DNA of 64,000 nucleotides from Lysobacter sp. Lineage in GTDB: Bacteria > Pseudomonadota > Gammaproteobacteria > Xanthomonadales > Xanthomonadaceae. The notes under the pieces are model-generated. The model was not told where the DNA came from. It was given only the letters and a program-made list of their open reading frames with translations, and did not search any database. The stretch is taken from contig DASQMI010000069.1 of NCBI GenBank assembly GCA_035645555.1, positions 1,388 through 65,387 of the forward strand, written 5' to 3'. The translations under genes and the position numbers were made by a program. Below, piece by piece: positions 1 to 64,000 of this stretch; the stretch's first letter is position 1; each line of letters opens with the position of its first letter.

Positions 1-206
1 CCGCAGAGGTCATCACGGTCACGCCGAACGACACCGTCGAGCGCTGCATGCAGATCATGACCCGGGAGCGCATCCGGCATCTGCCGGTGATGGACGGCGG
101 CCGGGTGGTCGGCGTGGTGTCGATCGGCGACCTGGTCAAGGCGGTGATCGAGGACCAGCAGCTGGAGCTGGACCAGTTGCAGCGCTACATCGCCGGTGCC
201 GCCTGA
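1..206 (+). CDS. CBS-domain protein, C-terminal part (truncated by window start)
   Basis: Frame 3 reads AEVITVTPNDTVERCMQIMTRERIRHLPVMDGGRVVGVVSIGDLVKAVIEDQQ, a typical CBS repeat (IRHLPV, VGVVSIGDLV); TGA at 204-206. Confidence 0.85.
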   Translation, partial: AEVITVTPNDTVERCMQIMTRERIRHLPVMDGGRVVGVVSIGDLVKAVIEDQQLELDQLQRYIAGAA

Positions 207-212
207 GCGCGG

Positions 213-2177
213 TTACCTGGCGTAGCGCCCGCCGCAGTCGGCGTTTTTCCCCGGGCCCAGCTCAAGCGTCGCCAGCAACGCCGCAGGCGGCGTGATCGTG
301 CCCAGCGCCAGCGCGATTGCGCCGCGCAGGCCGATGCGGCCGTAATCCGGGCGCACGCTCGGCTTCTTGAAGCGGCCTTTCACGTACAGCGGCGCGCGCA
401 GCGCGAGCAGGCTGCGGTCCTTCGGTCGCGGCCGGATGGTGAGGTCGAGCTCCTCGTCGGCCAGGTCGATCGTGCCCGAGCCGATCAGGATGGTGTCGGC
501 GGTGTCGAACGCGAACGCGCGCGTCGTCATCACGCCGTCCTGCACCGCGAAGTCGGCGAAGGCGCAGCGCACCGCCACCTTGCGGTCGCGCGTGAGCTTG
601 AACTTGGCGATCTCGGCGAGGTCGATACCGGCGAATTCCATCAGCAGGTTGCTGATCTGGCCGCGTCCCATGCCGATGGCGACCGCGCCGTCGCTGCTGC
701 CGAGCATCTGCGCGATCGAATTGCCGGTGCCGGTGAGCTGGACGTGGCCGCCGACGCGGCCGACCGCGTCGCTGGCCAGCTTCACGTTCGGCAGCAGCTT
801 CGCGAGCGTCAGCCGCTGCGCCTCGATGTCCGCACGCGTGCGGATCGGGCTGCGGCGCGCGTCGAGCGTGACGGTGGAGCGGATGCGGCCGTCGGCGACG
901 CCGAAGTCGAGCGGGTCCAGCCGCAGCAGGCCGGCCTTCAGCGTGAGGTGCGCGTCCATCCGCTGCAGCGGCAGCTTGGGCGCGTCGATGCGCTGCGCCT
1001 GCAGGCGCACGTCGGCATCCATCGCGCGCAGCTTGTCGAGCCGGTACGGCGTGTCCGGCAGCAGGCGGTCGCGCTGGCGCTGACGGGCGGCGAGCGCGGC
1101 CAGTTGGGGATTGGTGGTTTCGTCCTCGCGCGGCGCGGCGCCGACGAAACCGGCGAGATCGTCGAAATCCAACCGCCGCGAGCGCAGGTCGGCGCGCAGG
1201 AACGGGCGCTCGCCGCCGGTAGTGACGTCCGCGTTGCCGGACAGGTCGCTGTCGCCGACGCGGCCACGGAAGCCGTGGTAGCGCCAGGTAGTGAGCGCGC
1301 CGTCGATGTCGCGGGTGAGGCGTCCGTCGAACGAATATGGCGGCGTCGGCGGCATCGACAGGCCGAGCAGCGGGTACAGGTCTTCGAGGTTGCGCCCGGC
1401 CAGCGCGAGGCGCAGATCGAAGTCTCGCAGCCGCAGCGGGTCGAGCAGGGTGCCGCGCGCGTGGGCGCGGGTGGCGCCGGCCACCGCGCGCACGTCGATG
1501 CGGTACGGACGCGCGCTGTCGCGCAGGCGTAGCGGCGAACCGGCGTTGCCCTCCATGCGGAACGCGTTGCCGCGCCAGCGGCCGCCGCCGGCCATCGCGA
1601 TCGGCGCAGCGTCGCCCGGCGTCGGCGGCAGCGTGTGCAGGCCGACGCGGATGTCGGTGCGCTGGCGGCCGTCGAGGAAGCGCAGCTGGCCGTGCTCGAT
1701 GCGCAGTCCGCGGTACTCGACCCGGGATTCCTCCTGCTTGCCGAACGTCCAGTTGCCGCCGGTGCCGCTCGGATGCGCTTCCAGCAACAGGCGCGGGCGG
1801 CGCAGACGCAGCCCCGGTAGCACGGTGCGTCCGGTCAGCAGCGGGCGGATCGCCAGGTCGAGCTCGGCACGGTCGGTCTCCGCCATCCACGGCTGCCGCG
1901 ACCACGCCGCGTTGCCGAAGCGCAGACGGTCCAGGCGCACGGTGGTCACCCAGCCGAGGTCGACGTCGAGATCGCCCTGGATGTCGAACGCGCGCCCGGT
2001 GCGCGCTTCCACCATGCGCTCGAGCGGGCGCCTGAACCAGTTCCAGTCCCACAGCAGCACCAGCACGACGATGGCGAGCAGCAGCAGCGCCGCAAGCGTG
2101 CGCCACGGGTGCCGCCGTACCGCCGACAGCGGGCCGGGGCGTGCGGACGGTTCGGCGGCAGCAGCGTCGTGGGCCAT
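213..2177 (-). CDS. AsmA family protein (YhjG-like)
   Basis: 654 aa; N-terminal TM followed by WDWNWFRRPLER; C-terminal AsmA_2-like segment (RCAFADF..DGVM....FAFDTADTILIGSGTIDLADEELDL). Confidence 0.85.
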   Translation of the reverse strand: MAHDAAAAEPSARPGPLSAVRRHPWRTLAALLLLAIVVLVLLWDWNWFRRPLERMVEARTGRAFDIQGDLDVDLGWVTTVRLDRLRFGNAAWSRQPWMAETDRAELDLAIRPLLTGRTVLPGLRLRRPRLLLEAHPSGTGGNWTFGKQEESRVEYRGLRIEHGQLRFLDGRQRTDIRVGLHTLPPTPGDAAPIAMAGGGRWRGNAFRMEGNAGSPLRLRDSARPYRIDVRAVAGATRAHARGTLLDPLRLRDFDLRLALAGRNLEDLYPLLGLSMPPTPPYSFDGRLTRDIDGALTTWRYHGFRGRVGDSDLSGNADVTTGGERPFLRADLRSRRLDFDDLAGFVGAAPREDETTNPQLAALAARQRQRDRLLPDTPYRLDKLRAMDADVRLQAQRIDAPKLPLQRMDAHLTLKAGLLRLDPLDFGVADGRIRSTVTLDARRSPIRTRADIEAQRLTLAKLLPNVKLASDAVGRVGGHVQLTGTGNSIAQMLGSSDGAVAIGMGRGQISNLLMEFAGIDLAEIAKFKLTRDRKVAVRCAFADFAVQDGVMTTRAFAFDTADTILIGSGTIDLADEELDLTIRPRPKDRSLLALRAPLYVKGRFKKPSVRPDYGRIGLRGAIALALGTITPPAALLATLELGPGKNADCGGRYAR

Positions 2178-2305
2178 CGGCCGATGACCTTCGGCCGCGG
2201 CCGGTCAAATGCAGGTGAACCGTGCGGGACGGGGTTCAGCAGGCGTTCGCGCACGGTCGCGCCGCCGCCCGTTGCTACACTGCGGCGGATTCCCGGGGTT
2301 TTCGC

Positions 2306-2929
2306 ATGATCGTTTCGCACGCGCACCGCTTCATCTTCGTCGCCATTCCGAAGACCGGCACCCATTCGGTGCGCCAGGCGCTGCGCGAGCACATGGCCGA
2401 GGGTGATCTCGAGCAGGTGGGGCTGTTCGTCAACAAGCGCTTTCCGTGGCCGGAGCTGGCCGCGCTGCACCATGGTCATCTGAGCCTCACCCAGGTGCGC
2501 CCGTTCCTCGGCGAGGACGCGTTCGCCCGCTATTTCAAGTTCGCGTTCGTGCGCAATCCGTTCGACCGCTTCGTCTCGTACTGCTCGTTCATGACCCGCG
2601 ACAGCGACGCGTTCCAGCAGAACCCGCGCGCGGTGATGCACCACGTGCTGTTCACCCTGCGGCCGGTGCAGCACCTGCTGTTCCAGCCGCAGTACCTGCT
2701 GCTGACGGACGACGACGGCCGGCTGCTGGCCGACGATCTCGGCCGGGTGGAGGACATGCAGGGCTCGTTCGACCGGGTGTGCGAGCGCATCGGCGTCCCG
2801 AGCCGCGCGCTCGACCGGGTGAACAGCAGCCGTCGCGGCGACTATCGGCAGTACTACGACCAGAAGCTCATCGATGGGGTCGGCGAGCTGTACGCCCGCG
2901 ACCTCGAACTGTTCGGCTACACGTTCTGA
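2306..2929 (+). CDS. Sulfotransferase family 2 protein (cytoplasmic)
   Basis: ATG at 2306 (MIVSHAHRFIFVAIPKTGTHSVRQAL); 5'-PSB-like PKTGT and 3'-PB-like FVRNPFDRFVSY motifs; TACACT -10-like hexamer at 2276-2281. Confidence 0.85.
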   Translation: MIVSHAHRFIFVAIPKTGTHSVRQALREHMAEGDLEQVGLFVNKRFPWPELAALHHGHLSLTQVRPFLGEDAFARYFKFAFVRNPFDRFVSYCSFMTRDSDAFQQNPRAVMHHVLFTLRPVQHLLFQPQYLLLTDDDGRLLADDLGRVEDMQGSFDRVCERIGVPSRALDRVNSSRRGDYRQYYDQKLIDGVGELYARDLELFGYTF

Positions 2930-2936
2930 GGCGGCG

Positions 2937-3557
2937 ATGCACGAGCTCGAGGCCAACCCGCGTAAGACCCCCGCCGTGCGCCGGCTCGGTCCGGTCGACA
3001 TCGACGCGCTGCGCGCGGCGGTGCTGCGCATTCCCGAAGCGGTGTGGGACGCGGAGAACGCCGACAAGCCGAACCGCTTCGAAGCGCTCGACCGCACCCG
3101 GCACATCGTGTTCCGCTTCGTCAGCAACTTCGTCGACTGGCGGCAGTCGTACGAGCGGCCGCTGTGGGCCGAATGGCGCGCGCTGCTCGAACCGGTGCTG
3201 GCGCAGGCCACCGCACCCTACGGCTACGCGCGCGCCGCGTTTCCGCGGGTGATGCTGGCGCGGATGGCGCCCGGTGGCGTGATCAAGCCGCACCGCGACG
3301 CCAACCCGGCGGCGAAGTGGCCGCACAAGATTCACGTGCCGCTGCTGACCAACGAGAAGGTGACGTTCTTCGTCGATGGGGTGGGCTACCACTTCGCCGA
3401 AGGCGAGGCGGTCGAGGTCAACAACATGGGCGTGCACGCGGTGCAGAACGCCGGCGACACCGACCGCATCCACCTGATCTTCGAGTACTACGACCTCGAC
3501 CAGCCCGAGCCCGCGTGGCTGGCGCCGCTGCTGGCGCAGGCGCAGGCGCGCGGCTAG
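2937..3557 (+). CDS. Aspartyl/asparaginyl beta-hydroxylase domain protein (2OG-Fe(II) oxygenase)
   Basis: ATG at 2937 after GAGG; MLARMAPGGVIKPHRD (HxD), VEVNNMGVHAVQN (distal His), DRIHLIFEYY (2OG-binding Arg). Confidence 0.85.
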   Translation: MHELEANPRKTPAVRRLGPVDIDALRAAVLRIPEAVWDAENADKPNRFEALDRTRHIVFRFVSNFVDWRQSYERPLWAEWRALLEPVLAQATAPYGYARAAFPRVMLARMAPGGVIKPHRDANPAAKWPHKIHVPLLTNEKVTFFVDGVGYHFAEGEAVEVNNMGVHAVQNAGDTDRIHLIFEYYDLDQPEPAWLAPLLAQAQARG

Positions 3558-3566
3558 GCGCGCGCC

Positions 3567-5171
<1,605 letters not shown>

Positions 5172-5247
5172 GGCGTCGGCGCGGCGGGGCGCCGTTCGGG
5201 CAGGCAGGGGGATCGCGGAAGTATAGCCGGCGCGCCCGCGGCTGCGC

Positions 5248-6327
5248 TCAGCGCGTGCAGGCCGGATCGAGCTTCAGCGTGCGGGCGATCTCGGCCAGAT
5301 CGAACGCGGCGATCGCCTTGTCGTCATGGACGGCGAACAGCGCGCCGCTGGGGAACGCCTGCGACGGCTGCGCGTTCAGCGCGATGCCGTCGGTGTGCGC
5401 GGTGCTGCGCCCGGTGAAGCTGCCGACCGGCGCCAGCGTCACCCGGTCGAACAGGTGGAAGTGGGTGTACGGCGCCAGCTGGTCGACCGTGATCCAGTAG
5501 CCGCCATCGCCGCACGTCCACAGCGCCACGCCCTCGGCCTCGGCGGCAAAGCTGTCCGGCGGCAGGCTGCGGCCGGTGGCGCGGCCGTCGAAGCGGTACT
5601 CGCGCAGGGTCGAGGCGGGGCGGTATTCGTCGGCGATCAGCAGGCGGTCGTTGGCCGGATCGCCGGCCAGCGATTCGACGATGCGCAGCGCCTGCTCGCG
5701 GTCGGTCTCGCCGAACGCGCCGGCGTAGCCCGCATGCATGCGGCCGTCGGGTTCGAAGCGCAACCGATAGCGGCGCACGCGCTGGTTCATCTCCTCCAGC
5801 GGCGGCAACTCGTCGTAATGCTCGCCGTACATGAAGCTGTCGGTGACGTAGGCGACCAGCTCGCCCGGCTCGGTGGCGTCCAGCCAGATGCCGTACGGGC
5901 TGCGCAGCTCGTCCTCGCCGAAGCTGGCGAGCGGGCGGAACTCCGGCAGCGCCAGCACCTGCACCCGGCGGTTGTCGCGCTCGACCACGAACAGCCGGTC
6001 GCGGTGCACGGCGACGCCGTTCGGGCGGCGGAACGCGCCCAGCGCCTTGCCTTCCTCGCCGACCGTGCGGAGGCGCCGGCCGGTGTCGGCGTCGAACACC
6101 ACCAGACGGTGACTGCTCTTCGCGGTGACGATCAGCCAGTTGCGGCCGTCCGGGCCCTTCCAGCTGGCGAGCGAATCCAGCTCGTCCTGCGGCTCGGCCG
6201 CCGAGACGTAACGTTCGGCGACCATCGCCGGCATGCGGGCGTCGCGGGCCGCGGCGGCGGATTCCGCGGATGCGGGGCCGCAGGCGAGGGCGAGAGCGAG
6301 GGCAAGCAGGGGCACAAGGGCGCGCAT
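5248..6327 (-). CDS. Beta-propeller phytase (secreted)
   Basis: Signal peptide [15 protein letters not shown]; [20 protein letters not shown] and LFAVHDD segments typical of the phytase propeller; start chosen at 6327. Confidence 0.75.
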
Positions 6328-6430
6328 GGCGGCCGAGTCTACGCGGGTCACGGCCGGATGCGCACGCCGTCACGAATCCGGCGGCTCCCGCGCGATGAGC
6401 GGGGCGCGCGAGCGCCGCGCGCCGTCCGGG

Positions 6431-6709
6431 TCAGCCCGTGGTCTCGCCGTCCTCGCCGTTGTCCTCGATCTCCTCGACCTCGTCGCGCACGAGGTGCAGC
6501 CCCTCGTAGTCCGGATCGGGCGTGTCGATCTTCAGCGCCAGCGCCTCGTGGCCGATGATCACGGTCACCCCCGCCCCCGGCGGCAGCACCGAACTGAACA
6601 CCGTGCCAGCCTCGGTGACCAGCTGCACGCGTTGCGCGACATTGCCCTGGTTCTGCACCTGCACGCCGTCGCCCGGCTGAAGCTGCTGCTGCTCGACGAA
6701 TTCGTTCAT
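6431..6709 (-). CDS. Small acidic hypothetical protein (92 aa)
   Basis: ATG at 6709 preceded by GAGG; natural-looking composition unlike the shadow ORFs; acidic tail. Confidence 0.7.
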   Translation of the reverse strand: MNEFVEQQQLQPGDGVQVQNQGNVAQRVQLVTEAGTVFSSVLPPGAGVTVIIGHEALALKIDTPDPDYEGLHLVRDEVEEIEDNGEDGETTG

Positions 6710-6795
6710 GTCGCGCCTCGCTCGCATCGGGCCTCCGAGTGTGCGCGCGCCGGCCGCAACGCCGTGCGAATGCGCGATGTCGCGTCACGCCGTGT

Positions 6796-9700
6796 TCACT
6801 GGTGCGCCGGGGCGAGCGCGGGAATCCGCGCGCCGCGGATCTCGCCGACTGCCTTCAGGCGCCCGTCGACGAGCAACTTGGACAGCTCGCTGTGGATGTC
6901 GGCGAGCACCGTGCGCAGGTCGGTGCGCTCGGTCGGGCGGAACGCCGCCCAGCCGTCGCGGCCGCGGCTCTTGACGAAATACAGCGCCTGGTCGGCCAGC
7001 TCCACCAGCGCCTCCCAGTTGAAGTGGGCGCGCACGTCGCGGAACAGCGGATATTCGGCGAAGCCGATCGAGCAGGTCAGCTGGATGGTGTCGCCGTTGG
7101 CGACCGCGAAGTCGTGCCCGTTGACCGCGTTGCGCAGACGGCGGCCGATCACCCGCAGGTGGTCGCGCGGCATCGGCCGGAACACCAGCAGGAACTCCTC
7201 GCCGCCCCAGCGCGCGACGTAATCGCCGCTGCGCACCTGCGCGGCGAGGATCTCGGCGAACTGCTGCAGCACCATGTCGCCGGATCGATGGCCGAAGTGG
7301 TCGTTCACCGCCTTGAAGTGGTCGATGTCGACCAGCGCGATCACCATCACCTCGTCCTGATGCACGCCAAGCGCGAGCTGGCGGTCGTAGTAGGCGAGGT
7401 CGGCCGGGATCTGGTCGGTGACGTAGCGGCGGTTGCGCAGGCCGGTCAGCGGATCGGTGCGGCTGACGTCCTCCAGCCGCTGCTTGGCCTCCTCCAGCGC
7501 CTGCGTGCGCTGCCGCACCACGCCCTCCAGCGCGATCCGCTGCTTGCGATGGCGGTGCTGCTGGTAGCGGTAGCCGGCGTAGGCGAGCGCGCCCAGCAGC
7601 AGCACGATCACCGCCGCGAACGCGCGGGTCTCGTGCAGGTACGGGCGGATGGTGAACGCGAGCGCGGTCGGCTGCGCGGAAAGCCCGGTGTTGTTGGCGC
7701 CGGCGACCTCGAACACGTAGTCGCCTGGCGGCAGGTTGGTGTAGCGCGTGCTGCGGTTGGTCGGATCGGCCTGGCGCCAGGCGCGGTCGTAGCCGCGCAG
7801 CCGGTACTGCAGGGTGACACTTTCCGGATCCTGCAGGCTCAGCACAGTGAACTCGAAGCCGAGGTCGCGCGCGTCGGCGGGCAGCGCCGCATCCGCCACC
7901 GTCGCGGCCGGCATCCAGCTGTCGCCCTGCTGCACGCGCTCGATCACCGCCTGCGGCGCCACCGTGTTCTTGACGATGTCGCGCGGGTCCAGCGCGACCA
8001 CGCCGTCGCGGCTGGGCAGCCACAGCTGGCCGTTGCGCTGGAAACCCTTCGCCGTGCCGGCGCCGTTGCAGCAGTAGCCCTGCTGGCCGCTGCGCGGATC
8101 GCCGCGCTCGTTGAGCACCATCTCGCCGCGCACGCGTTCGCTGCGGCCGAGGCCGATCGCGTCCAGGTCGGCCAGCGGCACGCGCACGATGCCGCGCAGG
8201 CCGGCGGTCCACAGGTAGCCGCCGAGCTCGGTGATGAAGAACGCCGGGTTGGCCGGCATGCCCTGTTCCGGCCCGAGCCGGATCCAGCGCTTGCCGTCGG
8301 TGAGGAACAGCCGCTCCGACAGGCTGCCCACCACCAGGCGACCGTCCGGCAGTTCGTACAGCGAGGTGATGTCCGTCGGGCGTTCGCCGCTGCCGCCAAG
8401 CGCGGCGAAGCGGCTGCCGCGCCATTCGTACACGCCGGTGCGGCTGCCGACCAGGACGCGGTCGTTGCGGGTGCGCAGCAGGTGCATCGCGCGCGAGTCG
8501 GCCAAGCCATCGGCCTCGCCGAAGCGGCGCACGTGGCCGCCGTGCAGACGGAACACGCCCTCGCTGGTGGGGATCCACAACCCGCCCTCGGCGTCGCGGA
8601 CGAAGCCGTGGACCTGCGCGCCGTCGAGCGTGCGCAGTTCCGCCGGCCGGCTCAGCGCGCCGATCCGGTCGCCGTCGAGCGCCAGGACGGCGACCCCGCG
8701 GCGGGTGCCAATCCATAGCCGGTCGTGCTCGGCGAGCAGGTTGTAGGCGTGCGGGTGCGGCAGCTGGTCGCCGCGCACCACCAGGCGGAAACGGCCGTCC
8801 TCGAAGAGGGCGAGGCCGTCGTTGGTGCCGACCCAGACCCGCCCGCGGGCGTCGGGCGTCACCGACCACACGATCGGCTCGTGCAGGCCTTCGGCGGTGC
8901 TGAAGCGGCGGGTCCAGGCGTCGCCGGTGCGCACCAGCCCCAGCCACTGGCTGCCGAACCACAGGTTGCCTTCGCGATCCTCGAATGCGCTGCGCAGGCC
9001 GGGAATGCCGCCGGCGCCGCGCGCGGGGACGAATTCGGCCAGGCGGCCGTGGCGGATGCGCGCCAGGCCCATGTCGCCGCCGGCCCACACGTTGCCGTCG
9101 CGGTCGGCGTACAGCAGCTCGATCGGCGCGTTGCGCAGCGACGGCACGGCGGTGAACTCGTGCCACTGGCCGTCCTCGCCGAGCGAATACAGGCCGAGCG
9201 CGGTGGCCGCCCACATCCGGCCCTGGGCATGCAGCAGGCGTTGCACGGCCGCGTTGGCGGCCGCGGCCGGCAGCGGATAGGCGCGCCAGCGGCCGACCGG
9301 ATCGCGCCGGCGCACTTCGCCGCGCGCGCCGACCCACAGCCCGTCCGGCCGCCACCACAGCGCGTGCGCCGGCCGCGGCGAGGTCTCCACCGGCCACAGC
9401 CGCCCGCCGCGCAGCAGGAACACGCCTTCGGCGGCGGCGATCCACAGCGTGCCGCGGCCGTCCTCGGCGAACGCGTAGACGTCGATGCCCGGCCAGCGCT
9501 GCGGGTCGATGGTCGGGACCGCGGCGAAGCGGCGGCCGTCGTGCACCGCCACGCCCTTGTAGGTGCCGATCCAGACCCGGCCGTCGCGGGCGGCGTGCAG
9601 CGCGCGGATCCACACCGCCGGCAGTGCCGGTTCGTTGTCGGGAGTGAACGACGTGAAGCGCACGCCGTCGAAGCGCGCCACCCCGGCCTGGGTGCCGACC

Positions 9701-9876
9701 CACAGGTAGCCGGCGCGGTCCTGGGTGATCGCCGCTACGGTGATCTGCGGCAGGCCCTGCTCGATCGACCACGTCTGCCGGACGTGGTGGTGGAACGCCT
9801 TGTCGGGCTCCAGGCCGCGCACCAGGCGCGGCGCCAGCAGGCACAGGAGCCCCAGCAGGATGACGACGGTGCGCAT
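6796..9876 (-). CDS. Diguanylate cyclase with periplasmic two-component-regulator propeller and Y_Y_Y domains
   Basis: Signal peptide; repeated GxLWVGT blades; YRLRGYD and [13 protein letters not shown] (Y_Y_Y); one TM; [12 protein letters not shown]; RSGD I-site and WGGEEF A-site. Confidence 0.93.
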
Positions 9877-9955
9877 GGCCGTGCCGCTCTTCCCCAGACG
9901 GTGACCCCGATGCCGAAGTTAGCGGCAGGGACCGGCCGGACCTGAGCGGGCACGT

Positions 9956-11338
9956 TCAGCATTCGATGACGTTCACCGCGAGCCCGCCGCGGGAGGTTTC
10001 CTTGTACTTGTCCTGCATGTCCCGGCCGGTGTCGCGCATGGTCTTGATGACCTTGTCCAGCGACACCTTGTGCTTGCCGTCGCCGCGCAGCGCCATCCGG
10101 CTGGCGTTGATCGCCTTCACCGCGCCCATCGCGTTGCGCTCGATGCACGGGATCTGCACCAGGCCGCCGATCGGGTCGCAGGTCAGGCCCAGGTTGTGCT
10201 CCATGCCGATCTCGGCGGCGTTCTCGACCTGGCCCGGGGTGCCGCCGAGCGCGGCGGTGAGGCCGGCGGCGGCCATCGAGCAGGCCACGCCGACCTCACC
10301 CTGGCAGCCGACCTCGGCGCCGCTGATCGACGCGTTTTCCTTGTAGAGGATGCCGACCGCGGCGGCGGTGAGCAGGAACTCGCGCACGCCGTGGATGCTG
10401 GCGCCCGGACAGAAGCGGTCGTAGTAGTGCAGGACCGCCGGGATGATCCCGGCCGCGCCGTTGGTCGGCGCCGTCACCACGCGGCCGCCGGCGGCGTTCT
10501 CCTCGTTGACCGCCAGCGCGTACAGGTTGACCCAGTCGAGCACCGTGAGCGGATCGCGCATCGCCGCCTCCGGGCGCGCGGACAGCTCGGCGTACAGCGC
10601 CGGCGCGCGCCGCGGCACGTGCAGGCCGCCGGGCAGGGTGCCCGCGGAACGGATGCCGCGCGCCACGCAGGCCTGCATCGCCGCCCAGATCTCGTCGAGC
10701 GCCGCGTCGATCTCCGCCGGCGTACGCCACACCTGCTCGTTGGCGTACATCAGCTGGCCGATGGTCATCGCGTGCTGCGCGCAACGCGCCAGCAGTTCGT
10801 CGCCGGAATGGAACGGATGCGGCAGCTCGGTGGTGTCGGCGACGATGCGGTCCTCCGCGGCTTCGTCCTGGTTGACCACGAAGCCGCCGCCGACCGAGTA
10901 GTAGTCGCGGGTGGCGATCACGTTGCCGTCGACGTCGAACGCCGTGAAGCGCATGCCGTTGGTGTGGAACGGCAGCTTCTGGCGCTTGTTCATGATGAGG
11001 TCGTGCTTCTCGTCGAAGCCGATCTCGTGCTGGCCGAACAGGCGGATGCGCTTGGTCGACCGGATCCGCTCCAGCGCCGGCGGGATGACGTCCGGGTCGA
11101 TCTGGTTCGGCCAATGGCCCTCCAGCCCCATCAGCACCGCCTTGTCGGTACCGTGGCCGCGGCCGGTGAGCGCGAGCGAACCGAACACCTCGGCGCGCAC
11201 GCGCACGGTGCGCGGCAGGTCGCCGTTCTCGATCAGCCAGCGCTGCACGAAGCGCGCGGCGGCGCGCATCGGCCCCACGGTGTGCGAGGAGCTCGGTCCG
11301 ACGCCGATCTTGAACAGGTCGAAGGTGCTGACGGCCAC
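9956..11338 (-). CDS. sdaA: L-serine ammonia-lyase
   Basis: GTG start [24 protein letters not shown]; [14 protein letters not shown]; [19 protein letters not shown]. Confidence 0.96.
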
Positions 11339-11418
11339 GCGCGCAGGCCCGGAAATGAAGGAGGCGGCTATTCTACGCCGCCGCCTGCGTCCACCCGTTC
11401 CCGCCACCGGCCTACCGC

Positions 11419-11658
11419 ATGATCCGGTTCATCCTGTTCCAGCGCGACGACTGCCACCTGTGCGACCTCGCGCTGGACGTGCTGGCGCAGGCCCGGCTCC
11501 CCGAGTTCGAGAGCGTGTTCATCGACGAGGACGACGCGCTCGAGGCGCGCTACGGCCTGCGCGTGCCGGTGCTGCGCGACGCCCGCACCGAGCGCGAGCT
11601 GGACTGGCCGTTCGATGCCGATACGGTGCGTCGCTTCGTCGCCGGAGATCCGGGCTAG
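11419..11658 (+). CDS. Glutaredoxin-like protein (DUF836-like)
   Basis: 79 aa; RDDCHLCD (CxxC); YGLRVPVL; ELDWPFD. Confidence 0.88.
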
Positions 11659-12221
11659 CGCGGCGCGCCGGCGGCCGGCTGCAGCAGCACGCGTGCGCTG
11701 ACCGCCACCTCGTCGGGGATCACGCCGGTGTCGGCCCAGTCGCCGCCGCCGACGCCGAACTGCAGCCGCCGCACGCTCGCGCGGCCGCTGAGCACCGGCG
11801 TGGCGCCCGGGGTCCAGGTGAAGGTGAGCGTCACCGGCTTGTCGACCCCGCGCAGGCTGAGCGTGCCGTCGGCGGCGTAGCGACCGCCGCCGAGCGCGCG
11901 GAAACGGGTGGCCACGTAGCGCGCGTGCGGGAAACGCGAGGCGTCGAAGAAATCCGCGCCCTTCAGCGCGTCGTCGCGCTCGGCGTTGGCGGTGGCCGCG
12001 CTGGCGAGCGCGACGTCGACCTCCAGCCGAGCCTGCGCCAGCTGCTGTGGATCGAAGCGCAACCGCGTGTGGAAGCGCTCGAAGCGGCCGACGAACGTCT
12101 CGCCCTGGAACGCGCTCGCGAACGTCAGCGCGGAGCCGCGCGCCTGCACGTAGTCGCGCGCATGCGCCGGCACAGCGAGCGAAGCGAGCGCGAGCGCCGC
12201 GGCGAGCAGCTCACGGCGCAT
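11655..12221 (-). CDS. YceI family lipid/polyisoprenoid-binding protein
   Basis: Signal peptide; ERDDALKGADFFDASRFPHARY; DGTLSLRGVDKPVTL. Confidence 0.92.
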   Translation of the reverse strand: MRRELLAAALALASLAVPAHARDYVQARGSALTFASAFQGETFVGRFERFHTRLRFDPQQLAQARLEVDVALASAATANAERDDALKGADFFDASRFPHARYVATRFRALGGGRYAADGTLSLRGVDKPVTLTFTWTPGATPVLSGRASVRRLQFGVGGGDWADTGVIPDEVAVSARVLLQPAAGAPR

Positions 12222-12786
12222 CGGATGTGCTCCCGGCGGACCGGCGTCCCGGCAGCATGCGGCGCAGGGTGTCGTCCTGCAGGAACAGGTGGTGGTAGAA
12301 CGCCGCCCCCGCGTGCGCCACCGCCAGCACGATCAGCAGCCAGAACGCGTTCTCGTGGAACGCCTCGGCACGCTCGTGCAGCGCTTCGTCGGTGGCGGTG
12401 AGCGCCGGCAGGTCGATCAGGCCGAACCACTGCAGCGGGAAGCCGGCGCTGGAATTGATCACCCAGCCGCTCAGCGGCAGTGCGAACAGCAGCACATACA
12501 GCGCCGCGTGGGTGACCTGCGCCGCGCGGCGCTGCAGCGGCGGCATCCCGGCCAGCGGGCGCGGCGCGCCCGCGAACAGCCGCCATCCCAGCCGCAGCGT
12601 CGCCAGCGCCAGGACGGTCAGCCCGAGCGACTTGTGCAGCGCGTACACGCGCACCTTGGTGGCGCCGGCGGGCAGCTCGACCATGGTCAGCCCGAGCACC
12701 GCCATCGTCACGATCAGCACCACGATCAGCCAGTGCAGCAGTTGGCTGACCGGTCCCCAGCGATCCTCGGCGTTCTTCCAGCTCAC
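12211..12786 (-). CDS. Cytochrome b561 (YceJ-like)
   Basis: GTG start VSWKNAEDRWGPVSQLLHWL; LHKSLG; H-x-x-LY; AHAGAAFYHH; overlaps both flanking yceI genes. Confidence 0.92.
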   Translation of the reverse strand: MSWKNAEDRWGPVSQLLHWLIVVLIVTMAVLGLTMVELPAGATKVRVYALHKSLGLTVLALATLRLGWRLFAGAPRPLAGMPPLQRRAAQVTHAALYVLLFALPLSGWVINSSAGFPLQWFGLIDLPALTATDEALHERAEAFHENAFWLLIVLAVAHAGAAFYHHLFLQDDTLRRMLPGRRSAGSTSDAP

Positions 12787-13406
12787 GGCGTGTCCCCTTC
12801 CCGGTCGGCGGCGCGGTCGCGCACCGCTTCGGCTTCGATGCGCAGCTCCACACCATGCCCGATCACGCTCGACCATGCATCGATGCCGAAGTCGCGGCGG
12901 TCCAGCGTGGCGGTGGCCGAGAACCCGGCGGTGCGCCGGAACGGCGGCAGCGGATGGCGCTTGTAGGCGTTGAACACCACGTCCAGGCATAGCGGGCGGG
13001 TCACCCCGTGCAGGGTGAGTTCGCCGCACACGCGCGCGGTGCGCGCATCGTGCGGCTCGACCGTGGTGGAGACGAAGCGCGCTTCCGGGTAGCGCGCGGC
13101 ATCGAGGAAGCTGCGCCCGAGCGTGGCGCGGTTCCAGTCCGGATCGCCGAGGTCGAGCCGCTCGATCGGAATGCGCACGTCGAGCTCGGCGCCGGTCCAG
13201 TCCACGCCGTCGTCGAGCGGCGCGAAGCGTACCCGCCCGGTGCTGCCGGACACCGTGCCGAGCGCCTTCGAGAAACCGGCGTGGTCGATCGCGAACAGCA
13301 CGCGGGTGTGCGCGGGGTCGAGCGCGAACGTCAGCGGCTCCGCCGCCACCGCGAGCGGCGGCACGGCGAGCAGCAGAAGGCAGGCGAGGCTCAGGACGGC
13401 GGTCAT
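12783..13406 (-). CDS. YceI family protein
   Basis: Signal peptide; LDPAHTRVLFAIDHAGFS; GELTLHGVTRP; LDRRDFGI. Confidence 0.92.
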   Translation of the reverse strand: MTAVLSLACLLLLAVPPLAVAAEPLTFALDPAHTRVLFAIDHAGFSKALGTVSGSTGRVRFAPLDDGVDWTGAELDVRIPIERLDLGDPDWNRATLGRSFLDAARYPEARFVSTTVEPHDARTARVCGELTLHGVTRPLCLDVVFNAYKRHPLPPFRRTAGFSATATLDRRDFGIDAWSSVIGHGVELRIEAEAVRDRAADREGDTP

Positions 13407-13532
13407 GGCCCGATTCTAGGCGCGCCGCGCCGCGGTCCGGTGAGCGGCGCGACGTCGGCACCGGCGCTTGCCGGGCGCGCGCCGATGCCCCAGCCTGTGC
13501 GCCGCGCGGGAAGGCCAAGGGGAGGCGAGCGC

Positions 13533-16500
13533 ATGCGCATGAGGCGGAGCGGAGGAGGATGGGCGGTCCTGCTGGTGCTGTGGCTGACGTCGGCGACCGC
13601 GGCGGTGCCGGAGCGACCGAGCCCGCGCCGGATCGGCGTCGACGAGGGGTTGCCGTCGAACACCGTCAACGGCATCGCCGAGGACCGCCAGGGATACGTG
13701 TGGTTCGCCACCACCGACGGCCTTGCGCGCTACGACGGCGTCGGCATGCGCGTGTGGCGCCACGCGCCCGGCGATCCGGCCGCGCTGCCCGGCAACTCGC
13801 ACGTCACCGCGGTGCACGTCGATCGCCGCGACCGCGTGTGGGTCGCGCTCGAAGGGCGCGGGCTCGCGATGCTCGATACCGCGCGCCGCCGCTTCACCCA
13901 CTACCACCGTGGCGCGCGTCCGGAGATGGGCAGCGACGACGTGTTCGCGCTCGCAAGCGATGGCGATGCGATCTGGTTCGGCACCTACGACGGCGGTCTG
14001 CACCGGCTCGACGCGCACGGCCGCATCACCCGCTTCATGCCGCGCGAGAGCGATCCGCGCAGCCTGCCGTCGGAGACGGTGGTGTCGCTCGCGTTCGATG
14101 CGCGGGGCCAGCTGTGGGTAGGCACGCTCGCCGGGCTGGCGCGCTGGACCGGGCGCGACTTCGAACGCGTCGCGCTGCCCGGCGATCAGCCCGCGCCGCT
14201 GGTCTATTCGGTGACGGCGATCGGCGACGCGCTGTGGGTCGGCGCCGCCACCGGCGTGTTTCGCCGCGAACGCGACGGCCGCTGGCAGCGGCCGGCGTGG
14301 TCGCCGATGTTCGAGCGTCCGAATGCGGTGATGGCGCTGGTCGCCGATGGCGACGGCGGCTACTGGATCGGCAGCCAGCGCGAGGTCTGGCGGGTTCCGC
14401 GCGACGGCGTGCCGGTGCCGCTCGGCAGCGGCGTTCCGCGCCCGGTGCTGCAGATGCTGCGGCAGTCCGACGGCGCGCTGTGGTTCCCGATCAGCGGCGC
14501 CGGCGTGGGCTACCTGAGGCCGGACTGGAAGCGGCTGGCGGCGTATGCGCCCGGTTTCGCCGGCAGCGACAAGACGCGCTATTACGCCGCTGCGCCGGCG
14601 GCGGCCGGCGGCGTGTGGCTGGCCGGAATGCGCAGCGAGGTGTTCCGGCTCGATCCGGCCGGCGCGGTGCATGCGCTGCCGGAGCGAGTGGCGGCCGCAC
14701 TGGAGGGCCGGCGCTTCTACGCGGCGCATGAGGATCCCGATGGGCGCCTTTGGCTGGGCGCGTTCGGCGAGCTGATCCGCATCGATCGCGACGGTGCGCT
14801 GCGGCAGTGGGGCGACAGCGGCGCCGAGGCTGCGCTGCCGGGGCAGATGGTGCAGATCGCCAGTGCCCCCGACGGCACGCTATGGACCGCCAGCAGCGAC
14901 GGCGGATTGCAGCAGCGCGATGCGGCGAGCGGCCGCGTGCTGCTGACGATCACGCCCGAGTCCGGGCATGGGCTCGCGCGGGCGGATTTCGAGGCGCTGC
15001 GGATCGGTCCGGACGGCGGGCCGTGGATCGCCACCGACGCCGGTCTCCTGCGCTGGAACGCGACCGCGCGGCGGCTGGAACCGGTGCCCGGACTTCCGGC
15101 CGGCGAGCGCGTGCATGCGTTCGCCTTCGACGGCGCCGACGCGCTGTGGCTGCACCGGCTGTCCGGACTGGCGCGTTATCGCCGTGACGGCGCCCGCTGG
15201 CGGCAGCTCGCGCACGTCGGCGAAGCTCAGGGGCTGCCGGCGCTGGAAGGCGCGGCAGTGGCGGTGGACCGCCATGCGCGGGTGTGGCTGAGCACGCAGC
15301 GCGGCCTGTTCCGCTGGGACCCGCGCGCACGGCACGTGCGCCGCTTCGGCATCCAGGACGGCCTGAGCAGCCAGGAATTCATCGACCGTGTGCTGGTGCT
15401 GGACGCGCACGGAGTGCTGACCGCACCGCTGGAGGACGGCGGACTGGCGCAGCTGGACACCGCGTTCGCCGATCCGCCGCCGCGCACCCCGCAGCTGGTG
15501 TGGGACGCGGTCGACGTGCGCCGCGCGGGCCGCTGGCAGCCGCTGCCGCTCGCCGGCGGGCTCGCGCTGGCGCCGGACGAGCGCGAGCTGCGCGTGCAGC
15601 TGCGCCTGCTGTCGTACGAGGACCCGGCCAGCAACCGCTATTCGACCTGGCTGGTGGGCTACGACGGCGGCTGGACCGCATACGGCACCAGCGGCGAGCG
15701 CGTGCTGGCCAACCTGCCGCCCGGCGAGTACCTGCTGCGCGCACGCGCGATCGATGCCACCGGCGATCTCGCCGCCGAGCGGTCGCTGCGCTTCACCGTG
15801 CGGCCGCCGTGGTGGCGCACGCCGGCGGCGCTGGTCGCGTTCGCGCTGACCGCGCTGCTCGCCGTCGCCTGGGCCGCGCGCGCCTACCGCCTCCGCGTGC
15901 AGCGGCGCATCGCCTGGCTGCAGGCGCAGCGCGAGCGCGAGCTGGCGCGGCAGGCGTCGCTCGCCAAGACGCGCTTCCTCGCCACGCTCGGCCACGAGGT
16001 GCGTACGCCGATGACCGGTGTGCTCGGCATGAGCGAGCTGCTGCTCGCCACGGCGCTGGATGGGCAGCAGCGCCGCTACGCCGAGTCGATTCGCCGCGCC
16101 GGCGAACACCTGCTGCGGCTGGTCAACGACGCGCTCGATCTCGCGCGCATCGAATCCGGCAAGCTCGAACTCGCCGAGGCACCGTTCGATACGCGCGCGC
16201 TGGTCGAAGAGGTGAGCGCGCTGATGGCGCCGCTGGCGCAGCGCAAGGGGCTGGCGTTTCGGGTCGAGGTCGAGCCCGCGGTGCCGGCCGGCCTGTGCGG
16301 CGACCGCAGCCGGGTGTGCCAGATCCTGCTCAACCTGCTCGGCAACGCGGTCAAGTTCACCGAGCGCGGCGAGGTGCGGTTGAAGGTGGACGCGCTCGCC
16401 ACCGGCGTGCGGCTGCAGGTGTGCGATACCGGTCCGGGCCTGAACGAGGAGCAGAAATCGCGGCTGTTCCGCCGCTTCGAACAGGCCGACGGCGCGCGCA

Positions 16501-17072
16501 CGGCCGCGCGCTACGGCGGCAGCGGACTCGGGCTTGCGATCTGCCAGGAGCTCGCCGCCGCGATGGGCGGACGCATCGAAGTCGACAGCACGCCGGGCGT
16601 AGGCACCTGCTTCCGCGTCGAGCTGCCGTTGCCCGCCGTCGAGGTGCCGGCGCCGCCGGCACCGACGTCGGTGGCCGCGCCGAGCGGCGCGCGCACTCTG
16701 CTGCTGGTGGAGGACGACGCGACCGTCGCCGAAGTCGTCGCCGGCCTGCTGCGCGCGCAGGGCCACGCGGTCGTGCATGCGCCGCACGGGCTGGCCGCGC
16801 TCGCCGAGCTCGCGCTGCGCCGGTTCGATGCGGGCCTGCTCGACCTCGACCTGCCCGGGCTGGACGGCTTCGCGCTCGCCGCGCAGCTGCGCGCGCACGG
16901 TTTCGACGCGCCGCTGGTGGCGATCACCGCGCGTGCCGACGCCGAGGTCGAAGCGCAGGTGCGCGCGGCGGGTTTCGACGGCTTCCTGCGCAAGCCGCTG
17001 ACTGGCGCGATGCTCGCCGAGGCCGTGGACGCGCTGTGTGCGGCTGCGCGGGCGCGGCCGGCGCCGGCGTGA
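13533..17072 (+). CDS. Hybrid sensor histidine kinase/response regulator with propeller and Y_Y_Y periplasmic domains
   Basis: ATG 13533 after GGAGG; GLPSNTVNGIAEDRQGYVWFATTDGLARYDG blades; LANLPPGEYLLR; TM; LGHEVRTPM (HisKA); NLLGNAVKFT, DTGPG, GGSGLGL; C-terminal REC (LLLVEDD, LLDLDLPG, KP). Confidence 0.94.
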   Translation: MRMRRSGGGWAVLLVLWLTSATAAVPERPSPRRIGVDEGLPSNTVNGIAEDRQGYVWFATTDGLARYDGVGMRVWRHAPGDPAALPGNSHVTAVHVDRRDRVWVALEGRGLAMLDTARRRFTHYHRGARPEMGSDDVFALASDGDAIWFGTYDGGLHRLDAHGRITRFMPRESDPRSLPSETVVSLAFDARGQLWVGTLAGLARWTGRDFERVALPGDQPAPLVYSVTAIGDALWVGAATGVFRRERDGRWQRPAWSPMFERPNAVMALVADGDGGYWIGSQREVWRVPRDGVPVPLGSGVPRPVLQMLRQSDGALWFPISGAGVGYLRPDWKRLAAYAPGFAGSDKTRYYAAAPAAAGGVWLAGMRSEVFRLDPAGAVHALPERVAAALEGRRFYAAHEDPDGRLWLGAFGELIRIDRDGALRQWGDSGAEAALPGQMVQIASAPDGTLWTASSDGGLQQRDAASGRVLLTITPESGHGLARADFEALRIGPDGGPWIATDAGLLRWNATARRLEPVPGLPAGERVHAFAFDGADALWLHRLSGLARYRRDGARWRQLAHVGEAQGLPALEGAAVAVDRHARVWLSTQRGLFRWDPRARHVRRFGIQDGLSSQEFIDRVLVLDAHGVLTAPLEDGGLAQLDTAFADPPPRTPQLVWDAVDVRRAGRWQPLPLAGGLALAPDERELRVQLRLLSYEDPASNRYSTWLVGYDGGWTAYGTSGERVLANLPPGEYLLRARAIDATGDLAAERSLRFTVRPPWWRTPAALVAFALTALLAVAWAARAYRLRVQRRIAWLQAQRERELARQASLAKTRFLATLGHEVRTPMTGVLGMSELLLATALDGQQRRYAESIRRAGEHLLRLVNDALDLARIESGKLELAEAPFDTRALVEEVSALMAPLAQRKGLAFRVEVEPAVPAGLCGDRSRVCQILLNLLGNAVKFTERGEVRLKVDALATGVRLQVCDTGPGLNEEQKSRLFRRFEQADGARTAARYGGSGLGLAICQELAAAMGGRIEVDSTPGVGTCFRVELPLPAVEVPAPPAPTSVAAPSGARTLLLVEDDATVAEVVAGLLRAQGHAVVHAPHGLAALAELALRRFDAGLLDLDLPGLDGFALAAQLRAHGFDAPLVAITARADAEVEAQVRAAGFDGFLRKPLTGAMLAEAVDALCAAARARPAPA

Positions 17073-17075
17073 GCG

Positions 17076-18149
17076 CTAGCGCGCGCTGAGCTCGTGCACC
17101 GCCGCCACCAGCGCGGCGACGTGCTCGGGCTTCATATCCGGCGACAGGCCGTGGCCGAGGTTGAACACGTGGCCGTCGCGCGAACCGCCGTTGCCGGCGG
17201 CGTAGTCGTCGAGCAGGCGGCCGACCTCGCGGCCGATCGCCTCCGGCTGCGCGTACAGCACCGCCGGATCGAGGTTGCCCTGGATCGCCACCCGCCCGCC
17301 GGCGCGGCGCGCGGCCTCGCCGATGCCGATGGTCCAGTCGACACCGACCGCGTCGGCGCCGCTGGCCGCCAGTTCCTCGACGTAAGCGCCGTTGCCCTTG
17401 CCGAACAGGATCAGCGGCACGCGCGCGTCGCCGTCGCCGCGCGGCAGCTCGGCGGCAATGCGTTGCAGATAGCGCAGCGAAAACTCACGGTACATCGTCG
17501 GCGACAGCACGCCGCCCCAGGTGTCGAACACCTGCAGCGCCTGCGCGCCGGCCTGACGCTGCGCGTCGAGGTAGGCGATCACCGCGTCGGTCACGACGTC
17601 GAGCAGCCGGTGCATCGCGGCCGGCTCGTTGAGTGCCAGCGACTTCACCATCGCGAAGTTGTCGCTGCCGCCGCCCTCGACCATGTAGCAGGCGATCGTC
17701 CACGGGCTGCCGGAGAAGCCGATCAACGGCACGCGGCCGTCGAGCTCGCGGCGGATCAGGCTGACCGCGTCGGTGACGTAGCGCAGCTCGCGGCCGACGT
17801 CCGGCACGGCGAGCTTGGCGATGTCGGCGGCGCTGCGCACCGGGCGCTCGAACTTCGGGCCTTCGCCTTCGGCGAAGTACAGCCCCAGGCCCATCGCGTC
17901 CGGCACGGTGAGGATGTCGGAGAACAGGATCGCCGCGTCCAGCGGGAACCGCTCCAGTGGCTGCAGGGTCACCTCGCAGGCCAGCTCGGGGTTCTTCGCC
18001 ATTGCCAGGAAGCTGCCGGCGCGCGCGCGGGTGGCGCGGTATTCCGGCAGGTAGCGCCCGGCCTGGCGCATCAGCCAGACCGGCGTGCGGTCCACGGGTT
18101 CGCGGCGCAGCGCGCGCAGGAAGCGGTCGTTCTTCAACGGTGCGGTCAT
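17076..18149 (-). CDS. hemE: Uroporphyrinogen decarboxylase
   Basis: [15 protein letters not shown]; AAILFSDIL; QGNLDP; HVFNLGHG. Confidence 0.97.
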
Positions 18150-18186
18150 CGGAGTCCTGGGCGCACGGCGCCGGTTGGCGTGCGGG

Positions 18187-18441
18187 CTATTTCGGCGCTT
18201 CCGCGCCCTGCACGAACATCAGCTGGAAGCCGCGCTTGAGCTGCGCATCGCGCGCCTTCTCGAACGCCGCGAACGCGGCGTCGCGGTCGAGGAACTGCTC
18301 GCGCTTGAGCGTGCTGCGGCCGCCGACCTGGCCGGATTCGCGCACGAGCGTCCAGCCGCCGAGCAGGTCCGGCTGCAGCATCAGCTGGACGTAGCGCGGC
18401 GGCTCGCGGCCTTCCGGTCGTTGTTGCAGGAACAAGCGCAT
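18187..18441 (-). CDS. Stand-alone WGR-domain protein
   Basis: 84 aa; [27 protein letters not shown] pattern typical of small WGR/MolR-like proteins; TACAAT hexamer 9 nt upstream. Confidence 0.8.
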
Positions 18442-18504
18442 GGGACGCGCATTGTACGGGCTGGTGCCTCCCGGCCGCGATTTGGCGCGGACCGCACGCC
18501 TGGA

Positions 18505-18635
18505 CGGCTTCAGCCGCGATTCCCGCGGCGGCTTGTAGGAGCGGCTTTAGCCGCGACCTCAAGCCCCAATCCCGTAGGAGCGGCTTCAGCCGCGACCCGT
18601 GGCCCGCATCTCGGTAGGAGCGGCTTCAGCCGCGA
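18505..18635 (+). repeat. Array of GTAG-type REP elements in direct orientation
   Basis: GTAGGAGCGGCTT(T/C)AGCCGCGA at 18535-18556, 18574-18595 and 18614-18635, plus a 5'-truncated copy at 18505-18519; internal GCGGCT/AGCCGC palindrome. Confidence 0.88.
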
Positions 18636-18670
18636 TCGCATTGCCCCCAATGCATGACCGCCTCCGGCGG

Positions 18671-19759
18671 TCAGGCCAGCACCGCGAGCACGTCGGCATC
18701 GGCCACGCCCGACACGACCCGGCCTGCGCCCGCGCCGTCCCACAGCACGAAGCGCAGCCCGTGCGCTGCGGCTTTCTTGTCCAGCCGCATACGCGCGAGC
18801 AGCGCCTGCGGATCGAGCCCGGCCGGCCGCGCGGTCGGCAGGCCGAAGCGGGTCAGCAGCGCCTGCAGGCGCTGCGCGTCGGCGTCCGCGGCGAGCCCGA
18901 GCCGTGCCGACAGCCGCGCCGCCAGCACCATGCCGACCGCGACGGCCTCGCCGTGGTTCAAGCCGGCACCGTAGCCCTGCTCGGCCTCGATCGCGTGGCC
19001 GAACGTGTGGCCGAAGTTGAGCAGTGCGCGCTCGCCGTGTTCGTGCGGATCGCGCGCCACCACCTCGGCCTTGTAGCGGCAGCTGCGCGCGATCGCCTCG
19101 GCGAGCGCGCCGTCGTCGCGCGCGAGCAGCGCGTCGGCGTGGTGCTCGAGCCAGTCGAGGAAGTGGCGGTCGAACACCGCGCCGTACTTCACCACTTCGG
19201 CGAGCCCGGCGCGCAGTTCGCGGTCGGGCAGGGTGCGCAGCGTCGTGGTGTCGGCAAACACCGCGCGCGGCGGATGGAACGCGCCGACCAGGTTCTTGCC
19301 GGCCGGCAGGTCGATCGCGGTCTTGCCGCCGACCGCGGAATCGACCATCGCCAGCAGCGTGGTCGGCAGCTGCACGCAGTCGATGCCGCGCATCCAGCAC
19401 GCGGCGGCGAACCCGGCGAGATCGCCGACCACGCCGCCGCCGAGGGCGAACACCGCCGCGTCGCGGGTGGCGCCGAGGTGCGCGAGCGCGTCGAGGCATT
19501 CGCCGAAGCGGGCGAGCGTCTTCTCGTACTCGCCGGGCGGCAGGGTGAAGCGGCCGATCGCGAGGTCGCCGCGCGCCGAACGCAGCGCGTGCTCGACGCG
19601 CTCGGCGTACAGCGGCGCGACGTTGCGGTCGCTCGCGATCAGCACGTGGCGCCCGCGCAGCACGGCTGCGAGGCGCGCGCCATCGTCGAGCAGCCCCGGA
19701 CCGATCATCACCGCATACGGCGCTTCGCCATCGACGTGAACGGTATGCAGCGTGCTCAT
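18671..19759 (-). CDS. aroB: 3-dehydroquinate synthase
   Basis: [21 protein letters not shown]; [16 protein letters not shown]; [13 protein letters not shown]; HGEAVA. Confidence 0.97.
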
Positions 19760-20298
19760 GCGGCCGCCTCGTCGCGGCGCCACACCTGCGCCAATACCTC
19801 GGCCAGCGCGGCCGCGGCATCGCCGGCATTCATCCGGCCGGTGTCGAAGCGGAGATCCGCCACCTCGGCGTACAGCGGCGCGCGCACCGCGGCGAGTTCG
19901 CGCAGCACTTGTTCGCGGTCGCCGCGGGCGAGCAGCGGGCGGTTGCGGTCGCGCGCCAGCCGCTCCAGCTGCTGCTCGATCTCCACGTGCAGGTACACCA
20001 CGAAGCCGCGCGCGCGCAGCAGCGCGCGGGTGCCAGCATCCAGCACCGCGCCGCCGCCGGTGGCGAGCGTCAGGCCGTCCTCGCGCAGCAGCTCGGCAAT
20101 CAGCGCGCGTTCGCGGGCGCGGAAGCCAGGCTCGCCTTCCAGCTCGAAGATGGTGGGGATGCTCGCGCCGGTGCGCGCTTCCAGTTCGCGGTCGGCGTCG
20201 ATGAAGCGCAGCCGGAAGCGCTCGGCCACGCGGCGACCGATGCAGCTCTTGCCGGCGCCCATCGGGCCGACCAGGATCAGGTTGCGCGCCGGATTCAT
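19756..20298 (-). CDS. aroK: Shikimate kinase
   Basis: [21 protein letters not shown]; GEPGFRARE; LATGGG; RPLL; 4-nt overlap with aroB. Confidence 0.95.
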
Positions 20299-21152
20299 GC
20301 CGGGATTGTAGGCGCCAGCCGCGTGCTCAATGCGCCGGTGACCCCCAGCGGCGTGCGCCGCGCGTCCAGTGCGATCGTGCTGTCGGCGATCGTCGGCAGG
20401 GTTTGCAGCGCGTGCCGGCTGACCCGCTCGAACAGCTGGATGAAGCGCAGCACCTGCGGGCGCGTCATCGTCCGGCGGTCGGGATGCTGCGCCTGCAGCG
20501 TCTGCTCCTGCTGCCAGCGCCAGTCGCTGACCACCTCGAAGCCCGGCCCCTGCAGGAACGTCAGCCGGTCCAGCCGTTGCCACAGCGGCGGATACGCATC
20601 CGCGAGCGCGGCGTTGCAGTACGTGCGCCAGACGCCGTCCGGATCCTCATCGTGTTCGAGCGCGTTGACCGGCTCGTGCAGCGCCGTCGCGTCCTGCGGC
20701 GGCACCTTCTGGAACCAGCCCTCGAAGACCACCAGGTCGACGCCGCCCGCGCGCGGCCAGTCGGCCTGCGGCAGGCGCACATCGGCGATCTTGTCGAAGC
20801 GCGGCAGCGCGACCGTGCGGCCATCGCGCAGGCCGTCGAGCACTTCGCACGCCAGCGCCACCTCGTGCGTGCCGGGTGGCCCGCGAGTGGTGAGCAACGG
20901 GTGCACGTCGCGGCCCAGCGCCTGCCGCTGCGGCCGGTCGAGGTAGAAGTCGTCGATCGACAGCGCCACCGCGCGGAGGCCACGCGCGGCCGCCGCCGCC
21001 ACCAGCTGGCCGGCGAGGGTGGACTTGCCGGTGCCCTGCAGGCCGGCCAGCGCGTAGACCCGGCAGCCGTGGTCGAGCGCATCGTCGAGCAGCGCCTCGA
21101 CCAGCGGCGCGGCGTATCCGGGAGACGGGAAAGGGTGCGATGGGGAGCCCAT
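20295..21152 (-). CDS. P-loop kinase, D-glycerate 3-kinase (GLYK)-like
   Basis: GLQGTGKST; LSIDDFYL; RGPPGTH; LPRFDK; VVFEGW; WRWQQE. Confidence 0.75.
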
Positions 21153-21157
21153 CCGAC

Positions 21158-21164
21158 CACAATA
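21158..21164. promoter_or_regulatory. Putative bidirectional -10 element (CACAAT on +, TATTGT on -)
   Basis: Each hexamer lies exactly 6 nt from the start codon of the gene on its strand (pdxH at 21170, kinase at 21152). Confidence 0.55.
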
Positions 21165-21169
21165 GCGGA

Positions 21170-21775
21170 ATGACCACCGCTCCCGCCCTGCTCGCCGAAG
21201 CCCTCGCCACGTTCGACCGCCTGTTCGAAGAGGCACGCGTCGCCGGCGAACCCGACCCGACCGCGATGGCGGTCGCCACCGCCGGCCTCGACGCCCGCCC
21301 GTCGGCGCGCATGGTGCTGCTGAAGGCGCACGACCCGCGCGGCTTCGTGTTCTACACCCACCTGGACGGCCGCAAGGGCCGCGAACTGCAGGCCAATCCG
21401 CACGCCGCGCTGCTGTTCCACTGGCCGCGGGTGCGCTTCGGCGTGCAGGTGCGCATCGAGGGCACGGTGGAGATCGTCGATGACGCCGAGGCCGATGCCT
21501 ACTTCGCGCTGAGGCCGCGTGGTAGCCAGCTCGGCGCGTGGGCGTCGAAGCAATCGGAGACGTTGGCGTCGCGGACCGAGTTCGAGGAACGCTACACGCA
21601 GGTCGAACGCGAGTTCGCCGGCCGCGACGTGCCGCGCCCGCCCCGCTGGACCGGGCTGCGGGTGCGCCCGGAGTGCATCGAGTTCTGGTACGGCGCGGAG
21701 TTCCGTCTGCACGAGCGCGAGGTGTACGAGGTTGACCGCGCCGGCGAGTGGCACAAGCGGATGCTCTACCCGTGA
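21170..21775 (+). CDS. pdxH: Pyridoxamine 5'-phosphate oxidase
   Basis: RMVLLK; FVFYT; QVRIEG; [19 protein letters not shown]; IEFW; RLHER. Confidence 0.95.
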
Positions 21776-22599
21776 GCGGCCCGCAGCGCATCGTCTGCCT
21801 GACCGAGGAACCGACCGAGGTCCTGTACGCGCTCGGCGAGCAGCACCGCATCGTCGGCATCAGCGGCTTCACCGTGCGCCCGCCGCAGGCGCGCCGCGAG
21901 AAACCGAAGGTCAGCGCGTTCACCAGCGCCAAGATCGACGAGATCCTGAAGCTGCGGCCGGATTTCGTGGTCGGCTTCTCGGATATCCAGGCCGAAATCG
22001 CGGCGGCGCTAATTCGCCACGGCGTAGAGGTGTGGATCAGCAACCACCGCAGCGTCGAGGGCATCCTTGACTACGTGCGCCGGCTCGGCGCACTGGTCGG
22101 TGCGGCGGAACGCGCGAACGCCTACGCCGACCAGCTGGCGCGTGGGCTCGCGGAGATCGAAGCGGCGGCGGCGACGTTGCCCGTGCGTCCGAAGGTCTAT
22201 TTCGAGGAATGGGACGAGCCGCTGATCACCGGCATCCGCTGGGTTGCCGAACTGGTGCGCATCGCCGGCGGCGACGACGTGTTCCCGGAGCGTGCGGCCG
22301 AGTCGCTCGCGAAGGCGCGCATCCTCGAGGACCCCGGGGAGGTGGTGCGGCGCGCGCCGGATCTGATCCTCGGCTCGTGGTGCGGCAAGAAGTTCCGCCC
22401 TGAGAAGGTCGCCGCGCGTCCCGGCTGGGACACGATCCCGGCGGTGCGCGACGGCGAGCTGCACGAGATCAAGTCGCCGATCATCCTGCAGCCGGGCCCG
22501 GCCGCGCTCACCGACGGCGTGCGCGCCATCGCCGCGATCGTGCAGGGCTGGGCCGCGCGTCGCGGCGGCAGCGTCAGCGCGGCGCGAAGTCGCGGCTGA
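21772..22599 (+). CDS. Helical-backbone metal receptor / cobalamin-binding (BtuF-like) protein without evident signal peptide
   Basis: GTG start overlapping the pdxH stop; [17 protein letters not shown]; [14 protein letters not shown]; ILQPGPAAL. Confidence 0.8.
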
Positions 22600-23056
22600 A
22601 CTGCATCCGCAGCGGCGGCGCGCCCTGCGGTTGCACGTCGAGCGCGAAGCTCAGCGTCTCCGGCGGCTCGATCACGAACGTGCCGGCGTGGTCGACCAGC
22701 GCAGCGTCGCCTTCGCCGACCTTCAGCTCGCGCAGCACCAGTGGTCTTGCGCGCCCCTGCAGGTCGGTCACGGTGGCGCGCACGCGCGCCGGCAGCGAGC
22801 GTTCCTCGCCTTCGGCGCCGGTGCGCACCGAGACCAGCAGCAACACCGTGTGCTCGCCGCGCGCGATGCCGTACTGGCGTGCCATCGGCTCGGCCATCCG
22901 GTCGGTCGGCAGCAAGGTTGCGCGCACGGTGGCCGCGCCGCTGCGTGCGATTTCGGTATGCGGAAGACCGGCGATGCCGTCGGCGCCGGCCGGCGGGGAC
23001 GCGCCGCCGCAGGCGGCCAGTGCGAGCATGGCGGCGAGAGCGAGCGTGCGATGCAT
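22574..23056 (-). CDS. DUF4426-like lipoprotein
   Basis: Lipobox LAACG; RQYGIARG, LLLVSVR and ISFALDV-like pattern; located downstream of proC. Confidence 0.7.
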   Translation of the reverse strand: MHRTLALAAMLALAACGGASPPAGADGIAGLPHTEIARSGAATVRATLLPTDRMAEPMARQYGIARGEHTVLLLVSVRTGAEGEERSLPARVRATVTDLQGRARPLVLRELKVGEGDAALVDHAGTFVIEPPETLSFALDVQPQGAPPLRMQFSRDFAPR

Positions 23057-23065
23057 GGGTGAGCC

Positions 23066-23896
23066 TCAGTCGTTCGCCGCCGACAGCTCGCGGCCGCGGC
23101 GGGTGGCGGCGTCGATCGCGCGCGAGACCAGCTCGCGGAAGCCGCCGGCTTCGAACGCCTCGATCGCCGCCTGGGTGGTGCCGCCGGGCGAGGTGACGCG
23201 CGCGCGCAGCGTTTCCGGTGGCTCGTCCTGGCCGGTCAGCATCAGCGCGGCGCCGAGCACGGTCTGCTTGGCGAGCGCGGCCGCGGTCTCCGCCGGCAGG
23301 CCCTGCGCCACGCCGGCGGCGATCATCGCCTCGGCGAGCAGGAACACGTACGCCGGGCCGCTGCCGGACACCGCAGTGACCGCATCCATCAATGCCTCGT
23401 TGTCGATCCACACTGTCGGCCCCGCGGCCTCCAGCAGCGCCTGCGCCTGCGTGCGCTGCGCGGCGTCCACGCCGTCGCGCGCGAACAGCCCGGTGATGCC
23501 GGCGCCGAGCAGCGCCGGCGTGTTCGGCATGGTGCGCACCACCGCCTGCCCGCCGCCGAGCCAGCGGTCGAGCTGGTCGCTGGTGATGCCGGCGGCGATC
23601 GAGATCACCAACGGCCGCTGCGCCTGCGCCAGTGGCGCCAGCGTCGTGCACACGGTGCGCATCACCTGCGGCTTCACCGCAAGCAGCCACACGTCCGCCT
23701 GCGATGCGGCCTGCTCGGCGCGCTCGTGCACCCGCACGCCGAAGTCGCACGCCAGCGCCTCGCGCAGCGCCGCCACCGGCTCGGCGACATGCACGCGGTC
23801 GGCCGGCGTGCCACGCTCGACCAGTCCGCCGATCAGGCTGCGGGCCATGTTGCCGCCGCCGATGAACGCGACGGCCGGAGAACTCGGATTCGACAT
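23066..23896 (-). CDS. proC: Pyrroline-5-carboxylate reductase
   Basis: FIGGGNMA; LLAVKPQ; VRTMPNTP; TAVSGSGPAY; VTSPGGTT. Confidence 0.97.
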   Translation of the reverse strand: MSNPSSPAVAFIGGGNMARSLIGGLVERGTPADRVHVAEPVAALREALACDFGVRVHERAEQAASQADVWLLAVKPQVMRTVCTTLAPLAQAQRPLVISIAAGITSDQLDRWLGGGQAVVRTMPNTPALLGAGITGLFARDGVDAAQRTQAQALLEAAGPTVWIDNEALMDAVTAVSGSGPAYVFLLAEAMIAAGVAQGLPAETAAALAKQTVLGAALMLTGQDEPPETLRARVTSPGGTTQAAIEAFEAGGFRELVSRAIDAATRRGRELSAAND

Positions 23897-23951
23897 GGGC
23901 AATGGGTGCACGGAGAAAGAAGCAGGATAGCCGAGCGCGACGCGCGACCCA

Positions 23952-24650
23952 CTAGCGCCGCGCGCGCGCGCCGAACAGCGCGGTGCCGACGCGCACCATC
24001 GTCGCGCCTTCGGCGATGGCGATCTCGAAATCGTCGCTCATCCCCATCGACAGCGTGTCGAGATCGGAGAACCTGCGGCGCAGGCGCTCGAACAGGGCCG
24101 CGGTGCGGCGGAACGCGTCGCGGCGCTGCTCCGGCTGCGGGTGCGGGAACGGGATCACCATCAGTCCGCGCAGCCGCAGCTGCGGTTGCGCGGCCACCGC
24201 ATCGGCGAGCGCGTCGAGCTCCTCCGGGCGGCAGCCGTGCTTGCTGGCCTCGTCGTCGATGTTGACCTGCAGCAGCACGTTCAGCGGCGGCAGCGCGTCG
24301 GGACGGTGGCGCGCCAGCGCGTCGACCAGCTTCGCGCGGTCCACCGTCTGCACCCAGTCGAACCGGGTCGCGGCCTCGCGCGCCTTGTTCGATTGCAGGT
24401 GGCCGATGAGGTGCCACTCGACCGTGCCGTTCAGCCCGGCGAGCTCGTCCTGCTTCGCCAGCGCTTCCTGCACGTAGTTCTCGCCGAACGCCGGGCGTGC
24501 GCCCTGGCTCGACCATAGCGCCGCCAGCTCGGCCACTTTCGCCGTCGGCTGCGTCTTGCTGACCGCGATCAGGCTCGGCCGTGGGCGGCCGGCCGCGCGC
24601 GCGGCCGCATCCAGCCGCCGCATCACCTCATGGAAGGACTCTGGGAGCAC
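23952..24650 (-). CDS. yggS: PLP homeostasis protein YggS
   Basis: LIAVSKT; FGENYVQE; WHLIGHLQSNK; LRGLMVIP; LSMGMSDD; VRVGTALFG. Confidence 0.95.
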   Translation of the reverse strand: MLPESFHEVMRRLDAAARAAGRPRPSLIAVSKTQPTAKVAELAALWSSQGARPAFGENYVQEALAKQDELAGLNGTVEWHLIGHLQSNKAREAATRFDWVQTVDRAKLVDALARHRPDALPPLNVLLQVNIDDEASKHGCRPEELDALADAVAAQPQLRLRGLMVIPFPHPQPEQRRDAFRRTAALFERLRRRFSDLDTLSMGMSDDFEIAIAEGATMVRVGTALFGARARR

Positions 24651-24750
24651 CGTCGCAAACCCGTTCAGGCGGGCTGGAAAGCCCGTGTCGTCTGGGGGCT
24701 ATACTGCGGAAAGGGGACATCGCATTCCAGCCAGCGCGCGGGGAGCACGC

Positions 24751-25788
24751 ATGGATATCGCCGAACTTCTGGCGTTTTCGGTCAAGAACAAAGCATCCGA
24801 CCTGCACCTGTCGGCGGGCCTGCCGCCGATGATCCGCGTCGACGGCGACGTCCGCCGCATCAACGTGCCGCCGCTGGACCACAAGCAGGTGCACGCGCTG
24901 GTGTACGACATCATGTCGGACAAGCAGCGCCGCGACTACGAGGAGTTCCTCGAAGTCGACTTCTCGTTCGAGATTCCCGGGCTGGCCCGCTTCCGCGTCA
25001 ACGCGTTCAACCAGAACCGCGGCGCCGGCGCGGTGTTCCGGACCATTCCCTCCGAGGTGCTGACGCTGGAGGACCTCGGCTGCCCGCCGATCTTCCGCGA
25101 GCTGATCCAGCAGCCGCAGGGCCTGATCCTGGTGACCGGCCCGACCGGTTCCGGCAAGTCGACCACGCTCGCGGGCATGATCGACTACATCAACAAGAAC
25201 GAGTACGGGCACATCCTCACCGTCGAGGACCCGATCGAGTTCGTGCACACCTCGCAGAAGTGCCTGGTCAACCAGCGCGAGGTCCACCGCGACACCCACG
25301 GCTTCAACGAGGCGCTGCGTTCGGCGCTGCGCGAGGACCCGGACTACATCCTGGTCGGCGAAATGCGCGACCTGGAGACCATCCGCCTGGCGCTGACCGC
25401 CGCGGAAACCGGCCACCTGGTGTTCGGCACGCTGCACACCAGCTCGGCGGCGAAGACCATCGACCGCATCATCGACGTGTTCCCCGCCGGCGAGAAGCCG
25501 ATGGTGCGCTCGATGCTGTCGGAATCGCTGCGCGCTGTGATCTCGCAGGCGCTGCTGAAGAAGGTCGGCGGCGGCCGTACGGCGGCGTGGGAAATCATGG
25601 TCGGCATTCCGGCGATCCGGAACCTGATCCGCGAGGACAAAGTCGCGCAGATGTATTCGGCGATCCAGACGGGCCAGCAGTACGGAATGATGACGCTGGA
25701 CCAGCACCTGCAGGATCTGGTCAAGCGCGGTCTGGTCACCCGTCCCCACGCCCGCGAGTACGCCAAGGACAAGCGCCTGTTCGAATAA
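24751..25788 (+). CDS. pilT: Type IV pilus retraction ATPase PilT
   Basis: MDIAELLAFSVKNKASDLHLSAG; GPTGSGKST; AIRNLIRE motif. Confidence 0.97.
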   Translation: MDIAELLAFSVKNKASDLHLSAGLPPMIRVDGDVRRINVPPLDHKQVHALVYDIMSDKQRRDYEEFLEVDFSFEIPGLARFRVNAFNQNRGAGAVFRTIPSEVLTLEDLGCPPIFRELIQQPQGLILVTGPTGSGKSTTLAGMIDYINKNEYGHILTVEDPIEFVHTSQKCLVNQREVHRDTHGFNEALRSALREDPDYILVGEMRDLETIRLALTAAETGHLVFGTLHTSSAAKTIDRIIDVFPAGEKPMVRSMLSESLRAVISQALLKKVGGGRTAAWEIMVGIPAIRNLIREDKVAQMYSAIQTGQQYGMMTLDQHLQDLVKRGLVTRPHAREYAKDKRLFE

Positions 25789-25899
25789 GGCGCGTCACGC
25801 GATCCGGTCACGGCAACAACCGGGTTTCATGACCGCGCCGGGATTCCCCCGAAATCCCGGACCACCGGCCACGGATCCCGGCTCCGCAGGAGCCCTTCC

Positions 25900-27030
25900 A
25901 TGAGCAGCATCGATTTCACCTCGTTCCTCAAGCTGATGGCGCACGAAAAGGCGTCGGACCTGTTCATCACCGCGGGCGTGCCGCCGTCGATGAAGGTGCA
26001 CGGCAAGCTGGTGCCGGTCACCCAGACGCCGCTGACCCCGCAGCAGAGCCGCGACCTCGTGCTCAACGTGATGACGCCGAGCCAGCGCGAGGAGTTCGAG
26101 AAGACGCACGAGTGCAACTTCGCGATCGGCGTCGCCAGCATCGGCCGCTTCCGCGTCAGCGCGTTCTACCAGCGCAACCAGGTCGGCATGGTGCTGCGCC
26201 GGATCGAGACCAAGATCCCGACCGTCGAGGAGCTCAACCTGCCGCCGGTGATCAAGACGCTGGCGATGACCAAGCGCGGCATCATCATCTTCGTCGGCGC
26301 CACCGGTACCGGTAAGTCGACGTCGCTCGCGGCGATGATCGGCTACCGCAACAAGAACTCCAGCGGCCACATCATCACCATCGAGGACCCGATCGAGTTC
26401 GTGCACAAGCACGAAGGCTGCATCGTCACCCAGCGCGAGGTCGGCATCGACACCGACAGCTGGGAGGCCGCGCTGAAGAACACCCTGCGCCAGGCGCCGG
26501 ACGTGATCATGATCGGCGAGGTGCGTACCCGCGAGGGCATGGACTACGCGATCGCGTTCGCCGAAACCGGCCACTTGGTGCTGTGCACGCTGCACGCCAA
26601 CAACGCCAACCAGGCGCTCGACCGCATCATCAACTTCTTCCCGGAAGACCGCCGCCAGCAGCTGCTGATGGACCTGTCGCTCAACCTCAAGGGCGTGGTC
26701 GCGCAGCAGCTGGTGCCCACGGTGGACGGCAAGGGCCGCCGGGTGGCGATGGAGATCCTGCTCGGCACGCCGCTGGTGCAGGACTACATCCGCGATGGCG
26801 AGATCCACAAGATCAAGGAAGTGATGAAGGAGTCGGTCAACCTCGGCATGAAGACGTTCGACCAGAGCCTGTTCGAGCTCTACCAGGCCGGGGAGATCAG
26901 CTACGACGACGCGCTGCGCTACGCCGACTCGCAGAACGAGGTGCGCCTGCGCATCAAGCTCGCCCAGGGCGGCGACGCACGCACGCTGGCGTCCGGGCTG
27001 GATGGCGTCGAGGTGGCCGAAATCCGCTGA
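25900..27030 (+). CDS. pilU: Type IV pilus ATPase PilU
   Basis: ASDLFITAG; GATGTGKSTSLA; TLHANNANQALDRI; follows pilT. Confidence 0.95.
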   Translation: MSSIDFTSFLKLMAHEKASDLFITAGVPPSMKVHGKLVPVTQTPLTPQQSRDLVLNVMTPSQREEFEKTHECNFAIGVASIGRFRVSAFYQRNQVGMVLRRIETKIPTVEELNLPPVIKTLAMTKRGIIIFVGATGTGKSTSLAAMIGYRNKNSSGHIITIEDPIEFVHKHEGCIVTQREVGIDTDSWEAALKNTLRQAPDVIMIGEVRTREGMDYAIAFAETGHLVLCTLHANNANQALDRIINFFPEDRRQQLLMDLSLNLKGVVAQQLVPTVDGKGRRVAMEILLGTPLVQDYIRDGEIHKIKEVMKESVNLGMKTFDQSLFELYQAGEISYDDALRYADSQNEVRLRIKLAQGGDARTLASGLDGVEVAEIR

Positions 27031-27050
27031 CGCCACCCGGTGTCGCCGCC

Positions 27051-27074
27051 AGGCCCCGCCGCACGGCGGGGCCT
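27051..27074 (+). terminator. Putative intrinsic terminator or hairpin after pilU
   Basis: AGGCCCCGCC-GCAC-GGCGGGGCCT, a perfect 10-bp stem; only a weak T tract follows. Confidence 0.55.
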
Positions 27075-27172
27075 CGCGTTTCACGAGCACGGAGGCAGCA
27101 GCCGCGGCGGTGCAGCATCCGCCTCACGCCGCTCACCGTATGCTGCATGCCGCCCGAGGCTAGAATCCCCCC

Positions 27173-27739
27173 ATGCAGGACGAACCGACCCCGCTCACCA
27201 GCCAGTTGCTGATCGCGTTGCCGGCGCTGGCGGAAACCGACTTCTCGCGCAGCGTGGCGCTGATCTGCCAGCACGATCAGGACGGCGCGCTCGGCATCGT
27301 GGTCAACCGGCCCTCGGAGTTCACTTTGGGCGACGTGCTCAGCCAGATGGGCATCGAGGGCGGCGACGAGGCGATGCGCGGGCAGGCGGTGGTCGCCGGC
27401 GGCCCGGTGCATCCGGAGCGCGGCTTCGTGCTGCACGACGGCGGCCCGCGCTGGAACGCGACCGTGGCGATCAGCGAGCGCCTGTACCTGACCACCTCGC
27501 GCGACATCCTCGAGGCGATGGCGGCCGGCCAGGGGCCGGACCACGCGCTGGTCGCGCTGGGCTGCGCCGGCTGGGCGCCGGGCCAGCTGGAGAAGGAGCT
27601 GGCCGAGAACGACTGGCTGACCGCGCCGGCCGATGCTGAGCTGCTGTTCGCATTGCCGCTGCAGAACCGCTGGCAGGCCGCGGCCGGGCGGATCGGCGTC
27701 GATTTCGCCTACCTGGCCGACTACACCGGCCACGCCTGA
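27173..27739 (+). CDS. yqgE: YqgE/AlgH family protein
   Basis: [10 protein letters not shown]; [13 protein letters not shown]; [15 protein letters not shown]; NDWL. Confidence 0.93.
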
Positions 27740-27743
27740 GCGC

Positions 27744-28223
27744 ATGGCAGGCGCGATCCGCACCGGCGGTACCGTGCTCGGCTTCGACGTCGGCGCGCGC
27801 CGGATCGGGGTCGCGGTCGGCAGCACGTTCGGGCACGGCGCGCGCGCGCTGGCGGTGGTCGACGTGCACGCGCACGGCCCGGACTGGCCGGCGATCGAAC
27901 GGCTGTTCCGCGAATGGCGGCCGGACGGCTTCATCGTCGGCGACCCAATGACGCTGGACGGCGGCTCGCAGAGCTCGCGCACGCGTGCGCATGCGTTCGC
28001 GCGCGAGCTGGCGCAACGCTACCGGCTGCCGGTGCTGCTGGTCGACGAGCGCGCCAGTTCGATCGAGGCGGCGCAGCGGTTCGCGGTCGAACGCGCGGAA
28101 GGGCGCAAGCGGCGCCGCGACGCCGATGCGCTGGATGCGGTGGCGGCCGCCGTAATCGTCGAGCGCTGGCTGGCCTCACCGCAGGACGCGGTGGCACTGG
28201 AGGACATGCCGGCCGCGCCGTGA
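27744..28223 (+). CDS. ruvX: Holliday junction resolvase-like / pre-16S rRNA nuclease RuvX (YqgF)
   Basis: VLGFDVGARRIGVAVG; IVGDP; VDERASS; DAVAAAVI. Confidence 0.92.
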   Translation: MAGAIRTGGTVLGFDVGARRIGVAVGSTFGHGARALAVVDVHAHGPDWPAIERLFREWRPDGFIVGDPMTLDGGSQSSRTRAHAFARELAQRYRLPVLLVDERASSIEAAQRFAVERAEGRKRRRDADALDAVAAAVIVERWLASPQDAVALEDMPAAP

Positions 28224-28282
28224 ACCTCGGGCGTCGCGCGGCGCTCCCGTAGAATCCGCGCATCGCCGTCGCCGGAGCCGCC

Positions 28283-29185
28283 ATGCCGCACCTGCTGACC
28301 CTGGAAGGGATGCTGCGCGAGCGCATCCTCGCGCTGCTCGACCGCGCCCAGCTGTTCGCCGAGGGCCACGACCTGCGCTCGGCGCTTGCCGGCGTGGCGG
28401 TGTGCACGCTGTTCTTCGAGCCGTCCACGCGCACGCGGATGAGCTTCCAGCTGGCCGCGCAGCGGCTCGGCGCCGACGTGCTGGCGTTCGACGCCTCGAC
28501 TTCGTCGACGCGCAAGGGCGAAACCGCGCTCGACACGTTGAAGAACCTCGAGGCGATGGGCATCCGCGGCTTCGTGATCCGCCACCACGAGGACGGCGCG
28601 GTGGCTGAGCTCGCACGCCACGTCGGCCCCGGCACCGCGCTCGTGAACGCCGGCGACGGCCGCAGCGCGCATCCCACCCAGGGCCTGCTCGACATGCTGA
28701 CGCTGCGCCAGGCCAAGGGCAGTGCGTTCGACCAGCTCAGGGTGCTGATCGTCGGCGACGTGAAGCATTCGCGGGTGGCACGCTCGGACCTGCACGCGCT
28801 GCGCGCGCTCGGCGCCGGCGAGATCCGCGTATGCGGCCCGGTGTCGCTGCTGCCGGACGACGGCACGCTGGCCGGCTGCGCGGTCGGCCACGACCTCGAT
28901 GCCGCGCTCGACGGCGTCGACGTGGTGATGATGCTGCGCCTGCAGCGCGAGCGGATGGAGCAGGGGCTGGTCAGCTCGCTGGAGGACTACCACCGCGACT
29001 ACGGGCTGACCGCGCAACGCCTGCGTCGCGCGAAGCCCGACGCGGTGGTGATGCATCCGGGGCCGATCAACCGCGGGGTGGAGATCACCGACGAGGTGGC
29101 CGACGGCGCGCAGTCGCTGATCCTGCGCCAGGTGCACAACGGCGTGGCGGTGCGGATGGCGGTGCTGGAGTCGCTGCTGACCTGA
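28283..29185 (+). CDS. pyrB: Aspartate carbamoyltransferase catalytic subunit
   Basis: FFEPSTRTRMSF; NAGDG..AHPTQGLLD; MLRLQRER; MHPGPINRGVEI. Confidence 0.96.
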   Translation: MPHLLTLEGMLRERILALLDRAQLFAEGHDLRSALAGVAVCTLFFEPSTRTRMSFQLAAQRLGADVLAFDASTSSTRKGETALDTLKNLEAMGIRGFVIRHHEDGAVAELARHVGPGTALVNAGDGRSAHPTQGLLDMLTLRQAKGSAFDQLRVLIVGDVKHSRVARSDLHALRALGAGEIRVCGPVSLLPDDGTLAGCAVGHDLDAALDGVDVVMMLRLQRERMEQGLVSSLEDYHRDYGLTAQRLRRAKPDAVVMHPGPINRGVEITDEVADGAQSLILRQVHNGVAVRMAVLESLLT

Positions 29186-29200
29186 CCGCGGCGGCCGCGC

Positions 29201-30562
29201 TCAGCCCAGCAGGATGAGCGTGGCCAGGCCGAGGAAGGTGAAGAACCCCATCACGTCGGTCACCGTGGTGAGGAAGATGCTGCTGGCGAGCGCTGGGTCG
29301 AAGCCCATGCGCTTGATGGTCATCGGCACCAGCACGCCGGCGGTGGCCGCGAACAGCAGGTTGAGCGTGAGCGCGATCGCGATCACCACCGACAGCCCGA
29401 GGTTCTGGAACCACAGCAGAACCACCACGCCGAGCACGGTGCCGAGCACCACACCGTTGAGCAGCGCGACGCGCACCTCCTTCCACAACAGCACGCGCAC
29501 GTTGGACGCGCCGACCTGGCCGAGCGCGAGGCCGCGGACCATCAGCGCCAGCACCTGGGTGCCGGCGTTGCCGCCCATGCCGGCCACGATCGGCATCAGC
29601 ACCGCGAGCGCGACCAGCTTGTCGATGGTGGCCTCGAACTGGCCGACCACGCTCGCCGCCAGGAACGCGGTGCCGAGGTTGATCGACAGCCAGATCAGGC
29701 GCCGGCGCGCCGCGCGCATCACCGCGCTGAACAGGTCCTCGTCCTCGTCGAGGCCGGCCGCGCCGAGCACCTGGTGCTCGGCCTGCTCGCGGATGATGTC
29801 GACCACGTCGTCGATGGTGATGCGGCCGAGCAGGATGTTGTTGTCGTCGACCACCGGCGCGCTGATCCAGTCGTGGTCGGAGAACTGCCGCGCGACCTCG
29901 GACGACGACTCGTTGACGTTGATCGCCGGCTGCTCGCCGTCGATCAGCCGGTTGATCGGCGTGTTCGGGTCCTGCACCAGCAGCGCCTGCAACGCGATGC
30001 GGCCGAGGTACTGGTGGCGGCGGCTGACCACGTACAGGTGGTCGGTGTGCTCGGGCAGTTCGCCGCGCAGGCGCAGGTAACGCAGCACGACGTCGACGGT
30101 GGTGTCGGCACGCACCGTCACCACGTCGGGGTTCATCAGGCGACCGGCGGTGTCCTCGTCGTAGGACAGCACCTGCTCGAGGCGCTCGCGGTTCTCGCGG
30201 TCCATCGACTTGAGCACCTCGTCGATGACCGTGTCCGGCAGGTCCTCGACCAGGTCGGCGAGGTCGTCGATGTCGAGGTCCTCGACCGCGGCGACGATCT
30301 CGTCGGTGTCCATGTCGGCGAGCAGGCCTTCGCGCACCTCGTCGCCGACGTGCACCAGCACCTCGCCGTCGTCCTCCGGATCGACCAGACCCCACACCAC
30401 CGCGCGCTTGTCCGGCGGCAGCGACTCCAGCAGGTTGCCGATCTCGGCGGGGGAGAGCGTGTTGACCAGCCGACGCACCGGCCCGAGACGACCGCTGTCG
30501 AGCGCGTCCGAAAGCAGGCGCAGCTGGCGTGCGGTCTTGTCGTGGCGGATGGCTTCGGCCAT
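29201..30562 (-). CDS. mgtE: Magnesium transporter MgtE
   Basis: N-domain, CBS pair (TAGRLMNPD), LGRITIDDVVD, GMGGNAGTQ, DPALAS, TTVTDVMGF. Confidence 0.95.
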   Translation of the reverse strand: MAEAIRHDKTARQLRLLSDALDSGRLGPVRRLVNTLSPAEIGNLLESLPPDKRAVVWGLVDPEDDGEVLVHVGDEVREGLLADMDTDEIVAAVEDLDIDDLADLVEDLPDTVIDEVLKSMDRENRERLEQVLSYDEDTAGRLMNPDVVTVRADTTVDVVLRYLRLRGELPEHTDHLYVVSRRHQYLGRIALQALLVQDPNTPINRLIDGEQPAINVNESSSEVARQFSDHDWISAPVVDDNNILLGRITIDDVVDIIREQAEHQVLGAAGLDEDEDLFSAVMRAARRRLIWLSINLGTAFLAASVVGQFEATIDKLVALAVLMPIVAGMGGNAGTQVLALMVRGLALGQVGASNVRVLLWKEVRVALLNGVVLGTVLGVVVLLWFQNLGLSVVIAIALTLNLLFAATAGVLVPMTIKRMGFDPALASSIFLTTVTDVMGFFTFLGLATLILLG

Positions 30563-30676
30563 GCGGCGCTCCGGGTCGAGAGCCGCATCCACGACGGGAT
30601 GCGACCGGGCTTCAGGCGTTCATGCCTCGCATTATCGCCCGCGTCGAGGGTGACTGCCCAGCCTGTGAGCGCAGCG

Positions 30677-30705
30677 TTGACCGCGTGCGCCGGCCCCGCC
30701 ATCCT
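30677..30705 (+). promoter_or_regulatory. Putative sigma70 promoter TTGACC-N17-CATCCT
   Basis: -35 at 30677-30682, 17-nt spacer, -10 at 30700-30705; ATG follows 6 nt later at 30712. Confidence 0.55.
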
Positions 30706-30711
30706 CGGCCG

Positions 30712-31134
30712 ATGCGCACGTTCGCCCGCGTTGTCCTGGCTGCGATGCTCGCGGTGGCCGCGATGCCGGCGCTCGCGCTGCAGTGCCGGGCGCTCGCGGA
30801 CATCGCAGAGGGCTCGCCGACCGTGGTGATCGCGCGGCCGGTCGACCGGGTGCGACGGCCGTCGCAGGTGCCGGGCCACGTGTGGGTGCGCTTCGCCGTC
30901 GTCGAGACGCTCAGGGGTGCATCGCGCCCGAGCCTGGATGCGCTGTGTCCGGTCGACGACCGCCGCTGCCGGCCCGCTGAGGACGCCCCGCTGCTGGTGC
31001 TGGCGCTGCCGACGCCACCGGCGCCGCCAACCCTGACCTGCCGGCTGGAGTATCTCGATCCGCCGCCGGGCATGGGGCCGCCCGATCCGCGGCTGCAGCA
31101 GCGCATGCGCGCCTGGCGCGCGGCGCGGCGCTGA
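30712..31134 (+). CDS. Secreted hypothetical protein (140 aa, 4 Cys)
   Basis: Sec signal peptide ending PALA; canonical promoter geometry upstream; stop 1 nt from the convergent ptsP stop. Confidence 0.68.
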   Translation: MRTFARVVLAAMLAVAAMPALALQCRALADIAEGSPTVVIARPVDRVRRPSQVPGHVWVRFAVVETLRGASRPSLDALCPVDDRRCRPAEDAPLLVLALPTPPAPPTLTCRLEYLDPPPGMGPPDPRLQQRMRAWRAARR

Positions 31135-31135
31135 T

Positions 31136-32854
31136 TCAGCGCGCCCACCCCACCAGCCAGGCTTCGATCGCGGCGCGGTCGCGCGCGCGCAGCAGCGCGT
31201 TGCGTGCGCGGCGCAGCTCGCCCAGATCCAGCTCGCGGATCCGCCGGCGCAGTTCCAGCAGTGTGCCCGGATGCAGGCTGAATTCGGTGAGACCCAACGC
31301 CAGCAACAGCGGCGCGAACGACGGGTCGCCGGCCATCTCGCCGCACACCGCCACCGGCTTGCCGCGCGCGTGCGCAAGCCGGATCACCCCGCGCAGCAGG
31401 CGCACGATCGCCGGATGCAGCGGCGTGTACAGATCGCCAAGCGCATCGTTGTTGCGGTCGACGGCGAGCAGGTACTGCACCAGGTCGTTGGTGCCGATCG
31501 AGAGGAAGTCGAGCTCGTCGATGAAGCCCGGCAAGGCCAGTGCCGCCGCCGGCACTTCGATCATCACCCCGAGCGGCACTTCGGCGGCGATCGCATGGCC
31601 CTCGGCGCGCATCGTCGCGGCCACCGCCGCCAGCCGCGCGCGCACCGCGCGCACTTCTTCGGTGGAGGCGACCATCGGCACCAGCACGCGCACGGGGCCG
31701 TAGCCGGACGCGCGCAGGATCGCGCGCAGCTGGGTCTCGAACAGTTCCGCGCGGGTCAGCGACAGCCGCACGCCGCGCAGGCCGAGCGCCGGGTTCGGCT
31801 CGTCGCGCAGCGCAAGCCCGGTCTGGTCGGCCTTGTCGGCGCCGAGATCGAGCGTGCGGATCGTCACCGGGCGGCCGTTCATGCCCAGCACGACGTCGCG
31901 GTAGGCGCGGAACTGCTCGCCCTCGTCGGGCAGCTGCGGGCGCTGCAGGAACAGGAACTCGGTGCGGTACAGGCCGACGCCGCTGGCGCCGAGCGCATGC
32001 GCTTGGGCGACGTCGTCGCGCGATTCGGCGTTGGCGTACAGGTGGATGTCGACCCCGTCGCGGGTGCGCGTCGCTTCGCGGCGCAGCCGGTTGAGCGCGC
32101 GCTGCTCGCGTTGCAGCGCGTCGCGGCGGCGGTGGTGCTCGCTCAGGTCGTCGGCGTCGGGCTCGACCACGATGCGGCCGTCTCCGCCGTCGATGATCAG
32201 CGCGTCGCCGTCGTTGATCCGCTGCACCGCCGCCGCGGCGCCGACCACCAGCGGCAGGTGCAGGCTGCGCGCCAGTATCGCGGTGTGCGACAGCGTGCTG
32301 CCGGCGGCGGTGACGATGCCGGCGACGCCCTGCGCCTGCAGCTTGGCGAGCTCGGCGGGGGCGACGTTCTCGGCGACCACGATCTCGCCGGCCGCACCGT
32401 CCAGTCCGGCGTCGGTGCGGTGCAACGCGGCGTGGATGCGGCCGATCACCTGGTCGATGTCGTCGACCCGGCTCTTGAAGTAGGGGTCGTCCATCGACTC
32501 GAACACGCCGGCGATGCGGTCGCGCTGCAGGCGCAGCGCGTAGTCGGCGCTGTACGGGCCGCTGCGGATCAGGTCGTCGAGCCCCTGCAGCAGTTCCGGA
32601 TCGTCGAGCAGCAACGCGTACAGGTCGAGGAACTCGCCGACCTCGTGGACCAGCGCGCCGTGCAGGCGCTCGCGCAGCACGTGCATCTGCCGGCGCACGG
32701 TCGCGATCGCCTCGTGCAGGCGCTCGATCTCCGGCTCCACCTGGGCGGGTGCGATGCGTTCCTCGGCTACCTCGAGCGCATGCGCCAGCCGCACTCGCGC
32801 GCGGCCGAGCGCGCTGCCGCGCGAGGCGCCGACCGCCTGGAAGGTCTGTCTCAT
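31136..32854 (-). CDS. ptsP: PEP-protein phosphotransferase (enzyme I, no GAF domain)
   Basis: GSTLSHTAILARS phospho-His; GVGLYRTEFLF; TIRTLDLGADK; EPNPALGLRGVR; SIGTNDLVQY; CGEMAG. Confidence 0.95.
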   Translation of the reverse strand: MRQTFQAVGASRGSALGRARVRLAHALEVAEERIAPAQVEPEIERLHEAIATVRRQMHVLRERLHGALVHEVGEFLDLYALLLDDPELLQGLDDLIRSGPYSADYALRLQRDRIAGVFESMDDPYFKSRVDDIDQVIGRIHAALHRTDAGLDGAAGEIVVAENVAPAELAKLQAQGVAGIVTAAGSTLSHTAILARSLHLPLVVGAAAAVQRINDGDALIIDGGDGRIVVEPDADDLSEHHRRRDALQREQRALNRLRREATRTRDGVDIHLYANAESRDDVAQAHALGASGVGLYRTEFLFLQRPQLPDEGEQFRAYRDVVLGMNGRPVTIRTLDLGADKADQTGLALRDEPNPALGLRGVRLSLTRAELFETQLRAILRASGYGPVRVLVPMVASTEEVRAVRARLAAVAATMRAEGHAIAAEVPLGVMIEVPAAALALPGFIDELDFLSIGTNDLVQYLLAVDRNNDALGDLYTPLHPAIVRLLRGVIRLAHARGKPVAVCGEMAGDPSFAPLLLALGLTEFSLHPGTLLELRRRIRELDLGELRRARNALLRARDRAAIEAWLVGWAR

Positions 32855-32894
32855 CGGGCGCCCCTGCGACCCGTCCTGGCCGCGCGCGCCGCCA

Positions 32895-33164
32895 TCAGGC
32901 GTCTTCGTCGAAGCGGCGTTCGAACAGCGCCGCGACCGCGTCGGCCGCCGCCTGCTCGTCCTCGCCCTCGACCCGCAGCCGGATCTGGGTGCCTTGGCCT
33001 GCGGCCAGCAGCATTACGCCCATGATGCTCTTGGCGTTGATCTCGCGGCCCTTCGCGGTGAGCGTGACCGTGCTGCGGTACTGCGACAGCAGCTGCACCA
33101 GCTTCGCGGTCGCGCGCGCGTGCAGGCCGAGTCGGTTGGTCACCATGAGCTCGCGTTCGATCAT
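32895..33164 (-). CDS. ptsH: Phosphocarrier protein HPr/NPr
   Basis: LGLHARAT (His15) and NAKSIMGVM (Ser46). Confidence 0.94.
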   Translation of the reverse strand: MIERELMVTNRLGLHARATAKLVQLLSQYRSTVTLTAKGREINAKSIMGVMLLAAGQGTQIRLRVEGEDEQAAADAVAALFERRFDEDA

Positions 33165-33173
33165 CCGTAGTCC

Positions 33174-33566
33174 TCATGCATCGTCCAGCACCACGCCGTT
33201 GCGCGCGCCGATCGAGGCCACCGACAGCAGTTCGTCCAGCGGCAGCTCGGCGTAGTTCATCACCCGCAGCAGCATCGGCAGGCTCAGCGCCGACACCCGC
33301 CGCACCGGCGTGCCCAGCCGCGACAACCGCGCGGCCAGGTTGCTCGGGGTGGCGCCGTACAGGTCGGTCAGCACCAGCACGCCATCGCCGCGGTCGACCC
33401 GGCGCAGCGCCGCGCTGGCCTGCGGCAGCAGCGCCTCCAGGTCGCCGTCGAACGGCACCTCGAGCGCCTCGGTCGGCAGCGGCAGCGTGTGCAGCAGCCG
33501 GGTGGCGACGCTCATCAGCGCCGGGCCGACGCCTTGGTGGGTGACGAGCAGGATGCCGACGGCCAT
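33174..33566 (-). CDS. PTS mannose/fructose-type EIIA component
   Basis: ILLVTHQG; VLVLTDLYGATPSN; LSLPMLLR. Confidence 0.9.
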   Translation of the reverse strand: MAVGILLVTHQGVGPALMSVATRLLHTLPLPTEALEVPFDGDLEALLPQASAALRRVDRGDGVLVLTDLYGATPSNLAARLSRLGTPVRRVSALSLPMLLRVMNYAELPLDELLSVASIGARNGVVLDDA

Positions 33567-33628
33567 GCCCGCACGTTAGCAGAGCGACGTTACCGGACAA
33601 AAGCCGGACCGGCGCGCGCTATGGCGGA

Positions 33629-34519
33629 TTACTCCAGTTCGCGGTGGTGCACCGCGACCTCGTCCCAGCCGGTGCCGCGCGCGTGCTCGGCCAGCCGCTC
33701 GGCGAGGTAGACCGAGCGGTGGCGCCCGCCGGTGCAGCCGATCGCGATGGTGGCGTAGCTGCGGTTGCCTTCGCTCTTCATCCGCGGCAGCCAGGTGTCG
33801 AGGAACGCGGCGATCTGGTTCGCGAAACGGTTCACGTCGTCCTGGCGGTCGAGGTAGTCGCGCACCAGCGCGTCGCGCCCGGACAGCGGCCGCAGCACCT
33901 TGTCCCAGTGCGGGTTGGGCAGGCAGCGTGCGTCGAACACGAAGTCGGCGTCGGCCGGCACGCCGTGACGGTAGGCGAACGATTCGAACAGCAGCGACAT
34001 CCGCGCCGCGCCGCCGATGCCGAATTCGGTGATCACCAGCCGGCGCAGCTGGTGCACGTTGAGGTCGCTGGTGTCGATCACCGCGTCGGCGATCTGCCGC
34101 ACCGGCTTGAGCACCTGGCGTTCCAGCGCGATCGCATCGGCCAGGTTCAGCCCGAGCTGGCTCAGCGGATGTCGGCGCCGGGTGTCGGCGTAGCGCTTGA
34201 TCAGCATCTCGTCGCGCGCGTCGAAGAACAGCAGGCGCGGGTCCGGGCCGAGCCGGCCGACCGCCGACAGCCAGTCGGCGATGTGGCTGAGGTCGCTGTA
34301 GCGGTTGCGCACGTCGATGCCGACGGCGAGCTTCGGCGCGGCGACCTGCTCGGCGCTCAGCACGCCCTGCACGAACTGCGGCAGCAGCTCCGCCGGCAGG
34401 TTGTCGACGCAGTAGTAACCGAGGTCCTCGAACGTGTTCAGCGCCACCGACTTGCCGGAACCGGACATGCCGGTGACCACCACCAGGGTCGGGGCGACCG
34501 CGTCCTGCGGCGCGCTCAT
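33629..34519 (-). CDS. rapZ: RNase adapter RapZ
   Basis: [10 protein letters not shown]; YYCVDNLP; [24 protein letters not shown]; [10 protein letters not shown]. Confidence 0.95.
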
Positions 34520-35463
34520 GTCGAGCGCTCCAGGAAGTGGCTGTGGCGCGCCATGAACGCGGCCGCCGGATCGACGCCCTTCGCGCGCAGCAGGTGCGCG
34601 CGGGTGGCCGCCTCGGTCAGCACGGCGAGGTTGCGGCCGGGCATGACCGGCAGGGTGATCGTCGGCACGTCGAGGTCGAGCACGCGACGCACGCCGAGCT
34701 CGCCGGTGATGCGCTCCAGCCCGCTCGGCTGCGGTTCCAGCGACGGCCGGGTCAGGTGCACGATCAGGCGCAGGTACTTGTTCCGCTTCACCGCGGTGTC
34801 GCCGAACATCTGCCGGATGTTGAGCACGCCGAGGCCACGCACCTCGAGCATGTCCTGGAGCAGCTCGGGGCACGCGCCGTCCAGCACGTCCGGTGCGATC
34901 TGGGTGAACTCCGGCGCGTCGTCGGCGACCAGGCGGTGGCCGCGGGTGATCAGCTCGAGCGCGAGTTCGCTCTTGCCCGAACCCGGCTCACCGGTGATCA
35001 GCACGCCGATCGAGTAGATCTCCATGAACACGCCGTGCAGCGTCACCCGCGGCGCGAGCGTGCGCGCCAGCCGGTACTGCAGGTGGTTGAGCAGCTCATG
35101 ACCGCGCCGTGGCGACACCCACAGCGGGGTGTCGCTCTCCTCCGCAGCGCGGCGCAGATCCTCCGGGCACGACTGGCTCTTGCTGATTACCAGCGCGAGC
35201 GGACGGAACTGGATGATCTTTTCGATCGTCTCCCAGCGCAGCCGCGAATCCAGCGCGTCCAGCCAGGCGAGCTCCTCGGAGCCGAGGATCTGCACCTTGT
35301 TCGGGTAGATGATGTTGAGGTATCCGGCCAGCGACGGTCGGCGTGCGACCGTCTCCACCGCTTCCAGCAGGCGGTCGGCGCCGCGCTGCCCGGCCACCCA
35401 GCGCAGCTCGAGGCGTTCGCGCTGCTGCTCGAACAGCTCGGCAGCGGTAATGCTGGCATTCAT
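34516..35463 (-). CDS. hprK: HPr kinase/phosphorylase
   Basis: [41 protein letters not shown]; [11 protein letters not shown]; [11 protein letters not shown]. Confidence 0.95.
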
Positions 35464-35493
35464 GCGGCGACGCTCCCCCTGCGCGCCGCCCGC

Positions 35494-35820
35494 TCAGGCG
35501 CCCGCGCCGTTGCGGGCCAGGCTCTCGCCGCGGTGGTGGTCGACCAGCCGCTCCTTGTGGCGGACCAGCATGCGGTCGAGCTTGTCGACCAGCAGGTCGA
35601 TCGCAGCGTACATGTCGTGCGCGCCGACGTCGGCGTGCAGCGTGCGCCCGGCGATGTTGACGTTGGCATCCGCGCGGTGGTCGGTCTTCTCGACGCTGAG
35701 CGTCACCCGCACGTCGAACGCCTGGTCGAAGTGGCGCTCCAGGCGCTGCAGCTTGTTCTCCACGTACTGACGCAGCGCCGGCGTCACTTCGATCTGCTGG
35801 CCGTGGGTCTCGACACGCAT
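35494..35820 (-). CDS. hpf: Ribosome hibernation promoting factor
   Basis: MRVETHGQQIEVTPALRQYVENKLQRL; DMYAAIDLLVDKLDR. Confidence 0.94.
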   Translation of the reverse strand: MRVETHGQQIEVTPALRQYVENKLQRLERHFDQAFDVRVTLSVEKTDHRADANVNIAGRTLHADVGAHDMYAAIDLLVDKLDRMLVRHKERLVDHHRGESLARNGAGA

Positions 35821-35971
35821 CGTCCACCTCCAAACGTCGTACGGGCCTACAGCATGGCACGCCGGGCAGGAAGCGCAACTGAGCGCGGGGTGCGAACGCG
35901 ATCGCACGACGAGCGGCGAACGGGTCACGTCCGCGCGCAAGCGCTTGATTGCAGGGCGCGGCGGACGCCGC

Positions 35972-37393
35972 TCAGCCCATCCGCGTGCGTTCCTGCGACG
36001 ACGGCAGGCCCATCGCCTCGCGGTACTTGGCGACCGTGCGGCGGGCGACCGGAACGCCCGCGGCCTTCAGCATCTCCGCCAGGCGCGCGTCGGACAGCGG
36101 CTTGCGCGGATCCTCGGCCTCGATCAGCCGGCGGATCATCGCCTGGATGGCGGTGCTCGACAGCTCGCCGCCGTTGTCGCTGCTGACGCCCGAGGCGAAG
36201 AACGCACGCAGCGGCAGCGTGCCGCGCGGCGTGCGCGCGTACTTACGCGCGATCGCGCGTGAGACGGTCGATTCGTGCAGGCCGACCTCGGCGGCGACTT
36301 CGCGCAGGGTCAGCGGGCGCAGTGCGCTGTCGCCGAACTCGAGGAACCCGGCCTGCGCGCGGATCAGGCAGCGGACCACCTTGAGCAGCGTCTCACCGCG
36401 CGCTTCCAGGCTCTTCAGCAGCCAGCGCGCCTCCTGCAGCTGGCTCTTCAGGTAGTTGGCATCGCTGCCGCTGGCGCGCCGGATCAGGCTCTCGTAGCCG
36501 CGGTGGATCGACACCCGCGGCCGCATGCTGTCGGCCAGCGCGCAGCGCCATTGACCGTGCTGGCGCCAGATCACCACGTCCGGCACCACGTAGGTGTCGC
36601 TGCGGATCGGGCCGATCTGCGCGCCCGGGCGCGGATCGAGCGAGCGCAGCAGCTGCACCGCAGTGTCCACCGCGTCGGTCGGCTCGGCGAGTTCCGTCGC
36701 GATGCCGTCGACGCCCATCTTCGGGAGCCGTTCCAGCAGGCCCTCGGTCAGCCGGTAGGCGAGCGCGCGGCCGGGCGTGTCCGCCGGCAGCGTGTCCAGC
36801 TGCAGGCGCAGGCACTCGCCGAGGTCGCGCGCGGCCACGCCCACCGGATCGAAGCGCTGGATCTGGTGCAGCACCGTGGCCACTTCCTCCGGCCGCGCGT
36901 CGAACGTCGGACCGAGGGTGGCGGCGATGACGTCCAGCGGCTCGCGCAGGTAGCCGTCCTCGCCGACCGATTCGATGATCGCCACGCCGATCTGGCGGTC
37001 GCGCTCGTTCAGGCGGCTCAGGTGCAGCTGCCACAGCAGATGGTCCTGCAGCGTGTCCGCCTCGGCGACCTGTTCGGCCGGCGGCGTGTCCTCGAAATCG
37101 CTGCGGCCGCCGCGCTCCTGCCACGGCTCCGGGTCGGGTTCCCAGTCCGGGGCGTCGGCAAGCGGCGCGTCGTCCTCGCCGTCGCCGGCCGACAGCGGCT
37201 CGCGCTCGGCGTCGTCGCCGGTGTCGACCTCGAGCGAGGACTCGGTCCAGTCGAGCAGCGGATTGCTCTCCACCGCGGCAAGCAGTTCCTGCTCCAGCTC
37301 GACGGCGGACAGCTGCAGCAGGCGGATGGCCTGCCGCAACTGCGGGGTCATCACCAGATGCTGTCCGAGCGTGGCCTGCAGGCGGGGCTTCAT
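35972..37393 (-). CDS. rpoN: RNA polymerase sigma-54 factor
   Basis: MTPQLRQAIRLLQLS; LHESTVSRA; ARRTVAKYRE RpoN box. Confidence 0.97.
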   Translation of the reverse strand: MKPRLQATLGQHLVMTPQLRQAIRLLQLSAVELEQELLAAVESNPLLDWTESSLEVDTGDDAEREPLSAGDGEDDAPLADAPDWEPDPEPWQERGGRSDFEDTPPAEQVAEADTLQDHLLWQLHLSRLNERDRQIGVAIIESVGEDGYLREPLDVIAATLGPTFDARPEEVATVLHQIQRFDPVGVAARDLGECLRLQLDTLPADTPGRALAYRLTEGLLERLPKMGVDGIATELAEPTDAVDTAVQLLRSLDPRPGAQIGPIRSDTYVVPDVVIWRQHGQWRCALADSMRPRVSIHRGYESLIRRASGSDANYLKSQLQEARWLLKSLEARGETLLKVVRCLIRAQAGFLEFGDSALRPLTLREVAAEVGLHESTVSRAIARKYARTPRGTLPLRAFFASGVSSDNGGELSSTAIQAMIRRLIEAEDPRKPLSDARLAEMLKAAGVPVARRTVAKYREAMGLPSSQERTRMG

Positions 37394-37460
37394 ACCGTCG
37401 GGGAATGCCGGCGGCGGCCGGCGTGGTGCGGGCGGGAGCGGGGTCCCGGAAGCCCAAGCA

Positions 37461-38180
37461 TTACAGGCGGAAGGTTTCGCCGAGGTAAACGCGGCGGACG
37501 TCGGGATTGGCCAGCAGCGCGTCCGGCGCGCCTTGGGCGAGCACGCCGCCTTCGCTGAGGATGTAGGCGCGGTCGCAGATGCCCAGCGTCTCGCGCACGT
37601 TGTGATCGGTGATCAGCACGCCGATGCCACGGTTCTTGAGGTGGCGCACGATGCGCTGGATCTCGCCGACCGAGATCGGATCGACGCCGGCGAACGGCTC
37701 GTCCAGCAACATCAGCCGCGGCTTGGCGGCCAGCGCGCGTGCGATTTCCACGCGGCGGCGCTCGCCGCCGGACAGGCTGGCGCCGATCTGGTCGGCGACG
37801 TGGGTGATCTGCAATTCATCGAGCAGCGCTTCCAGCTCGCGCTCGCGGCTGGCGCGATCTAGGTCGTTGCGCAGCTCCAGCACCAGCCGCAGGTTGTCGG
37901 CGACGCTCAGCTTGCGGAACACCGACGGTTCCTGCGGCAGGTAGCCGACGCCGTGGCGGGCGCGGGTGTACATCGGATCGGCGGTGATGTCCTGGCCGTC
38001 GAGCACGATGCGGCCGGCGTCGGCGCGGATCAGGCCGACGATCATGTAGAAGCAGGTGGTCTTGCCGGCGCCGTTCGGGCCGAGCAGGCCGACCACCTCG
38101 CCCGCATCGAGCGTGAGGCTGAAGTCGCGGACGACCTGGCGCGCGCGGTAGGTCTTGCGGAGCCCTTCGACGACCAGCAT
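37461..38180 (-). CDS. lptB: LPS export ABC ATPase LptB
   Basis: [16 protein letters not shown]; [12 protein letters not shown]; [15 protein letters not shown]; [12 protein letters not shown]. Confidence 0.96.
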
Positions 38181-38689
38181 CAGCCGCCCTTCGTTCCGCG
38201 GTTCTTCGGCAGGAAGCGCACCTTGACGCGGCTGTTCTCGCCGCCGCCGGCCTGCACCTGGCCGTTGGCCATGTTGTAGACGATGCGGTCGCCGCTCAGC
38301 GAGCCGTCCGGCTTGCTGAGGGTGGCGTTGCCGATGAACACCACGGTCTCGCTCTGCAGGTCGTATTCGACGCGCGAGGAATTGGCGGTGACCTGCTGAC
38401 CGTTGTCGAGCTGCTGCTCCATCTGCACCGGCGCGCCGCTGAGGAACACCTTCTGGATGTCGCCGCCGCCGCGTCGCAGGTCGGCGGAGGCGGCGTTGAT
38501 GCGCAGCGTGCCCTGCACGATGCGCACGTTGCCGGTGAACGTGCACGGGCCGCTGTCGTCGCCGACCGCGCAGTTGGTGTGGTTGGCGTCCACGTCCATT
38601 GGCTGGTTGCGGTCGGAGGAACGCGCGAACGCAGGGCCTGCGGAGGCGGCGAGCGCGAGGGCGAGCAGGCTAGCGGGCAGTGCGTTCAT
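38180..38689 (-). CDS. lptA: LPS transport periplasmic protein LptA
   Basis: Signal peptide; [12 protein letters not shown]; [11 protein letters not shown]; GDRIVYN. Confidence 0.93.
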
Positions 38690-39236
38690 AGCGGGCGGTC
38701 ACGTCGTGAAGGATCACGCGCTTGGCGTCGAGTCGGGCATCGGCGCCGCGGCGGCCGGTCAGTATAAGACCCGGCTGGGTGATCGTGACCGCGCTGCGGG
38801 TGCTGGCAAGGTCGCGTTCGGGAAAGACGTTCAGTGCCTGCGTCTCCATCCGCAGCGGGCGGTCCTGGGCATCGCGGCTGTTGGCGACCACGTCGCCGCG
38901 CAGGCGCAGCTCGTCGCCCTCGGCGGACACCCAGCCGGTCTTCGCGCGCACCAGCCACGGCGCGGCGTCGGGTTTCTGCGGCGGCAGGGTGAATACCGGC
39001 GTGGCGATGTCGAGCGATTTCTGCGCCGGGTCGCGCACCAGCGTCGGTGCGCGCAGGGTGAAAGCCTCGCGTCCTTCGCGGTCGAGTACAACCAGCTCGA
39101 AGTCGTTGAGCACGTAATCGGGGCGCAGGCTCGCACGCGGCTGCGCCGGCGGAGCGTCGCCCTGGCGCAGCACCGCCCAGCCGGTGAGCAGCGCGCCGAG
39201 CAGCAGCGCGATCGACAGCAGGCTGCGCCAGCTCAC
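38670..39236 (-). CDS. lptC: LPS export protein LptC
   Basis: GTG start VSWRSLL (frame of track ORF 38670..39728); TM; RPDYVLNDF; KTGWVSAEGDELRLRGDV. Confidence 0.9.
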   Translation of the reverse strand: MSWRSLLSIALLLGALLTGWAVLRQGDAPPAQPRASLRPDYVLNDFELVVLDREGREAFTLRAPTLVRDPAQKSLDIATPVFTLPPQKPDAAPWLVRAKTGWVSAEGDELRLRGDVVANSRDAQDRPLRMETQALNVFPERDLASTRSAVTITQPGLILTGRRGADARLDAKRVILHDVTARYERTAR

Positions 39237-39820
39237 GGTGCGGGCTCCGGCGCCAGCAGCGCCGCGAGCATGCGCTCGGCATGGCCCTGCACGGTCAGCA
39301 GCAGATCGCAGAACTCGCGCACCGCGCCCTCGCCGCCGCGCGCGCGGGTCTGCCAGTGCACGTGGCCGTGCAGCCACGGGTGGGCGTTGGCCGGCGCCAC
39401 GGCGACGCCGACGTGACGCATCACCCGCAGGTCGGGCAGGTCGTCGCCCATGAACGCGACCTCGTCCATCGCGATGCCGTGCTCGGCCGCGATCGCGCGC
39501 ACGCAGGCGAGCTTGTCGGCGATGCCGATGTGCGCCGCGATGCCGAGCTCGGCCGCGCGCTGGCCGGCGATGCGGCCGCTGCGCGCGGTGACGAACGCGA
39601 GCTGCAGCCCGGCCTTGCGCAGCAGCACCAGTCCCTGGCCGTCGGCAACGTGGAACGCCTTCAGCTCGCGGCCTTCGTCGTCGAAGAACAGGCGGCCGTC
39701 GGTCAGCGTGCCGTCGACGTCGAAGCACGCGAGCCTCACCCGCGCGATGCGTTCGCGGACGTCGGCGGGGCAGGCGCTGAACAGGTCGTTCGACACGGTC
39801 GGGTCCAGGCGGGCGCTCAC
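39233..39820 (-). CDS. kdsC: KDO-8-phosphate phosphatase
   Basis: FDVDGTLTDG; KAFHVADGQG; FMGDDLPD; GGEGAVREFCD. Confidence 0.93.
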   Translation of the reverse strand: MSARLDPTVSNDLFSACPADVRERIARVRLACFDVDGTLTDGRLFFDDEGRELKAFHVADGQGLVLLRKAGLQLAFVTARSGRIAGQRAAELGIAAHIGIADKLACVRAIAAEHGIAMDEVAFMGDDLPDLRVMRHVGVAVAPANAHPWLHGHVHWQTRARGGEGAVREFCDLLLTVQGHAERMLAALLAPEPAP

Positions 39821-40818
39821 ACGACGCGCGCGCGCAGCAGGTCGTGGATGTTGAGCGCGCCGACCACGCGCCGTTCGCGGTCGACCACCAGCAGCGCGTT
39901 GATTTTGTGCGCTTCCATCAGCTGCGCGGCTTCCACCGCCAGTGCGTCGGCGCCGATGGTCTTCGGCTCGCGCGTCATCACCTCGGCGATGCGGGTGGCG
40001 CGCAGGTCGAGCGCCTCGTTGTCGAGGCTGCGGCGCAGGTCGCCGTCGGTGTACAGGCCGAGCAGGCGGCCGTCGGCATCCACCACCGCGGTCATGCCGA
40101 GCCGCTTGCGGGTCATCTCGACCAGCGCCTCGCTGACGCTGGCCTCGGCGTGCACGCGCGGCACGTCGTCGCCGGTGTGCATGACGTCGGCGATGTGCAG
40201 CAGCAGGCGACGGCCAAGCGCACCGGCCGGATGCGAACGCGCGAAGTCGTCGGCGGTGAAGCCGCGCGCCTCCAGCAGCGCGACCGCGAGCGCATCGCCC
40301 ATCGCCAGCGCGGCGGTGGTGCTGGCGGTCGGCGCCAGCGCGAGCGGGCAGGCCTCGGCCGGCACGGTGACGTCCAGATGCACGTCGGCCTCGCGCGCCA
40401 GGGTCGACTGGGGCCGCCCGGTCATGGCGATCAGCTTGTTGCCCTGGCGCTTGAGCACCGGCAGCAGCATCAACAGCTCGTCGCTCTCGCCAGAATTGGA
40501 CAGCGCCAGCACGATGTCGGCGTCGGTGACCATGCCGAGGTCGCCATGCCCGGCTTCGCCGGGATGCACGTAGAACGCCGGCGTGCCGGTCGACGCCAGC
40601 GTGGCGGCAATCTTGCGCGCGATATGGCCGGACTTGCCCATGCCGGTGCAGACCACGCGGCCGCGGGTGGCGAGGATCAGCCGGCACGCGTTGCTGAAGT
40701 CGCCGTCGATGCGCGCGGCTACCGCCGCGAGCGCCTCGCGTTCGATCTCGAACACGCGGCGGCCGCTGGCGGCGAGCGTGGCGTCGGAGATCGTGGGGTC
40801 GTGGCGGGCGGCGTCCAT
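39817..40818 (-). CDS. kdsD: Arabinose-5-phosphate isomerase (KpsF/GutQ)
   Basis: TGMGKSGHIARKIAATLASTGTPAF; EAGHGDLG; SIS domain plus CBS pair. Confidence 0.95.
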   Translation of the reverse strand: MDAARHDPTISDATLAASGRRVFEIEREALAAVAARIDGDFSNACRLILATRGRVVCTGMGKSGHIARKIAATLASTGTPAFYVHPGEAGHGDLGMVTDADIVLALSNSGESDELLMLLPVLKRQGNKLIAMTGRPQSTLAREADVHLDVTVPAEACPLALAPTASTTAALAMGDALAVALLEARGFTADDFARSHPAGALGRRLLLHIADVMHTGDDVPRVHAEASVSEALVEMTRKRLGMTAVVDADGRLLGLYTDGDLRRSLDNEALDLRATRIAEVMTREPKTIGADALAVEAAQLMEAHKINALLVVDRERRVVGALNIHDLLRARVV

Positions 40819-40965
40819 GGGGTCTCTGCGGCCGGAAGTGGGGGGCGACGGCCATTCCGGGCCGGGGGGCTTTCCGTTAGGCTAGCCGCCAATTCTAGCG
40901 GCTCCTGCGCCGCCCCTCCCGCGGCGTGCGCCGCGCGGTCACCGTTCCGTCATCCGGGTCACGCC

Positions 40966-41194
40966 TTGAACGCCGACACCATCCGCTCCCTTATCGAACA
41001 CGGCCTGCCCGGCGCACAGGTGCACGTGCGCGGCGACGACGGCGTGCATTTCGAGGCCGTGGTCGTCAGCGAGGCCTTCCGCGGCAAGCTGCCGCTGGCG
41101 CGCCACCGCATGGTCTACGCCACGCTCGGCGAGCGCATGGGCGGCGAGATCCACGCGCTCGCGCTGAAGACGCTCACGCCTGAAGAAGCCGGGG

Positions 41195-41208
<14 letters not shown>
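40966..41208 (+). CDS. BolA family protein (IbaG-like)
   Basis: TTG start; GDDGVHFEAVVVSEAF; RHRMVY; EIHAL; directly upstream of murA. Confidence 0.9.
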
Positions 41209-42528
<1,320 letters not shown>

Positions 42529-42538
42529 AACGGTACGG

Positions 42539-43183
42539 ATGGCGACAGACACAATCACGCTGCACGAGTTGCGCAGGGCCGAGGCCGAGGAGGCCGAGGC
42601 GGTGCTGGTCGATGCGTTCGCCGATTACGCGGTGATGCGCTACGTGCTGGGCGATGCGCCCGGCTATCCGGAGCGGGTGCGCCGCCTGATCGGCCTGTTC
42701 GCCGCCGGGCGCTGGCTGCGCGGGCATCCGGTGCTGGGCGCGCGCGATGGCGATGGCCGCCTGGTGGCGGTGGCGGCACTGACCCCGCCCGGCGAGCACC
42801 TGACCCCGCCGGAGCTGGAGGCGCTCGCCGAGCAGACCTGGGGCGAGCTCGGCGACGACGCCCGCGCGCGCTACGCGCAGCTGCAGGCGGCGTGGGCGCG
42901 CGGCGATGCGGTGGCGGCGGCGGTGCCGCGCTGGCATCTCAATATGCTCGGTGTGCTGCGCGCCGAGCACGGCCGCGGCCACGGCGCGCGGCTGCTGCAG
43001 ACCGTGCAGGCGCGTGCGGCGGCCGATCCGGTCGCGCACGGGGTCGACCTGACCACCGAGCACGAACCCAATCTTGCGTTCTATGCCCGCTATGGCTTCG
43101 CGGTGGTGATGGAGGCGCGGGTCGATCCGATGCTCACCACCTGGCGGCTGGTGGCCGACCACCGCGCCGCAGCGGACGGCTGA
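42539..43183 (+). CDS. GNAT family N-acetyltransferase
   Basis: WHLNMLGVLRAEHGRGHGARLL (motif A); NLAFYARYGF. Confidence 0.85.
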   Translation: MATDTITLHELRRAEAEEAEAVLVDAFADYAVMRYVLGDAPGYPERVRRLIGLFAAGRWLRGHPVLGARDGDGRLVAVAALTPPGEHLTPPELEALAEQTWGELGDDARARYAQLQAAWARGDAVAAAVPRWHLNMLGVLRAEHGRGHGARLLQTVQARAAADPVAHGVDLTTEHEPNLAFYARYGFAVVMEARVDPMLTTWRLVADHRAAADG

Positions 43184-43190
43184 ACCGGCT

Positions 43191-43862
43191 TCAGCGCACC
43201 TGCTGCACCTGCAGCTCCAGCGTCTCGTCCTTGCGCTGCTGCACGATCCGCGCCGGCACCGGCAGGCCGTCGACGATCCACGCGGTGATGCGCTTCTTGC
43301 CGTCCTGGTTGACCACCTTGGTGGCGCGCATCGGCTTGCCGTCGACCTGGATGGTCTCGTGGCCGGCGACGGTGTACACCAGCTGCTTGACCCGGCCGTC
43401 CTCGACCATGCGGTAGCGCAGCGGCTTGCCGGCGGCGACGTCGCGCACCAGCGCGAGGTTGACCAGCAGCGCGTCCAGATCGCCCGGCTTGAGCGCGATC
43501 GGACCGGCGCGGTCGGCCTTCACGTCGCCGCTCCAGGTCGCCACCCCGCGCGCCCAGTCGTAGGTCGCGTTCTTGTTGGTCTTCTTCACCAGCAGCAGGC
43601 TCGAGTCGCTGCCCGACAGCGGGCGCCACTGGTCGTCGCGCTCCTCGAACACGGTGCTCTGGCTGAGGTCCGCCACCTGGTTGCGCACGTTGAGGGTGTA
43701 GCGCCAGCGGTTGCCCTCGCGCGCGAGCGTCATCCGGCCTTGGCCGGTCATGCCCATGTAGCTCGCGACGTAGTCGGCGGTGAACGGCTTGAGCGCCCAC
43801 GCCGGCGCGCTGGCGATCAGCAGTGCGAGCATGAGCAGCGGCAGGCGGACGCGTCGGAACAT
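43191..43862 (-). CDS. DUF3108-like secreted protein
   Basis: Signal peptide ending AWA; LKPFTADY; QSTVFE; PVPARIVQ; paralog of the upstream gene. Confidence 0.78.
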   Translation of the reverse strand: MFRRVRLPLLMLALLIASAPAWALKPFTADYVASYMGMTGQGRMTLAREGNRWRYTLNVRNQVADLSQSTVFEERDDQWRPLSGSDSSLLLVKKTNKNATYDWARGVATWSGDVKADRAGPIALKPGDLDALLVNLALVRDVAAGKPLRYRMVEDGRVKQLVYTVAGHETIQVDGKPMRATKVVNQDGKKRITAWIVDGLPVPARIVQQRKDETLELQVQQVR

Positions 43863-44569
43863 CAGGGAGCTCCCTTGTATTCGATCAGGCGCAGGTCGTA
43901 ACTGTCCTCGCCATTCTCTCGTTGCAGGATGCGGATCGGGGTCGGCACGCCCTGCGCCACCCAGATCGCCATGTCTTCGTTGCCGCCGCGCACCCGGCTG
44001 ACACGCAGCGCGCTGAAGCCGAGGTCGCCGGCGGTCATGCTCTCCGGCTCGGTAGCGACCACGTATTGGTGGTCGCGCGCGCGGCCGTCGTCGACGAAAC
44101 GGTAGTGCAGGGTAGCGCCCGGCTGCGCGTCGCGGATGACTGCCAGATTGATGAGCAGGCCGCTCATGTCGCCGTCCTGCAGCGCGATCGGGCCGCGGCG
44201 GGTGTCCTTCACGTCGCCGGTCCAGCGCGCGACGCGGCGCTTCCAGTCGTACACGCCGACGGTCTGCCGGCGCGAGAATAGCAGCTTGCGCACGGTGCTC
44301 TGGCTGACCGGGCGGTATTGCGCGCCGACGACATCGAACACCGTGCTCTGCTCGGCGTGGATGCCGGTCAGCGCGGCCACGCCCGAACCGCTCACGCTGA
44401 GGTCCACGCGCCAGCGGTTGGGCCCGGTCTGCAGCAGTTGCAACGTGGCCTCGCCCATGCGGCGGTCGCCGCGGTACACCTCGTAATGGGCGAGGAAAGG
44501 CTCCAGCGCGTGCGCGGTGAGCGGGGACAGCCACAACAGGGCGGCGAGCAGGATCGGCAGTCGGGTCAT
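43862..44569 (-). CDS. DUF3108-like secreted protein
   Basis: Signal peptide ending AHA; LEPFLAHY; EQSTVFD; PTPIRILQRE. Confidence 0.78.
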   Translation of the reverse strand: MTRLPILLAALLWLSPLTAHALEPFLAHYEVYRGDRRMGEATLQLLQTGPNRWRVDLSVSGSGVAALTGIHAEQSTVFDVVGAQYRPVSQSTVRKLLFSRRQTVGVYDWKRRVARWTGDVKDTRRGPIALQDGDMSGLLINLAVIRDAQPGATLHYRFVDDGRARDHQYVVATEPESMTAGDLGFSALRVSRVRGGNEDMAIWVAQGVPTPIRILQRENGEDSYDLRLIEYKGAP

Positions 44570-45228
44570 GGATGGAGTCGGTCGTCCGTGTCGAGTTGCA
44601 GCGGCCGCGCGAGCGGCACGCCGTCCAGCAGCACGCGCTGGCGCTCGAGCGCCAACCGGCCTTCGGCGATCCAGCGCAGGGCCTGGACCAGCAGCGGGTG
44701 CTCGCGCGCCAGCACGCGCGCGCCGAGCGCCGCCTCGTCGTCGCCGGCCAGCACCGGCACGCGCGCCTGCGCGATCACCGGGCCGCCATCGAGCTCGGCG
44801 GTCACGTAGTGCACGCTGGCGCCATGCTCGGCCACGCCCGCGGCCAGCGCCTGGCGGTGGGTGTGCAGGCCCTTGAACGCCGGCAGCAGCGACGGGTGGA
44901 TGTTGACGATCCGCCCCAGCCGCGCGCCGACCACGGCCTCGCTCAGCAGGCGCATGTATCCGGCACAGACGATGAGGTCCGGCTGAACCGCATCCACCGC
45001 CTCGAACAGGCGGCGGTCGAACGTCGGACGGTCCGGGCACTCGCGCGGGGCGAGCGCCCAGGCCGGCACCCCGGCCGCACGCGCGCGCTCCAGCGCCGCC
45101 GCTGCCGGCCGGTCGGAGAACACGCCGACCACCCGGGCCGGCAGCGCGCCGGCGGCGATCGCGTCGAGCATCGCCTGCAGGTTGCTGCCGCGCCCGGAAG
45201 CGAGCACGGCGATGCGCAGTTCCGCCAT
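44566..45228 (-). CDS. purN: Phosphoribosylglycinamide formyltransferase
   Basis: LASGRGSNLQA; NIHPSLLPAFKG; GASVHYVTAELDGGP. Confidence 0.97.
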   Translation of the reverse strand: MAELRIAVLASGRGSNLQAMLDAIAAGALPARVVGVFSDRPAAAALERARAAGVPAWALAPRECPDRPTFDRRLFEAVDAVQPDLIVCAGYMRLLSEAVVGARLGRIVNIHPSLLPAFKGLHTHRQALAAGVAEHGASVHYVTAELDGGPVIAQARVPVLAGDDEAALGARVLAREHPLLVQALRWIAEGRLALERQRVLLDGVPLARPLQLDTDDRLHP

Positions 45229-45232
45229 CGGC

Positions 45233-46264
45233 TCAGCCGATCCGCACCCGTTCGTCGCCGCTGCGGGCGACCACGCGCCCGATTTCCCGGTGCGGCAGGC
45301 CCATGCGGGCGAGATCGGCGGCGACCGCGGCGACGTCGCCGGGCGCGAGCACCAGCACGAAGCCGACGCCGCAGTTGAACGTGCGCCACATCTCCTCGTC
45401 GGGCACTGCGCCTTCGCGCTGCAGCCAGTCGAACACCGGCGGCAGCACGATGCTCGAGGCCTCGATGTCGAGGCCTAGGCCGTCGGGGATCACCCGGATG
45501 ATGTTCTCGGTGAGCCCGCCGCCGGTGATGTGGGCCATCGCGTGCAGGTCGTGCGCGGCCAGCAGCTCCAGCACCGGTTTCACGTACAGCCGGGTGGGCT
45601 CCATCAGCGCGTCGATCAGCTTCACGCCGCCGAGGTCGAGCTCGGCCGGACGGCCGGCGCGATCGTAGATCTTGCGGATCAGCGAATAGCCGTTGGAATG
45701 CGGGCCGCTGGACGCGATGCCGAGCAGCACGTCGCCCTCGCGGACCTTGGAGCCGTCGACCAGCTTCGACTTCTCGACCGCGGCCACGCAGAAGCCCGCG
45801 AGGTCGTATTCGCCCGGCGGGTACATGTCGGGCATCTCGGCGGTCTCGCCGCCGATCAGCGCGCAGCCGGACAGCTCGCACCCCTTGGCGATGCCGCCGA
45901 CCACCGCGACCGTGGTGTCGACGTCGAGCTTGCCGGTGGCGAAATAGTCGAGGAAGAACAGCGGCTCGGCGCCCTGCACCAGCACGTCGTTGACGCACAT
46001 CGCCACCAGGTCGATGCCGATGGTGTCGTGACGGTTGAGCTGCTGCGCCAGCTTGAGCTTGGTGCCGACGCCGTCGGTGCCGGAGACCAGCACCGGCTCC
46101 TTGTACTTGCCGGACAGGTCGAACAGCGCGCCGAAGCCGCCGAGCCCGCCCATCACCTCGGGCCGGAAGCTGCGCTTCACCAGCGGCTTGATGCGTTCGA
46201 CGACTTCGTTGCCCGCGTCGATGTCGACGCCGGCATCGCGGTAGGTGAGCGGAGTGGGGGTCAT
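45233..46264 (-). CDS. purM: Phosphoribosylformylglycinamidine cyclo-ligase
   Basis: [13 protein letters not shown]; GTDGVGTKL; GGETAEMP; HSNGYSL; AHITGGG; TFNCGVG. Confidence 0.98.
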
Positions 46265-46383
46265 TGCCAGGCCCGAGCGGCGAAGACCGCGATTCTACCA
46301 AGCGCGCCCGCCGCGACCGGGCCGAATGGACGGCTCACGTCCGCTGCGGCACCATTCGGGCGATTTCCTGAATCGGGACCACG

Positions 46384-47463
46384 ATGCTCCGGGCCTTCCG
46401 CACGACCTCGCTGTTCCTCCTCCTGGCGGCCTCGTGGCTGGTCGCGCTGCCGGCCGCCGCCCAGCGCGTGGAAGGCGAGCGCGTGCGCGCGGACGGCATG
46501 TACGCCGCCGAGATCCCGGTCCACACCCAGGGCGAAGGCGAGCGCAATGCCGGCTTCGCGCGCGGCCTGGCGCAGGTGCTGTCGAAGCTGTCCGGCGATG
46601 CCGCGGTCAGCTCGCGCCCGGGCGTGGGCCAGGAACTGCGGCGCGCGCGCGAGTACGTCGAAGGCTACGACTACCGCCAGGACGAGGCGCGCTCGCCGAG
46701 CGGGGCGCCGATCTTCCGCACCACGCTGGTGATCCGCTACGACGCCGAGAAGGTCGACGAGCTGACCGCAGTGCTCGGGCTCCCGCTGTGGCCGCAGCCG
46801 CGGCCCAAGCCGGTGCTGTGGATGGCGATCGACGACGGCCGCGGCCCGCGGCTGGTCGGGCTGGCGCAGGTCAACGCCGCACGTGCCGCGCTGGCGCGCG
46901 CCGAGGAGCGTGGCTACAAGCTCGGGCTGCCCGCCGGCAACGCCGCCGAGCAGGCGCTGGTGGGCGCGATCTGGCGCGGCGACACCGCCGCGGTCGCGCG
47001 GGTCTCCGCGCGCTACAGCCCGCCCATGCAGCTGATCGGCAAGGTCTACCGCGACAAGGCCGGCTGGATCGGCGAGTGGATTTTCGTCGACGGCGGCAAG
47101 ATCCTGCACCGCTGGTCGGTCAGCAAGCCCGACGCGCGCCAGGTGATGGCCGCCGGCGCGGACGGCGCCGCCGACGCGCTCGCCAAGCGTTACGCCAAGC
47201 GTAGTCCGACCGGTACGCCCGGCACCTATCCGGTGCGCTTCGTTGGCCTGCGCTCGGCCGAGGACTACATGCGGCTGTCCGGCTTCCTGCAGAAGCTCGC
47301 GGTGGTGCGGCGTATCACCCCGGTGCGGGCGACGCCGGAGGGCGTGGAGCTGCAGCTGGAACTGGTCAGCGGCCTGGCCGGCTTCCGTCGCGCGGTCGGC
47401 GAACAGGCGCCGATCGAGCCGGTGAGCGCCGAGGGCGAAGCGCCCGTCTACCGCCTGCGCTGA
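46384..47463 (+). CDS. DUF2066-like exported protein
   Basis: Signal peptide; WPQPRPKPVLW; position divergent from purM and upstream of the AI-2E gene. Confidence 0.78.
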   Translation: MLRAFRTTSLFLLLAASWLVALPAAAQRVEGERVRADGMYAAEIPVHTQGEGERNAGFARGLAQVLSKLSGDAAVSSRPGVGQELRRAREYVEGYDYRQDEARSPSGAPIFRTTLVIRYDAEKVDELTAVLGLPLWPQPRPKPVLWMAIDDGRGPRLVGLAQVNAARAALARAEERGYKLGLPAGNAAEQALVGAIWRGDTAAVARVSARYSPPMQLIGKVYRDKAGWIGEWIFVDGGKILHRWSVSKPDARQVMAAGADGAADALAKRYAKRSPTGTPGTYPVRFVGLRSAEDYMRLSGFLQKLAVVRRITPVRATPEGVELQLELVSGLAGFRRAVGEQAPIEPVSAEGEAPVYRLR

Positions 47464-47476
47464 CACCGGAGCCGCC

Positions 47477-48619
47477 ATGGACGCCAGCGTTTCCCTGCGC
47501 GAGATCGCGACCTTCCTGCGCCGCCTGCAGTGGGCGGCGATCGCGTTCGCGGTGCTGTGGCTGCTGTGGCTGCTGGCGCCGGTGCTGACGCCGTTCGCGT
47601 TTGCCGCGCTGCTCGGCTGGCTCGGCGATCCGATGGTCGACCGGCTGCAGGAGAAAGGCTTCTCGCGCAACGTCGCGGTGGCGCTGGTGTTCACCGTGAT
47701 GGCGCTGGCGATGACGGTGGTGCTGGTGCTGCTGGTGCCGATGGTCGAGCGCCAGGTGGTGACCCTGGTCGAATCGTTGCCGCGCTATCGAGACTGGCTG
47801 CTCGACAGCGCGCTGCCGTGGCTGGAAGCGCGCACCGGGATGGAGCTCACCGTCTGGCTCGACATGAACCGGCTGATCGAGCTGATCCGGCAGCACTGGG
47901 AGCGCGCCGGCGGCGTGGCTGCCACCGTGCTGGCTTATGTCTCGCGTTCCGGATTCGCGCTGCTGGGGTGGCTCGCCAACCTGGTGCTGCTGCCGGTGCT
48001 GACGTTCTTCTTCCTGCGCGACTGGGACACGCTGGTGACGCGGGTGGCGTCGCTGATCCCGCGCGACCGCATCGATGGGGTCGCGCGGCTGGCGCGCGAG
48101 TCCAGCGACGTGCTCGGAGCGTTCCTGCGCGGGCAGTTCCTGGTGATGCTGATCCTCGGCGCGTTCTACGGCGCGGGGCTGTGGGCGGTGGGCCTCGACC
48201 TCGGCCTGCTGATAGGCATGATTGCCGGCCTGCTGACCTTCATCCCGTATGTCGGTCCCGCCAGCGGCATCGTGCTCGGTAGCATCGCCGCGCTGGTGCA
48301 GTACGGCGACTGGCAGCACCTGGCCGGGGTGGCGGCGGTGTTCGGCGTCGGCCAGGTGATCGAGAGCTACTGGCTGACCCCGAAGCTGGTCGGCGACCGC
48401 ATCGGCCTGCATCCGATGGCGGTGATCTTCGCGGTGCTCGCCGGTGGCCAGCTGTTCGGCTTCCTCGGCATGCTGCTCGCGCTGCCGGTGGCGGCGGTGG
48501 CGAACGTGCTGTTGCGCCATGTCGAGCAGCGTTACACCCACAGCCGTCTGTACATCGGCAACGGGCCGCAGATCGTCACCGGTGCGTCGCGCAGCGACAC
48601 GCCGGACGCATCGGAATGA
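47477..48619 (+). CDS. AI-2E family transporter (PerM-like)
   Basis: Multi-TM; LGAFLRGQ; FIPYVG; PKLVGDRIGLHP; GGQLFGFLGMLLALP. Confidence 0.92.
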   Translation: MDASVSLREIATFLRRLQWAAIAFAVLWLLWLLAPVLTPFAFAALLGWLGDPMVDRLQEKGFSRNVAVALVFTVMALAMTVVLVLLVPMVERQVVTLVESLPRYRDWLLDSALPWLEARTGMELTVWLDMNRLIELIRQHWERAGGVAATVLAYVSRSGFALLGWLANLVLLPVLTFFFLRDWDTLVTRVASLIPRDRIDGVARLARESSDVLGAFLRGQFLVMLILGAFYGAGLWAVGLDLGLLIGMIAGLLTFIPYVGPASGIVLGSIAALVQYGDWQHLAGVAAVFGVGQVIESYWLTPKLVGDRIGLHPMAVIFAVLAGGQLFGFLGMLLALPVAAVANVLLRHVEQRYTHSRLYIGNGPQIVTGASRSDTPDASE

Positions 48620-49350
48620 GCGCCGTGCCCGAGCGCGACGATCCGGCCGCGCGCGCCTCGCCGCAGCTGCCGCTGGCGCTGCGCTATCCGCCCGACCAGC
48701 GCCTGGAAACCTGGATCGCCCCGCCCACCGGTGCCGCGGCGCTGGTGCGCGCCACCGCGCGCGGCGAGCGTGTCGAGTGGCTCTACCTGACCGGGCCGGC
48801 CGGCGTCGGCAAGACCCACGTGCTGCTGGGCGCCTGTGCCGAGGCCGAGGCCTGCGGCCGGCGCGCGGCCTACCTGCCGCTGGCGGTCGCACGCGGCCGG
48901 CTCGCGCAGGCGCTGGCCGCGCTTGAAGGCCACGACCTGATCGCACTCGACGGCGTGGAAGCGATCGCCGGCGCGCGCGAGGACGAAGTGGCGCTGTTCG
49001 ACGCGCACAACCGCGCGCGTGCGGCCGGCAGCACCGTGCTGTACGCCGCACGCGACATCCCCGATGCGCTCGGCCTGACGCTGCCCGACCTGCGCTCGCG
49101 ATTGGCGCAGTGCGCGCGGATCGCGCTGGCGGCGCTCGACGACGACGGCCGCCGCGAGGTGCTGCGCCAGCGCGCGCAGCGCCGCGGGCTGGTGCTGGAC
49201 GACGCTGCGCTCGACTGGCTGCTGCGCCGGGCGCAGCGCGATCTCGCCAGCCTGACCGGACTGCTCGACCAGCTCGATCGGGCCTCGCTCGCCGCACAGC
49301 GGCGGATCACCGTGCCGTTCCTGCGGCAGACGCTCGGCGGCGAGCTGTAG
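48616..49350 (+). CDS. hda: DnaA regulatory inactivator Hda
   Basis: QLPLAL clamp-binding motif; GPAGVGKTH; PDLRSRL; RRITVPF. Confidence 0.93.
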   Translation: MSAVPERDDPAARASPQLPLALRYPPDQRLETWIAPPTGAAALVRATARGERVEWLYLTGPAGVGKTHVLLGACAEAEACGRRAAYLPLAVARGRLAQALAALEGHDLIALDGVEAIAGAREDEVALFDAHNRARAAGSTVLYAARDIPDALGLTLPDLRSRLAQCARIALAALDDDGRREVLRQRAQRRGLVLDDAALDWLLRRAQRDLASLTGLLDQLDRASLAAQRRITVPFLRQTLGGEL

Positions 49351-49428
49351 GAGCGGCTTCAGCCGCGACGGCTTCGGGTCGCGCTATTCGAGTCGTCCCC
49401 ACGGATCGCGGCTGAAGCCGCTCCTTAC
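49347..49428. repeat. Inverted REP doublet (REPIN-like)
   Basis: GTAGGAGCGGCTTCAGCCGCGA at 49347-49368 (overlaps the hda TAG) and its reverse complement with a 1-nt insertion at 49406-49428. Confidence 0.88.
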
Positions 49429-49438
49429 GGTGCCGCTG

Positions 49439-50146
49439 CTATGGCACAGCGGTCAGGGCGCGATCGAGCGCGCTCAGGCGGTCGGGCGTGCCGACGTCGG
49501 TCCAGCGCCCGCGGTGGTGCTCGCCGGTGACCGCATCGCGCGCCATCGCCGCGACGAGCAGCGGCGCCAGCTTGAAGCGCGGCGGCGTCGCGTCCGCGCC
49601 CGGCGCATTGCCGATCACCGTGCGCCAGTGGCGCAGCACGCTCGGCCGGTAGACGCCGATCCCCGCGAACGTCAGCCGCGTGGCGCCATCGGCGCGCACG
49701 TGGCCGGTGTCGTCGAGCGCGAAATCGCCGCGCGGGTGGTGCGCGGGATTGTCGACCAGCACCAGGTGCGCCTCGCCATGCGGTTCGGCCGGCAGGCGCG
49801 CGAAGTCGTAATCGGTCCAGATGTCGCCATTGACGGCGACGAACGGCTCATCGCCCAGCCAAGGGAGCGCGTTGTGCATGCCGCCGCCGGTTTCCAGCGG
49901 CACCGGGCCTTCGTAGACGAAGTGCAGTTTCAGGCCCCAGTCGCTGCCGTCGCCCAGCACCTGCGGGAACTGCTCGGCCAGCCACGAGGTGTTCACCACC
50001 ACCTCGCGCACGCCGAGCACGGCGAGCTTCTCCAGATGCCAGGCGATCAGCGGCTTGCCGCCAGCGCGCAGCAGCGGTTTCGGCGTGTGCTCGGTGAGCG
50101 GACGCATGCGCTCGCCGAGGCCGGCGGCGAACACCAGCGCCTTCAT
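49439..50146 (-). CDS. murU: N-acetylmuramate alpha-1-phosphate uridylyltransferase
   Basis: MKALVFAAGLGERMRPLT; LETGGG; NGDIWTD; WTDVGTPDRL; coupled to amgK. Confidence 0.9.
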   Translation of the reverse strand: MKALVFAAGLGERMRPLTEHTPKPLLRAGGKPLIAWHLEKLAVLGVREVVVNTSWLAEQFPQVLGDGSDWGLKLHFVYEGPVPLETGGGMHNALPWLGDEPFVAVNGDIWTDYDFARLPAEPHGEAHLVLVDNPAHHPRGDFALDDTGHVRADGATRLTFAGIGVYRPSVLRHWRTVIGNAPGADATPPRFKLAPLLVAAMARDAVTGEHHRGRWTDVGTPDRLSALDRALTAVP

Positions 50147-51153
50147 GGGTGACGTGCCAGCGCCGGGCGCACGATGCGCTCGATGAGCGCGGCCAGCGGC
50201 GCGAGCTCCGGATAGCGCGGCAGCACTGTGTCGAGATAGCCGAAGAAGCGCGGCACGTCGGCGAGGTACTTCGGCTTGCCGTCGCGGTGGCACAGACGCG
50301 CAAAGATCCCGATCACCTTCAGGTGGCGCTGCACGCCGATCCAATCGGCGTCACGGCGGAAACGCGCGCGGTCCGGCACCGGCAGCCCGGCCTCGAGCGC
50401 TCGCGCGTGGTAGCGGTCGAGCCACGCATCGACGCGCGCCTCGGGCCAGCTCACGAACGCGTCCTTGAACAGACAGATCGGGTCGTAGGCGATCGGTCCG
50501 CACACCGCGTCCTGGAAATCGAGCACCGCCGGACCGTCGCGCGCCGGCATCAGGTTGCGCGGCATGAAGTCGCGGTGCACCAGCACGCGCGGCTGCGCCA
50601 GCGCCGCGTCGATCAGCCGGCGGTAGACAAGGTCGAGCACCTCCAGCGCCTCGCAGTCGAGCGTCAGCCCGAGGTGGCGGCCGAGGAACCACTCGTCGAA
50701 CAGCCGCAGCTCGCGCGCCAGCAGCGCCTCGTCGTAGACGGGAAACCCTTCCGGACAGGCGATCGCCTGCAGCTTCAGCAGCTGGCCGACGGCGTCGTCG
50801 AACAGCGCGTCGGCGTTGCCGGCGTCGATCACCTGCAGATAGGTTTCGCTGCCGAGATCCTCGAGCAGCAGGAAGCCGGCCTCGACGTCCTGCGCCAGCA
50901 CCCGCGGCACCCGCACGCCGCCGTCGACCAGCAGCTCGCGGATGCGCAGCCACGGCCGCACGTCCTCCTTGTCCGGCGGCGAGTCCATCACGATCACGCT
51001 GCCGTGGGGCCCGCGCCCGCGCCAGTAGCTGCGGAAGCCGGCGTCCGCGGAGGCACGCTCGAGCTGCAGGTCGGGTTCGCCGGCGGCGCGGCGTGCCCAG
51101 GCGAGGCGCGCGTCGGCGCGCGCGTCCAGCGGAACGGTATCGGTGGCGGTCAT
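50143..51153 (-). CDS. amgK: N-acetylmuramate/N-acetylglucosamine kinase (APH family)
   Basis: ASADAGFRSYWR; VMDSPP; LLEDLG; VHRDFMPRNL; LDFQDA; QRHLKVIGIFARL. Confidence 0.9.
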   Translation of the reverse strand: MTATDTVPLDARADARLAWARRAAGEPDLQLERASADAGFRSYWRGRGPHGSVIVMDSPPDKEDVRPWLRIRELLVDGGVRVPRVLAQDVEAGFLLLEDLGSETYLQVIDAGNADALFDDAVGQLLKLQAIACPEGFPVYDEALLARELRLFDEWFLGRHLGLTLDCEALEVLDLVYRRLIDAALAQPRVLVHRDFMPRNLMPARDGPAVLDFQDAVCGPIAYDPICLFKDAFVSWPEARVDAWLDRYHARALEAGLPVPDRARFRRDADWIGVQRHLKVIGIFARLCHRDGKPKYLADVPRFFGYLDTVLPRYPELAPLAALIERIVRPALARHP

Positions 51154-51246
51154 GCAGGGACGGGTAAGGAATGCGGCGGCAGTCGGCACAGCCTACCCAG
51201 TTCGTGACGCGCCCGTCATGCGACCGGAAGCGTTCGGCGGCATTTT

Positions 51247-51262
51247 GGTGCACGATTGCACC
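51247..51262. promoter_or_regulatory. Perfect palindrome GGTGCA-N4-TGCACC upstream of cysD (putative operator)
   Basis: 6-4-6 inverted repeat 20 nt upstream of the cysD ATG, in the amgK/cysD divergent region. Confidence 0.45.
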
Positions 51263-51282
51263 CCCGCTTAGCCGTCCGCCGT

Positions 51283-52188
51283 ATGCAACGCACGCTTTCC
51301 CACCTAGACCGCCTGGAAGCCGAGAGCCTGCACATCCTGCGCGAGGTGGCGGCTGGGTTCCGCAACCCGGTGATGCTGTATTCGATCGGCAAGGACAGCT
51401 CGGTGCTGCTGCACCTGTTGCTGAAGGCGTTCGCGCCTGGCAGGCCGCCGATCCCGTTGCTGCACGTCGATACCGGCTGGAAGTTCCGCGAGATGATCGC
51501 GTTCCGCGACCGGCGCGCCGCCGAAACCGGGGTGACCCTGCACGTGCATACCAATCCCGAGGGGCTGGCGCGCGGCATCAATCCGATCGAGCACGGCGCC
51601 ACCGTGCACACCGACGTCATGAAGACACAGGCGCTCAAGCAGGCGCTCGACAGGTTCGGCTTCGACGCCGCGATCGGCGGTGCGCGTCGCGACGAGGAGA
51701 AGTCGCGCGCGAAGGAACGGGTGTTTTCGTTCCGCAACGCGCAGCACCGCTGGGACCCGAAGAACCAGCGTCCCGAGCTGTGGAACCTGTACAACACGCG
51801 CATCCATCGCGGCGAAAGCGTGCGCGTGTTCCCCCTGTCGAACTGGACCGAGCTGGACGTCTGGCTCTACATCTACCGCGAGCGCATCCCGGTGCCGTCG
51901 CTGTACCTCGCCGCCGAACGCCCGGTGGTGGAGCGCGACGGCGCGCTGATCATGGTCGACGACGAGCGCTTCCCGCTGCGCGACGGCGAGACGCCGCAGC
52001 GCCGCAAGGTGCGCTTCCGCACGCTCGGCTGCTATCCGCTGACCGGCGCGATCGAGTCCGACGCCGACACGCTGGAAAAGGTGATCGCCGAGACGCTTGC
52101 GGCCACCAGCTCCGAGCGGCAGGGCCGGGTGATCGACCACGATCCGGCCGCGTCGATGGAGAAGAAGAAGCAGGAGGGCTACTTCTGA
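51283..52188 (+). CDS. cysD: Sulfate adenylyltransferase subunit 2
   Basis: [10 protein letters not shown]; [20 protein letters not shown]; QRPELW; [12 protein letters not shown]; [10 protein letters not shown]. Confidence 0.97.
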
Positions 52189-54071
52189 TGAGCGGGCTGT
52201 CCTCCGTACCGGCGGCCGTCGCCGCTTCGCTTGCCGAGCACGAGCGCCGCGAGCGCCTGCGCTTCATCACCTGCGGCAGCGTCGACGACGGCAAGAGCAC
52301 GCTGATCGGCCGCCTGCTGCACGACAGCCGCCGCCTGTTCGACGACCAGCTGGCCGCGCTCGAACGCGACAGCCGCCGTCACGGCACCCAGGGCGACAAC
52401 ATCGACTACGCGTTGCTGGTCGACGGGCTGGAAGCCGAGCGCGAGCAGGGCATCACCATCGACGTCGCCTACCGTTTCTTCCACACCGACCGGCGCGCGT
52501 TCATCGTCGCCGACTGCCCGGGCCACGAGCAGTACACCCGCAACATGGCGACTGGCGCCTCGACCGCGGATCTCGCCGTGGTGCTGGTCGACGCGCGCAA
52601 GGGCGTGCTGCCGCAGACCCGCCGGCACAGCTACATCTGCGCGCTGTTCGGCATCCGCCACGTGGTGCTCGCGGTCAACAAGATGGACTGCGTGGGCTAC
52701 GACCGCGCGGTGTTCGATGCCATCGTCGGCGACTACCGCCAACTCGCTGCGCAGCTCGGCATTCCGCACGTGCAGGCGATCCCGATCTCGGCGCTGCACG
52801 GGGACAACCTGCTGCGTCGCTCGGAGGCAACGCCGTGGTACACCGGGCCGGCGCTGCTGGAGCACCTGGAAACGGTGCGGATCGAGCGCGACGGCGATGC
52901 GCGTGGCTTCCGCCTGCCGGTCCAATGGGTCAATCGGCCGAACCAGGATTTCCGCGGCTTCGCCGGCACGCTGGTGGCAGGGGCGGCGCGGGTCGGCCAG
53001 CCGGTGGCGGTGCTGCCGTCGGGGCGTCGCACCGCGATCGCGCGCATCCTCGGCGCCGACGGCGAGCGTACGGACGCCGCACCGGGCGAGGCGGTCACGC
53101 TGGTGCTGGCCGACGAGACCGACGCCAGCCGCGGCGACGTCATCGCCGCCGCCGATGATGCGCCCGAAGTCGCCGACCAGTTCGCCGCGCACCTGCTCTG
53201 GCTCGATGCGCACGCACTGATGCCGGGGCGTTCGTACTGGCTGCGCCAGGGCACGCTGACCGCGTCGGCCACGGTCACCGAGATCCGCCACAAGGTCGAC
53301 GTCAATACGCAGGCCGAGCTCGCCGCCGACGTGCTTGCGCTGAACGAGATCGGTGCGGTGCACCTGGCGCTCGACCGTGCGGTCGCGTTCGAGCCGTACG
53401 CGGTCTCGCGCGAACTCGGCGGCTTCATCCTGATCGACCGCCAGAGCAACGCCACGGTCGGCGCCGGCACGCTGGACTTCGCGCTGCGGCGCGCGCACAA
53501 CCTGCACTGGCAGCACATCGACATCGACAAGGCGGCGCGCGCGCGGATCAAGGGCCAGAGCCCGCGCTGCGTGTGGTTCACCGGTCTGTCCGGTGCGGGC
53601 AAGTCGACCATCGCCAATGCGGTCGACCGTCGCCTGCACGCGATGGGCTTCCATACGTTCGTGCTGGACGGCGACAACGTGCGCCACGGACTCAACCGCG
53701 ACCTCGGCTTCACCGAGGCCGACCGCGTCGAGAACATCCGCCGCGTCGCCGAGGTTGCCAAGCTGATGACCGACGCCGGGTTGATCGTGCTGGTCAGCTT
53801 CATCTCGCCGTTCCGCGCCGAGCGGCGCATGGCGCGTGAGCTGTTCGCGCCCGGCGAGTTCGTCGAGGTGTTCGTCGACACGCCGCTGCAGGTGGCCGAG
53901 CGGCGCGACGTCAAGGGCCTTTACGCGAAGGCGCGCGCCGGCCTGATCCCCAACTTCACCGGCATCAACTCGCCCTACGAGCCGCCGCAGGCCGCCGAGC
54001 TGGTGCTGGACACCACCGCGACCGATGTCGAGGCGTTGGCGCAGCGGGTGATCGACTACCTGACCCGCTGA
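52188..54071 (+). CDS. cysNC: Bifunctional sulfate adenylyltransferase subunit 1 / APS kinase (CysNC, NodQ-type)
   Basis: ATG 52188 (TGATG overlap); [15 protein letters not shown]; [12 protein letters not shown]; NKMD; C-terminal [33 protein letters not shown]. Confidence 0.96.
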
Positions 54072-54118
54072 GCACGTTTCGGTGTCGCGGAGCAGCCGCG
54101 CCCGCTTTTCGACGGATG

Positions 54119-56698
54119 CTAGGGCGACGCGCCCGTCCGCGGCTGGGTGCTGGTCGCCAGAAGGGCGGACAGCGCGCCCGCGTCGACCGGCTTGACGAGG
54201 TGATGGTCGAAGCCGGCTTCCGCGGTGCGTTGGCGATCGCCGTCCTGACCGTAGCCGGACACCGCGATGAGCGTGGGGTCGGCTGCCTTCAGGTTCCGGC
54301 GCAGCTCACACGCCAGTTCGTTGCCGTCCATGCCTGGCAGGCCGATATCGAGCAGGCAGGCGTCCGGTTTTTCGGCGATGGCACGCTCGAGCCCCTGATG
54401 CGCGCTGTGCTCGACCAGGGCCGTGTGGCCTAGCGCTTCGACCAGCATTCCGAGCGTGGCCGCTGCGTCCTCGTTGTCGTCGACGATCAGCACGCGCAGC
54501 GGCTTCGTGGCGGGTTGCACGCCGTCTGTTTTCCGCGGCGGGGGGAGCCGGTCGGTCCGCAGCCGCGGCAGGCGGACCACGAACTCGCTGCCGGCGTTGG
54601 CGCCGCGGCTGCTGGCCCGCACCGAGCCTTCGTGGAGTTCGACCAGGCGCTTCACCAACGCCAGCCCGATTCCCAGGCCGCCCTGCGTACGGTCCGACGT
54701 CCGGTCGGCCTGCGCGAACAGCTCGAACGCCCGCTCGGCGACATCGGCCGACATCCCGATGCCGTCGTCGGCGACAGTGACGAGGACGCACTCCTCGTCG
54801 ACTTCGACCGCGACGTCGATCAGGCCGCCGTCCGGGGTGTATTTGGCGGCGTTGTTCAGAAGGTTCGCCAGCACCTGGACAAGCCGCTTCTGGTCACCCG
54901 ATACATGGGCATCGCTCGGTGTGAGCTGGACCGTCAGGCGATGACGGCGCGCTTCCAGCATCGGGCGCACCTGCTCCAGCGCGTCCACGAGCACGTTCTT
55001 GAGGTCGAGATTGCGCTTCTCGAGGCTGACGAGCCCTCGGGTTACGCGCGACACGTCGAGGAGATCGTCCACGAGGCTGGTCATGTGCTTGACCTGCCGC
55101 GCGATGATGGCGCTGGCCGTCTTCACGCGCTCGACGTCGGCGGGGGCCATCGAGAGGATGTCCGCCGCCGCGCGGATCGGCGCCAGCGGGTTGCGTAGCT
55201 CGTGCGCCAGCATCGCCAGGAACTGGTCTTTCCGCTCATCGGCCGCTTTGAGGGCGATTTCCGCCCGCACGCGTTCCACCGCCGTCCAGACCCGGTCGGC
55301 CGCATCCTTTAGCAGGTCAAGCTCGGTCGCCGACCACGCCCTCGGGGTGGAGGTGTTGACGAACAGGCATGCGATGGTCGCGCCGTCGCGCGTCAGCGGC
55401 ACCGCCACGGCCGCGCGTATCTGCAGCGACTCAAAGGTGGGCCAGGTTTCCGGGCCGGCCGTGCGCGGGTCGCGCGACAGGTCGTTGGACACCCATAGCG
55501 CACCGCTTGCGATCGAATCGAAATTCGCCGCTCCGAAGCGGGCGGACGGATACGTGCCGGTCAGCTCGGCCACGGTGCCGTCGACGTAATTCGAGTGATA
55601 GGTGACCTTCTTCTGCTCGCGGTCGTAATCGCCGTACACCACGCGGTTGGCATTGAAGTGCCGGCCGATCAGTTCGGCCGATTGCCGGAAGATCTCGCCG
55701 GGCTCGCGCAGCGCGCGCAGGCGATCGGCCAACTGCAGCTGGAACGCGTTGGTCTGCCGGGCCTGCGCGAGTTCCTCGACCTTCTCCGCGAGCGCGCGCC
55801 GCGCCATGTAGCCTTCGGTGACGTCGTTGCCCTGGTTGAAGATCCCGATGACGCGCCCATCGTCGCCGAAGATCGGCTGGTAGAGGAGATCGACGTAACG
55901 CTCGGTCAGCGGCCCCGTCGGGTCGCGCTGGATCCGCACCTGACGCTCGGTGAAAACGAGCGGCTTTCCGGTCTCGAACACCTGGTCGAGGATCTCCTCG
56001 AACCCCTGTCCGGCGACCTCGGGCAGGGCCTCCATCACCGGCCGGCCGATGATGTCGCGGTGGCCCACCAGCTGGTAGTAGGCCCGGTTGACCATCTCGA
56101 ACACGTGGTCCTTGCCCATGAGGACGGCGATGAAACCGGGCGCCTGGTCGAACAGAGTCTGCAGCTGGTTGCGCTCGACGTTGAGGATCCGGGTAATCGC
56201 TTCGTGCAACTGCGGCCGGTCCAGTTCGGTCACATCCGGGACCGCGTTGGCGGCATCCTTGAGGAAATAGCGCTTCGTCACCGGATCGAACCGGTACAGA
56301 TCGGTCACGTCGATCGCGTTCTGGCAGACGAACAGCACGTTGCCGTGTTCGTCGAGCACCGGCGTATGCACCGCACTCCAGTAGCGCTCGTCGAACACCC
56401 GGCCCTCGGGCGTGTCGCGCGGCACGGCGTACCGCAGCAGGGGACTGGTGTGCGGCTTCCCGGTCGAGATCGCGAGGTCGATCGACAGGCGGACTTCGCC
56501 GAGATTGGTGGACTCAGGATTGTCGGGATCGAGTGGGAACGCCTCGAAGATGTGCTTGCCGACGATGTCCTCCGCGGTGCGCCCGGTCGCGGCGAGATAC
56601 GCGCGGTTGGCGGCGATCAGCGTGTAGTCCGTCCCGATCAGCAGAAAGGGGTACGGCGCGACTTCGAACAGTGCGGCAAAGTCGGGACTCTCGGGCAT
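54119..56698 (-). CDS. Cytoplasmic hybrid histidine kinase (PAS-PAS-GAF-HisKA-HATPase-REC)
   Basis: No TM; two PAS-like repeats; LAHELRNPLAPI; NLLNNAAKYT; DDGIG; GGLGIGL; REC LLDIGLPG and KP. Confidence 0.92.
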   Translation of the reverse strand: MPESPDFAALFEVAPYPFLLIGTDYTLIAANRAYLAATGRTAEDIVGKHIFEAFPLDPDNPESTNLGEVRLSIDLAISTGKPHTSPLLRYAVPRDTPEGRVFDERYWSAVHTPVLDEHGNVLFVCQNAIDVTDLYRFDPVTKRYFLKDAANAVPDVTELDRPQLHEAITRILNVERNQLQTLFDQAPGFIAVLMGKDHVFEMVNRAYYQLVGHRDIIGRPVMEALPEVAGQGFEEILDQVFETGKPLVFTERQVRIQRDPTGPLTERYVDLLYQPIFGDDGRVIGIFNQGNDVTEGYMARRALAEKVEELAQARQTNAFQLQLADRLRALREPGEIFRQSAELIGRHFNANRVVYGDYDREQKKVTYHSNYVDGTVAELTGTYPSARFGAANFDSIASGALWVSNDLSRDPRTAGPETWPTFESLQIRAAVAVPLTRDGATIACLFVNTSTPRAWSATELDLLKDAADRVWTAVERVRAEIALKAADERKDQFLAMLAHELRNPLAPIRAAADILSMAPADVERVKTASAIIARQVKHMTSLVDDLLDVSRVTRGLVSLEKRNLDLKNVLVDALEQVRPMLEARRHRLTVQLTPSDAHVSGDQKRLVQVLANLLNNAAKYTPDGGLIDVAVEVDEECVLVTVADDGIGMSADVAERAFELFAQADRTSDRTQGGLGIGLALVKRLVELHEGSVRASSRGANAGSEFVVRLPRLRTDRLPPPRKTDGVQPATKPLRVLIVDDNEDAAATLGMLVEALGHTALVEHSAHQGLERAIAEKPDACLLDIGLPGMDGNELACELRRNLKAADPTLIAVSGYGQDGDRQRTAEAGFDHHLVKPVDAGALSALLATSTQPRTGASP

Positions 56699-56938
56699 GC
56701 CTGGCTTTCGGTCTGCTGGGCACTCCCGTTGGATTCATGCGTTTCGCATGTGCCGCCGGGAGCTCGCCGGACCAGCTTGAGCGGCGCCGGAAGACCCGCG
56801 CGTGAAAATGGCATCGCCATGTGCCGCCAATGTGCCGGCGGTCACCGTCTTTCACGCCCGCCCGGGTGGCGGACTCCCGGTGAGTCGGGAGTCGCCGCCG
56901 GGCGAGCGTGCCGTCGCCCCTGCGTCGCAGGGCGCCGT

Positions 56939-58429
<1,491 letters not shown>

Positions 58430-58615
58430 GCGGCGAAGCCTCGGCGGTCGGGCGTTCCAGTCTACCCGGTCGGACTTTTCCCAAGCTGCGCCGTGGCTCG
58501 TTCCGGCCGAAAAACAGCGTTGCTGCGCTGGGCCGCGGCGACGCCGCTACGCACACTGTGCCTGCCGGCCGCACCCGCCGGGAAGGGAAGCCAACACCGA
58601 CCAAGGAGAACCCGC

Positions 58616-58942
58616 ATGAACACGATCAAGTCGCTGCTGCTGTCCATCGCGCTCGCTTCGCTGTCGTTCGCCGCGCTGGCGGCCGAGAAGGTCAACATCA
58701 ATACCGCCGATGCCGCCACTATCGACCGCGTGCTGCTCAACATCGGCCCCGCCAAGGCGCAGGCGATCGTCGCCCACCGCAAGGCCCACGGTCCGTTCCG
58801 CAGCCTGGAGCAGCTGGCGATGGTGAAGGGTGTCGGCCTGAAGACGGTCGAGAAGAACCGCGACCGCATCGTGCTCGGCGCGGCGCCGGCCGCGCGCAGG
58901 CCGGCCACCGCCGCCGCTCCGGCGCGTCCGGCCCGGCGCTGA
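58616..58942 (+). CDS. comEA: ComEA family helix-hairpin-helix DNA-binding protein
   Basis: AGGAG RBS; signal peptide; VNINTADAATI; IGPAKAQAIVAHR..HGPFRSLEQL..VKGVG. Confidence 0.92.
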   Translation: MNTIKSLLLSIALASLSFAALAAEKVNINTADAATIDRVLLNIGPAKAQAIVAHRKAHGPFRSLEQLAMVKGVGLKTVEKNRDRIVLGAAPAARRPATAAAPARPARR

Positions 58943-59050
58943 GCGATCACGGCATCGCGCACGGACGCGCGGCCGGAGCACGGGGCGACCCGGACAAGGA
59001 CGTGGCCGCCCGGCTGCAGGGATGCGGCCGGGCGGCAGTGCCCTCGGCGT
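58943..59050 (+). ncRNA. Putative CsrA/RsmA-binding RNA element (3'UTR of comEA)
   Basis: Three CANGGANG motifs (58960, 58995, 59017), two of them in clear hairpin loops, plus two extra GGA; 14-bp stem at 59005-59036. Confidence 0.6.
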
Positions 59051-59090
59051 GCGGCGTAGACTGACGGCAGATCGCACATCCGGTGTCCGC

Positions 59091-59684
59091 GTGCCGTCCG
59101 AGCTTCGATCCAGCGTCATTCCCGCCCACGAATACCGCCGCGAGCGCTGGCGCAACCAGCGTGGCTGGACGCGCGAGATCGCGCGCTGGCCGGAGCAGGG
59201 CGACTGGGACTGGCGGCTGTCCATCGCCGAGGTCGAAGCGCCGGCGCCGTTCTCGCGATTCGACGGCGTCGAACGCGAACTCGTGCTGCTGGCCGGCAAC
59301 GGCCTGCGCCTGCGCTTCGACGACGGCGAGACGCACGAGCTGCTGCCGCCGCACGGCCGGCTGCGCTTCGCCGGCGAACGCGCACTCGAGGGCGAGCCGC
59401 TCGACGGGCTCACCCACGATTTCAACCTGATGTGGCGGCGCGAACGCATCGACGCGCGCCTGTGGCACCGCCCGCTGGTCGGGCCGATGGTGATCTTCGT
59501 CGAGCCCGGCAGCTGCTGGACAGTGCACCTGATCGCGGGCCACGCCGCGTTCGCCGACGGCACGCCTCTGCCTGCGCTCGGCATTGGCGACACCGCGCTG
59601 CTCGCCGCGGGTGCGGAGCGCGCGCGCTTCGTGCTCGACGGCGGCGGCGAGGCGCTGCTGATCGAATTGGCGCCGCGCGCGTAG
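59091..59684 (+). CDS. HutD/Ves family protein
   Basis: ERWRNQRGWTREI; WRLSIAEVE; FSRFDGVERELVLLAG; DFNLM; start approximate; TAGACT at 59057-59062. Confidence 0.88.
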   Translation: MPSELRSSVIPAHEYRRERWRNQRGWTREIARWPEQGDWDWRLSIAEVEAPAPFSRFDGVERELVLLAGNGLRLRFDDGETHELLPPHGRLRFAGERALEGEPLDGLTHDFNLMWRRERIDARLWHRPLVGPMVIFVEPGSCWTVHLIAGHAAFADGTPLPALGIGDTALLAAGAERARFVLDGGGEALLIELAPRA

Positions 59685-59701
59685 CCCGCCCGCGATCGGT
59701 G

Positions 59702-60364
59702 CTAGGCCAGCGCCGGTCCGAGCACCGCTGCCAGCACCAGCACCGACAGCGCGAGCACACTGAGCGCCATCTGCAGTGGCGTGCGGCCGCGCGCCCACAT
59801 CCAGATGCCGGACAGGCCGAGCAGCAGCATGCCGAGCGCGAAACTGTCGGCGAGCAGCAGCCACGCGGCGCCTCCGCCGACGCCCTTGTGCAGGCGATTC
59901 AGCGCGGCCAGCAGCGTGTGCCCGGTCCGCTTGAGATCGGCGGTGGCGTTGCCGGGCACGTACTCCACCGACCATGCGTCCGCGGCGGTGCCGCCGCTCA
60001 GCGTCCAGCGCGGCGGCTGGTCCACCGCCTTGTCGCCCACGAGCCCGCGCTCCGGCTTGGACGTGCGCAGCACCTGCGGGGCGAGCCCATGCGCGGTCCG
60101 AAGCCATGCCGACAACGCTTCGGGAGTCGCGCGCGCCTCGTGCGGGATCCGCAGCGTCACCCGGCCGCGCTCGGCGCTGTCGCCCTGCGGCCAGGCGTCG
60201 TCGCCGAAGCGGTGGTTCATCACCAGTCCGGTGAAGCCGTACAGGATCGCGGCGAGCGCGCCCCAGGCGCCGATCCACAGGTGCAACTGGCGGACCCAGC
60301 GGTAGGCGAGCGCCGAGGTGCGGCTGCGCGCGGCCGGTGCGGAAGCGGAGATGGCGGAATTCAC
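59702..60364 (-). CDS. PepSY-associated TM helix protein
   Basis: RQLHLWIGAWG; YGFTGLVMNH; LNRLHKG; GIWMW; directly downstream of the TonB receptor. Confidence 0.85.
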   Translation of the reverse strand: MNSAISASAPAARSRTSALAYRWVRQLHLWIGAWGALAAILYGFTGLVMNHRFGDDAWPQGDSAERGRVTLRIPHEARATPEALSAWLRTAHGLAPQVLRTSKPERGLVGDKAVDQPPRWTLSGGTAADAWSVEYVPGNATADLKRTGHTLLAALNRLHKGVGGGAAWLLLADSFALGMLLLGLSGIWMWARGRTPLQMALSVLALSVLVLAAVLGPALA

Positions 60365-60413
60365 GGCGGATCCCTCGTGCGCCGGGCGCGGACCGCAGTC
60401 CGCACCCGGCGGC

Positions 60414-62570
60414 TCAGAACGACAGCGTCACGCTTAGGTAGGCCGCGCGCGGCGAGCCCGGCGAGAGGTTGTTGTCGTTGTGCGCGGAGACGAAGTAGCG
60501 CTTGTCGAACAGGTTCTCGACGTTGAGTTGCAGTTGCACGTGCTGGCTCGGCGTGTAGTAGAGCGCCGCGTCGTAGCGGGTGAAGCTGCGCAGCGTGACC
60601 GCGTTGGAGGCCTGCGGGTGGATCGCGCTGCGGTAGATCGCGCCCAGGCCCACGCCCCATTGCGCGTTGAAGTCGTAGCGGTTCCACAGCGACGCGGTCT
60701 GCCCGGCCAGGTTCGCCGGCGTGCGGCCGCGGTCGGCGCCGAACAGGATCTCGCCGTCCTGCCAGGCGTAGCCGCCCATCACACGCCAGGCGTCGGTGAT
60801 CTGCCCGGAGATGCCGAGCTCCACGCCTTCGATGCGTTCGCCCTCGCCGAGGATCGAGCGGGTTGGGTTGGCCGGATCCGGCTGGATCACGTTGTCGCGA
60901 TGGAGCCGGAACACCGCCGCCGTCAGCACCAGGTCGCGCCTGACGTCCCACTTCGCGCCGATCTCGTAGTTCTCGTATTCCTCCGGATCGAACGCGCGGT
61001 TGCTGGCCGACAGCGAACCCATCTGCTCGCCGGCGCGCGGCAGGTAGGTGATGCCGTAGCTCGCGTACAGCGCCAGGTTCTCCAGCGGCTTGAAGATCAG
61101 CCCCGCGCGCGGCGACCACAGGTCGTCCTCGGTGGTGATCCGCTGGCCGCCGCCCTGGCGGTTGCGGAAGTCGATCTCGAAGCGGTCGAAGCGCACGCCC
61201 AGCACCGCCTGCCACTGCGGCGAGAATTCGATCTGGTCCTGCACGTACGCCGCGGCGATGCGCGCTTCGACGGTGTTGTTGGCGTCGGAGCTGCCGTTGT
61301 TGGCGAACGTCACCGCGCCCGTGTAGCGCGGATTCGCCACAGGCACGCAGAACGCGGCCGTGGTGGCAGAAAACGCGCCGTTGCCGTTGTAGCAGAGGTT
61401 GGACGGGAACGCGCCGGTCTGGCGGAAGTTCTCGCTGTCCTGGCGTCCGAACTCGAGGCCGGCGAGCACGGTGTGCTTCACCGCGCCGGTCTGCGCGGAG
61501 AAGATCAGGTCCGTCTGGTTGAACAGGTTCTCGCGTTCGGTCGCGCTGCTGTACGCGCTGAGCGCGACTACCGGCGTACCGGCCGGGCCGGTGCGCAGCG
61601 GACCGCCGGCGAACACGTTCTGGTAGAACTTGTCGTAGCGCGCGTAACGGGTGCGGTTGCGCAACAGCGCGCCGTTGCCGAACTCGTGTTCGAACAGCAC
61701 GTTCACCGCGTCCATCTCGAATTCGGACGGGCTGAGGCCGGGCGCGCCGAAGTAAGTGGAGCGGTCGGTGGCGACCGGATAGCGCCGGCCCTCGAATGCG
61801 ACCGCGTACGACGGCACGCCGCGGTCGGTGACGCGCCGGTCCTCGAAGTGCTCCGCGTCGACGTGCAGGTGGGTGTTCTCGCCGAGGCGGAACGCGAAGC
61901 TCGGGTTGATGCCCCAGCGCTCCAGCTCGAACGCATCACGGAAGTTCTCGCTGTCCTCGTACAGCCCGGTCACGCGGAACGCGAACGCGTCGCTCACCGC
62001 CTTGCCGACATCCACCGTCGCGCGGCGGCGGTCCCACGAACCTACCTGCAGCTTGAGCTCGCGCGTCGTGTTCCAGTCGGCCTGCTTGGTCACGCGGTTG
62101 ATCACGCCGCCGGTACCGCCGCGGCCGAACGTCATCGCGTTCGGGCCCTTGAGCACCTCGACGCGCTCGACGTTGTAGAGGTCGCGGAAGTACTGCATGT
62201 CATCGCGCATGCCGTCGACGAACATGTCGGCGGTTGAGGTGTTGCCGCGTAGCACCGGCGCGTCGCGATGGCCCTCGCCCTGCGCGATGCCGGTGCCGGG
62301 CACGTACTGCACCACGTCGGCGAGGCCGCGCATGGCGGTGTCGTCGATCATCTCCTCGGTCACCACGCTGATCGACTGCGGCACGTCGATCAGCGGCGTG
62401 TCGGTGCGCGTTGCGGTACGGCTGGCGTCGGCACGGTAGCTGTCGCGCTGGCCGTGCACTTCCACGCGGTCGAGCTCGGTCGGACCCGGCGCGGGCTCGG
62501 CGAGGGCGGGGAGCGCAAGGGCGAGCGAGAGGGCGCCGGCGAGCGGCGAGACGGTCGGTCGACGGGACAT
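60414..62570 (-). CDS. TonB-dependent siderophore receptor (Fiu/catecholate-like)
   Basis: Signal peptide; TPLIDVPQSISVV; LRG; VERVEVLKGPNA; NVENLFDKRY; C-terminal Phe. Confidence 0.93.
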   Translation of the reverse strand: MSRRPTVSPLAGALSLALALPALAEPAPGPTELDRVEVHGQRDSYRADASRTATRTDTPLIDVPQSISVVTEEMIDDTAMRGLADVVQYVPGTGIAQGEGHRDAPVLRGNTSTADMFVDGMRDDMQYFRDLYNVERVEVLKGPNAMTFGRGGTGGVINRVTKQADWNTTRELKLQVGSWDRRRATVDVGKAVSDAFAFRVTGLYEDSENFRDAFELERWGINPSFAFRLGENTHLHVDAEHFEDRRVTDRGVPSYAVAFEGRRYPVATDRSTYFGAPGLSPSEFEMDAVNVLFEHEFGNGALLRNRTRYARYDKFYQNVFAGGPLRTGPAGTPVVALSAYSSATERENLFNQTDLIFSAQTGAVKHTVLAGLEFGRQDSENFRQTGAFPSNLCYNGNGAFSATTAAFCVPVANPRYTGAVTFANNGSSDANNTVEARIAAAYVQDQIEFSPQWQAVLGVRFDRFEIDFRNRQGGGQRITTEDDLWSPRAGLIFKPLENLALYASYGITYLPRAGEQMGSLSASNRAFDPEEYENYEIGAKWDVRRDLVLTAAVFRLHRDNVIQPDPANPTRSILGEGERIEGVELGISGQITDAWRVMGGYAWQDGEILFGADRGRTPANLAGQTASLWNRYDFNAQWGVGLGAIYRSAIHPQASNAVTLRSFTRYDAALYYTPSQHVQLQLNVENLFDKRYFVSAHNDNNLSPGSPRAAYLSVTLSF

Positions 62571-62615
62571 GGGTTCCATTCCGGGGAGCGGCAGCGGCCG
62601 CGTTCGGAAGGAAAT

Positions 62616-62638
62616 GCTAATGAGATCGATTCCTATTT
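62616..62638. promoter_or_regulatory. Putative Fur box
   Basis: AT-rich GCTAATGAGATCGATTCCTATTT upstream of the TonB receptor; resembles GATAATGATAATCATTATC with an imperfect AATGAGA/TCCTATT dyad. Confidence 0.72.
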
Positions 62639-62686
62639 ACAAGCGGGCCGGGCGCTTGGCCGGCGACGCAGAGTGCGCCGCATCGC

Positions 62687-63004
62687 TCAGTCAGTAGAGA
62701 TCCACACCGCGCCGTCCTCGACCTTGGTCGGGAACCCGCGCACCGGTGCGTACGCCGGCGCGCACAGAGGCCGGCCGTCGCGGACGTCGAACTTCGCACC
62801 GTGCAACACGCAGACGATGGTGCCCTCGTCGCCGTCGTAGTCGCCGGCCGACAGCTCGAAGTCCTCGTGCGAGCAGCGGTCCTCGAGCGCGTAGAAGTCG
62901 CCGTCGTGATTGAACACCAGCACCGGGACGTCGCCGATCCAGGCGACCTTCATCTCGCCGGGCAGCAGCTCGCCGGTCGCGCACACGCGGGTCCAGTCGC
63001 TCAT
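62687..63004 (-). CDS. Rieske-type [2Fe-2S] ferredoxin
   Basis: DRCSHE and CVLHGAKFDVRDG Rieske ligands. Confidence 0.93.
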   Translation of the reverse strand: MSDWTRVCATGELLPGEMKVAWIGDVPVLVFNHDGDFYALEDRCSHEDFELSAGDYDGDEGTIVCVLHGAKFDVRDGRPLCAPAYAPVRGFPTKVEDGAVWISTD

Positions 63005-63017
63005 CGCCGCCTCTGCC

Positions 63018-63575
63018 CTAGAACAGTTTTTCGAGGACCTCGAAGCGCAGATCGCCGCGCTTGGGAAGGCCGAAACGCGCGTCGCCGTAGGGGAACGGTT
63101 TGAACACGCCGGTGCGCCGGTAGCCGCGGCGCTCGTAGAACGCGATCAGCTCGCTGCGCGAATCGATCACGGTCATTCGCATGGCCGGAAGCCGCCACTC
63201 GTCTCGCACCACGCGTTCGGCCTCGGCGAGCAGCCGCTTGCCGATGCCGTCGCCCTGCAGCGTCGGCCGGACCGAGAACATGCCGAAGTAACCGGCGTCG
63301 CCCTCGCGGGCGATGTGCGCACAGCCGACCAGCTCGCGCCGGCCGTCGAGCGTGCGCTCGGCGAGCAGGATCAGGCTCTGCGGGCCGCGCAGGCAAGCCT
63401 GCACCTCATCCGGCCCCGTACGGCGGCCGTCGAGCAGGTCGGCCTCGGTGGTCCAGCCGGCGCGGCTCGCATCGCCGCGGTAGGCGGATTCCACCAGCGC
63501 GACGATCGCATCGACGTCGGATTCGCCAGCGGCGCGGAACGCCAACGGGGCAGCGAGCGATACCGGCGCGTTCAT
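63018..63575 (-). CDS. GNAT family N-acetyltransferase
   Basis: AYRGDASRAGWTTEADLL; FSVRPTLQGDGIGKRLL; LIAFYERRGY. Confidence 0.9.
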   Translation of the reverse strand: MNAPVSLAAPLAFRAAGESDVDAIVALVESAYRGDASRAGWTTEADLLDGRRTGPDEVQACLRGPQSLILLAERTLDGRRELVGCAHIAREGDAGYFGMFSVRPTLQGDGIGKRLLAEAERVVRDEWRLPAMRMTVIDSRSELIAFYERRGYRRTGVFKPFPYGDARFGLPKRGDLRFEVLEKLF

Positions 63576-63856
63576 GACAACGTGTAGGCGAGGTAGCGCA
63601 GGTACGGCCACAGCAGGAACGCGAGCAACAGCAACACGACCGGCAGCGCGATCCAGCCGATCACGCGCAGGTTGCGGCTGGCGCGGTTCTGCAGCGCCTC
63701 GGCACGGTCGTTGATTCGTTCGACCCGGTCCAGCTGCGAGCGGGTCAGTTCGAACTGCTGGCGCTGCAGCGCCAGCGCCTCGTTCGCCAGCGCCAGCTGC
63801 TGCCGCTGCTGGTCACGGATCTCGCGCAACAGGGCGGTCGCGTCGGCGTCGTTCAT
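63572..63856 (-). CDS. Small coiled-coil protein with C-terminal TM helix
   Basis: ATG 63856 after GGGGAG; Q/L-rich heptads, then VIGWIALPVVLLLLAFLLWPY; 4-nt overlap with the GNAT gene. Confidence 0.75.
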   Translation of the reverse strand: MNDADATALLREIRDQQRQQLALANEALALQRQQFELTRSQLDRVERINDRAEALQNRASRNLRVIGWIALPVVLLLLAFLLWPYLRYLAYTLS

Positions 63857-63879
63857 GGCCACTCCCCGGGATATGCCGT

Positions 63880-64000
63880 TCAGGCTAGCAGGCGCCGCAC
63901 CTTGTGCAAGGCGGCCACGAACGCGTCGACCTCCTCGTGGGTGTTGTAGAACGCGAGCGAGGCCCGGCATGTGGCCGGCACGCCGTAGAACTGCATCAGC
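63880..64000 (-). CDS. sufS: Cysteine desulfurase SufS-like, C-terminal end (truncated by window end)
   Basis: [39 protein letters not shown]-stop, matching the class V aminotransferase C-terminus (RAS...YNT..EVD). Confidence 0.85.

What the first reader, a model, noticed from the sequence alone, without database searches (positions are those of the whole stretch)
58943..59050. Candidate CsrA/RsmA-sponge sRNA in the 3' UTR of comEA
Seen: five GGA in about 62 nt, three matching the high-affinity CANGGANG consensus. CACGGACG is the loop of CGCGC/GCGCG (58956-58971), CAAGGACG lies at 58995-59002, and CAGGGATG caps a 14-bp stem (59005-59036). The downstream hutD gene has its own TAGACT -10, so this is not simply its leader. 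Established: Csr/Rsm sRNAs present ANGGAN in hairpin loops, and an mRNA-3'-derived RsmA sequester (RsmU) is described in Xanthomonas campestris. I recall it maps to a similar locus but cannot verify that. The comEA RBS (CAAGGAGA) is itself CsrA-site-like, suggesting feedback between DNA uptake and the Rsm network.
Basis: partly seen in the sequence, partly recalled or inferred. Interest (0 to 1): 0.7.

Follow-up and report, generated by a model that had tools for sequence, protein, structure and literature searches.

The report
RsmU-type CsrA-binding RNA behind comEA
The GGA-rich stretch after the DNA-uptake gene comEA is this bacterium's copy of RsmU, a small RNA known from Xanthomonas that binds the global regulator RsmA/CsrA, and comparison shows the RNA is conserved across much of the family, not only in Xanthomonas as published.

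Summary

A covariance model built from 17 comEA-downstream regions gives:
- one hit in this genome, at window 58953-59045 (57 bits, E 9e-14);
- hits in 183 of 301 genomes of the family, in 45 of 64 genera (E <= 0.01);
- only weak hits (at most 30.5 bits) outside the family.

All 30 best hits lie directly behind comEA. The published RsmU primers map exactly onto the hits in one genus, which is therefore Xanthomonas.

Structure is supported: 17 of 19 base pairs show compensatory changes across 41 species. Each of the window's five GGA lies at or beside one of the five GGA positions seen across the family. The core GACANGGANGU is present in all 41, partly by construction.

The published GGA mutant of RsmU left this core intact, judging from its primer. 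That may explain why the mutant still bound RsmA.

Verdict: a new, minimal (103 nt) member of a known kind, without a U tract.

The parts
58616..58942 (+). comEA coding sequence (108 aa, signal peptide plus helix-hairpin-helix DNA-binding domain); carrier mRNA of the element
   Evidence: Pfam HHH_3 5.3e-20. An ortholog lies directly upstream of all 30 best model hits.
58578..58609 (+). comEA 5' UTR with two GGA (58581, 58586) about 20 nt upstream of the Shine-Dalgarno CAAGGAGA (58602-58609). Possible CsrA site pair; inference only.
   Evidence: Sequence. GGA-containing stretches upstream of a CAAGGAG-type Shine-Dalgarno recur in relatives.
58953..59045 (+). RsmU-family RNA module, taken as the extent of the covariance-model match. 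The whole 3' UTR runs from 58943.
   Evidence: R1 hit G000:C69:60340-60432 = window 58953-59045, 57.2 bits, E 8.9e-14, the only hit in this genome. Single copy by blastn.
58956..58971 (+). Hairpin 1: CGCGC / GCGCG with loop ACGGAC (GGA at 58963-58965)
   Evidence: MFE fold. All 5 pairs of this helix show compensatory changes. GGA lies in this loop in 37 of 41 species.
58975..58977 (+). GGA in the linker between hairpins 1 and 2. It is partly paired in the MFE fold of this sequence.
   Evidence: A GGA lies in the homologous linker in 32 of 41 species.
58981..58992 (+). Hairpin 2: CGGG / CCCG with loop GCGA. It has no GGA in the loop here, unlike the GGCAGGAAGCC form of Xanthomonas-type members. 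A GGA (58992-58994) straddles its 3' end.
   Evidence: alignment.
58993..59003 (+). Core GACAAGGACGT, present in every aligned member. It matches the CsrA SELEX consensus ACARGGAUGU in 9 of 10 positions. Proposed main CsrA site.
   Evidence: ACA.GGA.GT is identical in 41 of 41 aligned species, although the seeds were picked by this motif. The motif occurs behind comEA in 17 loci from 25 family genomes, against about 0.005 per locus expected by chance (expectation is my estimate). SELEX consensus cited in PMC4347634.
59005..59036 (+). Terminal 14-bp GC-rich hairpin with GGGA loop (GGA at 59020-59022). It is homologous to the RsmU terminator stem, but no U tract follows here.
   Evidence: 12 of the 14 pairs of the two helices that make up this stem show compensatory changes. 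G.U pairs fit only the + strand. GGA lies in the loop in 31 of 41 species. Longest T run after the stem is 1. No terminator called on the + strand.
59057..59062 (+). TAGACT, a -10-like hexamer upstream of hutD
   Evidence: Sequence. A TA[ACGT]A[ACT]T hexamer, mostly TAGACT, is present in 25 of 36 loci with hutD downstream. There is no consensus promoter call.
59091..59684 (+). hutD-family gene, the conserved downstream neighbour
   Evidence: PF05962 1.8e-47. It lies downstream in 26 of the 30 best-hit loci.

Best explanation
Window 58943-59045 is the 3' UTR of comEA. It is this organism's ortholog of RsmU, the RsmA/CsrA-binding small RNA of Xanthomonas campestris.

Shown here:
- It lies in the same place as RsmU, directly behind comEA on the same strand.
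- It matches a sequence-and-structure model that also hits the primer-defined RsmU of Xanthomonas.
- It is single copy in this genome.
- Its helices are kept by compensatory changes across 41 species.
- Each of its five GGA lies at or beside one of the five GGA positions seen across the family: the hairpin-1 loop, the linker, the hairpin-2 region, the GACANGGANGU core and the terminal-hairpin loop.
- The genome encodes one canonical CsrA.

Inferred by analogy with Xcc:
- The RNA is transcribed from the comEA promoter as part of the mRNA.
- Its 3' end is set or protected by the GC-rich hairpin.
- It is cut out of the mRNA a few nucleotides after the stop codon.
- With five GGA spaced 6-22 nt apart, it binds roughly two CsrA dimers.
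- Binding titrates CsrA away from its mRNA targets in proportion to comEA transcription.
- CsrA binding in turn protects the RNA.

I propose that the core, which matches the SELEX consensus, is the main binding site.
For: RsmU biology comes from PMC7694677. Synteny M20 peptidase <- | comEA -> element -> hutD holds in the best-hit loci: comEA is upstream in 30 of 30 and hutD downstream in 26 of 30.

The CM R1 hits the window at 57.2 bits, E 9e-14, once in this genome. It has hits at E <= 0.01 in 183 of 301 family genomes and 45 of 64 genera. About 155 genomes in 37 genera have E < 1e-8 (my count from the table). Hits are nearly always one per genome. Outside the family there are only weak hits, at most 30.5 bits.

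The published RsmU and XC1332 primers map exactly onto L027, L054, L062, L065 and L066, where R1 scores 69-71 bits. In L027 the RsmU 5' end (GACGCGAGGATGCG) lies exactly 25 nt after the stop, as published.

Structure: 94.7% of cells are paired and 17 of 19 pairs have compensatory changes. None of 500 shuffles reaches this, and slid controls give 32-50% paired.

GGA occupancy is 37, 32, 32, 41 and 31 of 41 at the five positions. A csrA gene is present at 92 bits with a canonical protein sequence. The CANGGANG triple is unique in the genome.
Against: No binding data exist outside Xcc.

The window's copy lacks the U tract of a classical intrinsic terminator. Its 3' end and its separation from hutD are therefore uncertain. 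It is among the shortest members (103 nt, 5 GGA) and scores next to lowest among the 41 aligned members.

Even in Xcc the sponge role is soft. Deletion gave no phenotype, only overexpression did, and a GGA-mutated RNA still bound RsmA and kept the phenotype.

The invariance of the core is partly circular, because the seeds were chosen by a regex for it.
Confidence: 0.78

Rival explanations
1. The element acts mainly in cis. It would be a CsrA-bound 3' UTR that, perhaps together with GGA sites in the 5' UTR, controls stability or translation of the comEA mRNA itself. Any released fragment would be a by-product, not a trans-acting sponge.
For: The element is strictly linked to comEA in every genome examined. 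[quoted passage not shown] GGA-containing stretches upstream of the Shine-Dalgarno recur in comEA 5' UTRs.
Against: In Xcc the 77-nt fragment accumulates about five-fold above the mRNA (RPKM 5188 against 997, Table S3). Its overexpression in trans gives part of the rsmA-mutant phenotype. The 3' UTR deletion had only a minor effect on the mRNA. This reading does not exclude the sponge reading.
Confidence: 0.3
2. It is the leader of hutD, or an intergenic spacer of a comEA-hutD operon. The hairpin and GGA sites would then regulate hutD, for instance by attenuation or by CsrA control of its translation.
For: No U tract follows the hairpin here. The hairpin ends only 54 nt before the hutD start. 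hutD is the downstream neighbour in 36 of 41 aligned loci. No consensus promoter was called for hutD.
Against: In most relatives a U-tract terminator ends the element. The distance from the element to the hutD match varies from 38 to 956 nt, and a TAGACT-like -10 sits in between. In Xcc the RNA ends at the terminator and depends on the comEA promoter. The GGA sites are not at the hutD ribosome-binding site.
Confidence: 0.08
3. It is only a transcription terminator in G+C-rich DNA, and the GGA triplets are there by chance.
For: Five GGA in 62 nt is common in this genome. By my estimate the CANGGANG triple is only mildly improbable genome-wide, with about 0.13 expected.
Against: The GGA positions are conserved across 41 species in about 30 genera, while the stems around them vary by compensation. 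The core is identical in all of them. The Xanthomonas member binds RsmA experimentally.
Confidence: 0.03
4. It is a copy of a dispersed REP-like palindromic repeat with GGA loops, of the kind that lodges behind terminators in related bacteria.
For: A few genomes in two genera give extra weak R1 hits.
Against: The element is single copy in this genome by CM and by blastn, where no other match exceeds 22 nt. There is one strong hit per genome across the family, always behind comEA.
Confidence: 0.01

Closest known systems
RsmU (sRX061S/L) of Xanthomonas campestris pv. campestris 8004 (Tang et al. 2020, PMC7694677)
   Same: Same locus, the 3' UTR of comEA on the same strand, with an M20 peptidase gene divergent upstream. 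Same 3' module: a GGA-loop hairpin, the GACAAGGACGU core and a GCC..CCGGGCG terminal hairpin with GGA in the loop. Both are matched by one covariance model.
   Different: The organism belongs to a different genus of the family. The 3' UTR is 103 nt against about 147 nt. The first RsmU hairpin (GACGCGAGGAUGCGUGGCC) has no counterpart. Hairpin 2 has lost its loop GGA. No U tract follows the terminal hairpin. The paper stated that RsmU occurs in no bacteria other than Xanthomonas.
RsmY / RsmZ (Pseudomonas) and CsrB / CsrC (Enterobacteria)
   Same: These are short RNAs that present several A(N)GGA motifs in hairpin loops and linkers and end in a terminator hairpin. RsmY and RsmZ are of similar size and GGA count.
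   Different: There is no sequence or model match to any Rfam Csr/Rsm family. Those RNAs have their own GacA/UvrY-dependent promoters. This one is embedded in an mRNA 3' UTR and, in Xcc, depends on the comEA promoter.
mRNA-embedded CsrA titrators, such as the flaA mRNA of Campylobacter jejuni (PMC4894983)
   Same: A protein-coding mRNA carries the CsrA sites, so transcription of one gene sets how much CsrA is free.
   Different: Those sites lie in the 5' UTR and no stable fragment is released. Here the sites lie in the 3' UTR and, in Xcc, a processed small RNA accumulates.

Membership tests
RsmU (comEA 3' UTR-derived RsmA-binding sRNA) | Lies in the 3' UTR directly downstream of comEA, on the same strand | tested here: met
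   comEA is 58616-58942 and the element 58943-59045. The same arrangement holds in all 30 best-hit loci.
RsmU (comEA 3' UTR-derived RsmA-binding sRNA) | Sequence and structure homology to the Xcc RsmU | tested here: met
   R1 scores 57.2 bits, E 9e-14 in the window. The same model scores 69-71 bits on the loci where the published RsmU primers map exactly. BLAST-level identity is low, which fits the paper's failure to find it outside Xanthomonas.
RsmU (comEA 3' UTR-derived RsmA-binding sRNA) | Several GGA motifs exposed in loops or single-stranded stretches | tested here: met
   There are five GGA. Two lie in hairpin loops, one in the largely unpaired core, one in the linker and one at a helix junction. 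All lie at or beside positions where GGA is frequent across the family.
RsmU (comEA 3' UTR-derived RsmA-binding sRNA) | Ends in a rho-independent terminator (positions 78-117 of sRX061L) | tested here: inconclusive
   The homologous 14-bp hairpin is present, with covariation. No U tract follows, and the scan calls no terminator on the + strand.
RsmU (comEA 3' UTR-derived RsmA-binding sRNA) | Cotranscribed with comEA and processed into a stable small RNA | not testable with these tools
No consensus promoter lies inside the UTR, which is compatible with cotranscription.
RsmU (comEA 3' UTR-derived RsmA-binding sRNA) | Binds RsmA/CsrA, and overexpression mimics loss of rsmA | not testable with these tools
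   Only the partner could be checked. One csrA gene is present (PF02599, 92 bits) with a canonical protein.
Classical Csr/Rsm sponge sRNAs (CsrB, CsrC, RsmX/Y/Z, RsmV/W) | Match to a curated family model | tested here: not met
   cmscan against Rfam 15 found no Csr/Rsm family, even at E <= 10 on the window. It found nothing at gathering score on five loci, including Xanthomonas.
Classical Csr/Rsm sponge sRNAs (CsrB, CsrC, RsmX/Y/Z, RsmV/W) | Independent gene with its own promoter | tested here: inconclusive
   No sigma-70-like site lies in 58400-59200. A consensus scan is weak evidence in this organism. In Xcc the RNA depends on the comEA promoter. No GacA box was searched for.
REP-like dispersed palindromic repeats | Many copies per genome | tested here: not met
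   There is one copy by CM and by blastn.

The most novel reading that the evidence does not exclude
RsmU would be an ancient 3' UTR RNA of the whole family (Xanthomonas, Luteimonas and, by inference, Xylella-, Stenotrophomonas- and Lysobacter-type genera), not a Xanthomonas invention.

Its functional heart would be the core GACANGGANGU just 5' of the terminal hairpin. Judging from the published primer, this one GGA site was left intact in the 'all-GGA' mutant sRX061LM. That would explain why the mutant still bound RsmA and kept its phenotype.

Together with GGA sites in the comEA 5' UTR, the comEA mRNA would be both a target and a titrator of CsrA. This would couple DNA uptake to the Csr network across the family.
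Probability: 0.35. Interest if true: 0.65.

Novelty: new member of a known kind. Interest (0 to 1): 0.5.

Why it matters
For years no RsmA/CsrA antagonist RNA was known in xanthomonads. RsmU (2020) was the first, and it was reported as confined to Xanthomonas.

The family-wide conservation found here gives a candidate CsrA antagonist to many other genera, including environmental, biocontrol and opportunistic ones. It also provides a covariance model and a seed alignment that could become a curated RNA family.

It singles out one core site, apparently unmutated in the published mutant, as the first thing to test in order to resolve the puzzling mutant result in the original paper.

The strict linkage to comEA raises a question that can now be tested: why is CsrA titration tied to a DNA-uptake gene?

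Tried and rejected
- Rfam 15 cmscan at E <= 10 on the window, and at gathering score on five loci including Xanthomonas, gave only chance hairpin matches (miRNA, VA RNA). No family fits.
- The sigma-70 promoter and intrinsic-terminator scan found nothing on the + strand.
- Plain GGA density as a statistic was rejected, because it is common in this genome.
- A REP-like repeat was rejected, because the element is single copy.
- Extra R1 hits in some genomes of two genera score only 25-31 bits. They look like noise or unrelated terminators and were not pursued.
- My first pass over the genome-search loci ignored that minus-strand loci are not reoriented. It was redone.
- Literature searches for RsmU together with other genera of the family, and for comEA with CsrA, found no prior report outside Xanthomonas in the held library.
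- The organism's name could not be established. ComEA is 66-72% identical to named Luteimonas, Thermomonas and Pseudoxanthomonas records.

Full report
**1. What is in the sequence**

The window is 71% G+C. It lies in a 2.6 Mb genome of the family that holds Xanthomonas, Luteimonas and Thermomonas.

- comEA is 58616-58942 (+). It encodes 108 aa and matches Pfam HHH_3 at 5e-20.
- An M20 peptidase gene lies divergently upstream, at 56939-58429 (-).
- A hutD-family gene starts near 59091 (PF05962, 2e-47).

- GGA at 58963, 58975, 58992, 58998 and 59020.
- CACGGACG at 58960, CAAGGACG at 58995 and CAGGGATG at 59017.
- Hairpin CGCGC/GCGCG at 58956-58971 with loop ACGGAC.
- A 14-bp stem at 59005-59036 with loop GGGA.

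A further small hairpin lies at 58981-58992. The 103-nt RNA folds to -63.2 kcal/mol, with z = -3.5 against shuffles. The + strand contains a G.U pair that would be a mismatch on the other strand.

**2. Is it more than chance?**

Raw GGA density is not remarkable. There are 14 places in the window with at least 5 GGA in 62 nt, and places with 7-9 in 70 nt elsewhere in the genome.

Three CANGGANG within 70 nt occurs nowhere else in the genome on either strand. My Poisson estimate is about 0.13 such clusters expected genome-wide, so the statistic alone is only suggestive.

**3. The known RNA**

PMC7694677 (Tang et al. 2020) describes RsmU (sRX061) of X. campestris pv. campestris 8004:
- It begins 25 nt after the stop codon. 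The last 40 nt of the long form are a terminator.
- It depends on the comEA promoter.
- It binds RsmA, but not Hfq, in EMSA, and binds RsmA in co-IP.
- It is undetectable in an rsmA mutant.
- Overexpression reduces virulence, the hypersensitive response and swarming. Deletion has no phenotype.

The authors state that BLAST finds it at over 90% identity in all Xanthomonas "but in no other bacteria".

**4. Comparison with relatives**

I took the comEA loci of 40 related genomes, reoriented them and read the DNA after the stop codon.

In 17 loci from 25 family genomes, comEA is followed by a GGA-rich stretch that contains [GT]ACA.GGA.{1,2}GT a few nucleotides before a GC-rich hairpin. I estimate the chance expectation at about 0.005 per locus. 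One of the 17 (L004) is a named Luteimonas salinisoli record.

An alignment of the 17 (A1) gave a consensus with a 5' GGA-loop hairpin and the terminal hairpin. 14 of its 19 pairs carry compensatory changes.

A covariance model built from it (R1) was searched in whole genomes:
- In the window's own genome it has one hit, at window 58953-59045 (57.2 bits, E 9e-14).
- In the family it hits 183 of 301 genomes and 45 of 64 genera at E <= 0.01. About 155 genomes in 37 genera have E < 1e-8 (my count from the table). Hits are almost always one per genome.
- In 301 genomes drawn from the order, every hit outside the family is weak, at most 30.5 bits.

All 30 best-hit loci have comEA directly upstream on the same strand and the M20 gene divergent. 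26 have hutD downstream.

**5. Identity with RsmU**

The primers in the paper's Table S7 give the ends of RsmU. They map exactly on L027, L054, L062, L065 and L066, all from one genus, which is therefore Xanthomonas. R1 scores 69-71 bits there.

In L027 the RsmU 5' end lies exactly 25 nt after the comEA stop, as published. The model therefore describes the 3' three-quarters of RsmU, and the window's element is its ortholog.

**6. Structure and conserved sites**

41 strong hits from 41 species were aligned to the model (A3). On this alignment:
- 94.7% of cells form standard pairs.
- 17 of 19 pairs have changes on both sides.
- None of 500 shuffles reaches these values.
- Sliding the partners gives only 32-50% paired.

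The alignment is fitted to the model, which favours the structure. Frequent G.U pairs fix the strand as that of comEA.

GGA occurs at five homologous positions:

| Position | Species with GGA (of 41) |
|---|---|
| Hairpin-1 loop | 37 |
| Linker | 32 |
| Hairpin-2 region | 32 |
| Core | 41 |
| Terminal loop | 31 |

Each of the window's five GGA lies at or beside one of these positions. In hairpin 2 the loop GGA is lost, and a GGA sits at the junction instead.

The core is (G)ACA-N-GGA-N-GU, with N mostly A/G and C/U. This is the CsrA SELEX consensus RUACARGGAUGU (cited in PMC4347634). One caveat applies: the seeds were picked by this motif, so its invariance in the alignment is partly built in. 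Its enrichment behind comEA is not.

**7. A point about the published mutant**

The paper's sRX061LM, described as having all predicted GGA replaced, still bound RsmA and kept the overexpression phenotype. The authors suggested that other motifs contribute.

The mutagenic forward primer changes four GGA to AAA but ends in ...GCCGACAAGGACGTG. The reverse primer changes the terminator-loop GGA.

Judging from these primers, the core AAGGA, which is the most conserved site in the family, was not mutated. This is read from machine-read supplementary text and should be checked against the original. If it is correct, it gives a simple explanation and a direct experiment.

**8. How it most likely works here**

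- Shown: homology, synteny, structure, the conserved GGA sites and the presence of one canonical csrA gene.
- Inferred from Xcc: transcription from the comEA promoter, release of a roughly 90-100 nt RNA, binding of about two CsrA dimers (GGA spacing 6-22 nt), titration of CsrA, and stabilisation of the RNA by CsrA.

The window's copy is a minimal version. Family 3' UTRs span 98-309 nt with 4-18 GGA, and this one is 103 nt with 5. It has no U tract after the hairpin, as in its congener and a few other genera. Its 3' end may therefore arise from a U-less terminator, or from a hairpin that blocks exonucleases after read-through towards hutD. This could not be resolved.

**9. Rivals**

- A mainly cis-acting role on comEA mRNA is a serious alternative and is compatible with the sponge reading. 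It is favoured by the strict linkage to comEA and by the lack of a deletion phenotype in Xcc. It is disfavoured by the accumulation of the free fragment and by its trans effects.
- A hutD leader is unlikely, given the terminators, the variable spacing and the TAGACT-like -10 in relatives.
- A chance terminator and a REP-like repeat are excluded by conservation and by single-copy status.

**10. Novelty**

RsmU itself is known, so this is a new member of a known kind. What goes beyond the literature I could search is:
- the family-wide distribution, contrary to the stated restriction to Xanthomonas;
- a structural model, since none is in Rfam 15;
- the identification of the conserved core.

Another first-stage note of this scan describes the same architecture behind comEA in a different genome. 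That fits the distribution found here, but it is not independent evidence.

Noticed in passing
window 58469-58484 (degenerate copy); exact copies in, for example, L004:1337, L014:1931, L017:1957, L031:1959, L036:1930: A perfect palindrome GTAGGA-N4-TCCTAC lies in the divergent M20-peptidase/comEA promoter region in 25 of 65 loci, including loci from other families of the order. It sits about 20-30 nt upstream of a TAGAAT/TAGACT -10 of the M20 gene. The window has only a degenerate form (TTGGGAAAAGTCCGAC on the minus strand), and the genome has no exact copy. It looks like an operator for an unknown regulator that could also govern comEA/RsmU transcription.
   Followed up: partly
window 58578-58609 and the comEA 5' UTRs of L009, L013, L016-L020, L027: comEA 5' UTRs often carry a GGA-containing, often hairpin-like stretch (for example GCCGGCAGGAAAGGCCGGC) 20-35 nt upstream of a CACAAGGAG Shine-Dalgarno. 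This is the two-site layout typical of CsrA-repressed mRNAs. A conserved (G)ACACT about 60 nt upstream of the start may be the comEA -10.
   Followed up: partly
PMC7694677, main text against Tables S1 and S7: The text says four GGA motifs were changed to AAU in sRX061LM. The strain table says GGA->AAA, and the primers change five GGA to AAA while leaving CTGGACA and GACAAGGACGTG intact.
   Followed up: partly
window 59037-59056; also L009, L012, L014, L050, L061: In the window's genus and a few others the terminal hairpin is not followed by a U tract, and hutD follows within about 40-100 nt. Most genera have 4-7 T there.
   Followed up: partly
L034 and L037 (another family of the order), first 45 nt after the comEA stop: Outside the family, comEA is followed by CAGAAGGACGAA and a hairpin GGCGCAGGGAAGCGCC. 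These are two CsrA-like sites that R1 does not detect. They may be a reduced or independent analogue.
   Followed up: no
L003 (Thermomonas sp. S9), L021, L022, L028, L030: Some family members have reduced forms. These are a single GGA-loop hairpin (GGGGCAGGACGCCCC) or only the terminal hairpin with a GGA loop, without the exact core.
   Followed up: no
G011, G090, G141, G016 (two genera of the family): These genomes give 2-6 R1 matches each, and the extra ones score only 25-31 bits.
   Followed up: no
window 58515-58530, minus strand: The scan calls a terminator-like hairpin plus T run (CAGCGCAGCAACGCTG TTTTTCGG) on the minus strand inside the M20/comEA intergenic region. It lies upstream of the putative M20 promoter, and its meaning is unclear.
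   Followed up: no
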